A stretch of 64,000 nucleotides of DNA from positions 6,532 to 70,531 of the forward strand of contig JAZNBB010000058.1 of NCBI GenBank assembly GCA_045586845.1, read 5' to 3'. Shown here piece by piece: positions 1-64,000 of this stretch. Numbering within the stretch: the first letter of the stretch is position 1; every line of letters starts with the position of its first letter. This stretch comes from Eubacteriales bacterium (GTDB lineage: Bacteria > Bacillota > Clostridia > Oscillospirales > CAG-272). The notes under the pieces were generated by a model. That model saw only the letters and a program-made list of their open reading frames with translations, had not been told where the DNA came from and did not search any database. The position numbers and the translations under genes were made by a program.

Positions 1-15
1 AGGGAGGAAACTCAT

Positions 16-870
16 ATGAGCAAATATCTTGATATGTTGTGCGCCGAAGCGGCACGCGTCGGCGGTACGTTTTATAAAATCACCGAGATTCACAAGGGTG
101 AGATCGAAACTGCCGCACTCAGCGCGGGCAACGCTTGCCAAAACAGCTATTCGGTCGCAAAATCCTTTGTAGTGACTGCGATCGGTATGCTTTATGACCA
201 AGGGCTAATAGACCCTGACGATCGCATCGTGGATATTTTTGCGGATGAGCTTCCCGGTGATATGGACCCCAATTGGCATCTGATGACCGTGCATCACGCC
301 ATGACGCACACCTGCGGTTTTCCGCTTGGTTATTTGGATATTGACGCCATAGACGCAAGCAAACTCGGAACTGACGATTATCTGACCTATCTTTTCAAGA
401 CAAAACTCGACTTTGTGCCCGGTGCCAAATGGGCGTACAGCGATGCAGCGTTTTATCTGCTTTCGCGCGTAGTCAGCAAAAAGAGTGGGGAAAAGGTGGA
501 TGATTTCCTTTGGACGCGCCTGTTCTATCCCTTGGGCTTCCGCGAAATGGCGTGGAGTAAATGCCCAAAGGGCTATCCCATAGGCGCGACGGGACTGTAT
601 ATTTACACCGAGGATATGGCAAAGCTGGGCGAGCTGTATTTGCGCGGCGGCGTATGGCAGGGCACGCGCATCCTGTCCGAGGAGTGGTGCGAGATGACGC
701 GCAAGCGCGGCTATGAGTTTCACAATATCTGTTCGGGCAAGGCATACGGCAAGGGCGGCGCGTTCGGACAAATGCTGCTGTATATCCCGGAGCAGGAGCG
801 CGTGGTTGCATGGCATTCCTTTGGCGGTGGAGATCTGCTGCCCGCAGTCACACTTTGGAGAGATGAATGA
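16..870 (+). CDS. serine hydrolase, beta-lactamase/transpeptidase-like family
   Basis: Has an S-x-x-K motif (SVAK) near the N-terminus, followed by YSD/AAF-type class C-like blocks. RBS agggagg lies upstream of the ATG. The stop overlaps the next start (ATGA). Confidence 0.75.
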   Translation: MSKYLDMLCAEAARVGGTFYKITEIHKGEIETAALSAGNACQNSYSVAKSFVVTAIGMLYDQGLIDPDDRIVDIFADELPGDMDPNWHLMTVHHAMTHTCGFPLGYLDIDAIDASKLGTDDYLTYLFKTKLDFVPGAKWAYSDAAFYLLSRVVSKKSGEKVDDFLWTRLFYPLGFREMAWSKCPKGYPIGATGLYIYTEDMAKLGELYLRGGVWQGTRILSEEWCEMTRKRGYEFHNICSGKAYGKGGAFGQMLLYIPEQERVVAWHSFGGGDLLPAVTLWRDE

Positions 871-1751
871 TCTACGACAGTATTGTACAAGCTATCCCCA
901 TCAATAAGGGCTGGTCGGGGGATAAAAAATACAGAGCGGTCACCTCTGATGGTTCTGTGTATTTGTTACGCATAGCTGCGCCCGAGCGGGCGGAGCGTAA
1001 AAAGCGCGAGTTTGCGCAGATGCAACGGGTGGCAGAGCTGGGAATTTCCATGTGTAAACCCATTGAATTTGGCGAATGCGACGAGGGTGTTTACAGCCTG
1101 CAAAGCTTTATTGATGGCTATGATGCAGAGGAATACATCCCCACACTGCCTGAAGAGAAACACTACGAATACGGCTATGAGGCAGGGCAGATCCTGGCGC
1201 GCATCCACACGTTGCCCACGCCGGGCGGCGTATCCGATTGGGAGAGCCGCTTTAACGCCAAGATCGACCGTAAGCTTGCCATGTACCGCGACTGTCCCTT
1301 GAAATACGACGTGGATATTCCCATGCTTGACTACATCGCGCAGAATCGTCATCTGCTCCAAGGTCGTCCGCAGAGCTACCAGCACGGAGACTACCACATC
1401 GGCAACATGATGGTCGACAGGGAAGGACGGTTGGTCATTATTGACTTTGATCGAGACGATTACGGCGATCCTTGGGAGGAGTTCAACCGCATCGTTTGGT
1501 GTGCGCAGGCAACACCCGCTTTTGCATCGGGTATGGTGGACGGATATTTTGACGGCAAAGTGCCCGATGCATTTTGGCGTTTGCTGGCACTGTATATCTG
1601 CTCCAATACGCTCAGCTCCTTGCCATGGGCGATTCCGTTTGGAGAGCAGGAGATCGAGACTATGAGAAAGCAGCAAGCCGATGTGCTTGCATGGTACGAC
1701 AATATGAGAAAAACGGTACCGACTTGGTATCAAACGGAGGACAAAAAATGA
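867..1751 (+). CDS. phosphotransferase enzyme family protein (aminoglycoside/choline kinase-like)
   Basis: Carries the Brenner-type catalytic block HGDYHIGNMMV followed by IIDFD. It is translationally coupled on both sides through ATGA overlaps at 867 and 1748. Confidence 0.75.
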   Translation: MIYDSIVQAIPINKGWSGDKKYRAVTSDGSVYLLRIAAPERAERKKREFAQMQRVAELGISMCKPIEFGECDEGVYSLQSFIDGYDAEEYIPTLPEEKHYEYGYEAGQILARIHTLPTPGGVSDWESRFNAKIDRKLAMYRDCPLKYDVDIPMLDYIAQNRHLLQGRPQSYQHGDYHIGNMMVDREGRLVIIDFDRDDYGDPWEEFNRIVWCAQATPAFASGMVDGYFDGKVPDAFWRLLALYICSNTLSSLPWAIPFGEQEIETMRKQQADVLAWYDNMRKTVPTWYQTEDKK

Positions 1752-2773
1752 AAAGCAAAAAAACATTGAACATTATACTCATCGTACTTGGCAGCTTAAC
1801 AGCAATTGTCGCGTTGGTGCTTTGCGGTGCAATCTGCTATTTCAAACTGCCCGTAGCATCCTACTATGTTGCATCCGAAAAGGCGTTCATCATTCCCGAT
1901 ATCATGGACGGCTATGTACCGCAGGGTATGCACTATTGCGAGGATGAGAAAGTTCTGCTGCTCAGCGGCTACCGTGCAGACGGCACAGCGTCACCCGTTT
2001 ACGTTGTAAATGCAAGTGATGGCAAGCTGCTCAAGCAGGTTATACTGCAAAACGAGGATGGCAGCGATTTTGTCGGTCACGGCGGCGGTATTGCCAAATA
2101 TAATGACTATGTGTACGTTGCAGGCGATGAGGCGATCCTGTATGTCTACTCATATGCCGACATTATGGCAGCAGAGCAGGGCGGCAGTGTCAAGTGCAAA
2201 GGCAATATCAACCTCAAGGTATCCGACGAGGATTACCTGATCCCCGCATTTGTCACGGTGTATAGAAATACACTGGTTGTGGGCGAGTTTTATCGTGAAG
2301 AGGTGTATCCCACGCCCCAATCGCACCACATGACCACTGAGGCAGGGGATGTGCACTACGCCCTTGCCGTAAGATTCTTGCTGTCTGAGAGTGCAGAGTT
2401 TGGTATTGTGCCCACTCCAAATCTTGCGTTCAGTCTGCCCAACCAGGTGCAGGGTATGACCTTTTCCGAGAATGGCGAGCAAGTGTACTTGTCTACCTCC
2501 TGGGGGCTTTCGTTCTCTCATATTCTGGAATACGACATGAATGATCTTGTGAGACAAGGAGACGTGACGATGCTTGGCAAGTCCATTCCGTTGTACGCCA
2601 TGGACAGCGCATCCCTTATCAAGGACCATAAGATAGCACCTATGTCTGAGGAAATGGCAATCATTGACGGCAAACTGTACGTGCTCTCCGAGTCTGCCAG
2701 TGACAAATATATTTTCGGTCGCTTCACAGGCGGCAAATGGTGCTATGCCACCGATATGGAGAAAATGAAATAA
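1748..2773 (+). CDS. membrane-anchored hypothetical protein (one N-terminal TM helix, extracytoplasmic domain)
   Basis: I place the start at MKSKKTLNIILIVLGSL (ATG 1748), which overlaps the stop of the upstream gene. The 1574 start in the ORF track overlaps the kinase gene. A hydrophobic N-terminal helix is followed by about 300 aa with no motif I recognise. Confidence 0.55.
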   Translation: MKSKKTLNIILIVLGSLTAIVALVLCGAICYFKLPVASYYVASEKAFIIPDIMDGYVPQGMHYCEDEKVLLLSGYRADGTASPVYVVNASDGKLLKQVILQNEDGSDFVGHGGGIAKYNDYVYVAGDEAILYVYSYADIMAAEQGGSVKCKGNINLKVSDEDYLIPAFVTVYRNTLVVGEFYREEVYPTPQSHHMTTEAGDVHYALAVRFLLSESAEFGIVPTPNLAFSLPNQVQGMTFSENGEQVYLSTSWGLSFSHILEYDMNDLVRQGDVTMLGKSIPLYAMDSASLIKDHKIAPMSEEMAIIDGKLYVLSESASDKYIFGRFTGGKWCYATDMEKMK

Positions 2774-2781
2774 GACGCAAA

Positions 2782-2810
2782 AACGGCGATGATCAAAAGT
2801 CATCGCCGTT
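2782..2810. terminator. bidirectional stem-loop between convergent genes
   Basis: AACGGCGATGA-tcaaaag-TCATCGCCGTT forms a perfect 11-bp stem, with A-rich sequence on the left and T-containing sequence on the right. Confidence 0.55.
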
Positions 2811-2873
2811 AAATATTTGATTGACAATAATTTGCACGTAGGGCAGTGGCTTGCTCTCGTAGTGTATGCAAGC

Positions 2874-4370
2874 TCAATCTCCATTCTCCAATTTTTCCAA
2901 ACGGCTCTCCAGCTCATCCACGCGGCTTTCCAGCTCATCGCAAGCATCTTCACAATCGTAGCGCACGGAGGACAGATCGTCTACCTCGCTGCGCAAATCG
3001 TCCATATCCTGTTCAAGCTTTCTGATCTTTTCATCCAGGCTGTTCACAAATCCGCTTAACCTTACCTTGGTTGTGCCCTGTACAAGCTCGATCTGCGCAA
3101 GCTCAAACGTCGCACCTTGATTTTCAATGGGATCAAGGCGCAACCCCGTAAGCGTTCCGTGCCAAAAGCCGTTGGCAGAGGTGTCAATATAAATATCCTG
3201 CATTTGTCCCGTTGCCAGATAATGCACACTGAATTTGCGCTGTTCGGTGTAATCCTCGCATCCCGGTGTTTTGAAGTAAAGTTTCATTTCTGCGTTGTTA
3301 GGGATATTGTTGTTATAGTAAACACGCCTGTTCTGATCAAATAGTGTGGCTTTGATTCTCAGATGAATATATCTTGCGCGATCAATGTTTAAATTCAGAT
3401 CATCGCACGAAAGCATGGGATCCCATACCTCTCGCATGATCTTGACCGGCTCGGACAAAAGGGTAATGCCCGGCAGCTCGGGACAAAGCTTGGCATTTTT
3501 CAGAATGGGTCCGGGGGATTTGAGATCGTCAAATTTTGCATCATTTTCCATGTGCATAACATATTTTTTGCATATCTCGGCATCCATTTCGAAAACCACC
3601 TCGCCTTGCGGTGTCAGCAACATGATCGATTCGATCTCAGTTCTGCCGTCGCCCTCCGCGAATGGGTCAACGCGCAGTCCTGTCAGTACGCCGCGAAACA
3701 GGGGATGATTGATACTAAGGTCCAGCGTCATTTTATTGCCCGTGGGATAGCCTGTGCGTATCGATTTGTATTCATCCCAGTTCGGATTTTCACGCGTGAT
3801 AAAAAACACCTGCAATGCGTGATGGCTTCGATTACTCACGGTGGCGAGCTTGATGAGAATACGCGATACACCGTCAAGCGGGACAGAAAGTCCTGCAAGA
3901 ATGAATTGCGGATCCACGATCATACCAACAGGACGCTTGGCGGGCACTGCCTTCATGCAAAGTGCACCGCTATCATCCATGATGTGCAAGCCGTCCGACT
4001 TCCATTTCTTTTTATCGACCGCGGACATTTTGGCAAAATCAAAGCATACAACGCGCGGTGCTTGGCGGAGCATGATCTCCCTGGACTCACCCTCGTCCTT
4101 GGCGGTCAGCATTTCAAGCAATCGCTCCAAGGAGGCAACGCGCTTTTCCAATTCGCTCTCGGGTACCTTGGGTGTGGAAAGCCCCAAAAGCTCGTCGGTC
4201 GAAATGCCGAACAGCTTGGCAATGCGGGGAATCAGCTCTATATCGGGATTGGCAATCCCGCGTTCCCATTTGGAGATCGCCTGAGCAGAGATTACAAGTT
4301 GCTCTGCAAGCATTTCCTGTGTCATGCCGCGATCCTTGCGCAGCTGACAGATTTTTTCACCAATATTCAT
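2874..4370 (-). CDS. XRE-family HTH transcriptional regulator with large C-terminal extension
   Basis: The N-terminus GEKICQLRKDRGMTQEMLAEQLVISAQAISKWERG is a classic Cro/C1 HTH. Two internal repeats follow, ending in ...LTGLRVDP... and ...LTGLRLDP.... The acidic coiled-coil tail reads DELESRVDELESRLEKLE. Confidence 0.7.
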   Translation of the reverse strand: MNIGEKICQLRKDRGMTQEMLAEQLVISAQAISKWERGIANPDIELIPRIAKLFGISTDELLGLSTPKVPESELEKRVASLERLLEMLTAKDEGESREIMLRQAPRVVCFDFAKMSAVDKKKWKSDGLHIMDDSGALCMKAVPAKRPVGMIVDPQFILAGLSVPLDGVSRILIKLATVSNRSHHALQVFFITRENPNWDEYKSIRTGYPTGNKMTLDLSINHPLFRGVLTGLRVDPFAEGDGRTEIESIMLLTPQGEVVFEMDAEICKKYVMHMENDAKFDDLKSPGPILKNAKLCPELPGITLLSEPVKIMREVWDPMLSCDDLNLNIDRARYIHLRIKATLFDQNRRVYYNNNIPNNAEMKLYFKTPGCEDYTEQRKFSVHYLATGQMQDIYIDTSANGFWHGTLTGLRLDPIENQGATFELAQIELVQGTTKVRLSGFVNSLDEKIRKLEQDMDDLRSEVDDLSSVRYDCEDACDELESRVDELESRLEKLENGD

Positions 4371-4609
4371 GTTCCGTAGCCCCTCTCATCATTTCGGTCG
4401 GTCGTGATCACACATTCATTGTACCACAACCGCCCAAATTCGTCAATGACTTGTTTTTCCAGTCGCTAAACCGTGGGTTTAGAAGAAAAAAAGAGAGGCG
4501 AAATGCCTCCCTGACGAGTATGTGTGAAATATTTACTGTAGGTGCAAGCAAATTCGACTTTGACGAAATTGCTCGCACCTACAAGACATCCGGAATATTT
4601 GTTGCATTA

Positions 4610-5437
4610 TTATCCCTCTGCCAGATCAATGATCTGCGTACCGTTGATCATAAGATAATGCTTTTTGACGCAGCGCAGGGAAGAGATCCAGCCGCGCACG
4701 ATCACTGTGCGGAAATGCCCCGTGTCGTAGCCCTCGGGCCCCATGTTATCCCACAGCCATGAAGGTGTGGGCCACAGGCAATACGTGGGGCGAATGACCT
4801 CATAGCATTCCTTTTCAACGCCGCCCTGACCGTGATGCGCCATTTGTACGTAGTCAGCACGCAACAGGGAATGATCCACAGTGCCGATCAGCTCCTTGCC
4901 TCCGTCCGGTTCAAGGTCGCCAAGGAACAGAATACTCTTTCCGTCAGCTTCAAAGCGGTAAACGGTAGAGGAATTGTTGATATATTTGAAAGCAGTGTTA
5001 TAGGTACGCAGTACGCGTACGGTCACGTTGCCGCTGTCAAAGGTGTACAGGTCGCCCTCAGTCGCGGTCACGATGGGGACCTGCCGCGTCGCTATCGCCT
5101 CGCGGAACTGCTGCAGCCATACCTCGGTGGGGTTATGGCTCTGCTTTGGTTCCCAGCGCACGAGATATTCATCGGGCGGAAAGTTGAAATACACCGCCTC
5201 CACCGTAATATCGGGATGCTTTTGCAGCATTGTGATAAAGCATCCAAAGTGGTCGTCGTGAAAATGAGTCAAAAACCAAGCAGTGACGTGTCCGCCCAGC
5301 CCCTTCAGATACTCATAAAGATAAGGTTCTTCGCTCTCAAAGCCGCCGTCAACCACAAGCAACGTGCCGTTTGACTCAACAACAAATGAGGTATTAATAG
5401 TGTCCGTCACCGATTTGAGAAAATGTAATTTCGCCAT
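4610..5437 (-). CDS. MBL-fold metallo-hydrolase
   Basis: Has the HFHDDHFG (HxHxDH) motif. I place the start at MAKLHFL (ATG 5437), which follows a GGAGGAGG RBS. The 5473 start would overlap the upstream gene. Confidence 0.75.
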   Translation of the reverse strand: MAKLHFLKSVTDTINTSFVVESNGTLLVVDGGFESEEPYLYEYLKGLGGHVTAWFLTHFHDDHFGCFITMLQKHPDITVEAVYFNFPPDEYLVRWEPKQSHNPTEVWLQQFREAIATRQVPIVTATEGDLYTFDSGNVTVRVLRTYNTAFKYINNSSTVYRFEADGKSILFLGDLEPDGGKELIGTVDHSLLRADYVQMAHHGQGGVEKECYEVIRPTYCLWPTPSWLWDNMGPEGYDTGHFRTVIVRGWISSLRCVKKHYLMINGTQIIDLAEG

Positions 5438-5456
5438 CAGATCCTCCTCCTCCTCC

Positions 5457-6311
5457 TCAGCCTTCCTGCTCAATGCGAGACAGCGTCACAACAACCAGCT
5501 CGGGTCTGTTGTTGAAGCGCAGAGGGAATGAGCTCGCGCCAATACCGCGGCTGACCACCATATTTGCATTCTCGTGGGTGTAAACGCCACTGTCGTACTC
5601 GGGAAGTACGCCTTGTCCCGGTGCATAAAGACCGCCGATCAGCGGCAGACGGAATTGTCCTCCGTGCGCGTGACCCGAAAGAGTCAGATCGATCTGTGCC
5701 TCGGCATAACGCCAAAAATATTCCGGGCGGTGCGAGAGAAGCACGGTAAATCCGTCCGTACCCGCGAGTTCACGCAGTTGCTCCGGCGAATGTAAAACGC
5801 CTTCGTAGTTCTCATCATCCACGCCAAGCAGCGTCATGTGTGCATCGCCACGTGCGATTGTGACTGCCTCGGCGTGCAGAATGTCAACGCCGATCTCGCG
5901 CATCTGTGCTTCGAACTCATAATAATCCGATCGGGGAAGTGCACATTCATGATTGCCCGTCACCATATAGCAGGGTGCGATCTGTACGCAGGCTTGTAAC
6001 AGCTCAAGCACTACGGGCACGTTCGGGTTGCGCGCGTCGATCGTGTCTCCCGTGAACACGATGATATCGGGCTGCGCTTCTGACAGCATGGAAAGCAGCT
6101 TTTGGTTGTCCTTGTCGTATTCCGCACAGTGCAGATCGGCAACCTGTGCTATGCGAAATCCATCAAATTCCTGTGGAAGACGCGTGCTTGCGACGGTATA
6201 GTCGGTACGCTCGAGCGCTGTGTTTGCCCAGATCACCCAACCGCCAAAGGCGAGCGATGCAGCGATCAGGATACACAGCGCCGAGAGCGCAATTATCTTT
6301 TTGTCCGTCAT
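5457..6311 (-). CDS. membrane-anchored metallophosphoesterase (calcineurin-like, YkuE-like)
   Basis: An N-terminal TM helix is followed by the motifs DLH, GDTID, GNHE and GHAHGG. The start overlaps the glnA stop by 1 nt (TAATG). Confidence 0.75.
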   Translation of the reverse strand: MTDKKIIALSALCILIAASLAFGGWVIWANTALERTDYTVASTRLPQEFDGFRIAQVADLHCAEYDKDNQKLLSMLSEAQPDIIVFTGDTIDARNPNVPVVLELLQACVQIAPCYMVTGNHECALPRSDYYEFEAQMREIGVDILHAEAVTIARGDAHMTLLGVDDENYEGVLHSPEQLRELAGTDGFTVLLSHRPEYFWRYAEAQIDLTLSGHAHGGQFRLPLIGGLYAPGQGVLPEYDSGVYTHENANMVVSRGIGASSFPLRFNNRPELVVVTLSRIEQEG

Positions 6312-7735
6312 TACAGGTTGTAGTATTTTTCAAACTCAGCGGGATGAGGAATTGCTGCCATAGCTCTGCATTCCTCGCGCTTTGTCTTAATAAAATTGTT
6401 GATGAGCTCAATGGGGAACACGCCGCCTGCAGTCAGGTAGTCGTGGTCAGCCTCCAGCGCGTCAAGTGCCTCGGGCAGCGAGGTGGGCAAATGGCGCAGC
6501 TTTGCCTTTTCCTCGTCGGAAAGATGATAGAGGTTGACGTCGTAAGGACCCCAACCATTTTTGTGCGGGTCTATCTTGTTTTTGATGCCGTCCAATCCTG
6601 CCATCAGGATAGCGGCATAGCAGAAATATGGGTTGCAGGTCGCATCGGGATTGCGCAGCTCAAAGCGACGCTTGTCGGGCGACTTTGCATAAGCGGGGAT
6701 GCGAATGACTGCAGAGCGGTTGGAGGTAGCATAGCCCACCGTAACAGGTGCCTCAAAGCCGGGTACCAGACGCTTGAACGAGTTGGTGCTGGGATTGGTC
6801 AGCGCGCAAAGGGAAGCGATGTGCGAAAGAATGCCGCCCATGAAGTAGTGCGCGGTCTCACTCAGATGTGCGTAGCCGTTATCATCTGCGAAAATGGGCT
6901 GCCCGTCCTTAAACAGCAGCATATGCACATGCATACCGCTGCCTGCCTCACCTGCAATGGGCTTGGGCATAAAGGTGGCGGATTTGCCGTATTTGAGCGC
7001 GGTGTTATGAATGATATACTTGATCATCATGGTTGCATCCGCCATGTGCACCACCTCGCCAAGCTGCGGTTCGATCTCAAACTGACCGGATGCTGCCACT
7101 TCGGGGTGATGATAGTTGATCTCAATCCCCGCGTCCAGCATATGCATACACATTTCGCTTCTTGCTTCATACGAACGGTCAAAGGGCTTGGCAATATGGT
7201 AAGCTTTCTGCTTGGGAACGATCACGCCGTGTCCCTGGCTGTCGCTGTTCCAGTAGGATTGCTCTGCGTCCACGTGTGCTCCGATATAATTGGGGGAGAC
7301 CTCCCAGCCCACGTTGTCAAACAGATAGAACTCAAACTCGGGCAGGATCTTCATGGTGTCGGCAACACCGCACGCACGCATATAAGCAACAGCCGCCTTG
7401 ATGATATTTCTGGGGTACTGTGCAAGCGGCTTGTTTTCCGGGCTGGCAATGATCATAGCGTCGCCGGTCATGGTCAGCGTGGGAATATCGCAGAAGGGGT
7501 CGATCTGTGCGGTGTTCGGATCGGGAATAAACACCATGTCGCTCTTTTCCACTACAGCGTAGCCGTAGTTGGAGGCATCAAATCCAATGCCGCTTTTCAT
7601 GGTATCCTCTGTAAAGTTCCGGGCGGGAATGGTGACATGGCGGTATTGACCGTTGATATCCACCATTTTGAAATCCACCATTTTGATGCCGTGCTCACGG
7701 ATCATGCTCATGATATCCTGTACGCTTTTTGCCAT
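6311..7735 (-). CDS. glnA: glutamine synthetase, type I
   Basis: 474 aa with a typical GS N-terminal beta-grasp and catalytic-domain blocks (KPIAGEAGSGMHVHM, NPYF). RBS aaaggag. Confidence 0.9.
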   Translation of the reverse strand: MAKSVQDIMSMIREHGIKMVDFKMVDINGQYRHVTIPARNFTEDTMKSGIGFDASNYGYAVVEKSDMVFIPDPNTAQIDPFCDIPTLTMTGDAMIIASPENKPLAQYPRNIIKAAVAYMRACGVADTMKILPEFEFYLFDNVGWEVSPNYIGAHVDAEQSYWNSDSQGHGVIVPKQKAYHIAKPFDRSYEARSEMCMHMLDAGIEINYHHPEVAASGQFEIEPQLGEVVHMADATMMIKYIIHNTALKYGKSATFMPKPIAGEAGSGMHVHMLLFKDGQPIFADDNGYAHLSETAHYFMGGILSHIASLCALTNPSTNSFKRLVPGFEAPVTVGYATSNRSAVIRIPAYAKSPDKRRFELRNPDATCNPYFCYAAILMAGLDGIKNKIDPHKNGWGPYDVNLYHLSDEEKAKLRHLPTSLPEALDALEADHDYLTAGGVFPIELINNFIKTKREECRAMAAIPHPAEFEKYYNL

Positions 7736-7837
7736 TTTTCCATACTCCTTTACTTTGGCTTATTAAATTATATACTCCTATTATATCATATTTTCGTCAG
7801 CCGTCAATAAAAACCGTGAAATTTTTAGCCTTTTCTC

Positions 7838-7866
7838 TTGACAAAAACAAAATTGTCGACTATAAT
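7838..7866 (+). promoter_or_regulatory. sigma-A type promoter (TTGACA-17-TATAAT) for the TetR/fak operon
   Basis: Perfect -35 TTGACA at 7838-7843, a 17-nt spacer, and perfect -10 TATAAT at 7861-7866. Confidence 0.6.
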
Positions 7867-7868
7867 TG

Positions 7869-7892
7869 GATAAGCAACTATGGTTGTTTATC
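7869..7892 (+). promoter_or_regulatory. palindromic candidate operator (TetR-type)
   Basis: GATAAGCAAC-tatg-GTTGTTTATC has 9 of 10 positions symmetric. It lies immediately downstream of the -10 box and upstream of the TetR gene. Confidence 0.4.
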
Positions 7893-7922
7893 TTTGGGTA
7901 TAAAACAGAGAAAGGAGCAAAT

Positions 7923-8456
7923 ATGGATCTGCGCATCATAAAAACCAAAAATCAGATCAAGCAGGCATTTTTGTCGCTGCGCAATAAGTATTCACTGGAA
8001 AAGATTAAGGTCAAGGACATCTGTGAGCTTGCCATGATCAATAAAACCACGTTTTATAAGCATTATGTGGATTCATTTGCACTTGCCAATGAGCTGGAAG
8101 AGAGCTGCATGGAAAAGCTGATGAACGCATTTTCCGAAAAAAAGAGCTTATTCGAGTCCCCCAAGGCTTACGTACAGGGCTTGTTGGGTGCGACCGAAAA
8201 ATATGCAGAGGAGCTGCGCCAGGTCTACCGCGACAGAAAGGACACCTTTGTCTCCAAGCTTGAGCAACGGCTGATGCAGGCTTGCGAGAGCGATGAGAGC
8301 AGCGAACAGCGTATTGCAGCTACGTTTATGATCAGCGGCACGGCGCAGGTGCTTGGCCAATGGTTGTTCGGTGAGGAGGGCAAACGCCCCGATCTTGGTG
8401 CCATTGCGACATACATTGAACGCATGTCGGGAAGCCTGATTCCCGCAACCAAATAA
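7923..8456 (+). CDS. TetR/AcrR-family regulator (dihydroxyacetone-kinase-regulator-like subfamily)
   Basis: The N-terminal HTH reads IKVKDICELAMINKTTFYKHY. I place the start at MDLRIIKTKN, which follows RBS aaaggag. The 7866 start in the ORF track overlaps the -10 box at 7861-7866. Confidence 0.7.
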   Translation: MDLRIIKTKNQIKQAFLSLRNKYSLEKIKVKDICELAMINKTTFYKHYVDSFALANELEESCMEKLMNAFSEKKSLFESPKAYVQGLLGATEKYAEELRQVYRDRKDTFVSKLEQRLMQACESDESSEQRIAATFMISGTAQVLGQWLFGEEGKRPDLGAIATYIERMSGSLIPATK

Positions 8457-8469
8457 AGGACGGAGATTT

Positions 8470-10116
8470 ATGGAAACGATAAGAATTGACGGCAGCGTCA
8501 TTCGCACGCTGCTGATGGGGAGTGTGTGCGGTATCCGTATGCATATAGAGGAGATCAATGATCTCAACGTTTTTCCCGTGCCGGACGGCGATACCGGTAC
8601 AAACATGACCAAAACGCTGGAGGGTGGTCTTTCAAGACTTGACGAGCAGGGAACGCTTGGAGAGCAAATGGGCGCATTTGCTAAGGGCTGTGTGCTGGGT
8701 GCACGCGGCAACTCGGGTGTCATTCTTTCACAGTATATGGCGGGGGTGGCGGCTGCCGTTGCATATAAGGAAAGCATCAGCGCAGGCGAGCTGGCGCACG
8801 CATTGACCGCGGGGGTTGATCGCGCGTATGCAGCTGTAGCGAACCCTGTGGAGGGTACGATACTGACCGTTTTCCGAGAAAGTTCGGAATACGCGGCACG
8901 GCACGCGGATGAGAACACCACCGCTGAACAGCTTTTGGAAATGGTGATAGAAAGTGCCAAGACGGCACTTGCCAAGACCAAGGAAATGCTGCCCGTGCTT
9001 GCACAGGCAGATGTTGTCGATAGTGGTGGCGCAGGGTATCTTGCTATGCTTGTGGGTATGTATGATGCGCTGACGGGTAAGGTTACCGATCTTGCCGGCT
9101 ACGATCGCACCGAGAGCGTAAAGACCTCGATCAATTACGATTTGTTTACCACAGACAGCGTGCCGGAGTGGGGGTACTGTACCGAGGCATTGGTCAGATT
9201 GCAGCGTGCCAAGGGAGACCCCGAGACATTTGATGTGGATGCATTCAGGGCAGCACTCGAAGCAAAAGATTGCAACTCTATCGTTGCGCTGCGTGACGGT
9301 GACTTGCTCAAGGTGCACGCGCATACCATGACCCCCTCCGATATACTGGTACTGTGTCAGGTATATGGTGAGTTTTTGGAGGTCAAGATCGAGAATATGA
9401 GTCTGCAGCATTCCGAGAGAACGGTTGCAGCGAAAAAGAAAAAGGTGCACAAGCCCTATGGGGTGATCGCTGTTGCAAGCGGTGATGGTATGCACGCGCT
9501 CTTTACCGAGCTTGGTGCAGATATTATCATTGATGGCGGACAGACTGCCAACCCAAGCGCTGAGGATTTTGTGGACGCGATCAATCAACTGGACGTCGAT
9601 CACGTGCTGCTTTTGCCCAATAACGGCAACATTCTGTTGACTGCGCAGCAGGCTGCAGGGCTTTGCGAGGATATGGATGTGCACGTTGTGCCCACCAAGT
9701 CATTCCCTCAGGGTTATGCAGCACTGGCTGTTTTCAATGCAGCTATTGAGGACGCAGACGAGCAGGTAGCAGATATGACCGAGGCAAAAAGTGCGGTTGT
9801 GTCGGGTGAGATCACCTATGCGATCCGTGACACCGTAATCGGTGACGTAGAGGTCAAAAAGGGCGAATCGATCGGTATCCTTGATGGCAAGTTGGTGTGC
9901 TCATGTGTCGATGAGAAAGCTGCTATGTGTGAGATGCTCTCGCAGATTAAGGACATTGAGGACAGAGAGATACTGACCCTGTTTGTGGGTGCGGATGTGA
10001 CAGAGGAGCAGAGAGTGGCAATGACCGAGGCGATTGAAGAGGCATACGAGGACTTGACCGTAGACGTGTTCACAGGCGGTCAACAGGTATACCGCTATCT
10101 TGTCGCAGTTGAATAA
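8470..10116 (+). CDS. DAK2 domain-containing protein, YloV/FakA-like fatty acid kinase subunit
   Basis: Has the DAK2 signature PDGDTGTNM. Its 548-aa length is the same as the YloV/FakA family. It is followed by plsX and a DegV gene. Confidence 0.8.
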   Translation: METIRIDGSVIRTLLMGSVCGIRMHIEEINDLNVFPVPDGDTGTNMTKTLEGGLSRLDEQGTLGEQMGAFAKGCVLGARGNSGVILSQYMAGVAAAVAYKESISAGELAHALTAGVDRAYAAVANPVEGTILTVFRESSEYAARHADENTTAEQLLEMVIESAKTALAKTKEMLPVLAQADVVDSGGAGYLAMLVGMYDALTGKVTDLAGYDRTESVKTSINYDLFTTDSVPEWGYCTEALVRLQRAKGDPETFDVDAFRAALEAKDCNSIVALRDGDLLKVHAHTMTPSDILVLCQVYGEFLEVKIENMSLQHSERTVAAKKKKVHKPYGVIAVASGDGMHALFTELGADIIIDGGQTANPSAEDFVDAINQLDVDHVLLLPNNGNILLTAQQAAGLCEDMDVHVVPTKSFPQGYAALAVFNAAIEDADEQVADMTEAKSAVVSGEITYAIRDTVIGDVEVKKGESIGILDGKLVCSCVDEKAAMCEMLSQIKDIEDREILTLFVGADVTEEQRVAMTEAIEEAYEDLTVDVFTGGQQVYRYLVAVE

Positions 10117-10136
10117 TTGAACATAAGGAGTGTATT

Positions 10137-11120
10137 ATGGCAACATATAAGATCGCAATAGACACACTGGGCAGCGATAAGGGTCCCGAAACCATCGTGC
10201 AGGGGGCCTTGATGGCACTTGCCGAGAATCCCGAGCTTTCGGTGGCGCTGTTCGGTGATGAGCAGGTCATTCGCGCATACCTTGAAAAGGTCGAGCATGA
10301 TCCCGAGCGTATCGAGATCGTGCACGCCCCCGATGCCATCACCAATTATGATAATCCCATGGAAGCCATTTTCAAAAAGACCGACGCATCTCTGGTCAAG
10401 GCACTGCAAGCACTTGCCGCACGCGACGATCTGCTGGGGTTGATCAACGCGGGCAGTACGGGTGCGCTGATTGCGGGTGCTTTGCGTTACGTACCCGCCA
10501 AGCCCTTGCGCAGACCTGCGCTGGCAGCCATTCTGCCCGCAGCAAAGGGCGGCTTTACCTGCCTTGTGGACACGGGCGCAAACATCGACTGCACAGCATC
10601 TATGCTGGTGGACTTTGCGCACATGGGCTCGGATCTGATGCAGCAATGCTACGGCATTGAAAGCCCCAGAATCGGTCTGCTCTCCAACGGTGCAGAGGCG
10701 ACCAAGGGCAACAAGCTGGTCAAGGAGACCCACGCGCTGCTCAAGGCAGACCAAAAGCTCAACTTTGTGGGCAACATTGAGGGTACAAACGCACTCTCGG
10801 GAGACTGCGACGTACTGGTGGCTGACGGCTTTGCGGGCAACCAGGTGCTTAAGAACTCCGAGGGCATTGCAAAGAGAATTATCACGGACATTGTGGTGTA
10901 CGGTAAAAAGACGGGTAACCCCGAGATCATGAAGCTGGTCGGATACCTGATGAGCATTTACGATTTCAACTCGCTGGGCGGTGCACAGCTGCTTGGCGTT
11001 GGTAAGCCGATCATCAAGGCGCATGGAGCCGCAAACGCAGATTCGATCAAAAATACCTCTGCCATCATGCTCAATGTAGCCAGAAACAAGGCGATGTTTG
11101 ACGGTAAAGACATAAGATAA
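10137..11120 (+). CDS. plsX: phosphate acyltransferase PlsX
   Basis: The N-terminus IAIDTLGSDKGP and the C-terminal block HGAANA... are typical of PlsX. RBS taaggag. Confidence 0.9.
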   Translation: MATYKIAIDTLGSDKGPETIVQGALMALAENPELSVALFGDEQVIRAYLEKVEHDPERIEIVHAPDAITNYDNPMEAIFKKTDASLVKALQALAARDDLLGLINAGSTGALIAGALRYVPAKPLRRPALAAILPAAKGGFTCLVDTGANIDCTASMLVDFAHMGSDLMQQCYGIESPRIGLLSNGAEATKGNKLVKETHALLKADQKLNFVGNIEGTNALSGDCDVLVADGFAGNQVLKNSEGIAKRIITDIVVYGKKTGNPEIMKLVGYLMSIYDFNSLGGAQLLGVGKPIIKAHGAANADSIKNTSAIMLNVARNKAMFDGKDIR

Positions 11121-11131
11121 GGAGACAGGTT

Positions 11132-12034
11132 ATGGAAATCAAAAGAAAAGTGATGTGCACATCCACGGGCTGTATCGAGTACGCCCCCGAACGCTACAAG
11201 AAGTACGACATCGACATCATCCGCATTCACGTACATTTCAAGGACAAGGAGTACTTAGAGGGGCTTGATCTTGATCCCGATGCATTCTACAAAGAGCTGG
11301 AAACGCTGGAGGATCCCAAGAACAATCTTCCCAGAACCGCAATGCCTACCGAGGACGAGATCAAGGCTTGCTTTGACAAGGCATACGAGGAAGGCTGCAA
11401 GGAGGTCATCGTGATCGCGCTGAGTGCATATCTCGGCGGTACCTGGAACCTCATCCGTCTGGTCGGCGAACAGTACAAGGATAAGATGGATATCTACGTT
11501 ATCGACTCCAAGATCGCTTGCTTTGGCGAGGGTATGCTTGCCATCAAGGCGGCAGAAATGGTGCAGAAGGGCGTGCCCACCGAGACTATTCTCAAGGAGA
11601 TCAACTGGATGATCAAGCATCAGGAATTTTTGGGCGTGGATGCAAAGCTTGACTATTTGATCTATAATGGCAGACTCAAGGGCGGCAAGGCGCTGATGGG
11701 CAAGATGCTCAACATTTGTCCCGTTGTACATTTCACGCATGACGGTGAGCTTTGTGCGCTGCAGAGCGTCCGCACTCCCAAGAAAGCATTGGCAAGAACC
11801 TGTGAGATCTTGAAGGAAATGATCGGTGACCGTTCACCTGAGGATTATTTGCTTTGGCACACCTATACCGGTCCCTCGCTGCTTGAAGAACTTGTCGAAA
11901 TCGAAAAGAAATATGATATTCACACCAATCATGAAAAGGTGATCACTTCTCCCGTCAGCGGTTGTCACAACGGTCCCTGGCTGGCAGGCTACGGACTTTT
12001 GTTCCTGCGCCGCGATGATGAGCCTCTTGAATAA
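11132..12034 (+). CDS. DegV family fatty-acid-binding protein (FakB-like)
   Basis: Length, overall pattern and the N-terminal C..TG....P....k.y.i block match DegV proteins, and the gene sits in a FakA/PlsX context. Confidence 0.8.
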   Translation: MEIKRKVMCTSTGCIEYAPERYKKYDIDIIRIHVHFKDKEYLEGLDLDPDAFYKELETLEDPKNNLPRTAMPTEDEIKACFDKAYEEGCKEVIVIALSAYLGGTWNLIRLVGEQYKDKMDIYVIDSKIACFGEGMLAIKAAEMVQKGVPTETILKEINWMIKHQEFLGVDAKLDYLIYNGRLKGGKALMGKMLNICPVVHFTHDGELCALQSVRTPKKALARTCEILKEMIGDRSPEDYLLWHTYTGPSLLEELVEIEKKYDIHTNHEKVITSPVSGCHNGPWLAGYGLLFLRRDDEPLE

Positions 12035-12036
12035 TC

Positions 12037-13173
12037 ATGCTTATGGAAAACGTAACGATCAACCGGGTCAAGACATCCTCGCAGAAAAAAGCGTTCGTTC
12101 AATTTCCTCTCAGACTCTATAAGAACAATCCGTTTTTTGTGCCGCCCTTGTATGGGGATGAAATGGCGCAATTCAAAAAGAATCATGCCTACAGTGATAC
12201 CTGCGACACCGCGTTTTTCCTTGCCATGAAAGGAAAAACGGTAGTGGGTCGCATCCAAGGTATTTTGCAGCGGCAGTCCAACGAGCTGCGAGGCGAGAAG
12301 CGCGTACGCTTTACCCGCTTTGACGCCATTGACGATCTCGCAGTTGCCAAAGCGCTGTTTGATGCCGTGGAAAACTGGGCGAAAGAGCAAGGCATGGATA
12401 CGGTCTGCGGACCTCTTGGTTATAGTGACTTGGAACGAGAAGGGCTGCTGATTGAAGGCTTTGATCAGCTTTCTACTTTTGAGGAACAGTACAATTATGA
12501 CTACTATCCCAAGCTGCTCGAGGCTTGCGGCTACGGTAAGGAGATCGACTGGTATGAGTTCCGCCTGCGCGCACCCCAGACCCCCAATCCTATGCTCGGC
12601 AGAGTGGCAGAGCGCGCGCTGGAGCTTTCAAAGCTGCACGTGGTGGACAGCTCCAAAATGTCCAAGAAAAAGTACATCCAGACCTATAAGGACGGCTTTT
12701 TCGATTGCCTGGACGAGTGCTACGCCCACCTGTACGGTGCCGTGCCGTTCACCGAGAATATGAAAAAGCAGATGATCGACCAGTTCATGCTGATTCTCAA
12801 TAAAGAATACCTCATGATCCTGTGCGACAAAGACGAGCGCGTGGTCGCGTTTGCCTTGTGCATTCCCGGTATCGGCGAGGCGCTGCAAAAGAGCGGGGGA
12901 CGGCTGACCCCGGGCGCGCTCGTCCGTGTGATGCGCGCTGCAAAAAAGCCGCGCACGCTGGATCTTGGGCTGATTGCGGTGCGCCCGCAATACCAGGCAG
13001 CAGGCGTCAACGCCGTTATGCTGCACCGCATGATCGAATATCTGCAGGCAGGCAAGGTCGAATACGCCGAAACCAATCTCAATCTCGAAACCAATACGCA
13101 GGTCATGGCGCAATGGAAATATTTTGACGCTACCCAACATAAACGCCGCAGATCCTATATTAAAACAATTTAG
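12037..13173 (+). CDS. uncharacterised double-GNAT-like acyltransferase family protein
   Basis: Matches a widespread roughly 370-aa family annotated as GNAT N-acetyltransferase. Recognisable blocks are F..FP..LYK..P.FVPPL, VGRI, GP.GYSD.EREGLL.EGF and YNYDYYP. The start lies 3 nt after the degV stop. Confidence 0.55.
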   Translation: MLMENVTINRVKTSSQKKAFVQFPLRLYKNNPFFVPPLYGDEMAQFKKNHAYSDTCDTAFFLAMKGKTVVGRIQGILQRQSNELRGEKRVRFTRFDAIDDLAVAKALFDAVENWAKEQGMDTVCGPLGYSDLEREGLLIEGFDQLSTFEEQYNYDYYPKLLEACGYGKEIDWYEFRLRAPQTPNPMLGRVAERALELSKLHVVDSSKMSKKKYIQTYKDGFFDCLDECYAHLYGAVPFTENMKKQMIDQFMLILNKEYLMILCDKDERVVAFALCIPGIGEALQKSGGRLTPGALVRVMRAAKKPRTLDLGLIAVRPQYQAAGVNAVMLHRMIEYLQAGKVEYAETNLNLETNTQVMAQWKYFDATQHKRRRSYIKTI

Positions 13174-13175
13174 CC

Positions 13176-13204
13176 GTAGGGACCGGCGTCCTCGACGGTC
13201 CTAC
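13176..13204. repeat. GTAG-headed palindromic unit (type A, loop GCGTCCTCGA)
   Basis: GTAGGGACCG-GCGTCCTCGA-CGGTCCTAC, located between the GNAT-like gene and the carrier protein gene. Confidence 0.7.
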
Positions 13205-13228
13205 TCTACAACAAGAAAGGATACAACT

Positions 13229-13450
13229 ATGCTTGAAAAACTCACCGAAATCATTGGTCGCGTGAACCCCGGAATTGACGTTTCCACCGTCACCCCCGAG
13301 ACCAAGCTCATGGAAGACCTTAAGTTGGACTCTCTGTCCATTATGCTGCTGGCTATGGAGATCGAGGCAGCGTTTGGCTTCCAGTTCAACGAGCCCGTAC
13401 AGTTCGTCACCGTACAGGACGTGTGCGATTACCTTGCCGCTAAAGCGTAA
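13229..13450 (+). CDS. acyl carrier protein (divergent, non-AcpP-like)
   Basis: 73 aa with the phosphopantetheine attachment motif LDSLS in MEDLKLDSLSIMLLAMEIE. The start MLEKLTEII was chosen in place of the 13124 ORF-track start, whose extension overlaps the upstream gene and the repeat. Confidence 0.7.
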   Translation: MLEKLTEIIGRVNPGIDVSTVTPETKLMEDLKLDSLSIMLLAMEIEAAFGFQFNEPVQFVTVQDVCDYLAAKA

Positions 13451-13461
13451 TATCCCCAAAA

Positions 13462-13495
13462 AGAACGGTCTGCATGGTGCAGGTCGTTCTTTTTG
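13462..13495 (+). terminator. rho-independent terminator after the carrier protein gene
   Basis: AGAACGGTCTGCA-tgg-TGCAGGTCGTTCT followed by TTTTT. Confidence 0.7.
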
Positions 13496-13636
13496 CTTTT
13501 AAAAAATGAATATCACAACTTGTAGGGAGCTACATCGCGCCGCGTTTTTGAAATATTCCCGAAAAATCTTGAGTGCTCTTGATTTTACGGAAAATATTTG
13601 ATATAATAGCATACAACGACAAGAAAGGGGAGCGCA

Positions 13637-14221
13637 ATGCTATCATTCGACATTTCCCAAGAGGTCTTTACCTGTGCGGTCTACCCGGGTGATCCTGCGC
13701 CTGCGCGACAGGTGCTTGCAAGCCTTGACGCGGGTGACGTGTGCAATCTGACTGCGTTTTCCATGTGTGCGCACAACGGCACGCATATAGACGCACCCGC
13801 GCATTTTATCGCGGGCGGCAAGACCGTGGACGCTCTGCCGCTTGACGCGCTGATCGGCAATGCCATCATAATCTCGCATGTGGGCGATATCACGGCGTCC
13901 GACGCACACCGCATGCTGGAAATGGCGGGAAATATCAAAAAGCTGCTGATCAAGGGCAACGCCACGCTGACGCTTGAGGCTGCCGAGGTGCTTGCAGAGG
14001 CGGACATCGAGCTTTTTGGCAACGAATCGCAAACGGTTGGCCCCGAATCCGCACCCATGGCGGTGCATAAACGCTTGCTTGGCGCGAATGTCGTGCTGCT
14101 GGAGGGCATACGCCTTTCACACGTACCCGACGGAGAATATCTGCTTTGTGCAGCCCCGCTAAACCTCGGCGGTGCGGACGGTGCACCCTGCCGCGCAGTT
14201 TTGATCGATTTATCTGAGTAA
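13637..14221 (+). CDS. cyclase family protein (kynurenine formamidase-like fold)
   Basis: Has the HNGTHIDAPAHF motif characteristic of the putative cyclase family. RBS aaagggga. Confidence 0.7.
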   Translation: MLSFDISQEVFTCAVYPGDPAPARQVLASLDAGDVCNLTAFSMCAHNGTHIDAPAHFIAGGKTVDALPLDALIGNAIIISHVGDITASDAHRMLEMAGNIKKLLIKGNATLTLEAAEVLAEADIELFGNESQTVGPESAPMAVHKRLLGANVVLLEGIRLSHVPDGEYLLCAAPLNLGGADGAPCRAVLIDLSE

Positions 14222-14233
14222 AGGAGAGAAAAC

Positions 14234-14785
14234 ATGACTGAATTTCTTGCAATGCTTGAATCCGTTTCGCCGATCTTAGTCTGCTTTCTGATCTGTGCCG
14301 CAAAGATCCTGGAGATCACCATTCAATCGCTCAAAACCTGCATGATGGTCAAGGGGCAGCGGCTCAAAGCCGCAGGCTTGGGCTTTGTGGAGTGCATCAT
14401 CTGGGGTCTGGTGGTGTCGGGTGTCATCGGCACGCTGGGCGATAACCCCTTGCGCCTGGTCTTTTACTGCGCGGGCTACGCCGCGGGTCTGTCCCTCGGC
14501 TCTACCATTGAGGGCAAGATCGCGCTCGGCACGTCCAACTTAGAGCTGATCGCAAGCGACGAGAGCACCGAGAAGATCACGGCTTACTTAAAAGAGAACG
14601 ATCTTGGCTATACCGTCCTGCCCGGACACGGCGCAACCGAGAAGATGAATATGATCTTTATCGTGCTGCCCAGAAAGCGTACCAAGCGCGTGCTTGGCGA
14701 GATCCGTAAGTGTTGCGATAATAAGGTCTTTGTAGTCGCATCCGAGGTCAGCAAGTATGCCGGCGGCTACGGTATGGTGAAGTAA
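14234..14785 (+). CDS. UPF0316/DUF2179 family membrane protein
   Basis: Three N-terminal TM helices are followed by a C-terminal soluble domain. The overall pattern resembles the YebE/UPF0316 family. Confidence 0.6.
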   Translation: MTEFLAMLESVSPILVCFLICAAKILEITIQSLKTCMMVKGQRLKAAGLGFVECIIWGLVVSGVIGTLGDNPLRLVFYCAGYAAGLSLGSTIEGKIALGTSNLELIASDESTEKITAYLKENDLGYTVLPGHGATEKMNMIFIVLPRKRTKRVLGEIRKCCDNKVFVVASEVSKYAGGYGMVK

Positions 14786-14805
14786 AAGCGCAGCTTTTTA
14801 CAACT

Positions 14806-15004
14806 GCGGCTGTGCCGCAATATCATATTTGTAGGGACAGGCGTCCTCGACTGTCCGTTTCTGCAATACCACTATGACCACAGGTCACAATATCACTTTG
14901 TTATCCGTAGGGGCGACCATCGGTCGTCCGCTATCGCGGCGGCAGCAAGCCACCGCCCTACGACGTGGCTCGATGCGTACGGGCGATCATTGATCGCCCG
15001 CCCC
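14806..15004. repeat. array of short palindromic units (GTAG-headed and hairpin+AATATCA[CT] types)
   Basis: The units, in order:
- GCGGC-tgt-GCCGC followed by AATATCAT, 14806-14826.
- GTAGGGACAG-GCGTCCTCGA-CTGTCC, 14831-14856.
- AATACCAC, 14865-14872.
- TGACC-aca-GGTCA followed by CAATATCAC, 14875-14896.
- GTAGGGGCGACC-atc-GGTCGTCC, 14907-14933.
- A reverse-orientation unit ending CACCGCCCTAC, 14937-14960.
- GTACGGGCGATCA-t-TGATCGCCC, 14978-15004. Confidence 0.75.
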
Positions 15005-15035
15005 TTCGGATAAAATCTACCGAAAGGAGAGCACT

Positions 15036-15626
15036 ATGGCTAATAAGAAAAACAAGAAAAAGCAGCGACTTTTTTCGCTCACGTGGAAATTCTGGCTGGG
15101 GTTTATTATTGTGCAACTGTGCTATTTGACAGTGTGTTCTAACGCGGTATATTCGGAGTGGCCGTGTAATGACAGAAATACGCAAACTGTTATTGGAGAA
15201 GTAGAGAATATCAGGGATGTAAGCACAGGCTTCAGAATTTATCGCGGTCACGGTTCGAAAGGTTACCTGGAGATTACCGTGAACGGGCAACCGTACCGCT
15301 TGTACGTTCAAAGCAATCAAAAGGAAATGAGCACTTCCGATGTTAAAGATAATCTTGCTATCGGTGATAGCGTAGAGATCGCGTACAAGGCACAAATTCG
15401 TATGTTCAAAGAATGCAGCGTTGTGGTCGGCATGAAAGATGACACGCAGACCTACCGTACGATAGAGGCTTATAACGCCAATGCCCGCGTGCTTTTGCCC
15501 GTATTCTCGGTATTGATGCTGGTCGCCGAGGCACTGTTGTGCCTGCCGCTTTACGCAGAATATTTGCTCAGGTTGATCGTGCTCGTCAGAACCCGAAAAA
15601 CGGAATGCGAAAAGAAAAAGAAATAG
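15036..15626 (+). CDS. hypothetical membrane protein
   Basis: Has a lysine-rich N-terminus, one N-terminal and one C-terminal hydrophobic segment, RBS gaaaggag and a terminator downstream. I recognise no motif. Confidence 0.45.
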   Translation: MANKKNKKKQRLFSLTWKFWLGFIIVQLCYLTVCSNAVYSEWPCNDRNTQTVIGEVENIRDVSTGFRIYRGHGSKGYLEITVNGQPYRLYVQSNQKEMSTSDVKDNLAIGDSVEIAYKAQIRMFKECSVVVGMKDDTQTYRTIEAYNANARVLLPVFSVLMLVAEALLCLPLYAEYLLRLIVLVRTRKTECEKKKK

Positions 15627-15639
15627 ACCAAACGAAAAA

Positions 15640-15671
15640 CCAACGCTTATGACACGTAGGCGTTGGTTTTT
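15640..15671 (+). terminator. rho-independent terminator
   Basis: CCAACGC-(loop)-GCGTTGG followed by TTTTT. Confidence 0.65.
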
Positions 15672-15854
15672 GTATGTTTGTGCCCTGCGTTTTAACATGG
15701 AAACGGCACGCATATTTCCCACCAATTTTTACATACTAACCAAAGAATGTCTGCGCGCGGGGGAAGGGGACTGCAATTCGACCAAAATTTAGCACTCATG
15801 ACGTGAAATTAGCAGAGTTCATAAAATATTAACAAAGAAAAAGCACAAAGGGGC

Positions 15855-15883
15855 TTGACAAACGGGCTGAAAAGTGCTAAATT
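15855..15883 (+). promoter_or_regulatory. sigma-A type promoter of the hrcA operon
   Basis: TTGACA at 15855-15860, a 17-nt spacer, then TAAATT at 15878-15883. Confidence 0.6.
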
Positions 15884-15894
15884 TATGTCAGCGG

Positions 15895-15921
15895 TTAGCA
15901 CTTAGGCGAACAGAGTGCTAA
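15895..15921 (+). promoter_or_regulatory. CIRCE operator (HrcA binding site)
   Basis: TTAGCACTT-aggcgaaca-GAGTGCTAA compared with the consensus TTAGCACTC-N9-GAGTGCTAA gives one mismatch. It lies between the promoter and hrcA. Confidence 0.85.
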
Positions 15922-15959
15922 AATTCGTCAAATAATACCCACAAGAAAGGAGATTTGCC

Positions 15960-17054
15960 ATGGCAAGCAAACACGAGGGACTGAGTGAACGCAAGAAGTT
16001 AATATTGAAGGCGATCGTCGAGGCACATATTGCCGAGGGTGAACCGGTCGGTTCCAAGTCGCTTATGGCAAATCAGCAGATCGTGTGCTCGTCTGCTACC
16101 ATTCGTAACGAAATGGCAGAGCTTGAGGAGATGGGATACCTGGTACAGCCTCACACCTCGGCGGGCAGAGTGCCAAGTGAGCTGGGGTACCGCTTTTACG
16201 TGGACTCGCTGATCGAACACTATGCCATGACCGCACACGACATCAAGGAGATCGGCGGTCTCTTAAAATCCAAGATGCACGAGCTGGACGAGGTACTGCT
16301 GGCGGCTTCGCGTGTTGCGTCAAGCTTGACAAACTATACGGGCATTGCCATCAAGCCCCGCGCATCTGCCGCACGTATCAATCGCTTTGAGGTCATCTAT
16401 ATCAGACCCACCGAGTTTATCGTAGTCATGGTCGCTGCTTCAAGCGACGTCAAGACCAAGAGCATTCATACCGAGAACGAAATTACCGCAGACGTGACCG
16501 CACACCTGTCAAGCGTGCTCAATTCCAATATTGCGGGTCTGACGTCGCATCAGATCAATTTGCCTATCATCATGAACATGGAGACCGAGATGGGACAGCA
16601 CGCAAGTCTTGTATCTCACGTGATCAAGGCAGTTTACGAAACGCTTAATGAGCTGGACGACGGAGAGGTACGATGGAGCGGTATCGATCAACTTTTGCAG
16701 TACCCCGAATTTGAGGACCGAGACACCCTCAAGCATGTGCTTGGAGCACTGGAAGGGCAGGACGAGATCTTAGATCTTGTATCTGCAGGTGACCGCGAGG
16801 ACATCAACGTGGTGTTCGGCGCAGGCGGCATGACCGGACCCATGAACAATTCCGCCATGGTATATAAACATATCGTCAAGGATGGCAAGACCGTAGGTGC
16901 GATCGGTATTATCGGTCCGCGCCGCATGGATTACGCCAAGGTGCTGGCAACCTTGGAAAGCCTGACCGGCAATATTGCGGATATGCTGGGCGAGGATACC
17001 AAACTTTTGAACGGAGGACAATCCAATGGAACAGACCCAAAGACCGACGGATGA
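15960..17054 (+). CDS. hrcA: heat-inducible transcription repressor HrcA
   Basis: The N-terminal winged helix LSERKKLILKAIVEAHIAEGEPVGSK, the position as first gene of the dnaK operon, and the upstream CIRCE site all support the call. Confidence 0.9.
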   Translation: MASKHEGLSERKKLILKAIVEAHIAEGEPVGSKSLMANQQIVCSSATIRNEMAELEEMGYLVQPHTSAGRVPSELGYRFYVDSLIEHYAMTAHDIKEIGGLLKSKMHELDEVLLAASRVASSLTNYTGIAIKPRASAARINRFEVIYIRPTEFIVVMVAASSDVKTKSIHTENEITADVTAHLSSVLNSNIAGLTSHQINLPIIMNMETEMGQHASLVSHVIKAVYETLNELDDGEVRWSGIDQLLQYPEFEDRDTLKHVLGALEGQDEILDLVSAGDREDINVVFGAGGMTGPMNNSAMVYKHIVKDGKTVGAIGIIGPRRMDYAKVLATLESLTGNIADMLGEDTKLLNGGQSNGTDPKTDG

Positions 17055-17613
17055 GACTGTAGAGGCGCAAGAACCCGTCACAGAACAGCCCGAGGTACAG
17101 AGCGAACCCGAGGAAAAACCGGGACGCGCGGATAAAAAGAAGCTTAAAAAGGCAGAGGCACAGATAGCCGAGCTTGAAAAGCAGCTCGAAGAGAGCAAGG
17201 CAGAGCTGGCAGCCGCCAACGATAAGTATATGCGCATGATCGCAGAGTACGACAACTATCGCCGCCGTACCGCAAAGGAAAAGGACGGCATTTACGCAGA
17301 CGCGTATGCAGATGCGCTGAAGGGCATTCTCCCTATTCTTGACAATCTGGAGCGTGCAGTTGGCGTGAGCGAGGCAGAAGCACTGCAAAAGGGACTTGCC
17401 ATGACGCTCAAAGGGGCAGAGGACGCACTGGTCAAGATGGGCGTAACCGCTTTCGGTGAGAAGGGAGAGACCTTCGATCCCGAAAAGCATAACGCAGTCA
17501 TGCATATCGAAGACGAGCAATACGGTGAGGGCGAGATCACCGAGGTTTACCAAAAGGGCTATGCAAAGGGCGACAAGATTTTGCGCTTTGCCATGGTCAT
17601 CGTCGCAAACTGA
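17026..17613 (+). CDS. grpE: nucleotide exchange factor GrpE
   Basis: An acidic N-terminus is followed by the coiled-coil block DKYMRMIAEYDNYRRRTAKE. The position between hrcA and dnaK fits. It overlaps the hrcA 3' end by 29 nt. Confidence 0.9.
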   Translation: MEQTQRPTDETVEAQEPVTEQPEVQSEPEEKPGRADKKKLKKAEAQIAELEKQLEESKAELAAANDKYMRMIAEYDNYRRRTAKEKDGIYADAYADALKGILPILDNLERAVGVSEAEALQKGLAMTLKGAEDALVKMGVTAFGEKGETFDPEKHNAVMHIEDEQYGEGEITEVYQKGYAKGDKILRFAMVIVAN

Positions 17614-17658
17614 AATCAGAAATCTATCAAACACCATATATAAGGAGGAAAAATAATT

Positions 17659-19485
17659 ATGGGAAAGATCATCGGTATAGATTTAGGTACAACAAACTCT
17701 TGTGTAGCAGTATTCGAGGGCTCCGAGCCCATCGTTATCCCCAATCCCGAGGGAAGCAGAACCACCCCTTCTGTAGTCGCATTCTCCAAAACGGGTGAGA
17801 GAATGGTCGGTCAGGTCGCAAAGCGCCAGGCGATCACCAATCCCGACAGAACCGTTATCTCGATCAAGAGAGAAATGGGCTCTGCCAAGAAGACCAATAT
17901 TGACGGCAAGGCATACACCCCCCAGGAGATCTCCGCAATGATTTTGCAGAAGCTCAAGGCTGATGCGGAAAGCTATCTTGGTACCACCGTGACCGAAGCG
18001 GTCATCACGGTTCCCGCGTACTTCTCGGACGCACAGCGTCAGGCAACAAAGGATGCAGGTAAGATCGCGGGTTTGGACGTTAAGAGAATCATCAACGAGC
18101 CCACCGCCGCAGCACTGGCATACGGCATGGACAAGGAGATCGGGCAGAAGATCATGGTATTCGACCTTGGCGGCGGTACCTTTGACGTTTCTATTCTTGA
18201 GATCTCGGACGGTGTGTTCGAGGTGCTTGCAACCAATGGCGACACCAAGCTGGGAGGCGACGACTTCGACCAGAGAATCATCGACTGGATGGCTGATAAG
18301 TTCCAGCGTGAGAACGGCGTAGACCTGCGCAAGGACAAGATGGTGCTGCAGAGACTCAAGGACGCAGCAGAGAAGGCAAAGATCGAGCTTTCCGGCATGA
18401 TGTCCGCTGACATCAACCTGCCCTTCATTACCGCAACCAGCGCAGGACCTCTCCACTTTGAGGCAACCCTGACCAGAGCCGAGTTCGACCGCATCACGGC
18501 TGATCTTGTCGACCGCGCAATGGTTCCCACCAAAAAGGCACTCTCCGACGCGGGCTTGAGCGTTTCTCAGATCGACAAGTGCCTCTTAGTCGGCGGTTCT
18601 ACCAGAATTCCCGCCGTACAGGAAGCTGTTAAGAAGTTTATCGGCAAAGAACCTTTCAAGGGTATCAACCCCGATGAGTGCGTAGCAATCGGTGCTGCTA
18701 TTCAAGGCGGCGTACTGGGTGGCGAGGTCAAGGATCTGCTGCTGCTTGATGTAACCCCCCTGTCTTTGGGTATTGAGACCATGGGCGGTGTATTCAATCG
18801 CATCATTGACAGAAACACCACCATCCCCGTAAAGAAGAGCCAGATCTATTCTACCGCAGCCGACGGTCAGACCTCCGTTGAGATCCACGTGCTGCAGGGT
18901 GAGCGTGAAATGGCACAGTATAACACCACGCTGGGCAGATTCATTCTGGACGGCATCGCGCCCGCTCCCCGCGGTGTGCCCCAGATCGAGGTCACCTTTG
19001 ACATCGTCGCAAACGGTATCGTAAACGTTACCGCAAAGGATAAGGGCACCGGCAAGGAGCAGCACATCGTCATCACTTCTTCGACCAATATGTCGCAGGA
19101 GGATATCGACAAGGCAGTTCGTGAGGCTGAAAAGTTTGCCGAGGAGGATAAGAAGCAGAAGGAAGCCGTTGACGTACGCAACCACGCAGAGTCCATGGTA
19201 TTCCAGATGGAAAAGACACTTGGCGAGGTAGAGGGCAAGGTCAGCGCAGAAGCTATCAACGAGGCGCGCGCAGGCATTGACAAGCTCAAGGAGACCTTGA
19301 AGGGCAGTGATACCGAGGCGATCAAGGCAGATACAGAGGCTTGTGAAAAGGCATTCTACAAGGTATCCGAGGAGCTGTACCGTCAGCAGAGCGCACAGGG
19401 CGGCGATCAGCAGCAGGGAGGCAACTACAACCAAGGCGACGGCACCTATTACGACGCAAACTACGAGGATAACTCCAACAAGTAA
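17659..19485 (+). CDS. dnaK: molecular chaperone DnaK (Hsp70)
   Basis: [21 protein letters not shown] and the rest of the sequence are unambiguous Hsp70. Confidence 0.97.
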
Positions 19486-19552
19486 TCAAAAATGGCTAAA
19501 GGCTGTCGCACCATGTGCGACAGCCTATAGCAGGTTATAAAGGAATTTGAAC

Positions 19553-20686
19553 ATGGCAGACAAAAGAGATTATTACGAGGTACTGGGTGTTGATAAGAAC
19601 GCATCGGATGCCGAGATCAAAAAGGCATACCGCGTGCTGGCGAAAAAGTACCACCCCGATATGAATCCCGGCAATGCCGAGGCTGAGGCAAAGTTCAAGG
19701 AAGCAAACGAAGCATACGAGGTGCTCTCGGACAGCGAGAAAAAGGCAAAGTACGACCAGTTTGGTCACGCAGCGTTTGACCAGGGCGCAGGCTTTGGCGG
19801 AGGCGGCTACAGTGGCGGATTTACCGATTTCGGCGATATCGGCGATATTTTCGGGTCGTTCTTTGGCGGCGCATTCGGCGGTGGCGGACAGAAGCGACGC
19901 AACGGTCCTCAGCGCGGAGACGATATTCAGATCCGCGTGTCGCTGTCATTTGAGGAGGCGGCGTTCGGTGTCAAGAAGACTATTACCTATACAAGACTTC
20001 GCAAATGTCCCGATTGCGGAGGCAACGGCAGTGAAGGCGGGCAAGCCCCCGAGACCTGCTCGGCTTGCCGTGGCACGGGTCAGGTGCGCACGGTACACAA
20101 TATGGGCGGCATGCAGTTCCAGTCCACAGGCACTTGCGAGAAGTGTCGCGGTACGGGTAAGATTATTAAAAATCCCTGTTCGCGTTGCCGCGGTGCGGGC
20201 ATGGAGCGTGAGAACAAGAATTTGACCGTGGATATTCCCGCAGGTATCGACCACGGCGAAAAGATCGCGTTGCGTTCCCAGGGCTGTGACGGCAAAAACG
20301 GGGGTCCTACAGGTGACTTGATTATGCAGGTCAACGTACAACCGCATAAGATATTCAAGCGCGACGGTGCCAATATCTATTGCGATGTTCCTGTTACGGT
20401 TTCTGAGGCGGTGCTGGGAGCTGAGATCGACGTGCCTACCTTGGAAGGTTCGCACAAGTTCGATCTGCCCGAGGGTACGCAAACCGGTACTTCCTTTACG
20501 CTGCGCGGCAAGGGCATTCCCAATTTGGGCAACGGTTCACGCAGGGGAGATCTGATCTTCAGAGTGAGCGTTGAGATTCCCACAGGGCTTTCCTCCAAGC
20601 AAAAGGAGGCAATGCGCGTATTTGCGGAGGCATGCGGCGAGAGCAATTATAAAAAGAAGAAAAACTTTTTCAAGAAGAGCAAATAA
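19553..20686 (+). CDS. dnaJ: molecular chaperone DnaJ
   Basis: Has a J domain (DYYEVLGV...HPD), a G/F-rich linker and four CxxCxGxG zinc motifs. I prefer ATG 19553 over the TTG at 19547. Confidence 0.95.
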
Positions 20687-20699
20687 AGGGTAAATAAGT

Positions 20700-21659
20700 A
20701 TGGTAGATAAGGATTACGTTTGCGAGGATTGGGGTGAGACTACCCAATGGACGCAGATTCGCGTCACGGTCAAGCTTGAGCAGTTAGACGCGCTTGTCGC
20801 GGTTATGAGTATGATCAATAACAATCTCATGATCGAGGATTACAGCGACATCGATCTCAAGACCTGCTACGGCGACCTGATAGACGAGAGCATTCTCAAC
20901 GCGGATAAGACCATCGCGTCTGTGTCGGTTTACTTACCCGTGGAGCGTGATATCCGTGAGGACGTGGAGTTTTTGCGCGAAATGCTTGCAAAGGACGGCA
21001 TTGAGGGCGAAATCAAGATGATCGGTCTTAATGAAGAGGACTGGGCAAACGCATGGAAGGCGTATTATAAGCCGATCAAGATCGGCTCCAAGATCGTCAT
21101 CGTGCCCGCTTGGGAAAAGTATGAGGCTGCAGAGGGTGAATTGATTGTGCGTATGGATCCCGGTATGGCGTTCGGAACGGGCACGCACGAGACCACCAGA
21201 TTGGTTATCGGTCTTTTGGAAAAGTATACCACCCCCGGCGTGCGTATGTTGGACGTGGGTACGGGCAGCGGTATTCTTGCCATCTGTGCCTCCCGTTTGG
21301 GTGCAGGGGAGTGTAAGGCGTACGATATCGATCCCATGTCGGTGCGCGTGGCACGCGAGAACATCAAGGATTCTGGTCTCGACAATATCACCTGTGACCA
21401 ATCCGACCTGTTGCGCTCGGTGGATATTGCGGGCGGCAAATACGGACTTGTGTGTGCCAATATCGTAGCGGACATCATCATTCGCATGACGCCCGACGTG
21501 CATAAGTACATTGCAAAGGACGGCGTGCTGTTGGCTTCGGGTATCATTATGGAACGCAGTCAAGATGTGGTTAATTGCTTTGAAGCACACGGCTTTGAGA
21601 TCGTTGAGCGCGCCGAGGAAAACGGTTGGTGCGCACTCGCGGTCAAATTAAGAAAATGA
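20700..21659 (+). CDS. prmA: ribosomal protein L11 methyltransferase PrmA
   Basis: Shows the SAM-binding block LDVGTGSGILAI and the FGTGTHETT motif, and occupies the conserved position after dnaJ. Confidence 0.85.
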   Translation: MVDKDYVCEDWGETTQWTQIRVTVKLEQLDALVAVMSMINNNLMIEDYSDIDLKTCYGDLIDESILNADKTIASVSVYLPVERDIREDVEFLREMLAKDGIEGEIKMIGLNEEDWANAWKAYYKPIKIGSKIVIVPAWEKYEAAEGELIVRMDPGMAFGTGTHETTRLVIGLLEKYTTPGVRMLDVGTGSGILAICASRLGAGECKAYDIDPMSVRVARENIKDSGLDNITCDQSDLLRSVDIAGGKYGLVCANIVADIIIRMTPDVHKYIAKDGVLLASGIIMERSQDVVNCFEAHGFEIVERAEENGWCALAVKLRK

Positions 21660-22201
21660 TCGAATATTCGCTGATCAGATCGAGCCGAAAAACCATCGGC
21701 ATACAGATCAAGGATGGCAAGGTAATCGTGCGCGCCCCCCGGCGTCTGCCCAAAAGAGCGATCGATGCATTTGTGCTAAAGCATGCGGACTGGGTCGATC
21801 GGCATCTTTCCAAGGCAAAGTCAGGGCAGGAGCTGCCAAAGCTTTCCGAGAGTGAACTCAAAGCGCTTGTCGCACAGGCAAAACAGACCATTCCCGCGCG
21901 CGTGGCGCATTACGCAGATCTGCTTGGTATAGAATATGGGCGCATCACGATCCGCACGCAAAAAACGCGTTGGGGCAGTTGTTCGTCGAAAGGAAATCTC
22001 AACTTTAATTGTCTTTTGATGTTAGCCCCGCCCGAGGTGCTGGACAGCGTGGTCGTGCATGAGCTGTGTCACCGCAAGCATATGAATCACTCAAGGGACT
22101 TTTATGCCGAGATCGCGCGTATCATGCCGGACTATAAAGCTCGTCACGCGTGGCTTAAGCAAAACGGCACGGCACTGATGGCAAGAGCGCATGGAAATTG
22201 A
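21656..22201 (+). CDS. M48-like zinc metallopeptidase, DUF45/YgjP family
   Basis: Has the HELCHRKHMNHS (HExxH) motif. The start MIEYSLIRS overlaps the prmA stop (ATGA). Confidence 0.7.
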   Translation: MIEYSLIRSSRKTIGIQIKDGKVIVRAPRRLPKRAIDAFVLKHADWVDRHLSKAKSGQELPKLSESELKALVAQAKQTIPARVAHYADLLGIEYGRITIRTQKTRWGSCSSKGNLNFNCLLMLAPPEVLDSVVVHELCHRKHMNHSRDFYAEIARIMPDYKARHAWLKQNGTALMARAHGN

Positions 22202-22266
22202 ATATAGAGTTGCAACAAAAAGCATACAAGTAGGGGCGTTTAAATAACGCCGCAACGGATACAAAA

Positions 22267-22298
22267 ATCGGCAGAGGGATCGTTTCCTCTGCCGATTT
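22267..22298. terminator. bidirectional rho-independent terminator
   Basis: ATCGGCAGAGG-gatcgttt-CCTCTGCCGAT is flanked by AAAA on one side and TTT on the other, between convergent genes. Confidence 0.65.
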
Positions 22299-22462
22299 AT
22301 CTATTTGTTTATTGCGGAGTAATTTTCTCCTTATACGCAGGAGAGTCCCGCGGTCGTTCGCGGACGAACGTATTTTTGGCTTTACAGTAATATTTCGTCT
22401 TTGTCGTGTCATTACAAACATTCTTAGGAGAATGTGTCTTAATGATCGGCTTTTCTTTGCTT

Positions 22463-23608
22463 TTACACTTGCTGTTGCTTATTCATGGCTTGCACAATGC
22501 GATAATACTCAAAGAACTTATAAACGTTGTACCCCTCGGGAGCGGTCATTTCGCAATAGGTCTTGCCAAAGCTGAACAAGAGAAAGCGTCTGCCGCGCAT
22601 GGAAAGTTCTGTGATCTCGGAGAAGGGTACGTGCCAATCACCGCAGGTAATGCCGTAGGGGGTCATGATAAAGCGACCTTCGGTAAGCGTATGCTCCTCG
22701 TGGCTTTCCACAGTATATACTCTTGCATTCTCGGCAAAGATTTCGGTACCGTTTTCCACAAGCGACTGTGCCGCCGTGTGCTGTCTTGCCGCAAGAGAAG
22801 TCAGGGTGGTGTCAGGTGCGCCGTGCAGCATACCATAAGTGTCATAGGTAAAGAAGCCTTGGCAAGCGGTACATCTTACGCGGTCTCCCTTGGAGTACAG
22901 CGTATCGATCTTGCCGCAGAAGGGGCAAATATACAGCAGGTTTTCCATGCTCTCGGCAAGTTTCTTCCCCTTGTATTTGCAAGGCTTTTGCGACTGGCGT
23001 GCGTACGCGTCCTCAAAAAGATCCTCTCGAATGATGCGGTTGACCTCGTCCTCGCTCATAGCGGCGATCTGCTCTGCGGAATAGACGTTTACGGGCTCAC
23101 CGTGCACGTAGCCTCTGCGTGTGTTTTTGGTGCTCCACATGGGGCTTGCAAAGTAGCCGCCCGAGATGCGGTAGGTCACAAGTCCGCAGCGTGCCGCCTT
23201 GACAAGCCCGCCCGTGGTAGGTGCGATGTGCCCTGTCAAGCCGTCCCAGGAGCGCAATCCTTCCGCAAACATACACACGTTTGCGCCCTTGCGTACCTTG
23301 CGCAAAATATCAATGATGGCGGATGCCGCCGTGGTGCCTTTCTTGCGCAGAATGGGTGCGAGCAAGTAATTAACTAACTTATATCCATGCTTCCAGCGTG
23401 CAATGTGCTCGCTTGCCACAAAGTACATTTGTTTGGGAAAGGAGCTGCTCACGAATAATGGGTCATAATCGGTGACGTGATTAGAAAGCACGATATAGTG
23501 ATCGGGCAGGTTTTTTGCCACCTTGCAGGTATATCCGAATTTGATAAAGCAGAAAACTCTGACCGGGAAGCGCAACAGCCTCCAAAATAAATTGAGTCGT
23601 TTTTGCAC
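22463..23608 (-). CDS. lysophospholipid (1-acyl-glycerol-3-phosphate) acyltransferase family protein with C-terminal extension
   Basis: Has the acyltransferase HxxxxD motif (SNHVTDYD) and a later FAEG(L)R block. The C-terminal half contains a CPFC...C..C zinc-ribbon-like motif. The start is GTG, with RBS ggagga. Confidence 0.65.
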   Translation of the reverse strand: MQKRLNLFWRLLRFPVRVFCFIKFGYTCKVAKNLPDHYIVLSNHVTDYDPLFVSSSFPKQMYFVASEHIARWKHGYKLVNYLLAPILRKKGTTAASAIIDILRKVRKGANVCMFAEGLRSWDGLTGHIAPTTGGLVKAARCGLVTYRISGGYFASPMWSTKNTRRGYVHGEPVNVYSAEQIAAMSEDEVNRIIREDLFEDAYARQSQKPCKYKGKKLAESMENLLYICPFCGKIDTLYSKGDRVRCTACQGFFTYDTYGMLHGAPDTTLTSLAARQHTAAQSLVENGTEIFAENARVYTVESHEEHTLTEGRFIMTPYGITCGDWHVPFSEITELSMRGRRFLLFSFGKTYCEMTAPEGYNVYKFFEYYRIVQAMNKQQQV

Positions 23609-23694
23609 GGAAAAATCCTCCGTTTATTGATGATTTTGCCCGTCAGGGCATGAAAATGCTCCCGCGCGGGGCAGGAGCATTTATTTCGGTTGCC

Positions 23695-23994
23695 TTATTG
23701 TGCCAGCAGTGCACGCTCCAGCCAGATAAGCCCCATGCTGAATGCATCATGCAGACCGTCCTTCTGACCCTGCTTAATGATCTTGGTGGGGTCCTTGGAG
23801 TTCAATACCTGGATCAAGATCTTGCCGGGCACCTCGTCGCCCTTTTCATTTTTGACGTAGGACATGATCTCGAGAATAAGAATACAGGGCTCGTTCATGT
23901 CGCCGTAGCAAATGGTGTTGCCCTCACGAACCAAGGGCTTGTCTTTATAATATAGGTATTCGCCGCCCACTTGAGCGCGTGTTTCGTTTGCCAT
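23695..23994 (-). CDS. hypothetical protein (99 aa)
   Basis: Has a good RBS (aaggagga) and a terminator hairpin downstream. No motif recognised. Confidence 0.45.
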   Translation of the reverse strand: MANETRAQVGGEYLYYKDKPLVREGNTICYGDMNEPCILILEIMSYVKNEKGDEVPGKILIQVLNSKDPTKIIKQGQKDGLHDAFSMGLIWLERALLAQ

Positions 23995-24094
23995 GATGTG
24001 TCCTCCTTGAAAATCTATATAGGAAATGGATATGCTATCAAATTATTATAGCACACAATGTATGCTCAGTCAAGGTTATTCATAAAAAATTCAC

Positions 24095-25267
24095 TCAAAG
24101 AGCCATATAAGGGGAAAACCGCTTGAAAAAACCGCTGCTTTTTGGTTTTTCCATCGCAAGTGTGTAAAGTGCATCGGCGCGATCGGAAAGTTCTCGTTGT
24201 CTGCAATCTTGCGCATCGGCGGGCTTGATGACAACCGGTACGGGACAGGTGCGGCGCAACTCGGCAAGAATCTGTCGCCCTTTGGCATTTGTACCCAGTA
24301 CGGTGAAATACGCGGGCGGACGGCGCAGGTCTTGTTCTGTTACGCCCAGGGCGGCGTACAGTACGGCGCGGCGCACGTGTGCATCGGGCAAAGATTTGTG
24401 AGAAGCAAGCGCGTAAAGCTCATCAAGATCGGTTGCGTTTTGTGCGGCGGCTGCAATGCGTGCACCAAGACCTGAAGTGCAGAGTGCGGCGGACGCGATG
24501 CTCTCGCGCGGCGCGGTGCGCAGAATGGCAAGCAGCGCGGTTCCGTAGCCTTGACAGTCTCCAAGCAATTCTCCCTTGGCGTGCGCACGTGCAAGCGCAT
24601 CAAATGCGGGAGCAGGTAAATGCTCTTGCAAAGCGTCAAAGCCTTGCTCGCGGTAAAGTTTGCGCAAAGCCGTAGCACTCGGATATTCGTCTGACAGGGT
24701 TTGCGCATTGTACGCAGAGCCGACACGACGCGTACAGCGTGGGGTAATATCGTAATCGCCGGCCATGATCGCCTTGCAGTAGGCAAGACCGAGCAGATCA
24801 TTGGAAAGCGCGGTAACGTTCTCGCCAGAAACCTGTGAAAGTGCCTTTGCGTAGGCAGCGGCAGTGCCCATATTGGTCTTGATCAGCGCGTCGTATTGCG
24901 CCTTGAAATCGGGCGTGAGGGAAGCGACAGCCCAAGTCTTCAGACAATCAATATCGCCGTTCTCGCTGCCAAAGTACAAAACATCACAGCCGAATGCATC
25001 CGCCGCAGCAATACCTGCACAGGCGAAAAACTCAGCGCTTCCCGCGGCGTAGGGGAAGGGCAGCTCAATGACAAGATCCGCACCGCAGGCAACTGCCGCC
25101 ATGGCACGTGCGTACTTGTGTGCCATGGTGGGCTCGCCGCGTTGCGTAAAGTTGCCGCTCATGATGCAAAGGATGCCGTCTGCTCCTGCCTGCCTTGCGC
25201 AGTTAAGATGGTATAAATGTCCGCCATGCAGCGGATTGTATTCACAAATGATTGCAAAGCGTGCCAT
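24095..25267 (-). CDS. nucleotidyltransferase family protein, TmcAL/YlbM-like (tRNA-Met cytidine acetate ligase)
   Basis: The N-terminus ICEYNPLHGGHLYH (HxGH-type nucleotidyltransferase) is typical of UPF0348/TmcAL. I place the start at MARFAII, which follows RBS aggagg, rather than at the longer ORF-track start. Confidence 0.7.
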   Translation of the reverse strand: MARFAIICEYNPLHGGHLYHLNCARQAGADGILCIMSGNFTQRGEPTMAHKYARAMAAVACGADLVIELPFPYAAGSAEFFACAGIAAADAFGCDVLYFGSENGDIDCLKTWAVASLTPDFKAQYDALIKTNMGTAAAYAKALSQVSGENVTALSNDLLGLAYCKAIMAGDYDITPRCTRRVGSAYNAQTLSDEYPSATALRKLYREQGFDALQEHLPAPAFDALARAHAKGELLGDCQGYGTALLAILRTAPRESIASAALCTSGLGARIAAAAQNATDLDELYALASHKSLPDAHVRRAVLYAALGVTEQDLRRPPAYFTVLGTNAKGRQILAELRRTCPVPVVIKPADAQDCRQRELSDRADALYTLAMEKPKSSGFFKRFSPYMAL

Positions 25268-25377
25268 TTTTACCTCCTGCTCGGTGCTTTCTTTGGTCAG
25301 TATATCATGCATTGGGGCACTTGTCAAGCAAGGGCTTGGCAGAAAGTGAAAAAAATGCACCAAATCTCAAAAAACAC

Positions 25378-25406
25378 TTGACAAAATGCGCAAGAGCGGT
25401 TATAAT
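25378..25406 (+). promoter_or_regulatory. sigma-A type promoter (TTGACA-17-TATAAT) for yceD-rpmF
   Basis: Perfect consensus hexamers with a 17-nt spacer. Confidence 0.6.
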
Positions 25407-25449
25407 ATTTACTGTCGCTTTTTATGTCGTTTGCAAGGGGGTGTATATT

Positions 25450-25971
25450 GTGATTCTCGATATGGGTCCCATGCTGCGAGGAGAGGTGGACATACTTACT
25501 GTGGATTATATGCTTAAACCGGAGCCTTTGCAGGGTGTGGAATTTACGGCGGATGCTCACGTGGTCGGACAGGTGACCGATACGGGCGGATATATGCGTC
25601 TCGTTTTAGAAGCGGATATGCCATACAGTACCGTCTGCGCAAGATGTCTTGATAAGGTGGAAGGTATTTACACAGTCTGCTTTGAGCGTACCGTAGCGGA
25701 TGAGCATTCCTTGTCCCAGGAACAGATCGACGACAACGTGGATGAGTACATCATTATAAAAGACGGTCAGTTGGATATCGACGAGCAGCTGGTGGAGGAA
25801 ATGATCCTTTCGTTTCCGACCAAGTTCCTTTGCGATGAAGATTGTCCCGGGCTTTGCCCCAAATGCGGTAAGCAGCTTAAACACGGTGCGTGCGGTTGCA
25901 AAACCAAGGAGATCGACCCCAGACTTGCAGTGCTTGCGCAGCTGCTTGAACAGAATGGGGACGAAGAATAA
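25450..25971 (+). CDS. YceD/DUF177 family protein
   Basis: Has the C-terminal CDEDCPGLCPKCG zinc-ribbon block and sits directly upstream of rpmF, as in many bacteria. The start is either GTG 25450 (RBS aaggggg) or ATG 25462. Confidence 0.7.
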   Translation: MILDMGPMLRGEVDILTVDYMLKPEPLQGVEFTADAHVVGQVTDTGGYMRLVLEADMPYSTVCARCLDKVEGIYTVCFERTVADEHSLSQEQIDDNVDEYIIIKDGQLDIDEQLVEEMILSFPTKFLCDEDCPGLCPKCGKQLKHGACGCKTKEIDPRLAVLAQLLEQNGDEE

Positions 25972-26072
25972 TTCAGAATGTAACCGAGTTTCGGTAACAG
26001 ATATAAGTTTATAAAAAATATTGACATATTCAGGTGTACGAGCCTATTGTACACCGAAGAGGAGGTGTAATT

Positions 26073-26270
26073 ATGGCAGTACCGAAGAGAAAGGTATCCA
26101 AGGCACGCAGAGACAAGAGAAGATCTAACAACTCCAAGCTCGCTATGCCCGGTATGGTAAAGTGCTCCAATCCCGAATGCAATGAAATGGTATTGGCACA
26201 TCGTGTTTGCAAGGCTTGCGGTTTCTACGGCGGCAAGCAGGTAATCACCCTGAAGCAGAAGGAAGACTAA
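26073..26270 (+). CDS. rpmF: 50S ribosomal protein L32
   Basis: [18 protein letters not shown] plus the CxxC...CxxC zinc ribbon. RBS gaggagg. Confidence 0.9.
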
Positions 26271-26356
26271 TCCTTTTTTACCATCAAAAACCACACAAAA
26301 GGATTCATCGACGTATGATCGGGTGAATCCTTTTGTGTCATAAGGAGTAATTATTT

Positions 26357-27499
26357 ATGAAATATTTGTCAGTAGCGGCTTTGCTTGTCGCACTGCTTTT
26401 GCTTTGCTCCTGCACTTCGGTGCAAACTATGCTGGAGCAAGAAACTGCCGATCTCACCCCGCCCGCCAAGGACACGGTGGATCTGCTTGACATTCCCGAT
26501 TATCTTGCCATGCCGCTTGACGATTACGTCACGCTGGGCGCATACACGGGTATGACTGTCAGCATCGATTCCATCAGCGTCACCGATGCGCAGGTCAACG
26601 AGGCGATCGAGGGCATCAAAACGCTCAACGGACTTTATGAGAAGATCACCACTCGCGCCGCCAAATGGGGTGATGTGCTCTTTCTTTCCTATACCTCCAT
26701 GTCCTCGGACGGCGGTACGGGTGTTGGTGAGGTGGACGTAGAGGTTGCACTTGCAGAAGATAGTGACTATCCCTCAGATTTTGTGGAAGGACTTGTGGGG
26801 GCGCCCTGCGGTATTCCCGTAGCTGTGACCGTCGAGGGTGAGAATGACGTGCTGACTACCTATACTGTGACAGTTTCCTATATCAAGGGCGATTATGCCG
26901 AGCTGACCGACGCGTTTGTGACTGAGTATACGAAAGGCGCGTGCACCAAGGCGGATGAGTTTTTTTCCTACTACAAGGAACAGCTTTGGAACGAAAAGTA
27001 TTACGACGTGGTCTATGACGCGTTGTGGGAGACTTGCGAGGCAAGCTGTAAGGCAAACGTTGTACCGGACGAAGCAGTGAGCTATTATCTGCAATCCATG
27101 GAGGATTATTATCGCCGTATGGCACGCGTAAACGGCGTTTCCTACGAAGCGGTGTTGGCTGCCTTTGATCTGGACGAGATCAAGATGATGAACCTGTCCT
27201 ACGGATATGCCGAAAAGGATATGATCTTTTACGCCATCGTTGCAGATGCGGAACTGCAGATTTCCGAGCAGCAGTATACCGATGCACTTTTGGAGTATGC
27301 TGCCAAGTATTTTGACAACTACGCCGCAGGCGTAGGCAAGGGAAGCGGACAGGGCGGCAAAGTGACAGTCGAGGACGTCGCGGCTTATCTGGACGCAGAG
27401 CAGAGAAACATCATCAAGGAGCTTTGCTATGACGAGCTGCTTTACGATTACCTGTACGAAAACAATCACATCATGATGGGCGACGTGCCCATGAATTAA
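26357..27499 (+). CDS. putative lipoprotein, function unknown (weak trigger-factor/chaperone-like resemblance)
   Basis: Has a signal peptide with lipobox LLLCSC. The acidic mature protein has no catalytic motif I can name. Confidence 0.5.
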   Translation: MKYLSVAALLVALLLLCSCTSVQTMLEQETADLTPPAKDTVDLLDIPDYLAMPLDDYVTLGAYTGMTVSIDSISVTDAQVNEAIEGIKTLNGLYEKITTRAAKWGDVLFLSYTSMSSDGGTGVGEVDVEVALAEDSDYPSDFVEGLVGAPCGIPVAVTVEGENDVLTTYTVTVSYIKGDYAELTDAFVTEYTKGACTKADEFFSYYKEQLWNEKYYDVVYDALWETCEASCKANVVPDEAVSYYLQSMEDYYRRMARVNGVSYEAVLAAFDLDEIKMMNLSYGYAEKDMIFYAIVADAELQISEQQYTDALLEYAAKYFDNYAAGVGKGSGQGGKVTVEDVAAYLDAEQRNIIKELCYDELLYDYLYENNHIMMGDVPMN

Positions 27500-27513
27500 A
27501 GAAACAATGATAA

Positions 27514-27545
27514 AACGCCATTACGAGAAGTAGTGGCGTTTTTTC
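27514..27545 (+). terminator. rho-independent terminator
   Basis: AACGCCATTAC-gagaa-GTAGTGGCGTT followed by TTTTT. Confidence 0.7.
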
Positions 27546-27598
27546 GTAGAGAAAGCTTGTTGTTTTTGAAAATTTACAGGCTTATTTTTCTTCTTTTG

Positions 27599-27627
27599 TT
27601 GACAAAACCATGTTTCGAGCGTATAAT
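27599..27627 (+). promoter_or_regulatory. sigma-A type promoter (TTGACA-17-TATAAT) for the LRR lipoprotein gene
   Basis: Perfect consensus hexamers with a 17-nt spacer, about 45 nt upstream of the ATG. Confidence 0.6.
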
Positions 27628-27671
27628 TGGTTATGTAATCAAAGTGAATTATGGGGTGATAGGAAAGGAAA

Positions 27672-30011
27672 ATGAACATGAAAAGAAATGCATTCATATT
27701 ATTTGCTCTGCTATTGGCAATCACTATGCTGTTTGCTGCGTGCGATCAAGGCGAAGGTCAAGAAGAAATTACCAATGAAGTGATTGTTGGTGGTGACATC
27801 GTTACCGAGGAAGATGCCACAACGGATAATGGCGAAAACGCTGAGCCTGATGCGACAACTGAAGATCCCAACCAGCCGCACGAGCACGCATTTGGCGAGT
27901 GGACAACGGTCAAGGCGGCAACCTGCACGCAGGCAGGTAAGCAAGAGCGCATTTGTTCATGTGGCAAAAAAGAAAAAATGACTCTTGATGCACTCGGTCA
28001 TGCCGAAGTGATTGATGCGGCGGTAGAACCGACGTGCTCTGAGCAGGGATTAACAGAAGGCAAACATTGCGCTAATTGTGATACGGTATTTGTGGCGCAG
28101 GAGGTAATGCCTGCAACGGGAGAGCATGTGTATGTTAATGAAGTATGTCAGGGTTGCTCGGCGAAACTGCAATACAGTGAAGGCTTGGTGTTTGTATCAA
28201 ATGGTGATGGCACTTGTTACGTCAGTGATATTGGTTCCTGTACAGATACGGATATTGTGATTCCGAAACGTTCTCCTCTTGGCGATAGCGTGACGAGCAT
28301 TGGATCTTTGGCGTTCGATAACTGCGTTGGAATGGTAAGCATCACTATCCCTGATAGCGTGACAAGTATTGGCACTCAAGCATTCTACAATTGTACCGGC
28401 TTGAAGCGTATAACTATTCCGGATAGTGTGACAAGCATTGGCTGGAGTGCATTTTCTGACTGTACCGGTTTGACGCGTATTACCATTCCGGATAGCGTGG
28501 TAGACATTAATACCGGTGCATTCTCCAACTGCACCGGCTTAACGAGCGCTATCATTGGCGACAGCGTGATAAGTATTGGTATTGATGCATTCTGGCATTG
28601 CCGCAGCTTGACGAGCATTACGATTCCGGATAGCGTGACGAGCATTGGCAATAGCGCGTTCGGTGGCTGCACCGGCTTGATGAGTATTACCATTGGTGAT
28701 AGCGTGACGAGCATTGGCAATAGAGCGTTCGAAGGATGCACCGGTTTGACGCGTATTACCATTCCGGATGGTGTGACGAGCATAGGATATTCTGCGTTCG
28801 AAGGATGCACCGGCTTGACGAGCATTACTATTCCGGATAGCGTAACGAGCATTGCTTGTCCGGATAGCATGACAATTGTTGGCGATGGGGTGTTCTCAGG
28901 TTGCACCAGGTTGACAAGCTTAATTGTTTCGGAAGGAAACACTACTTATCACAGCGCAGGGAATTGCATTATTGAAACGGAAAGCAAAACCTTGGTTGCC
29001 GGATGCAATACGAGCATTATTCCTGCGGACGGTAGTGTGACAAGCATTGGTGCATTTGCGTTCTCCGGCTGCGAGGGTTTGACAAGTGTTACCATTCCGG
29101 ATGGCGTGACAAGCATTGGCATTAAAGCGTTCTCTATCTGCAAAGGCTTGACAAGTGTTACCATTCCGGATAGTGTGACAAGTATTGATACTCGTGCGTT
29201 CGATTTCTGCACAGGATTGACGAGCATTGCCATTCCGGATAGTGTGACAAGCCTTGGAGCATTTGTGTTCGAAGGGAGTTATGACCTCATTCGAAAAGAG
29301 CAGGGCGTTAGCTATGTGGATGGTTGGGTGGTGGATTGCGACTCTAATGTTACAACAGTTGACTTAACTGGCACGAGAGGCATAGCTGCATCAGCGTTTT
29401 ATGGGTGCAACTTGACGAGTATTGCTATTCCGGATAGTGTGATAAGCATTGGTGATAGGGCGTTTGAACGTTGTACAGGCATGACGAGTGTTACCATTGG
29501 AAACGGTGTGACAATGATTGGCGAGTATGCGTTCTCCGACTGTACCGAATTGACGAGTGTTACCATTGGAAACGGTGTGACAATGATTGGCAAGTATGCG
29601 TTCTCCGACTGTACCGGCTTGACGAACATCACGATTTCGGATAGCGTGGCAAGCATTGGTGATTCAGCGTTCAAGGGGTGCACAAATATGACGAGTATTA
29701 CTATTCCGGGCAATGTGACAAGTATCGGTGATTGGGCGTTTAAAGGTTGCACAAGTATGACGAGTGCTACCATTGGAAACGGTGTGACAATGATTGGCAA
29801 GTTTGCGTTCTCCGACTGTACCGGCTTGACGAACATCACGATTTCGGATAGCGTGACAAACATTGGATTTGCTGCGTTTTCTGACTGCACCGCCTTGACC
29901 GACGTGTATTTCACCGGTACCGAGCAAGAATGGGCTGCAATTGAGCTTGGAGACTTCAACGACGCTCTTTCAACCGCCACCATCCACTACAACTACGTTC
30001 CCGAAGAATAA
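27672..30011 (+). CDS. surface lipoprotein with BspA-type leucine-rich repeats
   Basis: A signal peptide with lipobox LFAAC is followed by a Cys-rich segment. Then come about 25 repeats of about 23 aa of the form ITIPDSVTSIGxxAFxxCTGLTS. Confidence 0.8.
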   Translation: MNMKRNAFILFALLLAITMLFAACDQGEGQEEITNEVIVGGDIVTEEDATTDNGENAEPDATTEDPNQPHEHAFGEWTTVKAATCTQAGKQERICSCGKKEKMTLDALGHAEVIDAAVEPTCSEQGLTEGKHCANCDTVFVAQEVMPATGEHVYVNEVCQGCSAKLQYSEGLVFVSNGDGTCYVSDIGSCTDTDIVIPKRSPLGDSVTSIGSLAFDNCVGMVSITIPDSVTSIGTQAFYNCTGLKRITIPDSVTSIGWSAFSDCTGLTRITIPDSVVDINTGAFSNCTGLTSAIIGDSVISIGIDAFWHCRSLTSITIPDSVTSIGNSAFGGCTGLMSITIGDSVTSIGNRAFEGCTGLTRITIPDGVTSIGYSAFEGCTGLTSITIPDSVTSIACPDSMTIVGDGVFSGCTRLTSLIVSEGNTTYHSAGNCIIETESKTLVAGCNTSIIPADGSVTSIGAFAFSGCEGLTSVTIPDGVTSIGIKAFSICKGLTSVTIPDSVTSIDTRAFDFCTGLTSIAIPDSVTSLGAFVFEGSYDLIRKEQGVSYVDGWVVDCDSNVTTVDLTGTRGIAASAFYGCNLTSIAIPDSVISIGDRAFERCTGMTSVTIGNGVTMIGEYAFSDCTELTSVTIGNGVTMIGKYAFSDCTGLTNITISDSVASIGDSAFKGCTNMTSITIPGNVTSIGDWAFKGCTSMTSATIGNGVTMIGKFAFSDCTGLTNITISDSVTNIGFAAFSDCTALTDVYFTGTEQEWAAIELGDFNDALSTATIHYNYVPEE
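29482..29856 (+). repeat. near-identical in-frame DNA repeats inside the LRR gene (69-bp tandem; 207-bp displaced copy)
   Basis: Three copies starting at 29482, 29551 and 29758 share tgacgagtg(t/c)taccattggaaacggtgtgacaatgattggc(a/g)agt(a/t)tgcgttctccgactgtacc. Copies 2 and 3 continue identically through ggcttgacgaacatcacgatttcggatagcgtg. Confidence 0.8.
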
Positions 30012-30070
30012 TCAAACATAAAGCAAATCCGCACCGACGGGGCGGATAAATTAACGAAAAAATCGTACAA

Positions 30071-30110
30071 ATCAAGGACTGTATCACTTGGATGCAGTCC
30101 TTGATTTTTT
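30071..30110 (+). terminator. rho-independent terminator after the LRR gene
   Basis: ATCAAGGACTG-(loop)-CAGTCCTTGAT followed by TTTTTT. Confidence 0.75.
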
Positions 30111-30130
30111 ATAAATAGTTGTTGCAAGCG

Positions 30131-30154
30131 CGGGCGATCACAGATCGCCCCTAC
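30131..30154. repeat. GTAG-headed palindromic unit (type B), reverse orientation
   Basis: CGGGCGATCACAGATCGCCCCTAC is the exact reverse complement of the unit at 30205-30228. Confidence 0.8.
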
Positions 30155-30204
30155 AACAGCTTTTGTTTTGGGCTTTATCTCGTAAAATCCATACAGAATT
30201 TCCC

Positions 30205-30228
30205 GTAGGGGCGATCTGTGATCGCCCG
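30205..30228. repeat. GTAG-headed palindromic unit (type B), forward orientation
   Basis: GTAGGGGCGATCTGTGATCGCCCG forms a perfect 24-bp inverted doublet with 30131-30154, separated by a 50-bp spacer. Confidence 0.8.
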
Positions 30229-30249
30229 TTTTTTATATAAAGAACTTAT

Positions 30250-32649
30250 TTACTCTGCGGTAAATACCACTATCCCGTCCTCCACGCTTGCCGTGACACG
30301 CTCTCCCGGCTTGATCTTTTCCTCCAACAACGCATTGGCAAATGCGTCCTCGACGCATTCGGTGATCACGCGGCGCAGCTCGCGTGCGCCTTTTTCGGGT
30401 GCATAGCCTATCTTTGCCACGTGCAGGGCAACGCTTTTGTCAAATTCCAGCGTTACGCCAAGGGCTTTTGCGCGTCCCGAAACCTCGTCAAGCATAGTAC
30501 GGGCAATTTGGGCTGCGTGCTCCTCTGTAAGATCGGCAAATACGATGACCTTATCCACTCTGCCCAGAAATTCGGCAGGGAACAGCTCGCGCAATGCCGT
30601 GCGCATCTGCTCGTCCGCCTGTGTGCGCTCGTTTGCCGAAAAGCCGATGCTGCGGCTGCGTTTGCCCGCGCCCGCATTGCTCGTCATGATAATGACTGTG
30701 TTGGAAAAATCCACGCGTCGCCCCTGACTGTCGCGCAGCGTGCCGTCGTCCAGCACCTGCAAAAGCAGGTGAAACACGTCGGGGTGTGCCTTTTCGATTT
30801 CGTCAAAAAGCAGAACACTGTAGGGTGCACGCCGCACGCGCTCGGTCAACTGTCCGCCCTGTTCATATCCAACGTAGCCGGGCGGTGAGCCGATCAGTTT
30901 TGATGCGCTGTGCTTTTCCATATATTCGGACATATCAAGGCGGATCATGGCACTGTCCGTACCGAACAGCGCATACGCAAGTGCCTTGCACATCAGTGTT
31001 TTGCCAACGCCTGTGTGTCCGAGAAACACGAAGGAGCCGATGGGGCGTCCCTCTTGCTTCATGCCGGTTCTTGAGCGTTTGATAGCAGCCGCCACCGCTC
31101 GCGCCGCCTGTTCCTGTCCGATCACGCGTGCGCACAGTTCATCCTCAAGCAACAACAATCGTTCGCGCTCCGAGCGTAAAAGTCCAGTAACCGGGATTTG
31201 CGTCCACTGTGTCACCACTTCTGCGATCTCGCGTTCAGTTACGGTGGGTGTACTGAGTACTTGATCCGTATGCAGCTGTGATTGCAGCTGTGTAAGCCGC
31301 CCTTCTGCGTAGATCTCGCGCTCACGTATCTCAGCAGCGCGTGAAAAGTCCTGTTCTGTCACGGCTTGCTCCTTTTGTGCAGCAAGATCGGCAAGTTCTG
31401 ATTGCAGCGATTTGATCTCTGGGGAGGCTTTGCAAAGCGAGAGACGCAGCCGTGCCGCTGCTTCATCAACCAGATCGATCGCTTTGTCCGGCAAAAATCT
31501 GTCCGTGATATACCGCTGTGACATGCTCACAGCAGCCTGCAGCGCTCCATCCGATATGGCAAGCGCATGATGCTCCTGATAGCGTGGACGCAGCCCTTTG
31601 AGTATTTCCATAGTTTGCTCGGCGTTTGGTTCTTTGATCAGCACTGATTGAAACCTACGCTCCAACGCGGCATCCTTTTCGATATAGCGACGGTATTCCG
31701 AAAGTGTAGTTGCGCCGATGACCTGCATTTCACCGCGCGCGAGGGCAGGCTTGATAATATTTGCTGCATCCACCGCGCCCTCGGCGGCACCTGCACCGAT
31801 AATGGTGTGGATCTCGTCGATAAACAAAATGATATCAGGATCTTGAGAGGCACGCTGCAGCACTGCTTTGAACCGTTCTTCAAATTCGCCGCGGTATTTT
31901 GCACCTGCGATCATGGAAGCAAGGTCAAGCGAGATGATCTGCTTGTGCACCAAATTCTCCGGGACCTCACCTGCTGCAATGCGTTGCGCAAGCCCCTCCA
32001 CCACGGCAGTTTTGCCTACGCCGGGCTCCCCGATCAGACAAGGATTGTTTTTTTGCTTGCGGGAAAGTATTTGAATCACGCGCGCACTCTCCTCGTCACG
32101 TCCGATTACAGGGTCGGGGGTGCCCGTCATGGCGATGGCGGTCAGATCTTTGCCGAACCCTTGTAAAACGCCTTCGGTTTTGTCTTTGCCACGTGACTGT
32201 TTGCCGCCTTTTTTTGCGCTGTTCATAAAACTATGACAATCCGAGATCAACTCAGAGGTGGGAATACCCATGCCGTCAAGGATCCGTGAGGCAACCGCGT
32301 CGTGCTCATTGCAAATTGCCAAGAGCAAGTGCTCTGTGCCGATATAGGTTTGTGTACTGCCTGCACATTCGCGCGCTGCACCCTCAATGATCTTGCGCAA
32401 CCGCGGCGTCATGTCTTCGGGGGAAACAACCGAATAAGAGCCAACGCCTGTCAGCGATGCAACCGCATCGCGCACGCGTGACAGATCAGCCCCGCGGGCT
32501 TGTAAAAGTTTGGCGGCAACGCAGTCGCTCTCGCCCACAAGCCCCATGAGTAAATGCTCCGAGCCAATATAGGTGTGTCCCAACTCGGCGGCGTATTTTT
32601 GTGAAAGTCCCAGCGCATTCTGCGCCTTTTTGGTGAATTTGGTGTTCAT
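30250..32649 (-). CDS. clpC: ATP-dependent Clp protease ATP-binding subunit ClpC
   Basis: Has N-terminal Clp repeat domains, two Walker A motifs ([16 protein letters not shown]) and a UVR-like linker, and follows mcsA-mcsB. Confidence 0.92.
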
Positions 32650-32670
32650 TTATCTTCCTTTTCAGTGTTT

Positions 32671-33678
32671 TTATGCGCCCAGACGCTGTTTGACTAGCGC
32701 AGCACGGAACAGATCTCGCTCCTGCGCGGTGCGCAATGGCTGCTCGGCAGCGAGCGTCATGGTGCAGGGCATAATTTCAACCAACAGAGTGTTGAGCAGA
32801 TCAGGGGCAATATTCTGTAGTATGCCCAGACTGATGCCAAATCTCACATCAGCGGACAGATTCAGAAATTCGTCTGCGCCAAGCAGATGCGCACTGCCCA
32901 AAATAGCGCGTGCGCGCATGGCACGGTCGGTCAGATACGCGGCACGCTCCTCCTTGGCGCGATCGCACAGCTTGCGCTCGCTGTCCAGGATCTGGCGTGT
33001 GGTGTCCTCCATGCGCTCCAGCATCTCTTGTTCTCCAACGCGCAGTGAGGAGCGGCAGGAAAGCATATACAGGCAATTCTGCGTCTGTGTGCCGCTCATC
33101 ATGGGGCGCAGAGAGATGCCCAGTCCCGAGAGCTTGACCGAGAGCGGCTCTATCTGCGCGTGCAGTGTCAGTGCCGGCAAAAACAGCAGGGCGTATGCGC
33201 GCATAGCCGTGCCGCATTCCAAGGGATCAGAGCAAAGATAGCCAAGGCTACCGTCAAAGGCGTAAGCCTCCTTTTCGTCAATCAGGTCGTCCATCTTAAA
33301 TGCGTTCGCCGCTGCATCGTGCAGCGAAAGCCCGGGCAGTGTGCAGCAGATCTGTACATGATCCTTTCCGCCCAGCATGACAGAGAGATTACAGGGCTCA
33401 TTGAGCAGCAGGGCGTGCGGTAGGCTGATCGAAGCAAATTCTCGTGTCACATAGTATTTTTCCGCATAAGATGCGGCTGCCGTGGGAGAAATGTCCGAAA
33501 AATTGATCATAGAAAAGCCATTGCTTTCCAGCATACCGCCCACGCCCGCAATGATCTCAGCCGCTTGTTTGGGCGATATGCGTTGTGAGAAGGGGTATTT
33601 TTCCAAGTTTCTCGATAGTGTGATGCGCGAGAAGATTACGGTGTCGTTTTCATATCCGGGTGTGTTGTACCAAGCCAT
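32671..33678 (-). CDS. mcsB: protein arginine kinase McsB
   Basis: Has an ATP:guanido phosphotransferase-like fold (SRITLSRNL..YPF, ...DHVQI...) and sits between mcsA and clpC. Confidence 0.85.
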   Translation of the reverse strand: MAWYNTPGYENDTVIFSRITLSRNLEKYPFSQRISPKQAAEIIAGVGGMLESNGFSMINFSDISPTAAASYAEKYYVTREFASISLPHALLLNEPCNLSVMLGGKDHVQICCTLPGLSLHDAAANAFKMDDLIDEKEAYAFDGSLGYLCSDPLECGTAMRAYALLFLPALTLHAQIEPLSVKLSGLGISLRPMMSGTQTQNCLYMLSCRSSLRVGEQEMLERMEDTTRQILDSERKLCDRAKEERAAYLTDRAMRARAILGSAHLLGADEFLNLSADVRFGISLGILQNIAPDLLNTLLVEIMPCTMTLAAEQPLRTAQERDLFRAALVKQRLGA

Positions 33679-33697
33679 TTTCGTCTTTCTCCTTTAC

Positions 33698-34243
33698 TCA
33701 AATCTGCGCCTTGAGCGTATGTATCTGGTCGCGGAGCAGCGCCGCGGTCTCAAAATCCTCGGCAAGCACCGCCTGCTTCATTTGTTCACGGAGCAGTGCG
33801 GCACGAGCCTCTCTTTCACGACGCAGCCTGAAATTACGCGGCATGCGTCCGGGGTAGGGCGTGCCCTCGGGCAGTGCGTGCAATGAGCCCGATATTTCGT
33901 CTCGAAAGGTCTTGTAGCAAGCAGCGCATCCCACGCTGCCGCTCTCAGCAATACCCGCCAAGGTCGAGGAGCAAACGGGGCAGGTGCGCACGGCGGCAAT
34001 GTTGTGCGGTACGGTAATACCGCAAAGATTGCCAAACATGGCGCTTTCACTGCACCCGAACGCAGAGGACGCCGAGGGAATGCGCACATCCTCCAGTTCA
34101 CCTGTACGGCGCATAGCCTCTGCACAGTCGGCACAAAGTGAGCAGGAGCGCGTTTTTCCGCCTAAGTTTTCGTTGTAGAAGACCGTAGCCTTTTTCTTTT
34201 TACATTTTTCACATAGCATAAAAGAGAGTCCTTTCTTTTTCAT
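33698..34243 (-). CDS. mcsA: McsA-like activator of McsB (zinc fingers plus UVR motif)
   Basis: Has repeated CxxC pairs (CEKC, CSLCADC, CPVC, CAAC) and a C-terminal UVR-like AEDFETAALLRDQI. The start is uncertain: either ATG 34243 or the MLCEKC ATG 24 nt downstream. Confidence 0.7.
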   Translation of the reverse strand: MKKKGLSFMLCEKCKKKKATVFYNENLGGKTRSCSLCADCAEAMRRTGELEDVRIPSASSAFGCSESAMFGNLCGITVPHNIAAVRTCPVCSSTLAGIAESGSVGCAACYKTFRDEISGSLHALPEGTPYPGRMPRNFRLRREREARAALLREQMKQAVLAEDFETAALLRDQIHTLKAQI

Positions 34244-34262
34244 TTAGATAGCTTCATTATAA

Positions 34263-34298
34263 ACGCCCCGATGCGAAAAACGTGTCGCATCGGGGCGT
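34263..34298 (-). terminator. stem-loop terminator after the PG-binding gene
   Basis: ACGCCCCGATGCGA-(loop)-TCGCATCGGGGCGT forms a 14-bp stem. On the minus strand it is followed by TTTAT. Confidence 0.6.
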
Positions 34299-34307
34299 GT
34301 GGAAAAT

Positions 34308-34847
34308 TTATTCTGCTTCGCTTCCAAAGGGCAGGGCGTTGAAGCGGTCTGCAATGGCGTTCCAGGTCAGAATGTCCACAAGACCGTTTTGCTCCATGCC
34401 GAGATAGCCCTGCATTTGGCGCACAGCCTCTGCGGTGGTGGCATCGTACCTTCCCGTCACCTCAGGCGGCGTGAGCAGATAGAGCAGCGTCAGCTCTCCA
34501 AGCATGTATTGCAATACAGCGACGTCAATGCCCACTGCACCGAGGTCGAGATATCCTCCGGGCGGTGTTTGCAAAAACAGGGAAACCGGTGTGGGCGGTG
34601 AATACAGCGCAAGCGATGCCAGGTAATCGGCGTAAAGCCTTTCCCAGGTAACACGGTCTGCCGTGCCGGTCACAGGAAGACCTGCCGTACGTTGATAGTC
34701 GGACAACGCATTACGCGTGGCAGACTCAAAAATGCCATCTACCGGCACTTGACCGATGCCCTCGGTATGATAAGCAAGCTGTCGCAGATACCGTTGCAGA
34801 TTGGCAACGGCGGGCGAATAATTGGGATGATTGCTTTGATCGGGCAT
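34308..34847 (-). CDS. peptidoglycan-binding domain (PG_binding_1) protein
   Basis: Contains two copies of the LQ.YL......G.....DG.F...T..A...FQ...GL...G......TW pattern. I place the start at MPDQSNH, which follows RBS aaaggag. Confidence 0.65.
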   Translation of the reverse strand: MPDQSNHPNYSPAVANLQRYLRQLAYHTEGIGQVPVDGIFESATRNALSDYQRTAGLPVTGTADRVTWERLYADYLASLALYSPPTPVSLFLQTPPGGYLDLGAVGIDVAVLQYMLGELTLLYLLTPPEVTGRYDATTAEAVRQMQGYLGMEQNGLVDILTWNAIADRFNALPFGSEAE

Positions 34848-34934
34848 AATTGCTCCTTTCATACATTCAAAGCTGATAAATTATAAGATATTATGAAGAA
34901 TTGAAATTTGCCATAAAGCAAATTTTTCCGCAAC

Positions 34935-35031
34935 GTTCCGCCCGTGGCGGAACATATCACTCGCGCGTAGCGCGAATATCACTTTTGCGATAGCAAAAAT
35001 ATCACATATCGCCTACGGCGAAATATATCAC
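34935..35031. repeat. four tandem units of variable short hairpin followed by ATATCAC
   Basis: The four hairpins are GTTCCGC-ccgtg-GCGGAAC, CGCGC-gta-GCGCG, TTTTGC-gata-GCAAAA and TCGCC-tac-GGCGA. Each is followed by (A)ATATCAC, at 34954, 34976, 34999 and 35025, a spacing of 22-26 bp. Confidence 0.8.
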
Positions 35032-35032
35032 T

Positions 35033-35057
35033 GCAATGAAAGCATGGCTTTCATTGC
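35033..35057 (-). terminator. stem-loop overlapping the stop codon of the upstream PG-binding gene
   Basis: GCAATGAAAGC-atg-GCTTTCATTGC forms a perfect 11-bp stem that includes the TGA stop at 35051-35053 (minus strand). Confidence 0.5.
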
Positions 35058-36463
35058 TCACCAACCGCAAACCCGGGGTACTGTCCGTCCTGCAAGGAAT
35101 CCGAAGCGATCAGATCGGCGTACAGATCGGCAATGGCTGTCCAGGCAATCGCATCCACCACACCCGAAGCGGGTAAGCCGAATTGCGTGCGGAATGCGCG
35201 TACCGCTTGCTCGGTCTGATTGCCGAAATACCCCGTGGGTGTGACAGAGGGAATGGACGGATAGGTTTGCGAAATACGGTTCAGATACTCCTGCAAAACG
35301 CGCACAGAAGGCGAGTCCGCCCCCTGTCGCAGTACCACGCCCGGGAACGGTATCGCACCGCTGACCGTGTATTCCTCGGGAACGGTGCCCACAATGCCCA
35401 GATACGCGCGGTACATGGTCTCCCAGGTCTCGGGACCTACGATACCGTCGGGCACAAGACCAAAGGTGGTCTGCAGATCTGTTACGGCTGCTTGCGTGGC
35501 TGGACCGAACGAGCCGTCTATGGTTACGGGGGGAATGGTGTTGTAGTAGGCGGCAAGAAAGCTCAGGTAGTATTGCAGACTCAGCACACCCGTGCCGCTG
35601 TCGCCCTCGCGCAGCACCTCGGGAAATTGCTTGGTGATCTCTTCAAGTCGAATACCCTCGGAGTCAAGCTCGTTAAGACGCTTGACACCTGCGTAAATTG
35701 CCTGAATGGCAAACCAGGTGGCGCGTCCCACAATACCGTCTGGTGTGAGGTTGAAGATCTCCTGAAAAGCACGTACCGCCGCCTCTGTATCCTCCACAAA
35801 AATACCATCGGTCTGCACGATCTTGGGAATGGCAGGGTAGTTTTGCGCAATACGGTTCAGGCGGATCTGGACAGTGCGCACGTCGTCTCCCACATTGCCC
35901 ACGCGCAGGGGAAAATCGGGGGGCGAGATGTCCAAGCCCTCGACGGGTACGTCGGTGACAATATCAATGTCGTCGCCGTAATAAGTAGTCAGAATTTCGT
36001 AAGGAGAGAGGCCGCGGTTGGCAAGATCGACCGAGCCCCATTGCGAAAGTCCATTGCAGGTGACCTCAACGCCGTCGCAATAAGCGGCGAACAGAGGCTC
36101 TATACTGCCTTGCCTGCGAATGTAGCTGTCAAATATCTCTCCCGCGATCTGGCGGATGTTATCAAAAATGTCGCGGCCGTTGACAAAGGATTGGTCAATG
36201 GTCGTGGAGTTGGTAATGTCAAAATCATAGCCGCGTGAGCGGTAGTATTGGGTGTAAATACGGTTGAGCGCAAACGAGATCTGCGCGTATATATTGGCGC
36301 GTATGGCGTTTTCGGGCCATGTGGGGTAAATCTCGGAGGATGCTACGTTGGTCACGTAGTCAAGAAAGGGCAGTGTTACGTTTTGCGCAGGGGTGTTCGG
36401 TGCACCGAGATGTACCGTAATGGTTTCGGGTATGACGGGTGTGTCGGGCATAAGCACCTCCAT
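35051..36463 (-). CDS. peptidoglycan-binding protein with N-terminal SleC-like (putative cortex-lytic/PG hydrolase-like) domain
   Basis: Has four PG_binding_1-like repeats (...DGI.G..T..A...FQ..F.L..DG.VG..TW...). The N-terminal roughly 190 aa end in CDG..V.C.GLSQWGS. An alternative start is ATG 36451, which follows GGAGG. Confidence 0.55.
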   Translation of the reverse strand: MEVLMPDTPVIPETITVHLGAPNTPAQNVTLPFLDYVTNVASSEIYPTWPENAIRANIYAQISFALNRIYTQYYRSRGYDFDITNSTTIDQSFVNGRDIFDNIRQIAGEIFDSYIRRQGSIEPLFAAYCDGVEVTCNGLSQWGSVDLANRGLSPYEILTTYYGDDIDIVTDVPVEGLDISPPDFPLRVGNVGDDVRTVQIRLNRIAQNYPAIPKIVQTDGIFVEDTEAAVRAFQEIFNLTPDGIVGRATWFAIQAIYAGVKRLNELDSEGIRLEEITKQFPEVLREGDSGTGVLSLQYYLSFLAAYYNTIPPVTIDGSFGPATQAAVTDLQTTFGLVPDGIVGPETWETMYRAYLGIVGTVPEEYTVSGAIPFPGVVLRQGADSPSVRVLQEYLNRISQTYPSIPSVTPTGYFGNQTEQAVRAFRTQFGLPASGVVDAIAWTAIADLYADLIASDSLQDGQYPGFAVGEQ

Positions 36464-36903
36464 TATAGGTCGGGGTTGACCGATTCGAAAAATATCTGCG
36501 TGTCGCGCCCTGCGTTGTCCGTAAATTCGTTGTCGGGCAAGGCTTGCAGCACGGCGGGCTGTACGGCAACAATGCCGTCAAAGATGGGCACATTTGCGTA
36601 GTAGTTTTCATAGTAACGGTCGGTCTTGACATCTATGCTGTAAAGTGCATAAGGCAAAACAGCAGATCCGGGAGCTTGTGAGAGCGTACGAGACGGCGCA
36701 GGCAGGGGAAGAATTGGTGTTTTTCCGCTGCGATCGGTGACCATGGACGAGATCACGTTGCCCACGTCACCACCATTTTCGGGATCGTAATCGCGCACGG
36801 TCACAATGGCACCGGGCAGGGGAATGGCACCGCCCGCAGTGCTGACCTGCACGATCAGATACCCCTCGCCCGACGGAATGCGAGAGGGAGAGCTGTTGTC
36901 CAT
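36463..36903 (-). CDS. hypothetical protein (possibly carboxypeptidase-regulatory-like beta-sandwich)
   Basis: RBS aaggagg. The stop overlaps the start of the downstream PG-binding gene by 1 nt (TAATG). No catalytic motif. Confidence 0.5.
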   Translation of the reverse strand: MDNSSPSRIPSGEGYLIVQVSTAGGAIPLPGAIVTVRDYDPENGGDVGNVISSMVTDRSGKTPILPLPAPSRTLSQAPGSAVLPYALYSIDVKTDRYYENYYANVPIFDGIVAVQPAVLQALPDNEFTDNAGRDTQIFFESVNPDL

Positions 36904-37008
36904 ATAAGTACCTCCTTGTGATATTTTTTCTGTATTATGATATGTGTCAAAGAGGTGTTTTGATCATAGACACAACGCACTATTAGAAATCAATAGACAG
37001 CACAAACG

Positions 37009-37061
37009 AAAAAAACGGATGGGCATCGGCGACCTGCTTTAAAGCAGATGCGCCGATGCCC
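37009..37061 (-). terminator. strong stem-loop with T-run (minus strand)
   Basis: On the minus strand, GGGCATCGGCG-(loop)-CGCCGATGCCC is followed by ATCCGTTTTTTT. Confidence 0.6.
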
Positions 37062-37079
37062 GATGGTGGGACTTGCGTC
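37057..37079 (-). repeat. decayed copy of the tRNA-Leu 3' end
   Basis: On the plus strand, TGCCCGATGGTGGGACTTG compares with the tRNA gene's TGCCGGTGGTGGGACTTG. They share the exact 12-mer TGGTGGGACTTG. Confidence 0.6.
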
Positions 37080-37149
37080 TCGGCACTGCGACGCAAAAGC
37101 CACGGTAGAGTCCGTTTGCGCGCCCTGAAATAGTAGTAAAAATAAGTTC

Positions 37150-37180
37150 TTGCCGCAGGCGTGGGACTTACGAACCCCTA
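37150..37180 (-). repeat. second decayed copy of the tRNA-Leu 3' end
   Basis: On the plus strand, TGCCGCAGGCGTGGGACTTACGAACCCC compares with the tRNA gene's TGCCGGTGGTGGGACTTGAACCCAC. Confidence 0.5.
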
Positions 37181-37285
37181 TTTGCGCCCAAAGTTGCAAA
37201 GTGTGGGTAAGGCAACCTGCGCAAATATGCCGCAACGCGCCTATGGCGCGCAGCGACGGGGTTCGGCGTCGCAAAGCGCGGGCAC

Positions 37286-37324
37286 CAAAAAAGAGGGATC
37301 CAACCTGCGGTTGAGCCCCTCTTT
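37286..37324 (-). terminator. rho-independent terminator directly after tRNA-Leu
   Basis: On the minus strand, AAGAGGG-(CAACC-gca-GGTTG inner stem)-CCCTCTT is followed by TTTT. Confidence 0.65.
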
Positions 37325-37327
37325 TGT

Positions 37328-37413
37328 GGTGCCGGTGGTGGGACTTGAACCCACACGATGTTGCCATCGCCAGATTTTGAGTCTGGTACGTCTGCCGATT
37401 CCGTCACACCGGC
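37328..37413 (-). tRNA. tRNA-Leu (anticodon CAA), CCA encoded
   Basis: The reverse complement reads GCCGGTGTGACGGAATCGGCAGACGTACCAGACTCAAAATCTGGCGATGGCAACATCGTGTGGGTTCAAGTCCCACCACCGGCACCA. It has a 7-bp acceptor stem, the anticodon loop CTCAAAA, a long variable arm and a GTTCAAGTC T-loop. Confidence 0.9.
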
Positions 37414-37428
37414 ATCATCGACCTATAT

Positions 37429-37457
37429 ATTATAGCAAATCAAGGACATTCTGTCAA
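37429..37457 (-). promoter_or_regulatory. sigma-A type promoter (TTGACA-17-TATAAT) for tRNA-Leu
   Basis: The minus strand reads TTGACA-gaatgtccttgatttgc-TATAAT. The -10 box ends 15 nt upstream of the mature tRNA 5' end. Confidence 0.65.
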
Positions 37458-37491
37458 GGACTTTTTTAAAAAAATAACAAAAATTTTGGCG

Positions 37492-37520
37492 TTGCAAATC
37501 TCTCTTAATTATGCTATAAT
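37492..37520 (+). promoter_or_regulatory. sigma-A type promoter (TTGCAA-17-TATAAT)
   Basis: Near-consensus hexamers with a 17-nt spacer, upstream of the histidine phosphatase gene. Confidence 0.55.
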
Positions 37521-37546
37521 GAAGAAAATCCCCTAAGGAGGTAACC

Positions 37547-38263
37547 ATGTTATTTTTCTACGTCCGTCACGGAGATCCTGTTTATAATCCCGACTCTTTG
37601 ACCCCACTCGGTCATGAGCAGGCAAAGTCGCTTTCCAAGCGGTTTGTGACCTACGGACTTGACAAAGTGTTTTCCTCGCCCTCTGTACGCGCCATACAGA
37701 CCGCGCAGCCTACCTGCGATTTGTTGAAGCTTGAAAAAAACGTTTGCCCTTGGGCTGACGAGGGGCTTGCATGGCAGGATTTTTCAATAGATGCCTCAAC
37801 GGGCATCCATACCTGGTGCTTTTACGACCCGGAGATCCTCGCTCTTTTTCGCTCACCCGATGTGCGCGCGTTGGGGGACAGGTGGTACGAGCACCCCAAT
37901 CTGGTCCAATACAACTTTGGCAAGGGTGTGGCGCGCATCAATGCGGCTGTGGACGAGTTCTTTTTGAGTCTCGGATACCGACACGACCGCGAAAATTGTC
38001 GTTACGAGCCGGTCAACCATAACAAGGACCGTGTGGCGCTGTTTGCGCATCAGGGGTTTGGAATCGCGTTTTTTGCGTCCATGCTGGATATCCCGTATCC
38101 CGTGATCTCCACGCACTTTGATTTTGGTCACAGCTCTATGAGCGTGATCAATTTTGAACAAAACGGTCAATTTGTCTATCCAAAGGTGTTGCAGGTTTCC
38201 AACGATGCGCACCTGTATCGTGACGGCTTGATGTCGGGCTACCACAATCATTATAAATTCTAA
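37547..38263 (+). CDS. histidine phosphatase family protein (phosphoglycerate mutase-like)
   Basis: Has the N-terminal RHG motif (FYVRHGDP) and a later H in FAHQG. RBS taaggagg. Confidence 0.75.
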   Translation: MLFFYVRHGDPVYNPDSLTPLGHEQAKSLSKRFVTYGLDKVFSSPSVRAIQTAQPTCDLLKLEKNVCPWADEGLAWQDFSIDASTGIHTWCFYDPEILALFRSPDVRALGDRWYEHPNLVQYNFGKGVARINAAVDEFFLSLGYRHDRENCRYEPVNHNKDRVALFAHQGFGIAFFASMLDIPYPVISTHFDFGHSSMSVINFEQNGQFVYPKVLQVSNDAHLYRDGLMSGYHNHYKF

Positions 38264-38273
38264 GGAGCGTATT

Positions 38274-39053
38274 ATGGCTTTTATTCAACTGCAATTTCAT
38301 TCCGATGCCCTGATGGTGCAGGTGTCGGTCAACGTTATTCTGCCCGAGCGTGCTACTACCATGATCGGTATGGACGCCAGCGGCGAGGAGACCTTCAAAA
38401 CTCTGTATCTGTTCCACGGACTTTCCGATGACCATTCGATCTGGATGAGAAGAACATCCATTGAGCGTTATGCCTCCGAGTACAATATCGCGGTGGTCAT
38501 GCCCGCGGTGGGCAGAAGCTGGTATACCGATACGGTGGGCGGTGAGAAGTATCTGACCTTTGTCACCGAGGAACTGCCGAACAAGTGCTGCAGCTTTTTT
38601 AAGGGAATGTCCGATAAGCCCGAGAATACCATTGTTGCAGGGCTTTCCATGGGTGGCTACGGTGCGATCAAGTGTGCTCTGACGCGCCCCGACCGCTTTG
38701 GTATGTGTGCATCGCTTTCGGGGTCCTTGGATATTGCCGCGCTGGAGCGCGCGGGTCTGTTGCAGGAGTGGCGTTGCATCTTTGACCACAATATGCAAAG
38801 CCCTGCAGAGCTTGCGGGCACCGAGCACGACCTGTTCTGTCTGGCGGACCGGCTGAAGGAGCAGGGAAAGCGTTTCCCTAAGACCTTTATCTGGTGTGGC
38901 ACCGAGGATTGGCTGTTGGACTCCAACAACCGCTTCTCGGAGCACCTTGACGCGCTCGGCGTGGAGCATGAATACCAAACGAGCGAGGGAAATCACTCGT
39001 GGAAGTATTGGGATATGCATATCCAGAGTGCGCTTGCCTATTTGCTCGGATGA
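38274..39053 (+). CDS. esterase family protein (alpha/beta hydrolase, putative esterase/esterase D-like)
   Basis: Has the nucleophile elbow GLSMGGYGA and a YLFHGLSDDHS block. RBS taaggag. Confidence 0.75.
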   Translation: MAFIQLQFHSDALMVQVSVNVILPERATTMIGMDASGEETFKTLYLFHGLSDDHSIWMRRTSIERYASEYNIAVVMPAVGRSWYTDTVGGEKYLTFVTEELPNKCCSFFKGMSDKPENTIVAGLSMGGYGAIKCALTRPDRFGMCASLSGSLDIAALERAGLLQEWRCIFDHNMQSPAELAGTEHDLFCLADRLKEQGKRFPKTFIWCGTEDWLLDSNNRFSEHLDALGVEHEYQTSEGNHSWKYWDMHIQSALAYLLG

Positions 39054-39129
39054 TTTAATCTTGAACCAAGGCACCAAGGGCGGTGGCTTGCTGACGCCGC
39101 GCCAATCAGACCGCTTGCCGAAAATACAG

Positions 39130-39160
39130 AAAACCCGACAGATTGATTCTGTCGGGTTTT
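39130..39160. terminator. bidirectional rho-independent terminator
   Basis: AAAACCCGACAGA-ttgat-TCTGTCGGGTTTT, between convergent genes. Confidence 0.7.
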
Positions 39161-39170
39161 TATCTCATAA

Positions 39171-40856
39171 TTACTTGCCGTAAGTCACTGCGCTCTCGTC
39201 CACGCCTTCGATGCGCAGAAGCAAGCCGGCTTTGTCGTTGACAACCTTGCCGCCGCGTACACAATCGATGAATTTGACCCCCAGGATCTTGCCGCCTTTG
39301 GTCGAGCGGTTTTCCACTTTGAGCTCGGTGTCACAGTAAATGGTAATGTCCTTGAAGGTCACGTCCTTGATCTGTGCGGTCGAATCCTCGTCCATAGAAA
39401 CATTGATGGGGTACTTGGTCGAGCTATATACCTCAATGCCTTCAAAAGAGATATTAGAGAGCACTGCGTCGTCGTGCAGGAACACGATCAAAGCGCCAAG
39501 ATCGTCCATCCATTCGGGGGGAGCAAAGGCTACCGAGCCGCCGATAAAGTGTACGTCGGTAATATCGCGTGCGCTTTCGTAGATGATACCCATGCCGCGA
39601 GCCTTGTCGGGCCATGCATTGTTGTTCTCAAACACAATGTTTTCGATCTTGATCTGGCAGTTGCCGTACATCGACTTGACTTCAAACAGGTCGTCGCCCG
39701 AGCGTGCAAAGCAGTTCTTGATCACTGCGTTTGCGCTGTCCACAATGGCAATGCCGTCAGAATTCTGTCTGTAACCGAACAGCATGACCCGGTCCACCGT
39801 GATATTCTTACTTTGCGTGAAATACATCGTCCACTCAGCTGCATTGTTGAGCGTCACGCCTTCTACGGTGATATTCTCACATTGGTCAAACTGGATGTGC
39901 GAACGAGCGTGCCAATCCATGCGCGTCAGATCGATATAGCCGCGACCGCTGATGCGTACGTTTTGTACGTACTGACCCTGGAACAGGGCTCTCCAACGCG
40001 TCATACCTGCCCAGTCGGATTCCATCAGGGGCTTTTCAACCGAAGCATCGGGCATGGTGGCAATGATGTGAGCACCGGGCTCGAAATATACCTCGGTATT
40101 GGACTTGAAATTGAGAGCATAACGCATCTCGTGCACGCCCGCTTCAAAGTACATGACCTGCTTTTCGGCAGTAAATTCCAAGGGCTGATCATGCGCACCG
40201 GGCGCGACTTTAATGACCTCGTATCCTTCGGGTGCAATGTATTCCTGCTTTGCGCGCACGAATACGGTCAACGCATACTTAATATTGTCATCGGGTACTA
40301 AGGTGTAGTTGCCTACGGAATCGATCTCTGTGAAAATGCTTCTGCCGTTTGCCTTGGCACTTACGCCGTAAGAGAGCGGCATGACCTTGTACTCGTTAGC
40401 GTCGAGCTTTGCCTCGATCTGTACCGAAAGAGGGAAGCTCTCGTCGGTTACGTCAAGTTGCAGGAAGGAATGTGCACCACGCGAGGTACGTACGCTGTAG
40501 CAGGGAACCTCCTGTCCGTTGACCTTGACTGTATAATAGGGAGAAAGGATAACACCTACATCATGAGCCTCGTTGTTATGCGAGCCGTCAGCATAATCCA
40601 CTTCCTTAATAAAGGCAGAAAGTGTGTTGCATTTGGTGATCCCATCATAGGAAATAGGATAAATGGGTGCTGTGTTGATGATCATTTCTGTTTCTCCTTC
40701 TGTCGTTTGCTCATCAGTTTGCTCGGTCATGTCTGTAATCGGATCGGAAGTGCTTTCGGAGTCTGTCGTATCCGGTTGATTCTCCGGGGTACACGCACAG
40801 AGCAGCGTGGTAACGACAAGCAAAAGCAGTATCAGCTGGATCATGGCTTTGCGCAT
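39171..40856 (-). CDS. lipoprotein with right-handed beta-helix, glycoside hydrolase family 28-like
   Basis: I place the start at MRKAMIQLILLL (RBS aggagg), giving lipobox LLCAC. GH28-like blocks are QNSDGI and SGDDLFEVK. Confidence 0.6.
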   Translation of the reverse strand: MRKAMIQLILLLLVVTTLLCACTPENQPDTTDSESTSDPITDMTEQTDEQTTEGETEMIINTAPIYPISYDGITKCNTLSAFIKEVDYADGSHNNEAHDVGVILSPYYTVKVNGQEVPCYSVRTSRGAHSFLQLDVTDESFPLSVQIEAKLDANEYKVMPLSYGVSAKANGRSIFTEIDSVGNYTLVPDDNIKYALTVFVRAKQEYIAPEGYEVIKVAPGAHDQPLEFTAEKQVMYFEAGVHEMRYALNFKSNTEVYFEPGAHIIATMPDASVEKPLMESDWAGMTRWRALFQGQYVQNVRISGRGYIDLTRMDWHARSHIQFDQCENITVEGVTLNNAAEWTMYFTQSKNITVDRVMLFGYRQNSDGIAIVDSANAVIKNCFARSGDDLFEVKSMYGNCQIKIENIVFENNNAWPDKARGMGIIYESARDITDVHFIGGSVAFAPPEWMDDLGALIVFLHDDAVLSNISFEGIEVYSSTKYPINVSMDEDSTAQIKDVTFKDITIYCDTELKVENRSTKGGKILGVKFIDCVRGGKVVNDKAGLLLRIEGVDESAVTYGK

Positions 40857-40948
40857 GCTTGAAAATCCTCCTGTCAGTCTATGTAATACGTTTATTATAT
40901 CACATCCACTCTCGGAATGCAAGAGCAAAATGCCTTTTTATCAACCAA

Positions 40949-40989
40949 AACAAAAAGGCTTGGGGCACGGTGCCCAAAGCCTTTTTGTT
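40949..40989. terminator. bidirectional rho-independent terminator
   Basis: AACAAAAAGGCTTGGGGCAC-GGTGCCCAAAGCCTTTTTGTT. Confidence 0.7.
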
Positions 40990-41050
40990 ATTTAGGTTAA
41001 GAAAGGGCTCAATTCCTTTCCTCGGTGTACATGTAAAAAGTTATAAAGAA

Positions 41051-41278
41051 TTAGTCCTTCTTGTAGCCGATGTTCTTTTCCTTAGCAGGATCGAACATGA
41101 AGTTGCAGATGGAAGCAACCAGACCGTAAATGTTGAAAGTGATGATGCCGAGCAGGAAGTATGCCCAGGATCTGGAGGTGAAGCCCTCGGGCTTGAGAGA
41201 AGTGTGGTTGATGATTACGCTACCGATCCAACCAAGGAAGAAGGTCAGCAGGAAACGAATAAGCTTCTGAGTATCCAT
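41051..41278 (-). CDS. small membrane protein (75 aa, two TM helices)
   Basis: I place the start at MDTQKLIRF, which follows RBS taaggag. There are two hydrophobic helices and a terminator downstream. Confidence 0.45.
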   Translation of the reverse strand: MDTQKLIRFLLTFFLGWIGSVIINHTSLKPEGFTSRSWAYFLLGIITFNIYGLVASICNFMFDPAKEKNIGYKKD

Positions 41279-41538
41279 AGTAAATCTCCTTATAGAAAAT
41301 AAAAATGAATTTAACGAAATGCAGAGTATCCACACCGAAGAGACACCCAAAATTTTCGTTATGAACATTATATCACGTAAGTCCCTCGATTGTCAAGTGC
41401 TTTTCTGTTCTTTTTTTTATTAATTTCGAACAATTTTAATAAACCTATGAGGATGATTATAAATATTCTTCGTGAAAGCGGATATTTACGCTGATTTGTA
41501 CACAAAAAAGACATATGCAATGTACAAAAGATTTCCGC

Positions 41539-41567
41539 TTGACAGACTGTTTCGGATGTGTTACAAT
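41539..41567 (+). promoter_or_regulatory. sigma-A type promoter (TTGACA-17-TACAAT)
   Basis: Near-consensus hexamers upstream of the DUF4234-like gene. The leader contains the hairpin GTACGGC...GCCGTAC next to the RBS. Confidence 0.5.
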
Positions 41568-41621
41568 AACGTATGGGGTACGGCTGCGCGCATCACATAT
41601 TGCCGTACGGAAGGAGTACAT

Positions 41622-41987
41622 ATGTTTAAGCGAATTAACTGGTTAATTATGTGGTTGGTCGGTGTGGTCACGTTGGGGATCTATCAGATCATTGCGTGGT
41701 ATCGTATGACCAAGCAGCAGAACGTAATGGCAAAGCGTATCGGGGAAAAGAAAATTATGAACTTTATTGTTGTGCTTTTGCTTGGTATTGTGACCTGCGG
41801 CATTGTTCCGCTGATCTGGTCGATCGGTTTCTGCAAACAGCAAAAAGCTTTGGCAGCGGCAAAGGGCATAAATCTGTTTCCCGTCTCCAATACTTTCGTG
41901 CTTTGGTTGCTTTTGATTGTACCGATTTTCAAGCATTATGTCGTATGTACCAATCACAACAGACTTTGCGAGGTATATCAGGATTAA
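41622..41987 (+). CDS. small membrane protein, DUF4234-like
   Basis: I place the start at MFKRINWLIMW, which follows RBS aaggag. It has three hydrophobic helices and the GIY.I..WY pattern typical of DUF4234. Confidence 0.5.
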   Translation: MFKRINWLIMWLVGVVTLGIYQIIAWYRMTKQQNVMAKRIGEKKIMNFIVVLLLGIVTCGIVPLIWSIGFCKQQKALAAAKGINLFPVSNTFVLWLLLIVPIFKHYVVCTNHNRLCEVYQD

Positions 41988-42010
41988 TATCAAAACGGGG
42001 CTGAGTCAAA

Positions 42011-42703
42011 TCAGCCCTGTTTATTATCGTAAAACAGCAACGACCCCACGTCGCGCAATGCGTGCGAGGCGAGTGAGACCGGGAGTTTGCCGTGCCGTCT
42101 GCAAAAAGCCGCAATACGTGCGCCATCGGGGTGACGCGAAAGATCACCGCAAAAGAAGACGTGTGTGCCGTCCGTACCCGAAGCACCGCCGATAAATCCA
42201 TAAGGATAGCCGGGCAGACTGACACTGCCGGGATCGATCTGCAGAACCTCTATTCCCACACTGCGCAAAGCGGATGTGATTGAAGCATCCTCGCTCACCG
42301 CAGCATACTCGGATACCACGCAAAGGTTGCACTTTGCGTAGCCTTGGCGAACAGGCAAGACGATCAATCGTTGCGTGTTTGCATACCTTAAAATTTCGCT
42401 TGCCACAGCGTCGGGACGGCATATAAGATAATTACCGATGCATGCCGCATTCATCAGCACGTCATACGGATATCTGCGATCGGGGAATTGCTTGATGGGA
42501 ATGAGCGGCAGACCGTTTGCATTGGTTGTATGATCTCTGTGCACAAAAACCCCTTGTGCAAAAGGGAACAGCAGCATATCTGGGTGAGAGGCAACGGCGG
42601 GATCAAGCGCGGGATGCGGCGTACAGGGAATAGGCGTGTGCCCATAAAGGATAAGCGTTTTCAATGCCTGTTCCGAAATGCGTGGATCTGTAAAAACGTA
42701 CAT
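42011..42703 (-). CDS. hypothetical protein (230 aa)
   Basis: RBS aggag. It reads as a conserved soluble protein, but I can name no motif with confidence. Confidence 0.5.
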   Translation of the reverse strand: MYVFTDPRISEQALKTLILYGHTPIPCTPHPALDPAVASHPDMLLFPFAQGVFVHRDHTTNANGLPLIPIKQFPDRRYPYDVLMNAACIGNYLICRPDAVASEILRYANTQRLIVLPVRQGYAKCNLCVVSEYAAVSEDASITSALRSVGIEVLQIDPGSVSLPGYPYGFIGGASGTDGTHVFFCGDLSRHPDGARIAAFCRRHGKLPVSLASHALRDVGSLLFYDNKQG

Positions 42704-42772
42704 TGATCAATCTCCTAGCAAAAATCGAAGGGATGCCGCATGGGCATCCCTTCGATTTGATTGTTTGTGCAA

Positions 42773-42958
42773 TCAAGCGCGGGTAACCTTGTGAGAACGA
42801 AGGCAACGAGAGCATACGGCAACGGTCTTAGGGGTACCGTCAACGATTGCTTTTACCTTGCGAATGTTGGGCTTCCAGGTTCTGTTGGTCTTGCGGTTAG
42901 AATGGGAAACGGTAGCACCGTAAACAACGCCCTTTCCGCAGATACTGCATTTTGCCAT
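42773..42958 (-). CDS. rpmB: 50S ribosomal protein L28
   Basis: MAKCSICGKG....G..VSHSNRKTNR.W.PN is the L28 signature. The start was chosen at this M rather than the 12-codon-longer ORF. Confidence 0.9.
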   Translation of the reverse strand: MAKCSICGKGVVYGATVSHSNRKTNRTWKPNIRKVKAIVDGTPKTVAVCSRCLRSHKVTRA

Positions 42959-43156
42959 GTTTGACACCTCCTTCTGCACAATTTGGCAGTGCATCTATTC
43001 AAGAAAACTTAATACACAGTTTTGGCTGTATAATACAGCACAGCACGAGATATTATATCACAACAGATTGAAAAATGCAAGAGGTTTACGAAAAAAAACT
43101 AAAAAATTTTTATCCTTGTATATTTGTCCAAATCTGCGCGTCTGATGCGCTTTTTT

Positions 43157-44893
43157 TTATGAATTATGGTCGGAGACCTCCGCGTTTTCACAAAGATCCC
43201 TTTGCTTGGATACGGCAATCAATTCACCCTCAAGAGGTGCGTCGGTTTCCACTAAGAAAGCGCAGACGTGCGGCGTATCAAGCACCTGCATACCATGGGG
43301 ATTGAGAATGACGCCGCAGCTCCCGTCTGCCGCTTTGGTCAATTCATCAGCGGGCGTATTGCCGCAAAGGTAGCGTGCACTCTTGATCTTACCCTCAAGC
43401 AATGCCCGGCGCAGATAAGCGATCAGCGCACGCAACTCACTCCACACGGGCATACCGTTTGCATCTGTTTGAGACGCAAGCAGATAAAGCTTGCCATGTC
43501 CCTGTAAGCGTTCGGAAATGACCATATCCGCGGGCGCACTTGCAAGCACGGTAACACCCTTTTGATCAGGTGCAAGCTCAGCATCCGTATGCACGGGTAC
43601 ACCGAGCTCCATGGAAAAGCGGTAAAGCCCCAGCAGGGTACAAAGCAGATCGGAAGCAGCAGTCGACACGGATACCCGGCTGTCCTGACATATGTGTGAG
43701 TTCAGCCAGATCCGTTTCGGGTCGCTGCCTGCAGCAACGGCGGTACAGTAAGCTTTGAGAGCACAAAGTGCAGCAGCACGGTAAGAGGTGTCCTTTGCAT
43801 ATGCCGCATTACGCGTACGCAGGGGTGGCAGCGTGCGCAGCACAGCGTCACGCTCGTCATAACTCTCGTCGATGGCATCGGCGGGTGCTTTCAATGGCAG
43901 CATCATGGGCGGCGCATCAACGGTTTTTTCTTCCATGTGAAGCGTGTAGGATCGGATAAAGCAAATGCTCTTGAGATAAGACGCATCCAACGATAACAGT
44001 GCTTCCTTACCGCGTTTGACAATCAGATATCCCGCGTGGTCAACAAGCCCTATTTCATAAGCGCAGAGCTCAGGCGATTGCGTCTGCTGCAGTAAGAGCG
44101 AAAGGGCAGCATCCTGCGGCAGTGCGAGTAGAAGCCCTGTGCACGGTGCAGTCAGTGTAAGCGGATGGTCAAGCTGTTCGGGCAGTCCCGACAAATTAAG
44201 CACCGCGCCCGAGGTCACGCGCAGCACGGCGTGCGCCACGCTTTCGCTTGTCATATCGCAAACGCAGTGGATCTTTTTGCCGAGCTCACTGCACAGCAGC
44301 GCGGTTACGGCACTGTCAAAGGCGTTGGGCTGTGCGTCGTGAGTCGGGCGGAGCAGCACCAGCGTGTCTGCATATTCCGCGTGTGCTTGGATAGTGATCG
44401 GAAGCGGTTGCAGCACATCAAAATGTCCGCACGTGCTCTCCAGAGAAATTTGTGTGCTCATGCCCTTTGCGGCATACTGTACCGGTGTGCCTCCAAAGCC
44501 GATCGGCTCTGTGATATCCTTTTGCTTGACGGCTGTCGTATATCTTACCGAAAGATTTGCAACGTCGCGCAGCGTAAAGGGCTTATCGGGATCTTTGCCC
44601 AGGGCATTCAGTTTGGATACCGCATCTGCAAAGGTTTTTGCAATATAAGTGTGATCGGTCAGCAGCTCGCTCAAAGCGATCTTGTCAAGCGTCGTGCGCT
44701 CGGGGCAGGCAAGCGCGTCGATAAAGCGCAATGCAATTGTGCTGATCTCTCCGGAACCTCTGCTTTTGTAGTGACGGGCACAATAAAGCAACTCGGCGCG
44801 GCTCATTTTCAGCCCAAGCCTTTGCCCCAGCAGCTCCAGCGATTGCGTCGGCAGTACGTTGAAATTCTGAATTACATTGAGGTCTTGTTCCAT
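43157..44893 (-). CDS. hypothetical protein with PurL (FGAM synthase)-like N-terminal/linker and PurM-like regions, catalytic signature absent
   Basis: LGLKMSRAELLYCARHYKSRGSGEISTIALRFIDALACPER resembles the PurL block lgLal...E..y......gR.Pt..El.m..q..SEHCrH, with SEHC replaced by ALAC. A later AAALCALKAYCTAVAAGSDP...GVPV block resembles the PurM-type dimer interface. Confidence 0.4.
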   Translation of the reverse strand: MEQDLNVIQNFNVLPTQSLELLGQRLGLKMSRAELLYCARHYKSRGSGEISTIALRFIDALACPERTTLDKIALSELLTDHTYIAKTFADAVSKLNALGKDPDKPFTLRDVANLSVRYTTAVKQKDITEPIGFGGTPVQYAAKGMSTQISLESTCGHFDVLQPLPITIQAHAEYADTLVLLRPTHDAQPNAFDSAVTALLCSELGKKIHCVCDMTSESVAHAVLRVTSGAVLNLSGLPEQLDHPLTLTAPCTGLLLALPQDAALSLLLQQTQSPELCAYEIGLVDHAGYLIVKRGKEALLSLDASYLKSICFIRSYTLHMEEKTVDAPPMMLPLKAPADAIDESYDERDAVLRTLPPLRTRNAAYAKDTSYRAAALCALKAYCTAVAAGSDPKRIWLNSHICQDSRVSVSTAASDLLCTLLGLYRFSMELGVPVHTDAELAPDQKGVTVLASAPADMVISERLQGHGKLYLLASQTDANGMPVWSELRALIAYLRRALLEGKIKSARYLCGNTPADELTKAADGSCGVILNPHGMQVLDTPHVCAFLVETDAPLEGELIAVSKQRDLCENAEVSDHNS

Positions 44894-44935
44894 ATTTATA
44901 CCTCCAAATCGTGTGATGTATCGCAGATGATCGGA

Positions 44936-46255
44936 TCAGTCGGTCAGCACACCCTCACAGCCCGCATCGATCCTGCCTGTCAGGCGCACCGTACGTGTCG
45001 TACCGCAAAGCGGTGTACTTGAGAGCACCTTGACCTCGAGAAACTCGGGCGTGTGTCCGATCGCGTAGCCGTTGCCGTCGGTCTCGAAAAGCACTTGCTT
45101 GCAGGGAGACTCGGTCAGTATTTGCCCAAGCAACTGCGTGCGGATCTCGTTTTGAACTGTCTGCAGCCTATGTAAACGCTCGCGGCGCACCTGCATGGGA
45201 ACCTGGTCGGGCAGGCGGATGGCAGGGGTATTCTTGCGCCCCGAGTAGGGAAAGGCATGAATTTGCAAAAAGCGCGCCCGGCGAATGAAATCAAGCGTCT
45301 GCTCGAAATCCTCCTCGGTCTCCCCGGGGAACCCTACGATGATGTCAGTTGTAAACTGCACGCCCGGGATGCGATCGCGCAAAAGTGTCAGCGCAGCCAT
45401 GGCTTGCTCTGCGTTATATTTGCGCTTCATTGTCGCCAACGTACGAGAGCATCCGCTTTGCAGCGAAAGGTGGAAATGCGGTGCAAGAGAGGGGAGAGAA
45501 GCGATCTTATCTACAAAGCGGGGCTTGATCAACGAAGGATCGAGCGAACCGAGACGTACACGCCCGATGCCCTCAAGCGCGTCGACAGCACAGAGCAGAT
45601 CGCCAAGATCGCCCTCGTCAAGATCCTTGCCCCACGAGGCTGTCTCAATGCCCGTCAGTACGATCTCCGCACAGCCGTTATCGGTCAGCACGCGCACCTG
45701 ATCCAGCACCTCGGATAAAGGCTTGGAGCGCACGGGGCCACGTGCACCCGGAATGGCGCAATAGGTGCAATGCGAATCGCATCCGTCCTCGATCTTGACA
45801 TAGGCACGGGTGCGATCAAACGAGGTGATGTGCATGGGTTCAAAACAGCCTGCCTGCTTGATCTCGGAAACCTCGATGTAGGCAGTACAGTTTTTGTGCC
45901 CCTGCGCAAACAAGCTGTCCATGATCTCCACAACATGCATTTTTTCTGCGTTGCCGCATACTGCGTCCACGCCGTCCAGTGCCGCCCCTTCGGGGTCAGC
46001 CTGTGCAAAGCAGCCCGTGACTATCATATAGGCATCAGGGTTTTGAGCAAGCAGTCGGCGGATGAGCTGTCTGCCTTTGCGGTCGGACTCTGCCGTGACC
46101 GTGCACGTGTTGACGATATACGCATCGCACCTTGTCTCATGCGGGCAGATCTCATATCCGCGGCTGATCAGAGCCTCTTCTATGGCGCGGGATTCGTATT
46201 GGTTGACCTTGCAGCCAAGCGTGGCAACGCCAACAGTTCCTTTTATACGGGCCAT
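44936..46255 (-). CDS. mtaB: tRNA methylthiotransferase, MtaB-like (radical SAM, UPF0004 + TRAM)
   Basis: Has the N-terminal LGCKVNQYES block and the radical SAM CDSHCTYCAIP motif. I place the start at MARIKGTV, which follows RBS aaggag. Confidence 0.8.
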   Translation of the reverse strand: MARIKGTVGVATLGCKVNQYESRAIEEALISRGYEICPHETRCDAYIVNTCTVTAESDRKGRQLIRRLLAQNPDAYMIVTGCFAQADPEGAALDGVDAVCGNAEKMHVVEIMDSLFAQGHKNCTAYIEVSEIKQAGCFEPMHITSFDRTRAYVKIEDGCDSHCTYCAIPGARGPVRSKPLSEVLDQVRVLTDNGCAEIVLTGIETASWGKDLDEGDLGDLLCAVDALEGIGRVRLGSLDPSLIKPRFVDKIASLPSLAPHFHLSLQSGCSRTLATMKRKYNAEQAMAALTLLRDRIPGVQFTTDIIVGFPGETEEDFEQTLDFIRRARFLQIHAFPYSGRKNTPAIRLPDQVPMQVRRERLHRLQTVQNEIRTQLLGQILTESPCKQVLFETDGNGYAIGHTPEFLEVKVLSSTPLCGTTRTVRLTGRIDAGCEGVLTD

Positions 46256-46365
46256 TGCATCTTTCTCCTTGGTACAGTCACGCTTGTGACCATATTTTCT
46301 CACGATACATTTTAACACACACAAAGCAAATTGTAAAGAACTATTGCAAAATTTACACTTAGTAC

Positions 46366-46394
46366 TTGAAAAACAAAAAAAAGAGTAGTATAAT
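46366..46394 (+). promoter_or_regulatory. sigma-A type promoter (TTGAAA-17-TATAAT) for upp
   Basis: Near-consensus hexamers with a 17-nt spacer, about 35 nt upstream of the upp ATG. Confidence 0.55.
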
Positions 46395-46428
46395 AGGTTC
46401 AAAGATATTAAAACAAAGGAGAATTATC

Positions 46429-47058
46429 ATGGGTCAGTTTCATTTGATCGACCATCCTCTTATCACTCATAAGCTTACTATCATGCGTAACAAAAAGACG
46501 GGTTCCAAGGATTTCCGAGAGCTGCTCAACGAGATCTCCATGCTCATGGGCTATGAGCTGACCCGTGATCTTCCTCTGCAGGACGTGACTATTGAAACGC
46601 CTATTACTAAGATGAACGCCAAAATGGTGTCGGGCAGAAAGCTGGCTATCGTGCCCATTCTGCGTGCGGGACTTGGTATGGTGGACGGGATTCAGTCACT
46701 TGTTCCGGTTGCGAAGGTAGGACATATCGGTCTGTACCGCGATCCCGAAACACATCAGCCTGTAGAGTATTACTGCAAGCTTCCCTCGGATATTCAGGAC
46801 AGACTTGTCATTCTGGTTGACCCCATGCTGGCAACCGGCGGTTCTGCCGTGGATGCGCTGACCATGCTCAAGAACAAAGGTTGCAAAAACATTCGTTTTA
46901 TGTGCCTGGTGGCTGCTCCCGAGGGCGTTTCCAAGGTGCTTAAGGCGCATCCGGATGTGGATATCTACGGTGCTGCGTTGGATGATCATCTCAACGATCA
47001 CGCCTATATCGTGCCCGGTCTTGGTGACGCGGGCGACAGAATTTTCGGAACGCTGTAA
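46429..47058 (+). CDS. upp: uracil phosphoribosyltransferase
   Basis: [16 protein letters not shown] and the PRPP-binding block [14 protein letters not shown] identify it. 209 aa. Confidence 0.92.
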
Positions 47059-47121
47059 AATCACGCGAAATCTACGGGGGAGAGGACACCTTCTCCCCCT
47101 ATCTTACATCATGGAGGTACT

Positions 47122-48084
47122 ATGCGTACCATTACCGTTAAGAAAAACGACGCAGGACAACGTCTGGATAAGTTTTTGTCCAAGGCGGTCAAGGGGCTGC
47201 CCATGTCATTGATGTATAAATACATCCGAACCAAAAAGATCAAGGTCAACAGGGCAAGGACAGAGCAGAGCTATATGCTGTGTGAGGGTGACGAGATCCA
47301 GCTGTTTATCCGCGATGAGTTTTTTGGGTCGCCCGAGAAGGATACCGGGGCACTTACTCGCATCGTGCCAAAGCTTTGTATCGTGTACGAGGACGAGAAT
47401 ATCGTGCTGCTCAACAAGCGACCGGGGGTGCTTGGGCACGAGGATGCGGATGCCAAGGATAATACGCTGCTCATGCACCTGCAGGCGTATCTGGCGCAAA
47501 AAGGGGAATATGATCCCGAGAATGAGCAAAGCTTTGCGCCCGCTATGTGTAACCGTATCGACCGCAATACGGGCGGCATCGTGATCGCTGCCAAGAATGC
47601 GGCTGCATTGCGTGAAATGAACGAGCATATACGTGAGGACCGCATCGGTAAATATTATCTGTGCGCCTGCCACGGTGTGCCCGCGCAGAAAAAGCAAACG
47701 TTGCGCGGTTATCTGCGCAAGAATGCGGCGGATAATATGGTTGAGGTGCGTGACAAACCTTTTTCGGGCGCGAAGGAGATCATCACCGAATATCGCGTGA
47801 TCACGCAAAAGGGCGGCAATTCGCTCCTGGAGGTACATTTGGTTACGGGCAGAACGCACCAGATCCGCGCGCATCTTGCACACATCGGTCACCCTTTATT
47901 GGGGGACGGGAAATACGGCATCAACAAAAGGGACAGGGAAAAGGGCTACAAGTATCAAGCCCTGTACGCTTACCGTCTGCGCTTTGATTTCGGCGGCAAG
48001 GGCGATGTGTTGTCGTATCTTGACGGTAAAGAGTTCAAATTGCCCGAAAGCGAGATCTGGTTCTTGAAGGATTTTCCCAATTAA
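47122..48084 (+). CDS. RluA-family 23S rRNA pseudouridine synthase with S4 domain
   Basis: Has an S4-like N-terminus (RLDKFL), the catalytic block NRIDRNTGGIV and HQIRAHLAHIGHPLLGD. Confidence 0.85.
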   Translation: MRTITVKKNDAGQRLDKFLSKAVKGLPMSLMYKYIRTKKIKVNRARTEQSYMLCEGDEIQLFIRDEFFGSPEKDTGALTRIVPKLCIVYEDENIVLLNKRPGVLGHEDADAKDNTLLMHLQAYLAQKGEYDPENEQSFAPAMCNRIDRNTGGIVIAAKNAAALREMNEHIREDRIGKYYLCACHGVPAQKKQTLRGYLRKNAADNMVEVRDKPFSGAKEIITEYRVITQKGGNSLLEVHLVTGRTHQIRAHLAHIGHPLLGDGKYGINKRDREKGYKYQALYAYRLRFDFGGKGDVLSYLDGKEFKLPESEIWFLKDFPN

Positions 48085-48155
48085 CCGAGAGCGAAATCCG
48101 GTTCTCAAACGATTTTGCGTATTGATTTTATGATTGACAGGAAAGGAGAGTGCGT

Positions 48156-49994
48156 ATGCAAGATCTGATCAAAAGATTACGCTACCCGTTGCTGATTTTC
48201 AGCGGTATGTTGGCAGCACTTAGCGTGGTCTATCCCGCTTATTTCGGCGCATTGGCATGGATAGCATTGATCCCTGCAGCACTCGTGCTGCTGGCGCTTA
48301 TGTCAAAGGTCAAGCTTGGCAGTCTGTACCTGTACGGGTTTGTGTTTTACCTTGTTTATTACGTCATGGGGTATCATTGGTTTATCTCCATGTATCCCAT
48401 GGATTTCGCGGGTATGACTCCCGGTGCCGCCATCGGAGTGATCGCACTTGCCGTTTTCGGTATCTCTGTATTCCAAGCGGCGTTGAGTGCCTTGATGTTT
48501 CTGATTTTCGGATTGTTCAGCCGTACGGCTCTCATGCGTCGTTTCCCGGTGCTGCTGCCATTGCTCATGGCTTGCCTGTGGGTGGTCAACGAGTGGTCGC
48601 AGACCATCGGCTGGACGGGGCTGCCCTGGGTAAGGCTGTATCTTTCGCAATGCGAGGTGCTGCCCATGGCGCAGAGTGCGTCGCTGCTTGGCAGCTTATT
48701 TGTGTCTTTTTTGATCGTGGCAGTCAACTATTCGATTGCGGGAGCAATCGTACGCCGTGAGTACCGCTTGTCATTTGCATTGCTGGGAGGCTGCTTACTT
48801 GGAGGAAATCTCTTGTTCGGGCTTGCAACAATGGACGCCATACATGGGAACGCACTGCCTTGGCAGCTCGGTTTTTTGATCACCGCACTGGCAACTATTC
48901 TGCTTGCCGCAATATATGGACTGTGGCGCAAGCTGCATACCGACCCCCGCTTGCTCAAGGTCTTTTTATGTATAGGTTTGACGCTTTGCGTGCTTTCCTC
49001 GCTTGCTCCCGTGCTTGGCGGATATGCCAATGAGGGTACTCCGGTCAAGGCAGCCGCGCTGCAGGGAAACCTGTCCTCCAAGGACAAATGGGCGGACGAT
49101 TCGGGGTGGCGCTCCTTCAATGTGTACGCGGGCTTGACCGAGCAGGCGGCAGCAAAGGGGGCGACCTTGGTCGTGTGGCCCGAGACCGCGCTGAATTATT
49201 ATTTGTTCAACACGCGAGAAACCTCTCAACTAAACGCACCTCTTTCGCAGGTGTACGATCTGGCAGCGCGCACGGGTACAACTATGCTGATCAGTACCTT
49301 TTTGACTCCGCAGAATTTAGATCCGGAAGCTGCAAGTACAGATAGCCTGAATACCGTGATCGTGATCTATCCCGACCAAACCTATGATCAAAACATTTAC
49401 ATCAAGCGTATGCTCGTGCCTTTTGGCGAATACGTGCCGTGGCGTGATTTTCTTGTCGGCATCGTGCCTGTGTTGGGGGAGATCAATATGCTCAACAGTG
49501 ACCTTGGCAGAGGAGAACAAGCAGTTTCGGTGGATACAAAAACGCTCGGTATGTCGGTAGGGCCCATCATTTGCTTCGATTCGATCTACGAGGAGCCCGT
49601 GCGACAGACCGTGGCAGCCGGTGCGCAGATTATCACGCTCTCAACCAATGACTCCTGGTTTTCGGATTCTGCTGCCGTGTATATGCATAACAATCATGCC
49701 AAGTTCCGCGCCATTGAAAACGGCAGGTATCTTGTTCGTTCGGCAAATACGGGAGTTTCCTCAATCATTGCCCCTGACGGTCGTGTGCTTGGGCAGCAGG
49801 ATGCGCTGACTACGGGTATGGTGGTTGCTGATGTGTATGCACGTGACGTGCAAACACCGTATGCCCAAACAGGATATTTGCTTGTATGGCTGTGCTTTGC
49901 AGTACAGATCGTACTGATTTTGACACAGATTGTATACGGAATCATAAAATGTGTCAAATGTCACAATACGAACAAGAAATTTAATAATTCTTAA
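48156..49994 (+). CDS. lnt: apolipoprotein N-acyltransferase (Lnt) homologue
   Basis: A polytopic N-terminal membrane domain is followed by a CN-hydrolase domain. The E-K-C triad appears in Lnt-like contexts: LVVWPETAL, KRMLVPFGEYVP and GPIICFDSIY. Confidence 0.7.
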   Translation: MQDLIKRLRYPLLIFSGMLAALSVVYPAYFGALAWIALIPAALVLLALMSKVKLGSLYLYGFVFYLVYYVMGYHWFISMYPMDFAGMTPGAAIGVIALAVFGISVFQAALSALMFLIFGLFSRTALMRRFPVLLPLLMACLWVVNEWSQTIGWTGLPWVRLYLSQCEVLPMAQSASLLGSLFVSFLIVAVNYSIAGAIVRREYRLSFALLGGCLLGGNLLFGLATMDAIHGNALPWQLGFLITALATILLAAIYGLWRKLHTDPRLLKVFLCIGLTLCVLSSLAPVLGGYANEGTPVKAAALQGNLSSKDKWADDSGWRSFNVYAGLTEQAAAKGATLVVWPETALNYYLFNTRETSQLNAPLSQVYDLAARTGTTMLISTFLTPQNLDPEAASTDSLNTVIVIYPDQTYDQNIYIKRMLVPFGEYVPWRDFLVGIVPVLGEINMLNSDLGRGEQAVSVDTKTLGMSVGPIICFDSIYEEPVRQTVAAGAQIITLSTNDSWFSDSAAVYMHNNHAKFRAIENGRYLVRSANTGVSSIIAPDGRVLGQQDALTTGMVVADVYARDVQTPYAQTGYLLVWLCFAVQIVLILTQIVYGIIKCVKCHNTNKKFNNS

Positions 49995-50105
49995 TATATT
50001 CCTGTGTAAAAACAACGAGAAAACTGTTGACAAAAAGTGCGAAAACTGCTATAATGTACACATGGGGATCACCCCAAAACATTATCTAAAGGAGATTTAT
50101 CAACT

Positions 50106-50468
50106 ATGAAAACTATGACCAGAGTTGTAGCAGTTGCTCTTGTAGCTGTTATGATGTGCATGATGCTGGCTTCTTGCGGCAACACCATCAGCGGTAAGTA
50201 TACCGGTAAGGGCGGCGCAATGGATGCTGTTACTTACACCTATGAATTCAGCGGCAAGAAAGTATCCGTGAAAGTCGTTACCCCTGCTTTGATTGGCGAT
50301 GATAATATCCGCCTTCAGGAAGGTACTTACGAAATCAAGGATGATATGATCATTTTCACTTGGGAAAGCAATACTGGTGATGGTTCCGAAGTTGGAGCAG
50401 GTCCTTACACCTATGCATCCGGCGACGGTTTCATTATGATTGATGGCGATAAGCTGGACAAGGAATAA
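50106..50468 (+). CDS. small lipoprotein, function unknown
   Basis: Signal peptide with lipobox MLASCG. RBS aaaggag. Confidence 0.5.
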   Translation: MKTMTRVVAVALVAVMMCMMLASCGNTISGKYTGKGGAMDAVTYTYEFSGKKVSVKVVTPALIGDDNIRLQEGTYEIKDDMIIFTWESNTGDGSEVGAGPYTYASGDGFIMIDGDKLDKE

Positions 50469-50533
50469 ACTACTATGTAAAAAACTGTTGCAACTCTCTG
50501 CATTTTTAACTGAGGATTAGCAGCACGAAAACT

Positions 50534-50564
50534 TCGGCAGAGAACTTGTTTTCTCTGCCGATTT
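50534..50564 (+). terminator. rho-independent terminator
   Basis: TCGGCAGAGAA-cttgt-TTTCTCTGCCGA followed by TTT. The stem sequence resembles the terminator at 22267. Confidence 0.6.
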
Positions 50565-50574
50565 GTATTATAAA

Positions 50575-50611
50575 CAAAAAAACCGTCCGTCTTTCGACGA
50601 ACGGTTTTTTC
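50575..50611. terminator. bidirectional rho-independent terminator (serves rpsR on the minus strand)
   Basis: AAAAAAA-ACCGTCCGTC-tttc-GACGAACGGT-TTTTT. Confidence 0.7.
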
Positions 50612-50629
50612 TCACATTGCAATCTGCAA

Positions 50630-50878
50630 TCAGTCGCAAACGTAGGGCAGAAGAGCAGCCTGACGAGCACGCTTGATAGCGGTGTTGAGCTCGCGTTGGT
50701 GAACGGCACAGGTGCCGGACATTCTTCTGGGCAGGATCTTGCCGCGCTCGCTGATGAACTTGCGAAGCTTAGCGGAATCCTTGTAATCGATATATGCAAC
50801 CTTATCGGCGCAGAAAATGCAAACCTTCTTTCTTCTGCGAACCACGGGGCGCGCAGGACGAGAAACGTTTTCAGTCAT
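50630..50878 (-). CDS. rpsR: 30S ribosomal protein S18
   Basis: [15 protein letters not shown]...[15 protein letters not shown]...QR is the S18 signature. Confidence 0.92.
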
Positions 50879-50916
50879 CTTATGAATCCTCCTGTTTGAT
50901 TTTGGGAACGATCGGC

Positions 50917-51387
50917 TCAGAAGGGCAGATCGTCGTCTGTTTTGATCTCCTCGAACTTAGGCGCAGAGCCTGCGGGGGAGGAGTAAGCGGGTGCACCGTA
51001 AGCATCGGGTGCATAACCGCCTGCCTGTGCATTGGGACCTTCGCTGCGGCTGTCCACAAACTGGACTTCTTCAGCGACGATGTCGGTCATGTAGCGCTTC
51101 TGCCCCTGTTGGTCGGTCCAGGATCTGTTCTGGATAGAGCCGATCACACAGATGGAAGAGCCTTTCTTAAAGAAACGGTTGACAAACTCAGCAGTAGAAC
51201 GCCAAGCGGTAACGGTAAAGAAATCGACCTCAGGTTGCTGACCGGACGCTGCGTCACGGGAAGCGAATCTGCGATTGACAGCCATACGGAACGTTACAAC
51301 GGCAATGCCGCTCTGTGTCTGCTTCAGTTCAGGATCAGCGGTCAATCTGCCGCCGAGGATGACTTTGTTCAGATTAAAATTTGCCAT
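50917..51387 (-). CDS. ssb: single-stranded DNA-binding protein
   Basis: N-terminal OB fold ([16 protein letters not shown]), a Gly/Pro/Ala-rich linker and the acidic tip DDDLPF. Confidence 0.92.
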
Positions 51388-51411
51388 GTTCTTTTGACCT
51401 CTTTGTGCGCC

Positions 51412-51822
51412 TTACTCAGCGTCAGCTGCCACTTCGGCAACTTCGGTAGCTACAGCAGCTTCAACAACTTCGGTGGCTACAGCAGCTTCGTCAACTTCGG
51501 TGGCGACAGCAGCCTTAGCAACGGGCTCGAAGTCCAGCTTGATGGTCAGAGAACGCATAATGTTCTCGTCGATCTGGAACAGACGGTCGAGCTCGGAAAG
51601 GAAGTTACCTGCAGCCTTGAAGGTCACGACTACGTAGTAGCCTTCGGGCATGTCATTGATAGGATATGCCAGGCGGCGCTTGCCCCACTGTGCAACCTCA
51701 ATGATAGTGCCGTTGTCAGCAATCAAAGAAGTGAACTTGTTCACAGTTGCATTGGTTGCTTCCTCACCGTTGGTCACGTCAACGATGAACAGACTTTCAT
51801 AAGAATTGAGTACCTTTTCCAT
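51412..51822 (-). CDS. rpsF: 30S ribosomal protein S6 with repeat-containing acidic C-terminal extension
   Basis: S6 core (YESLFIV..., WGKRRLAYPI) sits in the rpsF-ssb-rpsR order. There are about 40 extra C-terminal residues containing three AAVATEV(D/V/A)E repeats. Confidence 0.85.
   Translation of the reverse strand: MEKVLNSYESLFIVDVTNGEEATNATVNKFTSLIADNGTIIEVAQWGKRRLAYPINDMPEGYYVVVTFKAAGNFLSELDRLFQIDENIMRSLTIKLDFEPVAKAAVATEVDEAAVATEVVEAAVATEVAEVAADAE
51441..51521. repeat. three 27-bp tandem repeats within the rpsF 3' end
   Basis: Three tandem units of cttcggt(a/g)gc(t/g)acagcagc... start at 51441, 51468 and 51495. Confidence 0.75.
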
Positions 51823-52057
51823 GTGTTTTTACCTCCCTATGGACTTTAATTAGACCGCGCCACCTCTTCAATATTATTTGTGCGCGGTAGAGAGACGAAC
51901 TGCTTTGCAGTCCGCATCGAGGATATATTATACCACAAACAGGAAGTCTTGTCAATCCTTTTTGTAATATTATTTTTTACAAAAAATCACAAAATTCTTG
52001 CCAAAACCATGGAAAATATGATATAATTACATATAGTAAATTGTAATGGAGGTTACT

Positions 52058-53140
52058 ATGGCACAGACCAAAAAGAGAAAAAAGAAAAAGGGAAAGAAGA
52101 TGCCAAAGGCGTTGCGCATTTGTATGATCATGTTGGCGGTGCTTGCCGTGCTGATGGTTGTTGCGGTGGTGCTTGCCATGACCGGTGTTATTCCCGCTAA
52201 CACGGTAGAGGACTTTTTGGATGGCTTTGTCGGCAAGGGCGTGGAGAAGGCATTGGATAAGATACTGCCCAACGACCTTGTGGATGAGATATTCGTGGAT
52301 AAATATAAGGACTTTGTGGATTTCGTCATGGATCTTTTGCCCAAGCCGGAGCGCGTGGCGCTTGACGGTCAGATCATGGTATATTTCTTTGACGTAGGGC
52401 AAAGTGACAGCATTCTGATCATGGCACCCGAGGGTAATGTGCTTATTGATGCCGGTGATAACGATTGTGAGGAGGATCTGGAGAAATATCTGGATGACCT
52501 TGGTGTGACTACGCTGAACTGCGTGATCGCCACCCATCCGCACGAGGATCATATCGGCAGTATGGATATGATATTTGAGGAATTTGAGGTCGCCAATCTG
52601 ATCATGCCCAATGCAGAGGTGGATAAGGATACGTTTACCGAAACAGGTGACTACACAAGTATGATGAAGGGCGCGCAAAAACAGGGAACGGCAATTACCT
52701 ATGCCAAGGGCGGAGATTCCTTCAGCTTTGGCGAGCTGCAGTTCTTATTCCTTGCGCCCAATGCCACTGATTATAACGATCTCAATGACTGGAGCCTTGT
52801 CACCAAGGTGACTTACGGTTCGACCTCCATGATCCTGACAGGTGATGCCGAGAGTGTTTCCGAAAAGGAGATCATCAAGAAGTATGGCAGCAGTCGGTTG
52901 GACTGCGACATTCTCAAATCGGGGCACCACGGCTCGTCCTCCTCGTCCTGCGCCGAATTTTTGGATGCGATCGACGCGGAGATCGCCATTATCTCCTGTG
53001 GCACCGGCAATAAATACGGGCATCCCAATCAGCCCGTCCTTGACAGATACGCCGAGCGCGATATGACCGTGCACCGTACCGATCTGGAGGGCACCATCGT
53101 ATACACCAGCAACGGCGCGGAGTTTACGAGGGTGCCGTAA
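52058..53140 (+). CDS. membrane-anchored MBL-fold hydrolase, ComEC C-terminal-domain-like
   Basis: A Lys-rich N-terminus and a TM helix are followed by FFDVGQSDS, HPHEDHIGS and SGHHGS blocks. I prefer ATG 52058, which follows GGAGG. Confidence 0.7.
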   Translation: MAQTKKRKKKKGKKMPKALRICMIMLAVLAVLMVVAVVLAMTGVIPANTVEDFLDGFVGKGVEKALDKILPNDLVDEIFVDKYKDFVDFVMDLLPKPERVALDGQIMVYFFDVGQSDSILIMAPEGNVLIDAGDNDCEEDLEKYLDDLGVTTLNCVIATHPHEDHIGSMDMIFEEFEVANLIMPNAEVDKDTFTETGDYTSMMKGAQKQGTAITYAKGGDSFSFGELQFLFLAPNATDYNDLNDWSLVTKVTYGSTSMILTGDAESVSEKEIIKKYGSSRLDCDILKSGHHGSSSSSCAEFLDAIDAEIAIISCGTGNKYGHPNQPVLDRYAERDMTVHRTDLEGTIVYTSNGAEFTRVP

Positions 53141-53158
53141 GCAGCCCTGACCATATAG

Positions 53159-53185
53159 AAAAGGAGCGTTTTTCGCTCCTTTTTG
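53159..53185 (+). terminator. rho-independent terminator
   Basis: GAAAAGGAGCG-ttttt-CGCTCCTTTTT. Confidence 0.65.
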
Positions 53186-53284
53186 CAAAATCAGGAATAA
53201 TTTTCTGCAAATGTGACAGTTTTTTGCAAAAAACTATACTTTTAGTAATGGAGAGTATATTCTATCAACTAAAGGAGAAGTTCC

Positions 53285-53884
53285 ATGAAAAAAACAGACA
53301 CCCCGGATACCCGCCCGCTGCTGGAGGATCAGAAGATCATCGATCTGTATTGGCAAAGGGAAGAGAGCGCCATTACGGAAACCGATCGCAAGTACGGAAA
53401 GTATCTGATGACCATTGCCTACAATATCCTGCACAACGACCCCGACAGCGAGGAGTGCCTCAACGATACGTATCTTGGTACGTGGAACGCCATTCCGCCA
53501 GCCAAGCCCACGCTGTTTCAGGTCTTTTTGTCCAAGATCATGCGCAATACTGCCGTGGTACGCTACAAAAAGAACCACGCACAGAGCCGCGTGCCAAGCG
53601 AGATGACCGTTTCCTTGGACGAGTTGGAGCAGTACATACCCTACGAGCCCTCGGCAGAGGACGATTACGACGTGTACAGGCTCAGTCGACTGCTCAGCGA
53701 CTATTTGCGCAAAATGTCCGAAAAGCGCGCGTTTATCTTTATTTGCAGATACTATTGTGCCGATCGCATTTCGGATATAGCCGCCATGCTGCACGTCAGC
53801 GAGAGCACGGTCTACCGTGAGCTGGACGAGATCAAAAAGGGCTTGCGCGAAATTCTGATCAAGGAGGGATATCGCAATGCGTAA
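53285..53884 (+). CDS. sigma-70 family RNA polymerase sigma factor (ECF-like, regions 2 and 4)
   Basis: Region 2-like block YGKYLMTIAYNILHNDPDSEECLNDTYLGTW and region 4 HTH block ISDIAAMLHVSESTVYRELDEIKKGL. RBS aaaggag. Confidence 0.75.
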   Translation: MKKTDTPDTRPLLEDQKIIDLYWQREESAITETDRKYGKYLMTIAYNILHNDPDSEECLNDTYLGTWNAIPPAKPTLFQVFLSKIMRNTAVVRYKKNHAQSRVPSEMTVSLDELEQYIPYEPSAEDDYDVYRLSRLLSDYLRKMSEKRAFIFICRYYCADRISDIAAMLHVSESTVYRELDEIKKGLREILIKEGYRNA

Positions 53885-55838
53885 GGATAAAACTGAATTT
53901 ACGCTGGACGTGGTGTCCGGTATTGATGAGGAGATCGTAGATCGTAATCTTGCAAAACGCTATAAGTTGTGGCAGAGAAGAGGCAAGCGCAGTCGCGTTG
54001 CGCTGATCTCGCTTGTGGCAGCACTTTTGAGTATTTGCCTTGTCTTGGGCGCATTTATGATCGTGCCGCTCTTTGGCAAGCAGGTACCTGTATACCAAGG
54101 TATGACCGTATCTACCGAAGCACCCGTCGTGCCCGATTCTGCACTTGCGTTGCCCGTGCCCATGACCTCTGTGCTGAGCACGTCAAGCACGCTGCCCGCA
54201 TACGGACTTGTGCCGCTTGGAGAGCAGGAAACGCCTGAACCCCAAGCGAACCCCGAGGACGAAACCGAACCTGTCATTTTCGGCAAGACGTATTACGCGC
54301 TCAAAAATGAGGATATTTACATTCATATTCACATTTCCAACCCGGACGGCTTTGAGATCGTTTCCTTTACGCTCAACGGCGTCAAGTATACGAACTATAT
54401 GTTTGAGCCGGGCTCTGATCTGGAGACGCTGATCCTCAAATACAACGTAGGTGACGTGGACGGCTTGCAGGAATACACCATCGATGCCATCAAGTACATC
54501 GACGGAGAAGCGATCAAGGACGTCCGTATGAAAGGTGACAAGACGGTTAAGGTCTACGTTAACGACGATACGCAGGCGTTGCGATTTGAGGCGGAGCAGG
54601 AGTTTACCACCTTGACCTTTACCCCCGTGTGGAACGAGAGCTTTACAGGGGAAAAGACCATTCAAACGCTTGCACTCTACAAGGGTGAAGAGCTCCTGCG
54701 CGAGCTTTCACCCACCGATACCGAGATCCGGGATCTGCCCATGGAAACGCGCCTGATGCTGGTTGCCACCTATCAAGATGGCGACACAGTCAAAACGCTG
54801 CGTTACATATTCGATACGCCTAAATATTCCGAGGGGCTGCAGTTCAATAACGGAGTGATCGTTGGAATAGGAGCCTGCACCGATTCCGTGCTGTATCTCA
54901 ATGCTCCGATCGGGGAAAAAGCCTTTGAAAGCAACAACGGTATATATACCGTATATCTGGGTCCCGGCGTCACGTCGGTTGGCAGCAACGCTTTTCACGC
55001 TTGCACAAAGTTAAGCAAGGTCGTGCTGTCGGAAAGCCCTATCAGCCTTGGCGAATGGGTTTTTGCAGAGTGCATCAGTCTTGCGGATGTCAGCCTTTCC
55101 GGTCAAGTTGCAGAGATTCCGGATTATGCATATTTTGCATGTGAAAGCTTGGAGAGCATAGTGATCCCCGAGGGCGTAACAAAGCTTGGCGTGGGGGTGT
55201 TTGAGGCATGCGGGAAGCTTAAGAGCGTTCAACTTCCGGAGTCATTGAAGTCTGTCGGCGCTACTTGCTTTAGTCAATGTGGGGTTCTGGAGAGCATAGA
55301 ACTGCCGGACGGTATTACTGAAATTGGCGCGAATCCTTTCAACAGTTGTTATAGCCTTAAAAGCATCAAGCTCCCCGCAAGCCTTACAGAGATTCCCGAC
55401 AGTATGTTTTCCGGATTAAATAATCTTTATAGCATAGTGATTCCGGAGAGCGTAACATCTATCGGTCATATGGCATTCATCGGTAGCGCGCTTGGCAAGG
55501 TTGAATTTCCGGAAAGCGTTACTTCAATCGGGATAGGTGCTTTTCTTGGCTGTGAGAATCTTCGGAGTGTAACGATCCCGGCGTCTGTTACGTACGTTGA
55601 ATGGACTGCGTTTTCGCAATGTGAGAACTTGAAGACCATGTACATCGAGGGAAATGATACCAAATTCGTTCTATCGGGAGCTGCACCGGGACAGGCACCC
55701 TTTGAAATTCGTTACTACCTGAATGACGTGCATTATACGGGAACCATGCAGGAATGGCAAACCTATTACGGGAATGCCCCCAGATGGGCAGAAATGAAAT
55801 GTACCGTTCACTGCACGGATGGCGATATTGCGTATTGA
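53877..55838 (+). CDS. single-pass membrane protein: anti-sigma-like N-terminus plus BspA-type LRR ectodomain
   Basis: The start overlaps the sigma gene stop by 8 nt. A cytoplasmic roughly 45 aa is followed by a TM helix (VALISLVAALLSICLVLGAFMIV). The extracytoplasmic region carries about 10 LRR units (VIPEGVTKLGVGVFEACGKLKSV and similar). Confidence 0.6.
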   Translation: MRKDKTEFTLDVVSGIDEEIVDRNLAKRYKLWQRRGKRSRVALISLVAALLSICLVLGAFMIVPLFGKQVPVYQGMTVSTEAPVVPDSALALPVPMTSVLSTSSTLPAYGLVPLGEQETPEPQANPEDETEPVIFGKTYYALKNEDIYIHIHISNPDGFEIVSFTLNGVKYTNYMFEPGSDLETLILKYNVGDVDGLQEYTIDAIKYIDGEAIKDVRMKGDKTVKVYVNDDTQALRFEAEQEFTTLTFTPVWNESFTGEKTIQTLALYKGEELLRELSPTDTEIRDLPMETRLMLVATYQDGDTVKTLRYIFDTPKYSEGLQFNNGVIVGIGACTDSVLYLNAPIGEKAFESNNGIYTVYLGPGVTSVGSNAFHACTKLSKVVLSESPISLGEWVFAECISLADVSLSGQVAEIPDYAYFACESLESIVIPEGVTKLGVGVFEACGKLKSVQLPESLKSVGATCFSQCGVLESIELPDGITEIGANPFNSCYSLKSIKLPASLTEIPDSMFSGLNNLYSIVIPESVTSIGHMAFIGSALGKVEFPESVTSIGIGAFLGCENLRSVTIPASVTYVEWTAFSQCENLKTMYIEGNDTKFVLSGAAPGQAPFEIRYYLNDVHYTGTMQEWQTYYGNAPRWAEMKCTVHCTDGDIAY

Positions 55839-55878
55839 TATCAGTACAGACAACTACATTGAAGGCTTGACCTGCTGT

Positions 55879-55913
55879 ACTCCCGCTCGGATTTTTCGGG
55901 CGGGAGTGCTTTT
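55879..55913 (+). terminator. rho-independent terminator
   Basis: ACTCCCGC...GCGGGAGT stem followed by GCTTTT. Confidence 0.55.
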
Positions 55914-55946
55914 AGGCAAAGAAAGGCAGGAATTTTGAAAAAGCAC

Positions 55947-55975
55947 TTGACATTTGAAAAAATACACAGTATAAT
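55947..55975 (+). promoter_or_regulatory. sigma-A type promoter (TTGACA-17-TATAAT) for the tRNA gene
   Basis: Perfect hexamers with a 17-nt spacer. The -10 box ends 17 nt upstream of the tRNA 5' end. Confidence 0.65.
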
Positions 55976-55992
55976 ATATAAGTCGTTTTGAC

Positions 55993-56069
55993 GGGCTATT
56001 AGCTCAGTTGGTCAGAGCTACCGGCTCATAACCGGTTGGTCCGGGGTTCGAGTCCCTGATAGCCCACCA
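55993..56069 (+). tRNA. tRNA with anticodon CAT (elongator Met or lysidine-modified Ile2), CCA encoded
   Basis: The sequence is GGGCTATTAGCTCAGTTGGTCAGAGCTACCGGCTCATAACCGGTTGGTCCGGGGTTCGAGTCCCTGATAGCCCACCA. G1-C72 are paired, so it is not an initiator. The anticodon arm CCGGCTCATAACCGG resembles tRNA-Ile2 genes, but I cannot decide from sequence alone. Confidence 0.9.
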
Positions 56070-56072
56070 AAA

Positions 56073-56110
56073 AGAGCAAGGGGGTGCTTGTGCACCCCCT
56101 TGCTCTTTTT
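56073..56110 (+). terminator. rho-independent terminator after the tRNA
   Basis: AGAGCAAGGGGGTGC-ttg-TGCACCCCCTTGCTCT followed by TTTT. Confidence 0.8.
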
Positions 56111-56120
56111 GGTGTACTTT

Positions 56121-56422
56121 CCCGACTCAGAACCCCGCACGCGCGGCTTTGCCGCTCGTGCAAGGTTTGCGCCGGAAAAGTGAAGAAATATCACGACTAT
56201 TGGCGCAAACATGGGTTCTGAGTCCCTGGTGTCCCATTCAGACGCCTATCCCAATTCGCCCCACGCGCGGCTTTGCCGCTCGTGCAAGGTTTGCGCCGGA
56301 AAAGTAAACGGTAAGGGCGTGCGATTGCGCAAATGTGCAAGCGCGATGCGCTTGCGATGTTCTGAATCCCTGGTGTCCCATTCAGACGACTATCCCGATT
56401 CACCCGCACGCGCGGCTTTGCC
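56121..56422. repeat. tandem repeat (about 144 bp period) containing tRNA 3'-end-like blocks
   Basis: Block A, GTTCTGA(G/A)TCCCTGGTGTCCCATTCAGACG(C/A)CTATCCC(A/G)ATTC, occurs at 56215 and 56359. Block B, C(G)CACGCGCGGCTTTGCCGCTCGTGCAAGGTTTGCGCCGGAAAAGT, occurs at 56133 and 56259, with a truncated copy at 56401-56422. Confidence 0.8.
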
Positions 56423-56471
56423 GAAAGACTCTTTCACCCGCGTTGGCACAGGCTGAGCAACCCGTCTTTTT

Positions 56472-56497
56472 GTAGGGGACGACGTCCTCGACGTCCC
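56472..56497. repeat. GTAG-headed palindromic unit (type A), forward
   Basis: GTAGGGGACG-ACGTCCTCGA-CGTCCC. Confidence 0.75.
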
Positions 56498-56548
56498 GAG
56501 CAGGTGCAATGAACTTGTAACATTGTAAAAAAATTGTTTATGCAGGAC

Positions 56549-56574
56549 GGTGCGTCGAGGACGTCGCACCCTAC
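56549..56574. repeat. GTAG-headed palindromic unit (type A), reverse
   Basis: GGTGCG-TCGAGGACGT-CGCACCCTAC; its reverse complement is GTAGGGTGCG-ACGTCCTCGA-CGCACC. It forms an inverted doublet with 56472-56497, separated by a 51-bp spacer. Confidence 0.75.
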
Positions 56575-56710
56575 GGACGGACGTATTACAAGACCGATGC
56601 CATTGCAGGCAGGGAATACAATCCCCGTATTTTTCATCTTTTGTCTTTACTTTTTCTCCAAACTGTGATATACTATTAAACTGACATACTGTTGTGAAAG
56701 GAGAAGTACG

Positions 56711-58696
56711 ATGGATCAATTCAAGCTGCACAGCCCCTTTTCCCCCATGGGCGACCAGCCGCAGGCGATCGCACAGCTGGTTGAAGGACTTGAGCGCGGT
56801 GACCGCTATCAGACGCTTTTGGGCGTCACAGGCTCGGGCAAGACCTTTACCATGGCAAATATCATTGAAAAATGCAACCGTCCCGTGCTGATCCTTGAGC
56901 CAAATAAGACCTTGGCAGCACAGGTCTGCACCGAAATGCGCGAGTTTTTCCCCGAAAATGCGGTGGAATTTTTCGTGTCATACTACGATTATTACCAGCC
57001 CGAGGCGTATATCCCGGGCAAGGATATGTATATTGAGAAGGATGCGCTTGTCAACGACGAGATCGACCGCTTGCGACACAGCGCCACCTCCTCGCTGTTT
57101 GAGCGCCGTGACGTCATCATTGTCGCGTCGGTCTCCTGCATCTATACCCTCGGTGACCCCGTGGAATACCAGACGCTGCAGATCTCTCTGCGCCCGGGTA
57201 TGCTGATGGACCGCGACGCGCTGATCCGTCGCTTGGTGGCGATCAGCTATTCGCGCAACGACCTAAACCCTGTGCGTAACAGCTTCCGCGTGCGCGGTGA
57301 CACGGTGGAGATCATGACCGCAAACGTGTCGGATAAGCTCTTGCGCGTGGAGTTCTTTGACGACGAGATCGACCGCATCTCGGTTATCAATCCCGTCACG
57401 GGAGAGCTGGTGCGTATTTTGTCCTACGCTGTCATTTTTCCCGCAACGCACTACGCCGTGTCCGATGAAAAACGCGACGCAGCGCTGGAGGAGATCCGCC
57501 GCGAGATGGTGGACCGAGCCGCATGGTTTGAGTCCGAGGGAAAGCTGATCGAGGCGCAACGCATCACAGAGCGCACCAAGTACGACCTTGAAATGCTGCG
57601 CGAGGTGGGCTTTTGCTCGGGTGTGGAAAACTACTCCCGCGGGCTTGCGGGCAGAGAGCCGGGTTCGACTCCCTATACGCTGTTGGACTATTTCCCGGAC
57701 GATTTTATCATGTTTATCGATGAGTCGCACGTGGCTGTGCCGCAGGTGCGCGGCATGAGCGGCGGTGATACCGCAAGAAAGAAAAACTTGGTGGATTATG
57801 GTTTTCGTTTGCCATCGGCATATGATAACAGACCCTTGTATTTCGAGGAGTTTGAGGACAAGATCAACCAAGCCGTGTTTGTCAGCGCCACGCCGGGTCC
57901 TTATGAAAAGGAGCACGCCGAGCAGGTGGCAGAGCAGCTGATCAGACCCACGGGCTTGCTTGACCCCGAGGTCGAGGTGCGCCCGATCGAGGGGCAGGTG
58001 GACGACCTGCTTGGAGAGATCCGTGACCGCGTGGAGAAAAAAGAGCGCGTGCTGGTCACCACGCTGACCAAGAAGATGGCGGAGGATCTGACCGAATATC
58101 TGGAGCAGAACGGTGTGCGCGTGCGCTATATCCACTTCAACGTAGAAACCATGGAGCGTATGGAGATCATACGTGATCTGCGTATGGGCGTGTTTGACGT
58201 GCTGGTGGGCATCAACCTTTTGCGCGAAGGGCTTGACCTGCCCGAGGTATCCCTGGTGGCGATCCTGGATGCCGACAAGGAGGGTTTCCTTCGCGGCGAG
58301 ACCTCTCTCATCCAGACCATCGGACGTGCCGCGCGTAACGCGTCGGGTAAGGTCATCATGTACGGTGATACCGTAACGAGATCCATGCAAAGCGCTATCA
58401 CAGAGACCGCGCGCCGCCGCCAAAAGCAGGACGCCTTCAACAAGGCAAACGGCATCGTGCCGCGTACGGTCGTCAAAGATATCCGTGACGTGATCGATAT
58501 GGCAAGTCCCGCGGGTGGCAAGCAGGGCACAAAGGCTGTGGAAACCGCTAAGGGCAAGATGAGCCCCAAACAAAAGGACAAGCTGATCGCAGAGCTGACT
58601 GCAGAGATGCGCAGCGCGGCAGCCAAGCTGGAATTCGAAAAGGCTGCGTATTTGCGCGATCGCATTAAGCGTATTCAGGGAGGAGAAGAGATATGA
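56711..58696 (+). CDS. uvrB: excinuclease ABC subunit B
   Basis: [11 protein letters not shown], the Walker [11 protein letters not shown], helicase motifs and a C-terminal UVR domain ([13 protein letters not shown]). Confidence 0.96.
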
Positions 58697-59172
58697 AGCA
58701 GACAAAGAAAAAGCGTATTCCGTTAGTTAACGGCAAATATTTGTGCTGGACGCTGCTGATATTGGCAGGCGAGTTGATCCTTTTGTGCGGCGCGTACCTG
58801 TTTGGCGTGCTGGATAATGTGATAGGCTATATTATTCTGCCGTTTTTCGGCTTTTTGACCCTGTATACCGCCTATGAGGCATTCATGCTGGCATTGGAAG
58901 CTATCAGCATTAGCAGCGACGGTGTCGTGGTAGCAGGTAAGGACACAGATGGGCAGACCGTACATTTTGAGTTGGATACGCTGATGTATGTTTTTCCTTG
59001 TGATCAAAAGGGAAATCCGCTTCCTGAGAATCAGGATAAATATGAAAATATCGGGCTTGCGTTTCGCTTTAAAAACGGCAAGCAAAAGATCAGACAGACT
59101 TCCCGTCTGACGCAAAAGCAGCTTGAGCGATTGCGTGAAGAGCTGGGCGTAATGTACGTACCGGAACAATAA
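58693..59172 (+). CDS. hypothetical membrane protein between uvrB and uvrA
   Basis: The ATGA overlaps the uvrB stop, and RBS ggagga is present. Two TM helices are followed by a roughly 90-aa soluble domain. No motif recognised. Confidence 0.5.
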
Positions 59173-59193
59173 ACCATCAAAGAAAGACAAAGT

Positions 59194-62043
59194 ATGAAAC
59201 AAGAAAAAATCGTTATTCGCGGTGCACGCGTCAACAATCTCAAGAATATTGACGTCGAGATCCCGCGTGATCAGCTGGTGATACTGACAGGGCTTTCGGG
59301 CTCGGGAAAGTCCTCGCTGGCGTTTGATACCGTATATGCAGAGGGGCACAGACGCTTTGTCGAGTCGCTGTCCTCGTATGCACGTATGTTCCTCGGTCAA
59401 ATGGATAAGCCTGACGTGGATACCATCGACGGTCTGAGCCCCGCCATTTCGATCGACCAAAAGACCACCTCCAAAAATCCGCGCTCTACCGTGGGCACCG
59501 TGACCGAAATTTACGATTACCTGCGCTTGCTCTACGCACGCGTGGGTGTGCCGCATTGCCCGGTCTGTGGCAAGGAGATACGCCGACAGAGCACAGATAC
59601 CATCATTGATAAGATATGCGAGCTGCCGGAGGGAGAGCGCTTTTTGGTGCTTGCACCCGTTGTGCGCGCACAAAAGGGTATGCACGAAAAGGTGCTGAAC
59701 GATGCCAAAAAAAGCGGCTATGCCCGCGTGCGCATCGATGGCAGCTTGTACGATCTTGGCGAGGACATCTCGCTGGATAAGAACAAAAAGCACGATATTG
59801 AGGTCGTAGTGGACCGTCTTGTGCTCAAGGAAGGTGTGCGTTCACGTCTTGGCGACTCGGTGGAGACCGCGTTGAATCTTGCCGAAGGGCATCTCTTGAT
59901 CGTGACCGTACCGCGCGGAGAGGGCAAGCCCATTGAGCTGTCATTTTCGCAAAGCTATGCTTGTGAGGAGCACGGTATTTCAATCGGAGAGCTTGAGCCC
60001 CGTATGTTTTCCTTTAATAATCCCACGGGCGCGTGTCCGGCTTGTGCGGGGCTTGGTGAGATGCAGACGGTATCTGCCGCCAAGGTCATTCCCGATAAGC
60101 GACTGTCGCTGCGCGGCGGTGCCATTGCGGTCAACGGCTTTAAGACCTTGGAGGAGGACAGCTGGAACGGTCCTTTGTTTGCCGCTGTGGGTGAAATAGT
60201 GGGCTTTACCTTGGATATGCCCATCCGCGAGTACAGCCCGTCTGCGCTTGACGCGCTGCTGCACGGCACGGGCGATCGCGTCTATCGCATCAAGCGTCAT
60301 TTTGCGGGCGTGGATCACGAACAAACGCTGACCTTCCACGGTATTCTTGAAATGGTGGAAAGCCGCATGAAAAACGGCGGAATGTTCGGCAAGGAGTATT
60401 ATACACAATTCGTGCAAGAGGCGGATTGCCCCGTTTGCGGCGGCAAGCGACTCTCTCCCGTGGTGCTGGGCGTGACCGTCGGCGGACTCAACATTCACGA
60501 TTTCTGTGCTATGTCGGTTGAAAATGCACTGGCGTTTGTCGAGTCTCTGCAGTTTTCGGGCGGTGAAGCGGTCATTTCGCGTGAGATCCTCAAGGAGATC
60601 CGCGCGCGTTTGGGCTTTCTTGTCAGCGTGGGACTCGGTTATCTGACGCTGGGGCGCAAAGCGGGCACGCTGTCGGGCGGTGAAGCGCAGCGCATCAGGC
60701 TTGCCACGCAGATCGGCTCTGCGCTGACGGGTGTGCTGTATATTTTGGACGAGCCCAGCATAGGTCTGCACTCCCGTGACAATTCCAAGCTGATTGCCAC
60801 GCTCAAAACCTTGCGTGACCTTGGAAATACTGTTATCGTGGTCGAGCACGACGAGGAGACCATGCAAGAATCCGACTATATCATCGACGTAGGTCCCGGT
60901 GCGGGCGTGCACGGTGGTCAGATCGTTGCTGCGGGCACACCTGCCGAGGTTGCGAAAAATCCCGATTCGCTGACGGGCGGCTATCTCTCGGGTAGACTCT
61001 CTATACCCGTGCCGACAGTGCGCAGACCGGGCAATGGCAATTTCCTTCGTGTTTTTGGCGCAGAGGAGCACAACCTGAAAAAGTTGAACGTGGAGATCCC
61101 GCTGGGTTGTTTTGTATGTGTCACCGGCGTGTCGGGATCGGGAAAATCCTCGTTGGTCAACGGTATCATCCATCCTGTGTTGGCGGATAGACTCAATAAC
61201 GCCATCACGTACCCCGGTAAACACGAGCAGCTGACGGGCGACGAGCATCTTGACAAGATCATCTGCATCGATCAAAGCCCCATAGGCAGAACGCCGCGCT
61301 CCAATCCCGCCACCTATACAGGGCTTTTTGCCGATATCCGCGATCTGTTCGCACAGACCAAAGACGCGAAGGCAAAGGGTTACGGACCGTGCAGATTTTC
61401 CTTTAACGTCAAGGGCGGACGCTGCGAAGCCTGCGAGGGTGACGGCGTGCGCTGTATTGAAATGCACTTTTTGCCCGACGTTTACGTGACGTGTGATGTA
61501 TGTAAGGGCAAGAGATACAACCGTGATACGTTGGATGTCAAGTATAAAGGGAAGAACATCAATGACGTGCTGGAAATGACGGTTGAGGAGGGCGTTGCCT
61601 TCTTTGACGGTATGCCGCGTATTCTGCGCAAGCTCAAAACGCTGCAGGACGTCGGACTTGGCTATATCAAGATCGGTCAGTCGTCCACCACGCTCTCGGG
61701 CGGTGAGGCGCAGCGCGTCAAGCTTGCCACCGAGCTTTCCAAGCGCGATACCGGCAAGACCATCTACGTGCTGGATGAGCCCACCACGGGTCTGCACACG
61801 GCTGATGTGGCGCAGCTGCTGGGTGTGCTGCAACGTCTTGTGGACGGTGGAAACACGGTGCTTGTCATCGAGCACAACATGGATGTCATCAAGTGTGCCG
61901 ACTATATCATAGACCTTGGTCCCGAGGGTGGAGACGGTGGCGGCACCTTGGTTGCAAAGGGCACACCCGAGCAGGTCGCGGAGTGCGAGAGGTCGTATAC
62001 CGGACAGTACTTGCAGAAGGTAATAGGTAAGAGTGAAAAGTGA
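59194..62043 (+). CDS. uvrA: excinuclease ABC subunit A
   Basis: Has two ABC ATPase modules (GLSGSGKSSLAF, GVSGSGKSSLV; LSGGEAQR twice) and zinc-finger Cys clusters. Confidence 0.96.
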   Translation: MKQEKIVIRGARVNNLKNIDVEIPRDQLVILTGLSGSGKSSLAFDTVYAEGHRRFVESLSSYARMFLGQMDKPDVDTIDGLSPAISIDQKTTSKNPRSTVGTVTEIYDYLRLLYARVGVPHCPVCGKEIRRQSTDTIIDKICELPEGERFLVLAPVVRAQKGMHEKVLNDAKKSGYARVRIDGSLYDLGEDISLDKNKKHDIEVVVDRLVLKEGVRSRLGDSVETALNLAEGHLLIVTVPRGEGKPIELSFSQSYACEEHGISIGELEPRMFSFNNPTGACPACAGLGEMQTVSAAKVIPDKRLSLRGGAIAVNGFKTLEEDSWNGPLFAAVGEIVGFTLDMPIREYSPSALDALLHGTGDRVYRIKRHFAGVDHEQTLTFHGILEMVESRMKNGGMFGKEYYTQFVQEADCPVCGGKRLSPVVLGVTVGGLNIHDFCAMSVENALAFVESLQFSGGEAVISREILKEIRARLGFLVSVGLGYLTLGRKAGTLSGGEAQRIRLATQIGSALTGVLYILDEPSIGLHSRDNSKLIATLKTLRDLGNTVIVVEHDEETMQESDYIIDVGPGAGVHGGQIVAAGTPAEVAKNPDSLTGGYLSGRLSIPVPTVRRPGNGNFLRVFGAEEHNLKKLNVEIPLGCFVCVTGVSGSGKSSLVNGIIHPVLADRLNNAITYPGKHEQLTGDEHLDKIICIDQSPIGRTPRSNPATYTGLFADIRDLFAQTKDAKAKGYGPCRFSFNVKGGRCEACEGDGVRCIEMHFLPDVYVTCDVCKGKRYNRDTLDVKYKGKNINDVLEMTVEEGVAFFDGMPRILRKLKTLQDVGLGYIKIGQSSTTLSGGEAQRVKLATELSKRDTGKTIYVLDEPTTGLHTADVAQLLGVLQRLVDGGNTVLVIEHNMDVIKCADYIIDLGPEGGDGGGTLVAKGTPEQVAECERSYTGQYLQKVIGKSEK

Positions 62044-62056
62044 ATAAGTGTTGTAG

Positions 62057-62083
62057 AAAACCCTTGCGCCGCAAGGGTTTTCT
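62057..62083 (+). terminator. rho-independent terminator after uvrA
   Basis: AAAACCCTTGC-gcc-GCAAGGGTTTT followed by CTT. Confidence 0.7.
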
Positions 62084-62093
62084 TAAATCTAAC

Positions 62094-62122
62094 GTAGGGG
62101 CGACCATCGGTCGTCTGCCTAC
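62094..62122. repeat. GTAG-headed palindromic unit (type B)
   Basis: GTAGGGGCGACC-atc-GGTCGTCTGCCTAC is nearly identical to the unit at 14907-14933. Confidence 0.75.
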
Positions 62123-62164
62123 ATCGCTGCCACCTGTAAGGTTATCCGTCCAACAACAACTCTT

Positions 62165-62190
62165 GTAGGGACCGGCGTCCCCGACGGTCC
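62165..62190. repeat. GTAG-headed palindromic unit (type A)
   Basis: GTAGGGACCG-GCGTCCCCGA-CGGTCC has the same stem as the unit at 13176, with one loop change. Confidence 0.75.
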
Positions 62191-62385
62191 GTAGATACGC
62201 GAACCGTCCATCGCTTGGCTGTTCGCTGCTTGCAGCTTGCCATCGGTAAAAAACGCAAAAAATTATTTTTTTCATCCAAATGTGTTGTCAAACGCAAATT
62301 TTGTCGTTCTTATGGGTGAAGCACATGTGCAGCACCCGAGCCCGCGCAAAAGCGGGCAGGGAATGCTTGGAAAGGAGAAGGACGT

Positions 62386-62976
62386 ATGATCCTTGATCAA
62401 AAAACGTGGGATCGCATCCCCGATGACGGCGAGATTGTAGAGCTTTTGTGCCGTCGGGATGAATTTGCTCTGCGGGCGGTCATGACCAGATACGGTGCAC
62501 TCATGAAAAGCATCGCGGTGCAGATCACGGGCTCGGAGCAGGACGCGGAGGAATGCGTCAACGATGCCGTGTTGGAGCTTTGGAATTCCGTTCCCCCCGC
62601 GAGTCCAAAGCAGCTTTCGGCATTTGTAGGCGGTATCGTCCGAAGACGCGCCATTGACCGCGTGCGCTACAATCAAGCAGAAAAAAGGGCAGGGAGCGAA
62701 TACTGCAGCTCACTTGAGGAGCTGGAGGAGTGCTTGCCCGACAGACAGAGTGAAGCAGAGAGCGATTCGGACGAGATCATGCACGTCATTCGTCTTTTTC
62801 TTGACAAGCAAAAGCCGGACGATCGAGATATGTTTCTGATGCGGTATTTCCGCTTTATGTCCAACGAGCAGATCGCGCAGCAATTCGGCATGCGCGAAGC
62901 AAGCGTTGTTATGCGCTTGGTACGTATGCGGAAGCGATTGCGAAAGGCGCTGGAAGAAAACCACATCCGATTGTAA
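62386..62976 (+). CDS. sigma-70 family RNA polymerase sigma factor (ECF-like), paralogue of 53285-53884
   Basis: Region 2-like YGALMKSIAVQITGSEQDAEECVNDAVLELW and region 4 HTH block NEQIAQQFGMREASVVMRLVRMRKRL. RBS gaaaggag. Confidence 0.75.
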   Translation: MILDQKTWDRIPDDGEIVELLCRRDEFALRAVMTRYGALMKSIAVQITGSEQDAEECVNDAVLELWNSVPPASPKQLSAFVGGIVRRRAIDRVRYNQAEKRAGSEYCSSLEELEECLPDRQSEAESDSDEIMHVIRLFLDKQKPDDRDMFLMRYFRFMSNEQIAQQFGMREASVVMRLVRMRKRLRKALEENHIRL

Positions 62977-63004
62977 GGCACACACTTTGAAAAGGAGGAT
63001 CTAC

Positions 63005-64000
63005 ATGAACAATAAAACAGACAAGATCATAGACGCTATTGGAAAGCTGGACGAGGAGCAGATCGCTGCTTGCATCAAGCCGCGCAGACGTAAAGGATTT
63101 TTGCAATCGGGCAAGACGCGCATCGCACTTGTGCTGGCGGCAGTGTTGCTTTTCACCACGCTTGCATCTGCCCTGATCGTTGCCCCCATGATGCTTGGTG
63201 ACGACAAACCCGGTGAGATTCCCGGTATTCTCCCCGGCACCGAGAGCACAGGAACGCTGCCCGATGATACCGCTGTCAACCCTCCGGTAGACGCTACCGT
63301 GAAATACCCGGGTATCGCGCAGCTGCTCAGCCTTAGTACGATTTCATACTCGGGGTATACCGTATCTGACGAAGGAATTATAAACTTACCCGGCAAGGAT
63401 AGCAATGCATCCTTTACCGAAACCGAGGATTATTTTTCTGCCCCCATTCCGATTATTACGCTCAATTGCGGTGAGAAAAACACCGTTAAGATCAGTTGCG
63501 ACTACGGCGTGGTCGGAAAGGTGGGACGCACAAGGGAGTACGGAGAATATGTTTATCAATACGTGGACGATAATGGCGGCAGATGGGATATCAATTATTC
63601 CTCACATTTTGGAGACAGTGAGCTGACCATCAAGGGCGATGAAAGCTTTTTATGGTTTTATGATGTTGAAACGGGAGTTTATAACAATACCGGCTGTAAC
63701 CGCGACACTTTTATCGATTATACCGTGTACGATCCGGACGGCGAGATCATTGCTGCGGGTAGCATTTACGTTGCGGCGTTCCGTTATATGTTTGCACACG
63801 ACCTGCGTTTGATGACAAGTATCCCTTTTGACCGTGCGCTGTCTAACTTTGAAATCTTTGAACGGCAGGCTGCACAGTATACCGTCCGCAAGCCGATCAA
63901 TCTGTATGCAGAGTCTTTTGTGGATGAAAACGGTTTGATCGATACGGAAAAGCGAGAAGCATTTTTTGATTATCACGAAACGATCAAGTGTGTTCGCAGC
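63005..64000 (+). CDS. anti-sigma-like single-pass membrane protein, 3' end beyond the window (partial)
   Basis: This ORF is not in the supplied track because it has no stop in the window. I translated it by hand from ATG 63005 (RBS aaaggagg), and the frame is open to 64000. The product starts MNNKTDKIIDAIGKLDEEQIAACIKPRRRKGFLQSGKTRIALVLAAVLLFTTLASALIVAP..., matching the N-terminal layout of the 53877 protein. Confidence 0.5.
   Translation, partial: MNNKTDKIIDAIGKLDEEQIAACIKPRRRKGFLQSGKTRIALVLAAVLLFTTLASALIVAPMMLGDDKPGEIPGILPGTESTGTLPDDTAVNPPVDATVKYPGIAQLLSLSTISYSGYTVSDEGIINLPGKDSNASFTETEDYFSAPIPIITLNCGEKNTVKISCDYGVVGKVGRTREYGEYVYQYVDDNGGRWDINYSSHFGDSELTIKGDESFLWFYDVETGVYNNTGCNRDTFIDYTVYDPDGEIIAAGSIYVAAFRYMFAHDLRLMTSIPFDRALSNFEIFERQAAQYTVRKPINLYAESFVDENGLIDTEKREAFFDYHETIKCVRS

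What the first reader, a model, noticed from the sequence alone, without database searches (positions are those of the whole stretch)
14786..15035. Dense mosaic array of at least six palindromic units in one 250-bp spacer
The intergenic region between the UPF0316 gene and an orphan membrane-protein gene is almost entirely made of repeat units in both orientations. It holds two hairpin+AATATCA(C/T) units, one type A and two type B GTAG units, and one reversed unit ending CCCTAC. This resembles the mosaic REP clusters (BIMEs) of enterobacteria, which bind proteins such as IHF and gyrase and stabilise upstream mRNAs. The downstream gene (15036-15626) has no recognisable homology and looks AT-richer by eye. 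The array may therefore mark an insertion boundary.
Basis: seen in the sequence. Interest (0 to 1): 0.55.

Follow-up and report, generated by a model that had tools for sequence, protein, structure and literature searches.

The report
REP hairpin cluster in a gut Clostridium
The 250-base spacer is a young, fast-changing pile-up of small mobile DNA hairpins of the REP type already known from E. coli and Pseudomonas, here in an uncultured gut Clostridia lineage where such elements are common but little described.

Summary
The six hairpins are at the stated coordinates, and the spacer folds far better than shuffles (z -5.9).

Four of them are true repeat-family members: type A, type B, a reversed type C, and a second B-like unit tagged GTAC rather than GTAG. 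They are about 25-nt stem-loops with a 5' GTAG tag. Nine further copies lie in the window, all extragenic.

Type A occurs across Oscillospirales genomes, with a conserved loop and a covarying stem. Types B and C also recur in the Oscillospirales loci fetched with the type A pattern.

The two hairpin+AATATCAY "units" are not dispersed repeats. They are locus-specific spacer sequence shared with relatives.

Orthologous spacers in relatives with 86-94% identical UPF0316 protein carry 0, 1, 2 or 3 units of differing types. Relatives at 81% or less carry none, so the array is young and dynamic.

RAYT (TnpA_REP)-like Y1 transposases of the same clade carry identical units inside their own genes. This feature is already published for TnpA_REP subclass 2.4. 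No such gene lies in the window.

The array is a REP cluster, not a BIME in the strict sense. It sits at a junction where the downstream gene differs between relatives. That "orphan" gene does have a homologue.

Verdict: new member of a known kind, of moderate interest.

The parts
14234..14785 (+). Upstream gene, UPF0316 family (DUF5698 + DUF2179)
   Evidence: Pfam hits. Homologues at 66-95% identity were used to fetch the orthologous spacers.
14789..14808 (.). Weak hairpin (CGCAG..CTGCG) in the stop-proximal spacer. It is ancestral sequence, not a dispersed repeat.
   Evidence: Fold z -1.5. The same segment is present in L005 (AAGTTCAGCTTTTACATCTGCG).
14805..14826 (+). Hairpin h1 (TGCGGC tgt GCCGCA) overlapping box 1, CAATATCAT. 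Locus-specific, not a repeat-family member.
   Evidence: Fold z -2.9. The box is conserved in L001, L127, L133 and L005, but the h1 stem is not. No match elsewhere. It overlaps a promoter-like site, TTTACA-18-TATCAT at 14797-14826.
14831..14856 (+). REP unit type A: GTAG + GGACAG / G.A mismatch / CG-tcct-CG / CTGTCC
   Evidence: Fold z -4.3. Copies at 13176, 56472, 56549(-) and 62165. More than 120 genome stretches hold the family. Stem covariation. The site is empty in L126, and an orthologous copy is present in L127/L133.
14875..14896 (+). Hairpin h2 (TGACC aca GGTCA) plus box 2, CAATATCAC. Locus-specific.
   Evidence: Fold z -2.0. GGTCA(C/T)AATATCAC is shared with L005. No match elsewhere.
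14907..14929 (+). REP unit type B: GTAG + GGGCGACC atc GGTCGTCC, with a G.T wobble on the GTAG strand
   Evidence: 96% identical copy at 62093-62118. The B family (GTAGGGGCGA..) occurs in many Oscillospirales loci. RNA fold is -13.8 on the GTAG strand against -8.9 on the other.
14936..14961 (-). REP unit type C in reverse orientation; on the - strand it reads GTAGGGCGGTGGCTTGCTGCCGCCGC
   Evidence: 96% complementary copy at 39077-39101. The family with the GGCTTGC loop occurs in L006, L026, L053, L083, L090 and L097. Orthologous copies in L001, L131, L132 and L180.
14977..15000 (+). B-like unit with a degenerate tag: GTAC + CGGGCGATCA t TGATCGCCCG
   Evidence: Perfect 10-bp stem (I5). Fold z -4.8. 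81-88% similar to the B' units at 30131/30205.
14901..15013 (.). 15-nt inverted repeat (TTATCCGTAGGGGCG / CGCCCCTTCGGATAA) bracketing units B, C and the GTAC unit
   Evidence: I1: 93% complementary. Its meaning is unresolved; the bracketed composite does not recur elsewhere.
15023..15029 (+). Ribosome-binding site AAAGGAG, 6 nt before the ATG
   Evidence: Read from the sequence. The same GAAAGGAG context precedes the downstream gene in L001, L127 and L131.
15036..15626 (+). Downstream 196-aa predicted membrane protein (the 'orphan')
   Evidence: No Pfam hit. 45%-identical syntenic homologue in L127, also in L133. GC 45.5%, GC3 55.8%.
15635..15671 (+). Intrinsic-terminator-like hairpin after the downstream gene, homologous to the terminator that directly follows the spacer in L005 and L126
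   Evidence: compare CCAACGC..GCGTTGG with L005, L126 and L127.
13176..13204 (.). Other window copy: type A 'double-foot' unit (GTAG...CTAC) between the GNAT-like and ACP genes
22230..22253 (+). Other window copy: B-variant unit GTAGGGGCGTTtaaatAACGCCGC
30131..30228 (.). Other window copies: perfect inverted pair of B' units, GTAG ends facing inwards, 50 nt apart, between convergent genes
   Evidence: (I13).
39077..39101 (+). Other window copy: type C unit lacking the GTAG tag (CAAG instead)
   Evidence: (I12).
56472..56574 (.). Other window copies: two type A units in inverted orientation, GTAG ends outwards, with different covarying stems (GACG/CGTC and TGCG/CGCA)
62094..62190 (+). Other window copies: type B then type A, both forward, 48 nt apart

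Best explanation
The spacer is a cluster of four GTAG-tagged REP elements from three families, A, B and C. The families are spread across Oscillospirales genomes. The units have accreted recently onto an older, locus-specific spacer that contains the two AATATCAY boxes.

Each unit is a roughly 25-nt non-autonomous element. As single-stranded DNA it folds into a G+C-rich stem-loop with a 5' (pyrimidine)GTAG foot. The proposed mechanism is as follows. A RAYT/TnpA_REP-type HUH-Y1 enzyme encoded elsewhere in the genome recognises the hairpin plus tag, cuts it and copies it into extragenic DNA, often beside an existing unit. This would explain why mixed clusters form.

Shown here:
- Family membership and stem covariation.
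- Extragenic location.
- Presence/absence and turnover between close relatives.
- RAYT-like enzymes in the same clade that carry the very same units.

Inferred:
- That such an enzyme exists in this genome and mobilises these units.
- Any host-level role. Once transcribed, the hairpins could buffer the 3' end of the UPF0316 message or the 5' leader of the downstream gene, but nothing here requires that.
For: Families in the window:
- GTAGGGRC occurs 8 times against 1.85 expected.
- 13 units lie in 7 spacers, all outside genes, although about 90% of the window is coding.

Families in the clade:
Almost all are Acutalibacteraceae, Oscillospiraceae or Ruminococcaceae.
- 136 of 149 hits have the unselected complementary outer stem. 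The 13 without it include every stemless hit listed, all from unrelated high-GC taxa.
- At least 14 complementary stem versions surround the fixed loop G(G/A)CGTCC(T/C)CGAC.
- 92% of cells are paired. There are 58 double-sided changes against 16.9 +/- 3.3 in shuffles (0 of 500), and slid controls pair only 26-51%.
- The B and C families recur in the same loci, and mixed clusters occur elsewhere, for example L026.

Other properties:
- Type A units lie deep inside long open frames in 32% of cases, against 83% for random positions.
- The base before GTAG is a pyrimidine in 259 of 275 units.
- Wobble pairs favour the GTAG strand, 17 to 6 (p 0.035). In the window this holds whatever the direction of transcription.

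Turnover in orthologous spacers:
- 94% identity: 0 units, an empty site for A.
- 93%: B*, C.
- 92%: B*, B, C.
- 90%: box, B**, C; or box, A.
- 86%: box, A; or two boxes with 0 units.
- About 40 loci at 81% or less: 0 units.

Enzyme:
- 171-173-aa ORFs in L027, L008 and L035 match NCBIfam REP_Tyr_transpos at 61-66 bits, against 18 bits for IS200. L045, L086 and L088 hold tblastn relatives of these ORFs.
- The best PDB match by sequence is 4er8. A pLDDT-80 model has 4er8_A as its top fold hit, E 1.5e-7.
- The L027 and L035 genes contain type A or B-like units in frame.
- One MAG has the same 27-mer inside its RAYT-like gene and in an unrelated spacer.
Against: - No RAYT-like gene lies in the 64-kb window (tblastn). 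The rest of this genome could not be reached, so the enzyme link is clade-level only.
- The RAYT-like proteins score below the NCBIfam equivalog cut-off (66 against 80 bits).
- The genome-wide copy number for this organism is unknown.
- B and C alone fold only marginally better than shuffles.
- The fourth unit has GTAC instead of GTAG.
- The wobble asymmetry rests on few and partly related units.
- No transposition event has been observed. Differences between relatives could partly reflect deletion or recombination rather than insertion.
Confidence: 0.8

Rival explanations
1. The hairpins are mainly host RNA elements. Transcribed with UPF0316, they would act as 3'-end stabilisers, partial terminators or insulators between UPF0316 and the downstream gene. 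Their repetition would reflect selection for that role rather than mobility.
For: - The units lie downstream of a gene, in the same orientation as the next one.
- Stable RNA hairpins of -11 to -18 kcal/mol form on the transcribed strand.
- G.U-type wobbles occur in B units on the + strand.
- The literature assigns such roles to REPs (PMC3733652).
Against: - No T-tract follows any unit, and the scan found no + strand terminator in the spacer.
- The reversed C unit folds better on the non-transcribed strand.
- Close relatives manage with 0-3 units of different types in front of the same genes.
- Identical units sit at unrelated loci in other genomes.
- This reading is compatible with the REP explanation as a secondary effect. 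As the primary cause it does not explain the GTAG tag or the copies inside RAYT-like genes.
Confidence: 0.12
2. The units are recombination junctions of a cassette-like variable site. The array would mark, and perhaps mediate, exchange of the gene downstream of UPF0316.
For: - At least five different downstream contents occur among relatives with 86-94% identical UPF0316.
- The module [units + 196-aa gene] lies between a shared stop-proximal segment and a shared terminator.
- Units also follow the 277-aa alternative gene.
- Assemblies break in or at the array (L130, L132).
Against: - The same unit families occur in many spacers with conserved synteny, for example GNAT-ACP at 13176.
- Relatives at 81% identity or less show synteny loss without any units.
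- No recombinase is nearby, and there are no conserved cassette boundaries.
- GC3 of the downstream gene is ordinary.
Confidence: 0.05
3. The spacer is a structured cis-regulatory leader (riboswitch or attenuator) of the downstream membrane-protein gene.
For: A strongly folding 250-nt region lies directly upstream of an RBS and ATG.
Against: - No Rfam match even at E <= 1.
- The homologous gene in L127/L133 has an 82-nt leader with a single unit.
- The structured parts are dispersed repeats found at unrelated genes.
Confidence: 0.02
4. The B plus reversed-C pair is the remnant of a decayed RAYT-like gene. Such genes carry a forward and a reversed unit.
For: RAYT-like genes contain a GTAG-outward inverted pair of units.
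Against: - In the genes the two units are about 150 nt apart and of the same variant. Here they are 6 nt apart and of different families.
- tblastn with two RAYT-like proteins finds nothing in the window.
Confidence: 0.01

Closest known systems
GTAG-tagged REP superfamily (Di Nocera, De Gregorio and Rocco 2013, PMC3733652)
   Same: - 20-40-nt palindromes with an unpaired GTAG at one end.
- Stems of 6-13 bp with complementary variation, and internal mismatches in some families.
- Singles, head-head and tail-tail dimers, and mixed clusters.
- Mainly extragenic and downstream of genes.
- Several families per genome.
   Different: That survey (more than 80 species, 8 phyla) never mentions Firmicutes or Clostridia in its text. 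The A, B and C consensus sequences were not found in the searchable literature. Here the tag extends to (Y)GTAGGG, and the loop of family A is a conserved 12-mer.
REPs of TnpA_REP subclass 2.4 (Quentin et al. 2018, PMC6006769)
   Same: - 'Canonical long' REPs whose stem foot is three G-C pairs, as in GTAG-GGG...CCC here.
- 'Double-foot' units GT[AG]G...C[TC]AC, as at window 13176-13204.
- REPs inserted in frame inside the tnpA_REP gene, in a variable loop after the HuH motif.
   Different: - Subclass 2.4 is reported as abundant in Cyanobacteria and Bacteroidetes, and the paper assigns no Clostridia to it.
- The Oscillospirales genes have a second fixed site before HuH.
- The two sites hold an inverted pair of the same variant, and in-frame tandem arrays occur.
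- Subclass assignment of these proteins was not tested phylogenetically.
E. coli REP / BIME
   Same: GTAG-headed imperfect palindromes, clustered in both orientations in spacers between genes. The cognate enzyme TnpA_REP (PDB 4er8) is the best structural match of the clade's RAYT-like protein.
   Different: - BIMEs alternate two REP types in strictly inverted orientation, with defined linker motifs, and bind IHF or gyrase.
- Here the orientations are + + - +, the gaps are irregular, there is no recurrent linker, and three unrelated families are mixed.
- The host is a Firmicute. From general knowledge these use HU rather than IHF.
REPIN-RAYT systems of Pseudomonas (Bertels and Rainey 2011, PMC3116915; Bertels et al. 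2017, PMC5581495)
   Same: Non-autonomous hairpin elements presumed to be mobilised in trans by a domesticated Y1 transposase. Inverted REP pairs exist in the window (30131/30205, 56472/56549). Group 1 RAYTs are reported in Clostridia.
   Different: The array studied here is not a symmetric doublet with a conserved spacer. Its inverted neighbours (B and C) belong to different families. Single units, not doublets, are what recur between genomes.

Membership tests
REP elements, GTAG superfamily | Short (20-40 nt) imperfect palindrome able to form a stem-loop | tested here: met
   Units are 23-26 nt. Stems are 8-10 bp with at most one mismatch.
REP elements, GTAG superfamily | Unpaired GTAG (or a near variant) at one end | tested here: met
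   A, B and C carry GTAG; the fourth unit has GTAC. Across related loci the tag is (Y)GTAGGG.
REP elements, GTAG superfamily | Dispersed multi-copy family within a genome | tested here: inconclusive
   13 units lie in the 64-kb window. The families are abundant across the clade.
REP elements, GTAG superfamily | Extragenic location | tested here: met
   All 13 window units are outside genes. Type A units are depleted from long open frames, 32% against 83%.
REP elements, GTAG superfamily | Stem maintained by compensatory change among copies | tested here: met
   58 double-sided cells against 16.9 in shuffles (0 of 500). 92% of cells are paired, against 26-51% in slid controls.
REP elements, GTAG superfamily | Cognate RAYT/TnpA_REP gene in the same genome | not testable with these tools
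   None in the window, and the genome is not retrievable. In the clade, RAYT-like genes carry the same units. One MAG shows the same unit both in its gene and in a spacer.
BIME (bacterial interspersed mosaic element) | REPs of two types alternating in inverted orientation with regular spacing and conserved linker motifs | tested here: not met
   Orientation is + + - +, with gaps of 50, 6 and 15 nt. No composite or linker recurs elsewhere.
BIME (bacterial interspersed mosaic element) | Binding of IHF or DNA gyrase | not testable with these tools
REPIN | Two copies of the same REP in inverted orientation with a conserved spacer, together forming a long hairpin that recurs as a unit | tested here: not met
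   B and reversed C belong to different families. Only single units recur. True inverted same-type pairs exist elsewhere in the window (30131/30205, 56472/56549).
TnpA_REP (RAYT) family, for the clade's 165-175-aa proteins | HUH and catalytic Y motifs, class-2 Y---N(P) signature, TnpA_REP fold | tested here: met
   - MPNHIHL and Y(I/V)xxN motifs.
- NF047646 at 61-66 bits, below the 80-bit equivalog cut-off.
- Pfam Y1_Tnp at 26-29 bits, above its cut-off.
- Top sequence and fold hit is 4er8.
Known structured RNA (Rfam) | Match to a curated covariance model | tested here: not met
   No hit in 14650-15150 at E <= 1. Only two tRNAs in the whole window.
Intrinsic terminator | G+C-rich hairpin followed by a T-run on the transcribed strand | tested here: not met
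   No + strand site inside the spacer. The real terminator-like site is at 15635-15671.

The most novel reading that the evidence does not exclude
The Oscillospirales GTAG hairpins and their RAYT-like genes form an active, co-evolving system. Each transposase gene keeps an in-frame inverted pair, sometimes whole tandem arrays, of its own cognate REP in two fixed surface loops. These internal copies would serve as master copies or as self-recognition sites. New copies would insert preferentially next to existing ones. That would produce mixed clusters like this spacer and make such spacers hot spots where neighbouring genes are swapped. If so, gut Clostridia would hold one of the largest and most diverse REP-RAYT radiations, with a built-in record of which enzyme moves which hairpin.
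Probability: 0.25. Interest if true: 0.6.

Novelty: new member of a known kind. Interest (0 to 1): 0.4.

Why it matters
REP elements and their RAYT enzymes have been studied almost entirely in Proteobacteria. This window shows that an uncultured gut Clostridia lineage, and Oscillospirales generally, carry several abundant GTAG-REP families.

These families turn over between close relatives. They break metagenome assemblies and generate spurious "hypothetical protein" calls, because the hairpins are open in several reading frames.

The units are also written into the RAYT-like genes themselves. The peptide pairs at the two insertion sites may therefore allow enzyme-to-hairpin assignment from sequence alone. 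That would make questions about REP-RAYT specificity and co-evolution testable in a very large, natural data set.

For this particular spacer the practical message is modest. It is an ordinary REP cluster at a variable gene junction, not a new regulatory device.

Tried and rejected
- Exact-protein look-ups for window genes and for the 100%-identical hit P0001 found nothing on record. The rest of the genome, and hence its RAYT content and REP copy number, stayed out of reach. The listing of cluster members gave no accession.
- tblastn with two RAYT-like proteins found no homologue in the window.
- Rfam found no family in the spacer at gathering level or at E <= 1.
- I tested whether the AATATCAY box is a general REP-associated motif. 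Apart from the orthologous locus, only single chance-level cases turned up (L108, L026), so the idea was rejected.
- I tested whether a 5' TATCC flank belongs to B units. It is not general; only a pyrimidine at -1/-2 is.
- I tested whether the array or the B-C pair is a composite mobile element (MITE or REPIN). blastn finds only single-unit matches.
- I first took the REPs inside RAYT-like genes to be undescribed. Reading Quentin et al. 2018 showed the phenomenon is published for subclass 2.4.
- Two literature searches were swamped by microbiome papers and author names and gave nothing. A search for the type A loop sequence found only unrelated primers.
- The MAFFT alignment of the orthologous spacers was poor because of the mosaic structure. 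The block comparison was made by eye.
- Tandem Repeats Finder saw nothing in the repeat region after tRNA-Met.
Full report
**What is in the sequence.** The spacer 14786-15035 lies between a UPF0316-family gene (14234-14785; DUF5698 + DUF2179) and a 196-aa ORF with no Pfam match (15036-15626). hrcA, grpE and dnaK follow.

- h1, 14805-19, then AATATCAT.
- Type A, 14831-56.
- h2, 14875-87, then CAATATCAC.
- Type B, 14907-29.
- A reversed unit ending CCCTAC, 14936-61, here called type C.
- A second B-like unit, 14977-15000, whose tag is GTAC rather than GTAG.

As single-stranded DNA the spacer folds at -58.5 kcal/mol, against -36.6 +/- 3.7 for shuffles (z -5.9). Folded alone, A and the GTAC unit are clearly non-random (z -4.3 and -4.8). 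B, C, h1 and h2 are only marginal. Together the units cover a little over half of the spacer.

**The GTAG units are members of dispersed families.**
- GTAGGGRC occurs 8 times in the window against 1.85 expected.
- Repeat finding and a hairpin scan give nine further units:
  - A at 13176, 56472, 56549(-) and 62165.
  - B at 62094, 96% identical.
  - B' at 30131(-) and 30205, a perfect inverted pair.
  - A B variant at 22230.
  - C at 39077, 96% identical but lacking the tag.
- All 13 units lie outside genes, although about 90% of the window is coding.

Nearly all are Acutalibacteraceae, Oscillospiraceae or Ruminococcaceae, including Gemmiger formicilis ATCC 27749 and Ruminococcus flavefaciens ATCC 19208.

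The pattern did not constrain the 3' half of the outer stem. Even so, 136 of 149 hits have the complementary stem. Among the hits listed, those without it all come from unrelated high-GC taxa.

The family A consensus is GTAG-GG-NNN-G / (G or A opposite A) / CG-TCCT-CG / C-N'N'N'-CC, with at least 14 complementary stem versions. Formally, 92% of cells pair. There are 58 double-sided changes against 16.9 +/- 3.3 in shuffles (0 of 500), and slid controls pair only 26-51%.

The same 0.95 Mb of loci hold many B-type units (GTAGGGGCGA...TCGCCC) and C-type units (loop GGCTTGC). They also hold other mixed clusters, for example five units in 300 nt in L026.

Further properties:
- Type A units are depleted from long open frames, 32% against 83% for random positions.
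- The base before GTAG is a pyrimidine in 259 of 275 units.
- Single mismatches are more often G.T on the GTAG strand than A.C, 17 to 6 (p 0.035).
- In the window, B and C fold better on the GTAG-bearing strand whichever way transcription runs. This weakly favours a single-stranded-DNA substrate over an mRNA role.

**The two hairpin+AATATCAY units are something else.** CAATATCAY is not clearly enriched, at 4 occurrences against 1.2 expected. The two other sites show no such unit; the one I read, at 21383, is in coding sequence. blastn of the spacer against all fetched DNA matches only segments A (14828-60), B (14906-28) and C (14935-63).

The box itself is conserved in orthologous spacers: once in L001, L127 and L133, and twice, 25 nt apart, in L005, which has no GTAG unit at all. 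I read the boxes and the first 45 or so nt after the stop codon as older, locus-specific spacer onto which the REPs were added.

Their function is unknown. Box 1 coincides with a promoter-like site, TTTACA-18-TATCAT. A test for a general association of the box with GTAG units was negative.

**Orthologous spacers.** The window's own genome is not in the exact-match index. Homologues of UPF0316 gave loci from relatives. Ordered by protein identity to the window:

| Locus | Identity | Content after UPF0316 |
|---|---|---|
| L126 | 94% | No unit. An empty site where A sits in the window, then a terminator. |
| L131 | 93% | B*, reversed C, then a 277-aa gene. |
| L132 | 92% | As L131, with a 4-nt deletion in C, then the window's GACGTGGCTCGATG-like sequence before the contig ends. 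|
| L180 | 92% | B*, an extra canonical B, and C. |
| L001-4 | 90% | Box, a different B variant, C, and a 274-aa gene. |
| L133 | 90% | Box, a type A unit with the window's ACAG/CTGT stem, and a homologue of the 196-aa gene. |
| L127 | 86% | As L133. |
| L005 | 86% | Two boxes, no unit, a terminator and a convergent EF-G-like gene. |
| L189 | 89% | No unit. |
| About 40 loci | 81% or less | No unit and no synteny. |

At one and the same position after ...TTTTATGCTC, L127 has an A unit and L001 a B-type unit. The window's array of four units is the largest seen. Two assemblies end in or just before the array (L130, L132).

**The downstream gene and the "insertion boundary".** The 196-aa protein is not an orphan. 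L127 and L133 encode a syntenic homologue, 45% identical against 86-90% for UPF0316, so it evolves fast.

Its GC is low, at 45.5%; only 2 of 49 ORFs are lower. Its GC3 of 55.8% is within one standard deviation of the window's genes. Composition therefore gives no clear sign of foreign origin.

The terminator after it (15635-71) is homologous to the one that follows the spacer directly in L005 and L126. The module [units + gene] is therefore a presence/absence difference between shared flanks. A 274-277-aa gene occupies the place in other relatives and shows no detectable similarity to the 196-aa protein (BLASTP E 0.33). The array thus sits at a junction of variable gene content. Whether the units cause that variability is not shown.

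**The likely enzyme.** A motif screen of ORFs in the fetched loci, followed by Pfam, found 160-173-aa Y1/HUH proteins in L027 (two tandem paralogues) and L008. tblastn with the L027 pair added L035, L045, L086 and L088.
- For the three ORFs tested (the L027 pair and L008), NCBIfam REP_Tyr_transpos scores 61-66 bits. This is below its 80-bit equivalog cut-off but far above IS200 at 18 bits.
- The best PDB match by sequence is E. coli TnpA_REP, 4er8.
- A pLDDT-80 model has 4er8_A as its top fold match (E 1.5e-7, TM 0.56-0.58).

These genes contain the REP units in frame. In L027 a forward type A unit encodes VGTGVLDCP. About 150 nt later a reversed unit encodes GPSGTPVPT. The paralogue has a B-like pair at the same two places, in a different reading frame. 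In an AT-rich genome the units stand out as G+C-rich islands inside the gene.

The family is large: 21,461 clusters at 50% identity with E <= 1e-3. Among 146 representatives:
- 91 have a VG...P peptide at site 1.
- 82 have a G...P(T/Y/L/S) peptide at site 2.
- 63 have both.
- Some have neither.
- Up to seven in-frame tandem copies occur.

Within a protein the site-2 peptide is the reverse-complement reading of the site-1 peptide. Compatibility of 0.85 or more is seen in 47% of proteins, against 6% when sites are paired across proteins. Both sites map to loops of the model. One MAG has the same 27-mer inside its RAYT-like gene and in an unrelated spacer on another contig.

I first thought this undescribed. 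Quentin et al. 2018 (PMC6006769) report in-frame REP insertions inside tnpA_REP genes as the hallmark of their subclass 2.4. That subclass also has REPs with three G-C pairs at the stem foot and "double-foot" GT[AG]G...C[TC]AC units. The Oscillospirales elements fit this description, and window 13176-13204 is a double-foot unit.

No RAYT-like gene lies in the window. The link to this genome is therefore an inference.

**Comparison with known systems.** The units meet the testable criteria of the GTAG-REP superfamily of Di Nocera et al. 2013 (PMC3733652): size, tag, stem-loop with complementary variation, extragenic location, dimers and clusters.

They do not meet the definition of a BIME, which requires alternating inverted REP types, regular spacing and conserved linkers. 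Nor do they meet that of a REPIN, because B and C are different families and only single units recur.

The Di Nocera paper does not mention Firmicutes or Clostridia. Bertels et al. 2017 note only that Group 1 RAYTs occur in Clostridia. Only two papers in the held library combine REPINs, RAYTs and Clostridia, and neither describes these families.

**Mechanism and rivals.** The best-supported reading is a cluster of non-autonomous REP hairpins, copied by a RAYT-type enzyme acting on single-stranded DNA and accumulating beside earlier copies. The in-frame tandem arrays inside RAYT-like genes show that copies can pile up next to each other.
- A primary role as transcript stabilisers or terminators is possible as a by-product. 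However, there are no T-tracts, the strand preference is wrong for unit C, and unit content varies freely between relatives.
- A riboswitch-like leader is excluded by Rfam and by the short leader of the homologous gene.
- A decayed RAYT gene is excluded by spacing, by family mismatch and by tblastn.

**Verdict.** The BIME label and the "no homology" remark are not. The finding is a new member of a known kind, a REP cluster in an Oscillospirales genome, at a variable gene junction. Interest is moderate. The specific spacer is ordinary for its clade. The clade-wide REP/RAYT radiation, with enzyme genes that carry their own hairpins, deserves a dedicated study.

**Limits.** There is no access to the rest of this genome and there are no expression data. 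Relatives are mostly short metagenome contigs. The type A survey is capped at 120 stretches. Subclass assignment of the enzymes was not tested by phylogeny.

Noticed in passing
L027:5009-5524(-) and 6101-6622(-); also L008, L035, L045, L086, L088: RAYT (TnpA_REP)-like genes carry the clade's GTAG units in frame at two fixed loop sites, as an inverted pair of the same variant. Some family members hold tandem arrays of up to seven copies. In-frame REPs inside tnpA_REP genes are already published for subclass 2.4 (PMC6006769). The second site before HuH, the inverted-pair rule and the arrays may be additions.
   Followed up: partly
window 14818-14826 and 14888-14896; L005:6583-6616; L001:6564-6572; L127:1399-1407; L131:1558-1567: A CAATATCA(C/T) box is conserved in the orthologous spacers of relatives: twice in L005, which has no REP units, and after the alternative 277-aa gene in L131/L180. 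Its function is unknown. Box 1 overlaps a promoter-like TTTACA-18-TATCAT.
   Followed up: partly
window 13176-13204: A 'double-foot' type A unit (GTAG...CTAC at both ends) lies between the GNAT-like gene and the acyl-carrier-protein gene. The same spacer in L001 holds a different A variant. In L005 that spacer is only 14 nt long, leaving no room for a unit.
   Followed up: partly
window 30131-30228: A perfect 24-nt inverted pair of B' units, with GTAG ends facing inwards and 50 nt apart, lies between two convergent genes.
   Followed up: no
window 56092-56460: Downstream of tRNA-Met (55993-56069) lie direct repeats of about 50 nt at 124-145-nt spacing. Among them are two copies of a segment resembling a tRNA 3' end (GTTCTGAGTCCCTGGTGTCCCATTCAGA). 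These may be remnants of integration sites. Tandem Repeats Finder reported nothing.
   Followed up: no
window 28241-29896: Eleven or more copies of a 69-nt (23-codon) repeat lie inside the 779-aa ORF 27672-30011, a repeat-rich protein.
   Followed up: no
window 51423-51522: A 9-nt periodic repeat lies inside the ORF 50794-51849.
   Followed up: no
L130:917-929; L132:1524-1613: Metagenome contigs of close relatives end 13 nt after the UPF0316 stop or in the middle of the array. This suggests that these repeats break short-read assemblies.
   Followed up: no
L035:6850-6880: In an AT-rich Clostridium MAG the RAYT-like gene has a TAA within the reversed unit at site 2 that appears to be in frame, so this copy may be a pseudogene. 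The G+C-rich units contrast sharply with the surrounding AT-rich coding sequence.
   Followed up: no
window 14901-14915 and 14999-15013: A 15-nt inverted repeat (93% complementary) brackets units B, C and the GTAC unit. The right arm reads GAAG where the left reads GTAG. This may be a local inverted duplication. The bracketed composite does not recur elsewhere.
   Followed up: partly

Follow-up and report, generated by a model that had tools for sequence, protein, structure and literature searches.

To our knowledge, REP/REPIN-RAYT systems have been worked out almost wholly in Proteobacteria. The REPs of E. coli have side roles in mRNA 3'-end stabilization and in termination. The TnpA(REP) of E. 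coli recognizes a hairpin with a 5' GTAG (PMC3333891, PMC3479197: Ton-Hoang et al. 2012; Messing et al. 2012). A homodimer of REPs with GTAG on the inside is the 'TT dimer' of Di Nocera et al. 2013 (PMC3733652), and the inverted REP doublet is the REPIN of Bertels & Rainey 2011 (PMC3116915; PMC3337134). REPs typically lie between convergent genes or downstream of coding regions, and some GTAG REP dimers are embedded in longer palindromes, for example GTAG-15 of Anabaena variabilis (PMC3733652). For subclass 2.4, the equivalent of RAYT group 4, both in-frame REPs inside tnpA(REP) and 'double foot' REPs have been published (PMC6006769), and the REPIN literature associates REPINs only with group 2/3 RAYTs. 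No mention of Clostridia was found in the REPIN and GTAG-REP literature searched; in the text of the GTAG-REP survey (PMC3733652), the terms Clostridia and Firmicutes occur zero times.

The 64-kb stretch of DNA analyzed here (the window, to which positions refer unless a locus is named) holds a doublet of GTAG units that can be compared with each of these systems. Like the REPINs of P. fluorescens SBW25 and the Enterobacteria (PMC3116915; PMC3337134), it consists of inverted REP hairpins with a short spacer, folds as one hairpin, occurs at many unrelated intergenic sites, and is linked to a RAYT-type Y1 transposase. Unlike REPINs, it is found in Clostridia instead of Proteobacteria, most members of the REP family in the sample are not doublets, and the linked RAYT-like genes resemble group 4/subclass 2.4 and hold the units inside the ORF in place of flanking REPINs. 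In addition, the spacer shows good conservation, and the doublet carries outer arms and half modules with terminators. With the TT homodimers it shares a GTAG foot and GC-rich palindrome, partners 20 to 100 nt apart, a large stem-loop, and a location between convergent ORFs (PMC3733652). Variable spacers are the rule of thumb for TT dimers (PMC3733652), whereas the spacer here is conserved in length and sequence. As in the REP/BIME of E. coli (PMC3333891; PMC3479197), inverted REPs form a mosaic with conserved linker motifs that are not REPs, and the GTAG guide tetranucleotide is present, but the unit is different and shorter, with an 8-bp perfect stem, and no IHF-type linker motif was recognized.

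Results

A perfect inverted doublet next to the clpC stop codon

A sequence-only reading of the window had described two exact 24-nt reverse complements with a 50-nt gap and inward-facing GTAG heads, lying between the terminator of an LRR lipoprotein gene and the 3' end of clpC. Re-measurement returned this geometry in every respect, and both flanks were matched when the genes were read. The inverted repeat is 100% complementary over 24 nt (30131-30154 and 30205-30228), with 50 nt between the arms, and the inward-facing heads are CTAC at 30151-30154 and GTAG at 30205-30208. The genes and the parts of the doublet are as follows.

27672 to 30011, plus strand: gene for a BspA-type LRR_5 protein with a lipoprotein-like N-terminus
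30131 to 30154, minus strand: REP unit 1, CGGGCGATCACAGATCGCCCCTAC as printed and GTAGGGGCGATCTGTGATCGCCCG on the minus strand; GTAG head and 8-bp GC hairpin with a 3-nt loop
30155 to 30204, no strand: spacer of 50 nt, partly self-complementary and homologous to the 42- to 50-nt spacers of other doublets, consensus GRCTGTTTTTGTTTGGGTTTT...ACACTT
30205 to 30228, plus strand: REP unit 2, GTAGGGGCGATCTGTGATCGCCCG, exact reverse complement of unit 1, with TTTTTT directly 3' on the plus strand (terminator-like)
30250 to 32649, minus strand: clpC, convergent with the LRR gene, stop codon at 30250-30252, mcsB and mcsA upstream

Both arms have the structure of a REP, a GTAG foot with a short GC-rich palindrome, and each is a hairpin by itself (GTAG plus GGGCGATC-tgt-GATCGCCC). 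As a pair they have the structure of a REPIN, namely, inverted REPs with a short spacer that fold as one hairpin. Three matches to the 24-mer at up to 3 mismatches are present in the window, compared to 0.00 expected from 100 dinucleotide shuffles, and by our own estimate (∼6.4e6 position/gap combinations × 4^-24) only ∼2e-8 perfect 24-nt inverted pairs would be expected within 100 nt. The long hairpin that had been suggested for the doublet was borne out by predicted folding. The 133-nt doublet region is predicted to form one long hairpin as DNA (−35.9 kcal/mol, z = −8.8), and the RNA of the clpC sense strand folds at −60.6 kcal/mol (z = −8.6). The copy at locus L102, a palindrome of ∼140 nt, folds likewise (−59.2 kcal/mol, z = −15.5).

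The LRR gene has its own terminator hairpin at 30069-30107. A terminator scan of the plus strand also returned a stem at 30209-30227 with the tail GTTTTTTATA, which is unit 2; a T-run follows unit 2 on the plus strand and is absent after both units on the clpC (minus) strand. The doublet sits in the presumptive 3' untranslated region of clpC. A promoter scan of 29900-30400 returned no promoter-like site. Convergent genes flank the doublet in the window (LRR gene on the plus strand, clpC on the minus strand) and also the copies at L102 and L088, which is the location expected of REPs. Five tandem 69-nt repeats (29500-29844; 62 to 100% identical) are coding repeats of the LRR_5 gene and are unrelated to the doublet.

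Recurrence of the doublet with a homologous spacer

When the unit pattern GTAGGGGCGATCNNNGATCGCCC was scanned over one genome per species, at least 120 blocks were returned, and the matches listed came almost all from Oscillospiraceae, Eubacteriales, Faecousia, Acutalibacteraceae, and Acetobacterium genomes. The genome of the window was not among the matches listed, and counts per genome are lower bounds. The architecture of the window doublet was found at non-orthologous loci in at least eight species-level Oscillospirales/Eubacteriales genomes. Common to the recurring copies are an outer arm (ATAGTTGCCGC...), a unit, a homologous spacer of 42 to 50 nt, and a second unit. The genes beside the other copies are unrelated to the LRR gene and clpC, and the copies are therefore at non-orthologous sites. 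Head-inward identical units were found with the following spacers.

42 nt: L113
44 nt: L065
48 nt: L219
49 nt: L102, L120, and L124
50 nt: L088 and the window

These head-inward copies align with the window in both spacer and outer arm, and alignments and the spacer profile indicate that all share the left arm ATAGTTGCCGC-N6. The window spacer matched the nhmmer spacer profile with 50.1 bits (E = 4.7e-13). Two further loci, L015 and L079, have the doublet spacer with a variant left arm.

Genome JAZRDG01 holds three of these loci (L088, L015, and L079) and JAZOLE01 another three (L102, L113, and L246). The ClpC proteins of these genomes are 88.7% and 88.2% identical, respectively, to that of the window, and both are congeners of the window organism. 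The doublet is therefore multicopy within genomes of this genus, and in both congeners the whole doublet, spacer included, has been copied to several non-orthologous sites per genome, as is expected of REPINs. Thus, the further doublets on which the REPIN-like interpretation depended were found at unrelated loci in related genomes, several each in two congeners, and their spacers are confined to 42 to 50 nt and homologous in sequence. The expectation that doublets would outnumber singlets was not borne out, with a doublet-type spacer in only 11 of 120 loci among the unit-pattern matches listed.

Whether doublets exceed random pairing of singlets depended on the control. Three strict head-inward pairs at 40 to 55 nt were observed, compared to 0.03 expected under uniform placement, but a label-shuffle control gave an expectation of 1.3, and 256 of 2,000 shuffles reached 3, which is not significant. 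At L034, other REP families form a tandem array that inflates this label-shuffle value. Because that control is confounded by the array, the argument against chance rests on the homology of the spacers and arms, which indicates that the pairing is not due to chance.

An element larger than the doublet

The doublet of 98 nt that had been delimited from the window sequence stands as described, but sequence comparison indicates that the element extends beyond it, roughly from 30015 to 30247. The additional parts are as follows.

30015 to 30110, plus strand: half module between the LRR stop codon and the doublet, with an A-rich run, a hairpin at 30029-30045, ATAAATTAACG at 30046-30056, the terminator hairpin at 30069-30107, and a T-run at 30105-30110
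30111 to 30130, no strand: left outer arm, ATAAATAGTTGTTGCAAGCG, homologous to the conserved ATAGTTGCCGC-N6 arm that lengthens the palindrome in other copies
30229 to 30247, no strand: right flank, a T6 run and a degenerate right outer arm, TTTTTTATATAAAGAACTT, ending 2 to 3 nt before the clpC stop codon

In its full form, ∼140 nt long, the half module has an A-rich run, a small covarying hairpin, and ATAAATTAGCGG, which are followed by a terminator hairpin and a T-run, and is completed by the outer arm; the match to the nhmmer half-module profile spans 30015-30154 of the window with 119.8 bits. Full-length matches flank the doublet on both sides at L102, L120, and L124. One-sided half modules occur at contig edges in L043 and L012. 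The window has its half module only on the left (30015-30130), and its right side keeps only the T6 run and the degenerate outer arm (30229-30247) before the clpC stop codon. The right-flank stretch of the window recurs in the congener locus L246 between the clpC stop codon and the first unit, and its AAAGAACT is also the right end of the copies at L088 and L219. The left half of L120 was excluded as independent evidence because of a possible assembly fold-back at the contig start: positions 1-87 of this contig reverse-complement 288-374 (87 nt, 89% complementary), probably because the assembler folded back at a long hairpin.

Half modules precede doublets after unrelated genes (window 30015-30110; L102 1170-1290 and 1385-1493; L124 1-296). 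The small covarying hairpin resembles an outward-facing terminator, and the ATAAATTAGCGG motif is conserved. AT-rich near-direct repeats, TTTTTTATAAATAG and TTTTTTATATAAAG, are present on either side of the window copy; as a target-site duplication they were rejected, since other copies are without them. Searches of Rfam 15 with the window element and the full L102 composite returned only subthreshold hairpin-like matches and none above the gathering score, and blastn of the L102 composite against a phage collection returned no match.

RAYT-like genes that contain the unit

Among the unit-pattern matches listed (at least 120), six loci hold an ORF of ∼165 amino acids with two in-frame units.

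L106, 6897 to 7397, plus strand: RAYT-like ORF
L116, 2871 to 3344, minus strand: RAYT-like ORF
L029, 2375 to 2845, minus strand: RAYT-like ORF
L052, 6416 to 6883, minus strand: RAYT-like ORF
L100, 317 to 880, plus strand: RAYT-like ORF
L087, 5218 to 5748, plus strand: RAYT-like pseudogene with an internal stop

The in-frame units are inverted with heads outward, lie ∼146 to 148 nt apart, encode 'VGAIIDRP' and 'GRSMIAPT', and bracket the HUH motif. Their positions are conserved between homologues that are only 45% identical. The ORFs have HUH and Y motifs (NHIH and WQKSFYDH; NH[IFV]H, WQ, and YIxxNP-like). The best match in the PDB was 4ER8, E. coli TnpA(REP) (E = 3.5e-6). The match to NCBIfam NF047646, 'REP-associated tyrosine transposase', reached 71.2 bits (E = 8e-20; cut-off, 80), and that to Pfam Y1_Tnp (PF01797) reached 22.9 bits (cut-off, 23). 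These matches point clearly toward TnpA(REP), but both model scores fall slightly short of the curated thresholds.

The REP unit is embedded in RAYT-like Y1/HUH transposase genes of genomes that also carry the doublet. In JAZRQR01, the RAYT-like ORF at L100 shares the unit with the doublet at L065 and with a remnant at L110, and the ORF at L052 contains the exact 23-mer of the window. No RAYT homologue was found within the 64-kb window.

By motifs, the RAYT-like ORFs resemble subclass 2.4/group 4. As in TnpA(REP) subclass 2.4 (Quentin et al. 2018, PMC6006769), in-frame REPs are present (L106, L116, L029, L052, and L100), and the window has a double-foot REP. The insertions described for subclass 2.4 are mostly between HUH and Y (PMC6006769), whereas one of the two insertions in these ORFs precedes HUH.

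Other REP units in the window and in the sampled loci

The window has about 13 GTAG-tagged GC hairpins of several sequence families, nearly all of them intergenic.

14907, 14977, and 62094: units of the doublet family
13176, 14831, 62165, 56472, and 56549: units of a second REP family, GTAGGGACCGGCGTCCTCGACGGTCC
14936 and 22230: other GTAG hairpins

The 'double foot' REP at 13176-13204, GTAGGGACCGGCGTCCTCGACGGTCCTAC, has a 5' GTAG and a 3' CTAC and is located between the end of an ORF at 13173 and the start of a small gene at 13229. Four GTAG hairpins of three families are clustered at 14831-15000, upstream of an ORF start at 15036, and consist of 14831 (plus), 14907 (plus), 14936-14961 (minus), and 14977 (plus, with a GTAC head). 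At 56472-56574 there is a heads-outward heterodimer, GTAGGGGACGACGTCCTCGACGTCCC and GTAGGGTGCGACGTCCTCGACGCACC, with 51 nt between the units and stems that differ by compensatory changes. Behind a 949-amino-acid ORF (59194-62043), the stretch 62053-62190 has a terminator hairpin (62053-62083) and then two direct GTAG units, at 62094 and 62165, which belong to different families.

Generic GTAG hairpins (n = 415 in 925 kb of the listed loci and the window) are strongly clustered in all relative orientations; adjacent pairs at most 200 nt apart comprised 61 head-out, 51 direct, and 39 head-in. Two large tandem arrays were seen, a REP-cluster array of several families at L034 (3900-5350; period, ∼410 nt) and an array of the doublet-family unit at L036 (6565-6825; period, 119 nt). 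Near-identical heads-outward doublets at L094 (22-116) and L111 (7443-7537), both of JAFXAN01, have spacers of 47 to 49 nt from a different spacer family and carry further outer inverted repeats, AAACAGTAATTT ... AAATTACTGTTT.

A metagenome scan for head-inward doublets returned mostly another REP family, from soil, that shares the 12-nt head, and the family of the window was present in only 3 of the loci returned. The soil family, GTAGGGGCGATCCCTTGYGGTCGCCC (L123-L242), is abundant and has GTAG-inside doublets with spacers of tightly 35 to 40 nt that are bounded by TATAC...GTATA.

Arm identity and the clpC 3' site among congeners

The perfect identity of the two arms had been taken to suggest a recent event. 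The copies do not support this. The arms are perfectly complementary in essentially all of them, including the unit-loop bases and the outer-arm 6-mers that differ between copies, and compensatory changes are seen in 9 of the 29 pairs of the RNAalifold consensus, again including these bases. Spacers within one genome have meanwhile drifted to ∼60% identity (L015 versus L079), and L246 has a doublet with unlike arms at the same site as that of the window. Because arms stay complementary while spacers drift, and because the same-site doublet of L246 has unlike arms, arm identity is not a clock.

No sister strain of the window organism was found in the searched collections, in which the nearest other ClpC is 90% identical. 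None of the five congeners examined has the LRR gene here. In these, clpC converges on a 380-amino-acid gene (window 26357-27499), either directly or, at L246, with a 108-amino-acid ORF between. The intergenic region of clpC and the 380-amino-acid gene is a variable hot spot: at 27500-30250 the window has the 2.3-kb BspA-type LRR gene, L246 has the 108-amino-acid ORF (6400-7292), and L001 (8403-8486), L002 (8400-8610), and L245 (6400-6475) have only REP units and the shared terminator. Among six congeners, the REPs that directly follow the clpC stop codon vary from genome to genome.

L001: one unit with a GCAG head
L245: one second-family unit
L243 and L244: second-family units
L002: several units, and one unit followed by a spacer homologue without a partner
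L246: a doublet at the same position as that of the window

The L246 doublet reads TAA-ATAAGTTCTTTATGTCAAAAA-unit-47 nt-unit, with a diverged spacer, and its 21-nt flank is the same as that of the window at 19 of 21 positions. L245, the closest relative of L246 (ClpC, 94.7% identical), is without a doublet. Two histories of the clpC site fit these observations: an old insertion may have been lost or replaced several times, or a single precise hot spot may have received insertions repeatedly. Among the copies examined, no empty site within a species, transposition intermediate, or target signature was seen.

Discussion

Nature of the element

The doublet belongs to a palindromic composite that occurs repeatedly and is assembled from REP units, and these units also mark RAYT-like genes. 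In our judgment, the feature in the window is probably one copy of a nonautonomous REP-derived palindromic element, made up of a GTAG-inside REP homodimer, a family-specific spacer of ∼50 nt, and bracketing outer arms. The REPIN-like reading proposed from the window sequence holds in that the inverted REP doublet recurs with its spacer and the unit occurs inside RAYT-like genes. It falls short in that doublets are the minority in the sample, the RAYT-like genes resemble group 4 and not group 2 or 3, and none was found in the window.

By analogy with E. coli TnpA(REP), the only case in which this has been demonstrated (PMC3333891, PMC3479197), a RAYT would recognize the GTAG-footed hairpin and copy the doublet, now or in the past, in single-stranded form. 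The identity of the arms might then be kept by copying or repair of the palindrome, or by selection on the hairpins, rather than reflecting youth. A wider proposal, which we put forward tentatively and regard as doubtful, is a genus-wide REPIN-type population in gut Oscillospirales, serviced by a subclass 2.4/group 4 RAYT with in-frame REPs. The replicating unit would be a palindromic mosaic of ∼320 nt with the spacer at its center and, going outward on each side, a REP, an outer arm, and a terminator-bearing half module; the arms would evolve in concert, and sites after the stop codons of convergent genes would be occupied repeatedly.

At the clpC site, the doublet is probably transcribed as a 3'-UTR hairpin because it lies directly after the clpC stop codon, and the clpC transcript probably passes it because neither unit has a T-run on the clpC strand. 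The transcript would stop at the hairpin 30069-30107, read in reverse, and a very stable 3' hairpin would be left. The doublet, the LRR terminator, and the unit 2/T6 hairpin may together insulate the two convergent genes. Such insulation would be a by-product or a co-opted role, of a kind known for the REPs of E. coli.

Alternative explanations

A structure of RNA or DNA that is selected in place, as a bidirectional terminator or insulator, a clpC 3'-UTR stabilizer, or a small RNA gene, with copies that were spread by recombination or recruited for their function, and not transposed, seems unlikely. A REP hairpin does lie 2 to 21 nt from the clpC stop codon in all six congeners, even though the units differ, unit 2 with its T6 run fits the pattern of a terminator, the long RNA hairpin is very stable (−60.6 kcal/mol), and the half module holds inward- and outward-facing covarying terminator-like hairpins. 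However, unrelated genes precede the element elsewhere, the LRR gene already has a canonical terminator, both units lack a trailing T-run on the clpC strand, there was no Rfam match, and 29900-30400 has no promoter-like site.

It appears quite improbable that the element is instead the MITE of a TIR-type transposon, in which the outer arm and unit, together ∼40 nt, would be the TIR, the GTAG hairpins a mere part of it, and the enzyme a DDE transposase rather than a RAYT. The inverted repeat of L102 and L120 reaches ∼20 nt past the units, the whole 140-nt element is a near-perfect palindrome, and AT-rich near-direct repeats are found on either side of the window copy, all of which would fit a MITE. 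Yet a consistent target-site duplication is absent, the flanks of L102, L124, and L120 being inverted rather than direct; the unit is far more common as singlets or in other arrangements and is also found inside RAYT-like genes; and a DDE transposase with such ends was seen at none of the loci. A chance or local event, either two independent REP singlets landing side by side or a local inverted duplication confined to this genome, is hardly credible. REP hairpins of several families do cluster in all orientations (with the 61 head-out, 51 direct, and 39 head-in pairs given above), and the label shuffle expects 1.3 pairs where 3 were observed. Nevertheless, that expectation is inflated by the L034 array, the spacer length is confined to 42 to 50 nt, uniform placement predicts 0.03 such pairs, and doublets in other genomes have homologous spacers and outer arms.

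Implications

The REP doublet is a known kind of genomic repeat, found here in uncultured gut Clostridia, a group in which it has hardly been described. There is a practical side for metagenome assemblies, in which REP units yield spurious short ORFs and fold-back contig ends and such elements break or mirror contigs. If the system is indeed a REPIN population served by a group 4 RAYT, it would contradict the view that only group 2/3 RAYTs have REPINs. The doublet family occurs together with a RAYT type whose gene contains these REPs, and REPs can thereby be studied in a second lineage, distant from the first. The system in Clostridia opens the questions of whether the doublet is the replicating unit, how its arms stay identical, and whether its hairpins serve as 3'-end structures of housekeeping genes such as clpC.

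Follow-up and report, generated by a model that had tools for sequence, protein, structure and literature searches.

The array of short hairpins that lies between two peptidoglycan-binding genes in the analysed stretch of DNA (64 kb in full, hereafter the window) is a single-arm member of the known Gut-1 family, scoring slightly below its threshold. Since the array is carried by an insertion of ~190 bp that is missing in the closest relatives, it gives the impression of a DNA repeat that is mobile and changes quickly, and not of a regulator dedicated to the genes beside it.

Six hairpins stand in series at 34904-35057, the middle ones separated by four exact copies of ATATCAC. An earlier note on this DNA had described four units, each composed of a variable hairpin and ATATCAC; all four are genuine (34954, 34976, 34999 and 35025), but the hairpins in series number six and not four, an additional AT-rich hairpin of 8 bp lying beyond them at 34904-34925. 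The reading of the units on the minus strand, as GTGATAT followed by a hairpin, is correct as well, and the minus strand is the strand of the genes. Along this strand, the element consists of the following parts:

35033..35057, minus strand: long 11-bp hairpin, GCAATGAAAGC cat GCTTTCATTGC, whose outer arm is formed by the end of the 470-aa gene (gag caa TGA aag) and whose inner arm belongs to the insertion
35048..35054, minus strand: left border direct repeat ATGAAAG (CTTTCAT on the plus strand), 7 bp, placed by alignment to the empty sites L162 and L156
34864..35047, minus strand: insertion body, 184 bp (191 bp counting one repeat copy), missing from all orthologous loci
35025..35031, minus strand: heptamer 1, GTGATAT (ATATCAC on the plus strand)
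35009..35021, minus strand: hairpin unit 1, TCGCC gta GGCGA, 5 bp, extending with a bulge to ATATTTCGCC/GGCGATAT; plus-strand loop tac
34999..35005, minus strand: heptamer 2, GTGATAT
34983..34998, minus strand: hairpin unit 2, TTTTGC tatc GCAAAA, 6 bp; plus-strand loop gata
34976..34982, minus strand: heptamer 3, GTGATAT
34961..34975, minus strand: hairpin unit 3, TCGCGC tac GCGCGA, 6 bp; plus-strand loop gta
34954..34960, minus strand: heptamer 4, GTGATAT
34935..34953, minus strand: hairpin unit 4, GTTCCGCC acg GGCGGAAC, 8 bp; plus-strand loop cgt
34928..34934, minus strand: closing word GTTGCGG, conserved as GTTGYGG or GTTGAGG in other single-arm arrays
34904..34925, minus strand: AT-rich hairpin, AAATTTGC tttatg GCAAATTT; its counterpart in the L101 group is GATTTTCTTCGC..GCGAAGAAAATC
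34880..34885, minus strand: perfect TATAAT hexamer inside the insertion, upstream of the ribosome-binding site (RBS), without a good -35
34857..34863, minus strand: right border direct repeat ATGAAAG, overlapping the RBS of the downstream gene (AAGGAG)

Hairpin unit 1 matches the conserved first hairpin of Gut-1 left arms (TCGCC-n4-GGCGA). The long hairpin has a subfamily counterpart, GCAATGAAGCTC..GAGCTTCATTGC, at the end of a different host gene in loci L101 and L183-L192; the window hairpin and the L101 subfamily have GCAATGAA in common, and at both loci the outer arm is host coding sequence. A promoter scan called no promoter-like site on the minus strand around the TATAAT hexamer at 34880..34885.

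The ATATCAC words of the array recur with a period of 22-26 bp, and each of the four spacers folds into a centred stem without mismatches (8, 6, 6 and 5 bp, with loops of 3-4 nt); no sequence is common to them. In random window segments of equal length, a centred perfect stem of at least 5, 6 or 8 bp has a probability of 0.0063, 0.0014 and 7e-5, respectively; hence, a run of four would arise by chance at ~1e-12. The entire window contains 21 copies of ATATCAC against 7.05 +/- 2.6 expected, a number reached in 0 of 100 shuffles, and one complete array only. The stretch is predicted to fold with -68.4 kcal/mol (z = -5.5) as minus-strand RNA and with -42.8 kcal/mol (z = -7.7) as plus-strand DNA. 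The 11-bp hairpin at 35033-35057 had previously been taken for a terminator, a designation that we abandon: it lacks a U-tract, overlaps the stop codon of the 470-aa gene and was not called as a terminator. The terminator scan found no terminator-like site on either strand in 34700-35200, and GUGAUAU follows each hairpin.

Elsewhere in the window, two remnant units accompany GTAG-REP elements:

14799..14826, plus strand: CAAC TGCGGC tgt GCCGCA ATATCAT; a GTAG-REP starts 4 nt later
14876..14896, plus strand: TGACC aca GGTCA c AATATCAC; a GTAG-REP follows

The first of them is the same unit as that at the start of the L114 array. The recurrence reported at 14806-14826 is partly right, as the hairpin unit is present (14805-14826) but ends in ATATCAT, not ATATCAC; the one at 14876-14896 is as described. 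A further ATATCAC, placed inside a tandem repeat at 56198, is in fact found at 56188 and looks like chance, since no hairpin adjoins it and it occurs in one repeat copy only. The ATATCAC/GTGATAT words at 40897, 41370, 43055, 56665 and 36918 are intergenic, have no hairpin beside them and look like parts of -10 regions. The window also holds a genuine GTAG-REP family, which is separate from the Gut-1 array.

The array is flanked, on the minus strand, by the gene of a 470-aa protein with PG_binding_1 domains (35051-36463) and by the gene of another PG_binding_1 protein, which has its true start at the ATG at 34847 and is followed by mcsA, mcsB and clpC. Comparing the spacer with that of relatives, as the earlier note had suggested, identified the array as an insertion: it was found in none of the 53 orthologous loci of the 470-aa gene (missing from 53/53), including the two closest, L162 (92% protein identity) and L156 (83%). 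In both of these, the junction reads GGTGAG-nnn-TGAAAGGAG-n6-ATG, that is, the stop codon, the RBS and the start of the next gene, while the window carries ~191 extra bp bordered on both sides by ATGAAAG (a 7-bp direct repeat). A third, inverted copy of ATGAAAG forms the inner arm of the long hairpin, and the inverted match at the ends of the window copy extends over 7 bp only (CTTTCAT/ATGAAAG). In this single case, the 7-bp repeat flanking the insert could be microhomology or an att-like core. The earlier proposal that the array comprises protein-binding sites in the promoter of the 34847 gene is not supported as regards a gene-specific regulator, as relatives join the same two genes stop-RBS-ATG with no array between them; moreover, no candidate regulator gene was found near the array. 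The window array is not a conserved regulator of peptidoglycan-binding genes. As a side effect, it may serve as an RNA stability element, because it occupies the coding strand between genes that were once adjacent.

The window array matches the Rfam family Gut-1 (RF01706) at 35033..34949 of the minus strand over the full model (positions 1-77), with 45.0 bits against a curated gathering cut-off of 50 (E = 1e-7 in 501 nt; 1.3e-5 for the whole window and all 4227 Rfam families). Arrays with the identical GTGATAT heptamer at loci of metagenome-assembled genomes (MAGs) reach 51-59 bits, above the cut-off, with 12 Gut-1 matches in 18 loci. The three consecutive short hairpins flanked by (G/A)UGA(A/U)AU that characterise Gut-1 are present in the window, where four GTGATAT have hairpins between them. 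The earlier note did not recognise the array as this catalogued motif. Gut-1 was first described in 2010 from 43 human-gut metagenome sequences, with neither organism nor function given and nothing said on mobility or variability (Weinberg et al.; PMC2864571), and was rated a likely RNA by the Rfam curators on the basis of covariation. The original alignment already contains, in its unannotated flank, the upstream terminator hairpin and the inverted ATATCAC arm.

A family scan for three ATATCAC words 14-21 nt apart, in one genome per species, returned at least 119 loci, compared with ~17 expected by chance according to our own estimate. Among these at least 119 loci listed, 83 pass a strict test for two perfect hairpins, ~17 are unrelated tandem repeats or chance matches and ~100 are true arrays. 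The true arrays listed come nearly all from gut Clostridia MAGs labelled Acutalibacteraceae, Oscillospiraceae or Eubacteriales, of human and ruminant guts; among the matches listed, a MAG carries several copies, which are intergenic and have unrelated neighbouring genes. Of the three guesses made in the earlier note, a second REP-like family thus comes closest, with ~100 listed loci in gut Clostridia and insertion polymorphism, but it differs from REPs in that here the linker is conserved and the palindromes vary. The absence of the array from relatives, which together with a lack of other copies had been named as grounds against that guess, holds for the orthologous sites, whereas the family is abundant elsewhere. 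Neither the window insert nor a full element had a match in the plasmid collection, and the phage collection gave only two partial matches, in unannotated faecal 'Bacteriophage sp.' contigs.

At most loci listed, the family takes a double-arm form, in which a long hairpin is followed by AGTTWTATTCGCC, a left arm, the centre GGCGAATAnAA and a right arm. The left arm, composed of GTGATAT-type heptamers and hairpins, is what the Gut-1 model describes; the right arm comprises three or four ATATCAC-hairpin units and corresponds to Gut-1 read from the other strand (L009). Between the left end and the centre, which lie ~86 nt apart, there is complementarity over 10-11 nt, and one position of this pairing (P1) covaries clearly (A-T 24, T-A 21, C-G 14, other 6; n=65). 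The ends of Gut-1-type elements have the core CATAAGGAAGT / CTTAACGGAG. The single-arm form ends in GTTGYGG and an AT-rich hairpin and is represented by the window, L101, L114, L024, L118 and L029. Pair statistics were computed directly, our own covariance model having been abandoned because the spacer-length patterns were too heterogeneous for a clean seed alignment.

The arrays turn over much faster than their flanks. Another single-arm site, flanked by an oxidoreductase gene and acnX, yielded 11 alleles that show this:

L183 vs L185: coding flank (300 nt downstream) 99.3%, long hairpin 100%, right module 97%, array 57%
L101 vs L183: coding flank (300 nt downstream) 94.7%, long hairpin 100%, right module 97%, array 65%

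The heptamers of one array at this site switch jointly between GTGATAT and GTGAAAT, identical hairpin types recur at differing positions among the alleles, and allele L186 retains only the long hairpin and a single heptamer. Near-identical strains show paired stem changes, e.g., ttgcgc/gcgcaa to ttgccc/gggcaa. We rejected L101 as an orthologue of the window locus, as tblastn gave no match to window proteins in L101 and its neighbours are the oxidoreductase and AcnX; it is the same element subfamily at a different site.

Related elements also show presence/absence polymorphism, not only in the window against L162/L156 and 50 more orthologous loci but also in L017 against L173-L178 and in L186 against L101/L183-L192. 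Among the matches listed, full elements measure 336-394 bp when cargo-free and 782-1241 bp in the larger copies. A 782-bp element interrupts the groEL terminator (AAAAAAGGCGTATCGC...GCGATACGCTTTTTTT) in L017; it is composed of a long hairpin, the two arms, a promoter, a PF05635 gene and a terminator. The empty site in L173-L178, where GroEL is 98% identical, has an unbroken terminator, with the next gene beginning 100 bp downstream. Such an arrangement is not confined to groEL. For 11 of the 54 double-arm elements, the host stem found upstream has its exact reverse complement (9-12 nt) again downstream, at a distance of 300-370 bp in cargo-free and 755-1208 bp in larger copies; therefore, each of these elements lies inside a split terminator of the form A-tract/stem...stem/T-tract. 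Imperfect inverted ends of ~20 nt exceed the 95th percentile of shuffled controls in 7 of the 11 complete double-arm elements. Direct repeats comprise ATGAAAG at the window insert and the imperfect AATGAAG/AATGGAAAG at the L101 group, with no consistent duplication at the split-terminator insertions. No neighbouring gene family is common to the at least 119 loci listed, except for a PF05635 (23S_rRNA_IVP) cargo ORF in five of them; five other cargo-like ORFs gave no Pfam match. We saw no transposase in the listed 8-kb loci (n of at least 119), and no copies bracketing a transposase-sized ORF were found, only small cargo ORFs. In Firmicutes, insertion targeted at hairpins has a precedent in IS1272/TnSha1, which uses terminator hairpins (PMC4923244).

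Given these observations, we favour the reading that the array is a MITE/REP-like DNA repeat, mobile and prone to recombination, which is here transcribed together with the genes as a passive, structured spacer, and we judge this reading evenly balanced between being right and being wrong. The array would be one arm of a Gut-1-type element, i.e., of a family of small non-coding repeats, dense in hairpins, whose copies spread through intergenic DNA of gut Clostridia and recombine there. A copy of ~191 bp would have entered precisely between the stop codon of the 470-aa gene and the RBS of the next gene, bringing in the long hairpin, four heptamer-hairpin units, GTTGCGG, the AT-rich hairpin and a tail rich in A+T. 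Either the family's enzyme or the recombination machinery may act at the invariant heptamer GTGATAT (GTGAAAT elsewhere), and the hairpins probably matter as folds of single-stranded DNA. We suppose that the stems are kept perfect at the DNA level, by template switching that corrects palindromes and by copies trading units at the heptamers they share. The host would carry the insert mainly as a passenger, transcribed with the genes on the minus strand into six stable stem-loops that part two once-coupled genes, and the insert might affect mRNA decay or decouple the expression of both genes. Counted against the mobile-repeat reading are that no enzyme is linked to the family, that the window ends show an inverted match of only 7 bp and that Rfam rates the family as RNA.

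More tentatively, and with somewhat more doubt than belief, Gut-1 may be the internal array of an undescribed class of hairpin-targeting mobile elements of gut Clostridia and not an sRNA gene. These elements would insert into terminator loops (or next to hairpins that they complete with host sequence), bring their own terminator and promoter modules and sometimes cargo such as 23S_rRNA_IVP, and gain, lose and exchange their ~22-bp units of invariant heptamer and variable perfect palindrome as cassettes at the heptamer. As part of the same joint reading, and held with the same reserve, such a hypervariable non-coding array would be formally reminiscent of repeat-spacer arrays.

The strongest alternative, although we consider it unlikely, is that the array acts as a functional RNA, for which mobility is secondary. 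The hairpins would display several single-stranded GUGAUAU/GUGAAAU words (or, from the other strand, AUAUCAC) to a protein or an RNA, in the manner of a CsrB/RsmZ sponge, or would stabilise or insulate 3' ends or intercistronic transcripts. Besides the covariation-based RNA rating in Rfam, the strong predicted fold of the minus strand and the long-range P1 stem, it is favoured by orientation: the Gut-1 sense strand in the window is the coding strand between two co-oriented genes, and in full elements a co-oriented gene or tRNA immediately precedes the left arm in 33 cases vs 16. However, a terminator-like hairpin and a U-rich tract come directly before the left arm of full elements, one of the two arms is antisense in every case, and many right arms have a co-directional promoter downstream. 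Where a right arm faces a convergent gene, and is thereby sense to its transcript, hairpins are perfect in 60 of 67 cases (90%) vs 46 of 73 (63%) before a co-directional gene, a contrast confounded by subfamily, as the cargo-carrying copies all fall in the co-directional class. Both this contrast and the covarying P1 pairing would also fit selection on a transcript.

The stems themselves give a further indication. Among the matches listed, 210 of the 291 distinct spacers are perfect hairpins, and the stem pairs in the 291 spacers comprise 1612 Watson-Crick vs 136 other pairs, so that variation in sequence preserves pairing, as expected of Gut-1 stems. RNA stems normally tolerate wobble on one strand only. 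Among the ~1750 stem pairs, G·T and A·C are equally frequent (23 each); hence, there is no wobble asymmetry, which is counted against a functional RNA. The loops on the ATATCAC strand are biased (cGAAg 28, cGCAg 18, cGTAg 13, cAAAg 13, GCAA 11, GTAA 8), and this bias towards cGNAg and GNRA shows that one strand matters more, be it as DNA or as RNA. It does not decide between the two, because cGNAg triloops are classic, very stable DNA mini-hairpins and GNRA loops are classic RNA tetraloops. Also at odds with a functional RNA are the wholesale replacement of the array between near-identical strains at one locus and the lack of the element at the orthologous site of the closest relatives.

An operator array read in duplex DNA is quite improbable in our view. 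It would require that the heptamers are bound by a repeat-reading protein (an omega-like ribbon-helix-helix, nucleoid or transposase-type protein), so as to control or insulate the downstream gene. An invariant heptamer with variable spacers would suit such a protein, as would a period of 22-26 bp (about two helical turns), the inversion of the word between the two arms of full elements and the frequent position of arrays directly upstream of sigma-70-like promoters, e.g., ATATCACtcTTGCTT-n17-TATAAT. Transposase-type binding sites are spaced ~22 bp apart at the ends of Tn7, Mu and Tn552, and the omega protein of pSM19035, a ribbon-helix-helix regulator, reads contiguous WATCACW heptads in plasmid promoter operators; TATCACT, which we take to fit this heptad, was counted in favour as a likeness of letters alone. 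A protein that binds the duplex, however, leaves the perfect palindrome in every spacer unexplained. Moreover, the spacing varies from 20 to 27 bp in the family, so that helical phasing is not kept, and there is no gene-specific association; close relatives have the same promoter region without the array, and no candidate regulator gene was found nearby.

A local accident with no family behind it, be it one unit tandemly duplicated and then drifted or a run of ordinary terminators, is hardly conceivable: the window does hold only one full array, in an intergenic place where terminators are expected, but its four hairpins are without common sequence, with a joint chance of ~1e-12, and the same architecture, with no U-tracts and no terminator calls, occurs in ~100 loci listed from many species. 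Several known types of repeat were also considered and ruled out, namely a CRISPR-like array (the repeat has 7 nt and palindromes take the place of spacers), integron attC sites (for which these units are not long enough), type III toxin-antitoxin RNA repeats (whose units do not differ from one another), a series of intrinsic terminators (no U-tracts) and a CtsR operator of the nearby mcsA-mcsB-clpC (word mismatch).

Returning to the array as a mobile repeat, its annotation in the window should not be that of a conserved regulator of peptidoglycan-binding genes. Gut-1, which entered Rfam in 2010 and has remained there an orphan RNA, 'human gut only', can now be assigned to Acutalibacteraceae, Oscillospiraceae and other Clostridia by the labels of its MAGs. 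Its behaviour is that of an insertion, able to break up operons and terminators and to bring along promoters, terminators and small genes. If confirmed, this would reclassify a catalogued 'RNA' as a mobile DNA repeat, provide the second documented case in Firmicutes of insertion aimed at terminator hairpins and offer a hypervariable strain-typing marker for abundant, poorly cultured gut bacteria.

Among known systems, the window array is most like Gut-1 (RF01706), with which it shares at least three short GC-rich hairpins separated by (G/A)UGA(A/U)AU, a full-length model match and a habitat in gut Clostridia. It differs in falling 5 bits under the cut-off, in having GUGAUAU where the consensus is GUGAAAU, and in being a single-arm copy with a host-overlapping long hairpin and a GTTGCGG close, without the double-arm GGCGAATAnAA centre. 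The resemblance to omega of pSM19035, a 7-bp word with ATCAC in direct and inverted repetition, is lexical only, as omega heptads are contiguous with no hairpin spacers, whereas those of the window are 15-19 bp apart. REP, BIME and REPIN sequences of proteobacteria are short extragenic palindromes present in many copies, often as inverted pairs, in mosaics with other motifs and after genes; REP elements can stabilise upstream mRNA and are targets of some insertion sequences. The family described here is likewise made of multi-copy short extragenic palindromes in inverted pairs located after genes, but in REPs the palindrome is conserved and the linkers vary, while here the 7-nt linker is invariant and the palindromes vary. 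The window array has the head GTGATAT and no GTAG head, and its hairpin sequences are mutually unrelated. With MITEs (Correia, RUP, ERIC), the family shares a non-coding nature, a length of a few hundred bp, presence/absence polymorphism and the possible delivery of promoters or terminators; imperfect inverted ends of MITE kind are seen in 7 of the 11 complete double-arm elements, and those of the window copy measure at most 7 bp. To our knowledge, neither MITEs nor hairpin-targeting insertion sequences, of which IS1397 is one, have a described counterpart of the heptamer-hairpin arrays and their rapid unit turnover, and we know of no cognate transposase for Gut-1-type elements. Like the hairpin-targeting IS1272/TnSha1, related elements insert into terminator or other hairpins; unlike TnSha1, which deletes part of its target stem (PMC4923244), Gut-1-type insertions keep both stem halves.

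The window contains 13 GTAGGGR words against 6.2 expected, and its GTAGGG(R)-plus-hairpin REPs constitute a family distinct from the Gut-1-type units, in which ATATCAC (GTGATAT on the other strand) alternates with variable hairpins. The REP copies lie as follows:

13176, 13522, 14831, 14907, 22230, 30205, 56472, 62094 and 62165: GTAGGG(R)-plus-hairpin REP
30148, minus strand: the same REP

Since GTAG-REP copies lie 4-10 nt beyond ATATCA[CT] at three sites (13510, 14820 and 14890), they appear as if inserted into or beside Gut-1-like units. A stretch of mosaic DNA was also observed between convergent genes:

14786-14957: terminator, CAAC-TGCGGCtgtGCCGCA-ATATCAT unit, a pair of GTAG-REPs, another such unit and a palindrome centred on GATC

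The design of the CAAC-TGCGGCtgtGCCGCA-ATATCAT unit is identical to that of the array start in L114, a locus with a single-arm array, and the palindrome, CGGGCGATCattGATCGCCCG, is found again at 30132 and 30209.

Beside the window array, a mechanical ORF call started the downstream gene with the ATG at 34862, within ATGAAAGGAG; this start was rejected, as the sequences of relatives place the real ATG at 34847, preceded by an AAGGAG ribosome-binding site. Elsewhere, 69-bp-period repeats (28344-29810) lie inside a 779-aa ORF (27672-30011), the product of which is probably a repeat-domain surface protein. Immediately 3' of a tRNA gene, two further features follow each other:

56065-56114: perfect 23-bp hairpin
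56120-56420: imperfect ~120-bp repeat, not reported by TRF run over the window

Among the other loci with ATATCAC arrays, the long array of L107 (2557-2952, more than 20 ATATCAC-hairpin units) is built of a 68-bp block with three hairpin types, repeated at least six times, which shows that Gut-1-type arrays can grow by block duplication. In different MAGs, the Gut-1 left arm is separated from a tRNA gene by an A-tract/stem/T-tract terminator. These terminators are near-identical within the groups L013/L049, L019/L044/L103, L050/L062 and L009/L028, although the tRNA genes differ, and their sequences suggest that the terminator travels together with the Gut-1 element. The left arm of the double-arm element (a long hairpin with inverted Gut-1 arms) has partial matches, at 76-82% identity, in a pair of 'Bacteriophage sp.' contigs of human faecal origin that carry no annotation:

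MT835815.1, 5071-5174: left-arm match
MT835476.1, 34067-34154: left-arm match

In L096, L064, L090, L011 and L004, the double-arm element is followed on its 3' side by a sigma-70-like promoter, next by a conserved leader of about 60 nt (ggtatgggctt.gccc..gcctttgtaatacaaaggcgaaac.ggcgataa), and then by small, mutually unrelated ORFs of 99-157 aa, for which a Pfam search gave no match. Since the inverted end cores of L064 and L090 stand 764-802 bp apart, these promoter-leader-ORF units look like cargo cassettes. Directly after the right arm and promoter, L017, L005, L006, L072 and L075 carry a gene for a 23S rRNA-intervening sequence protein (PF05635), as do, judged by eye, L076 and L078; in L017 and L075, this gene lies within the insertion borders. 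Outside these elements, PF05635 proteins are known from sequences inserted into the hairpin loops of 23S rRNA genes.
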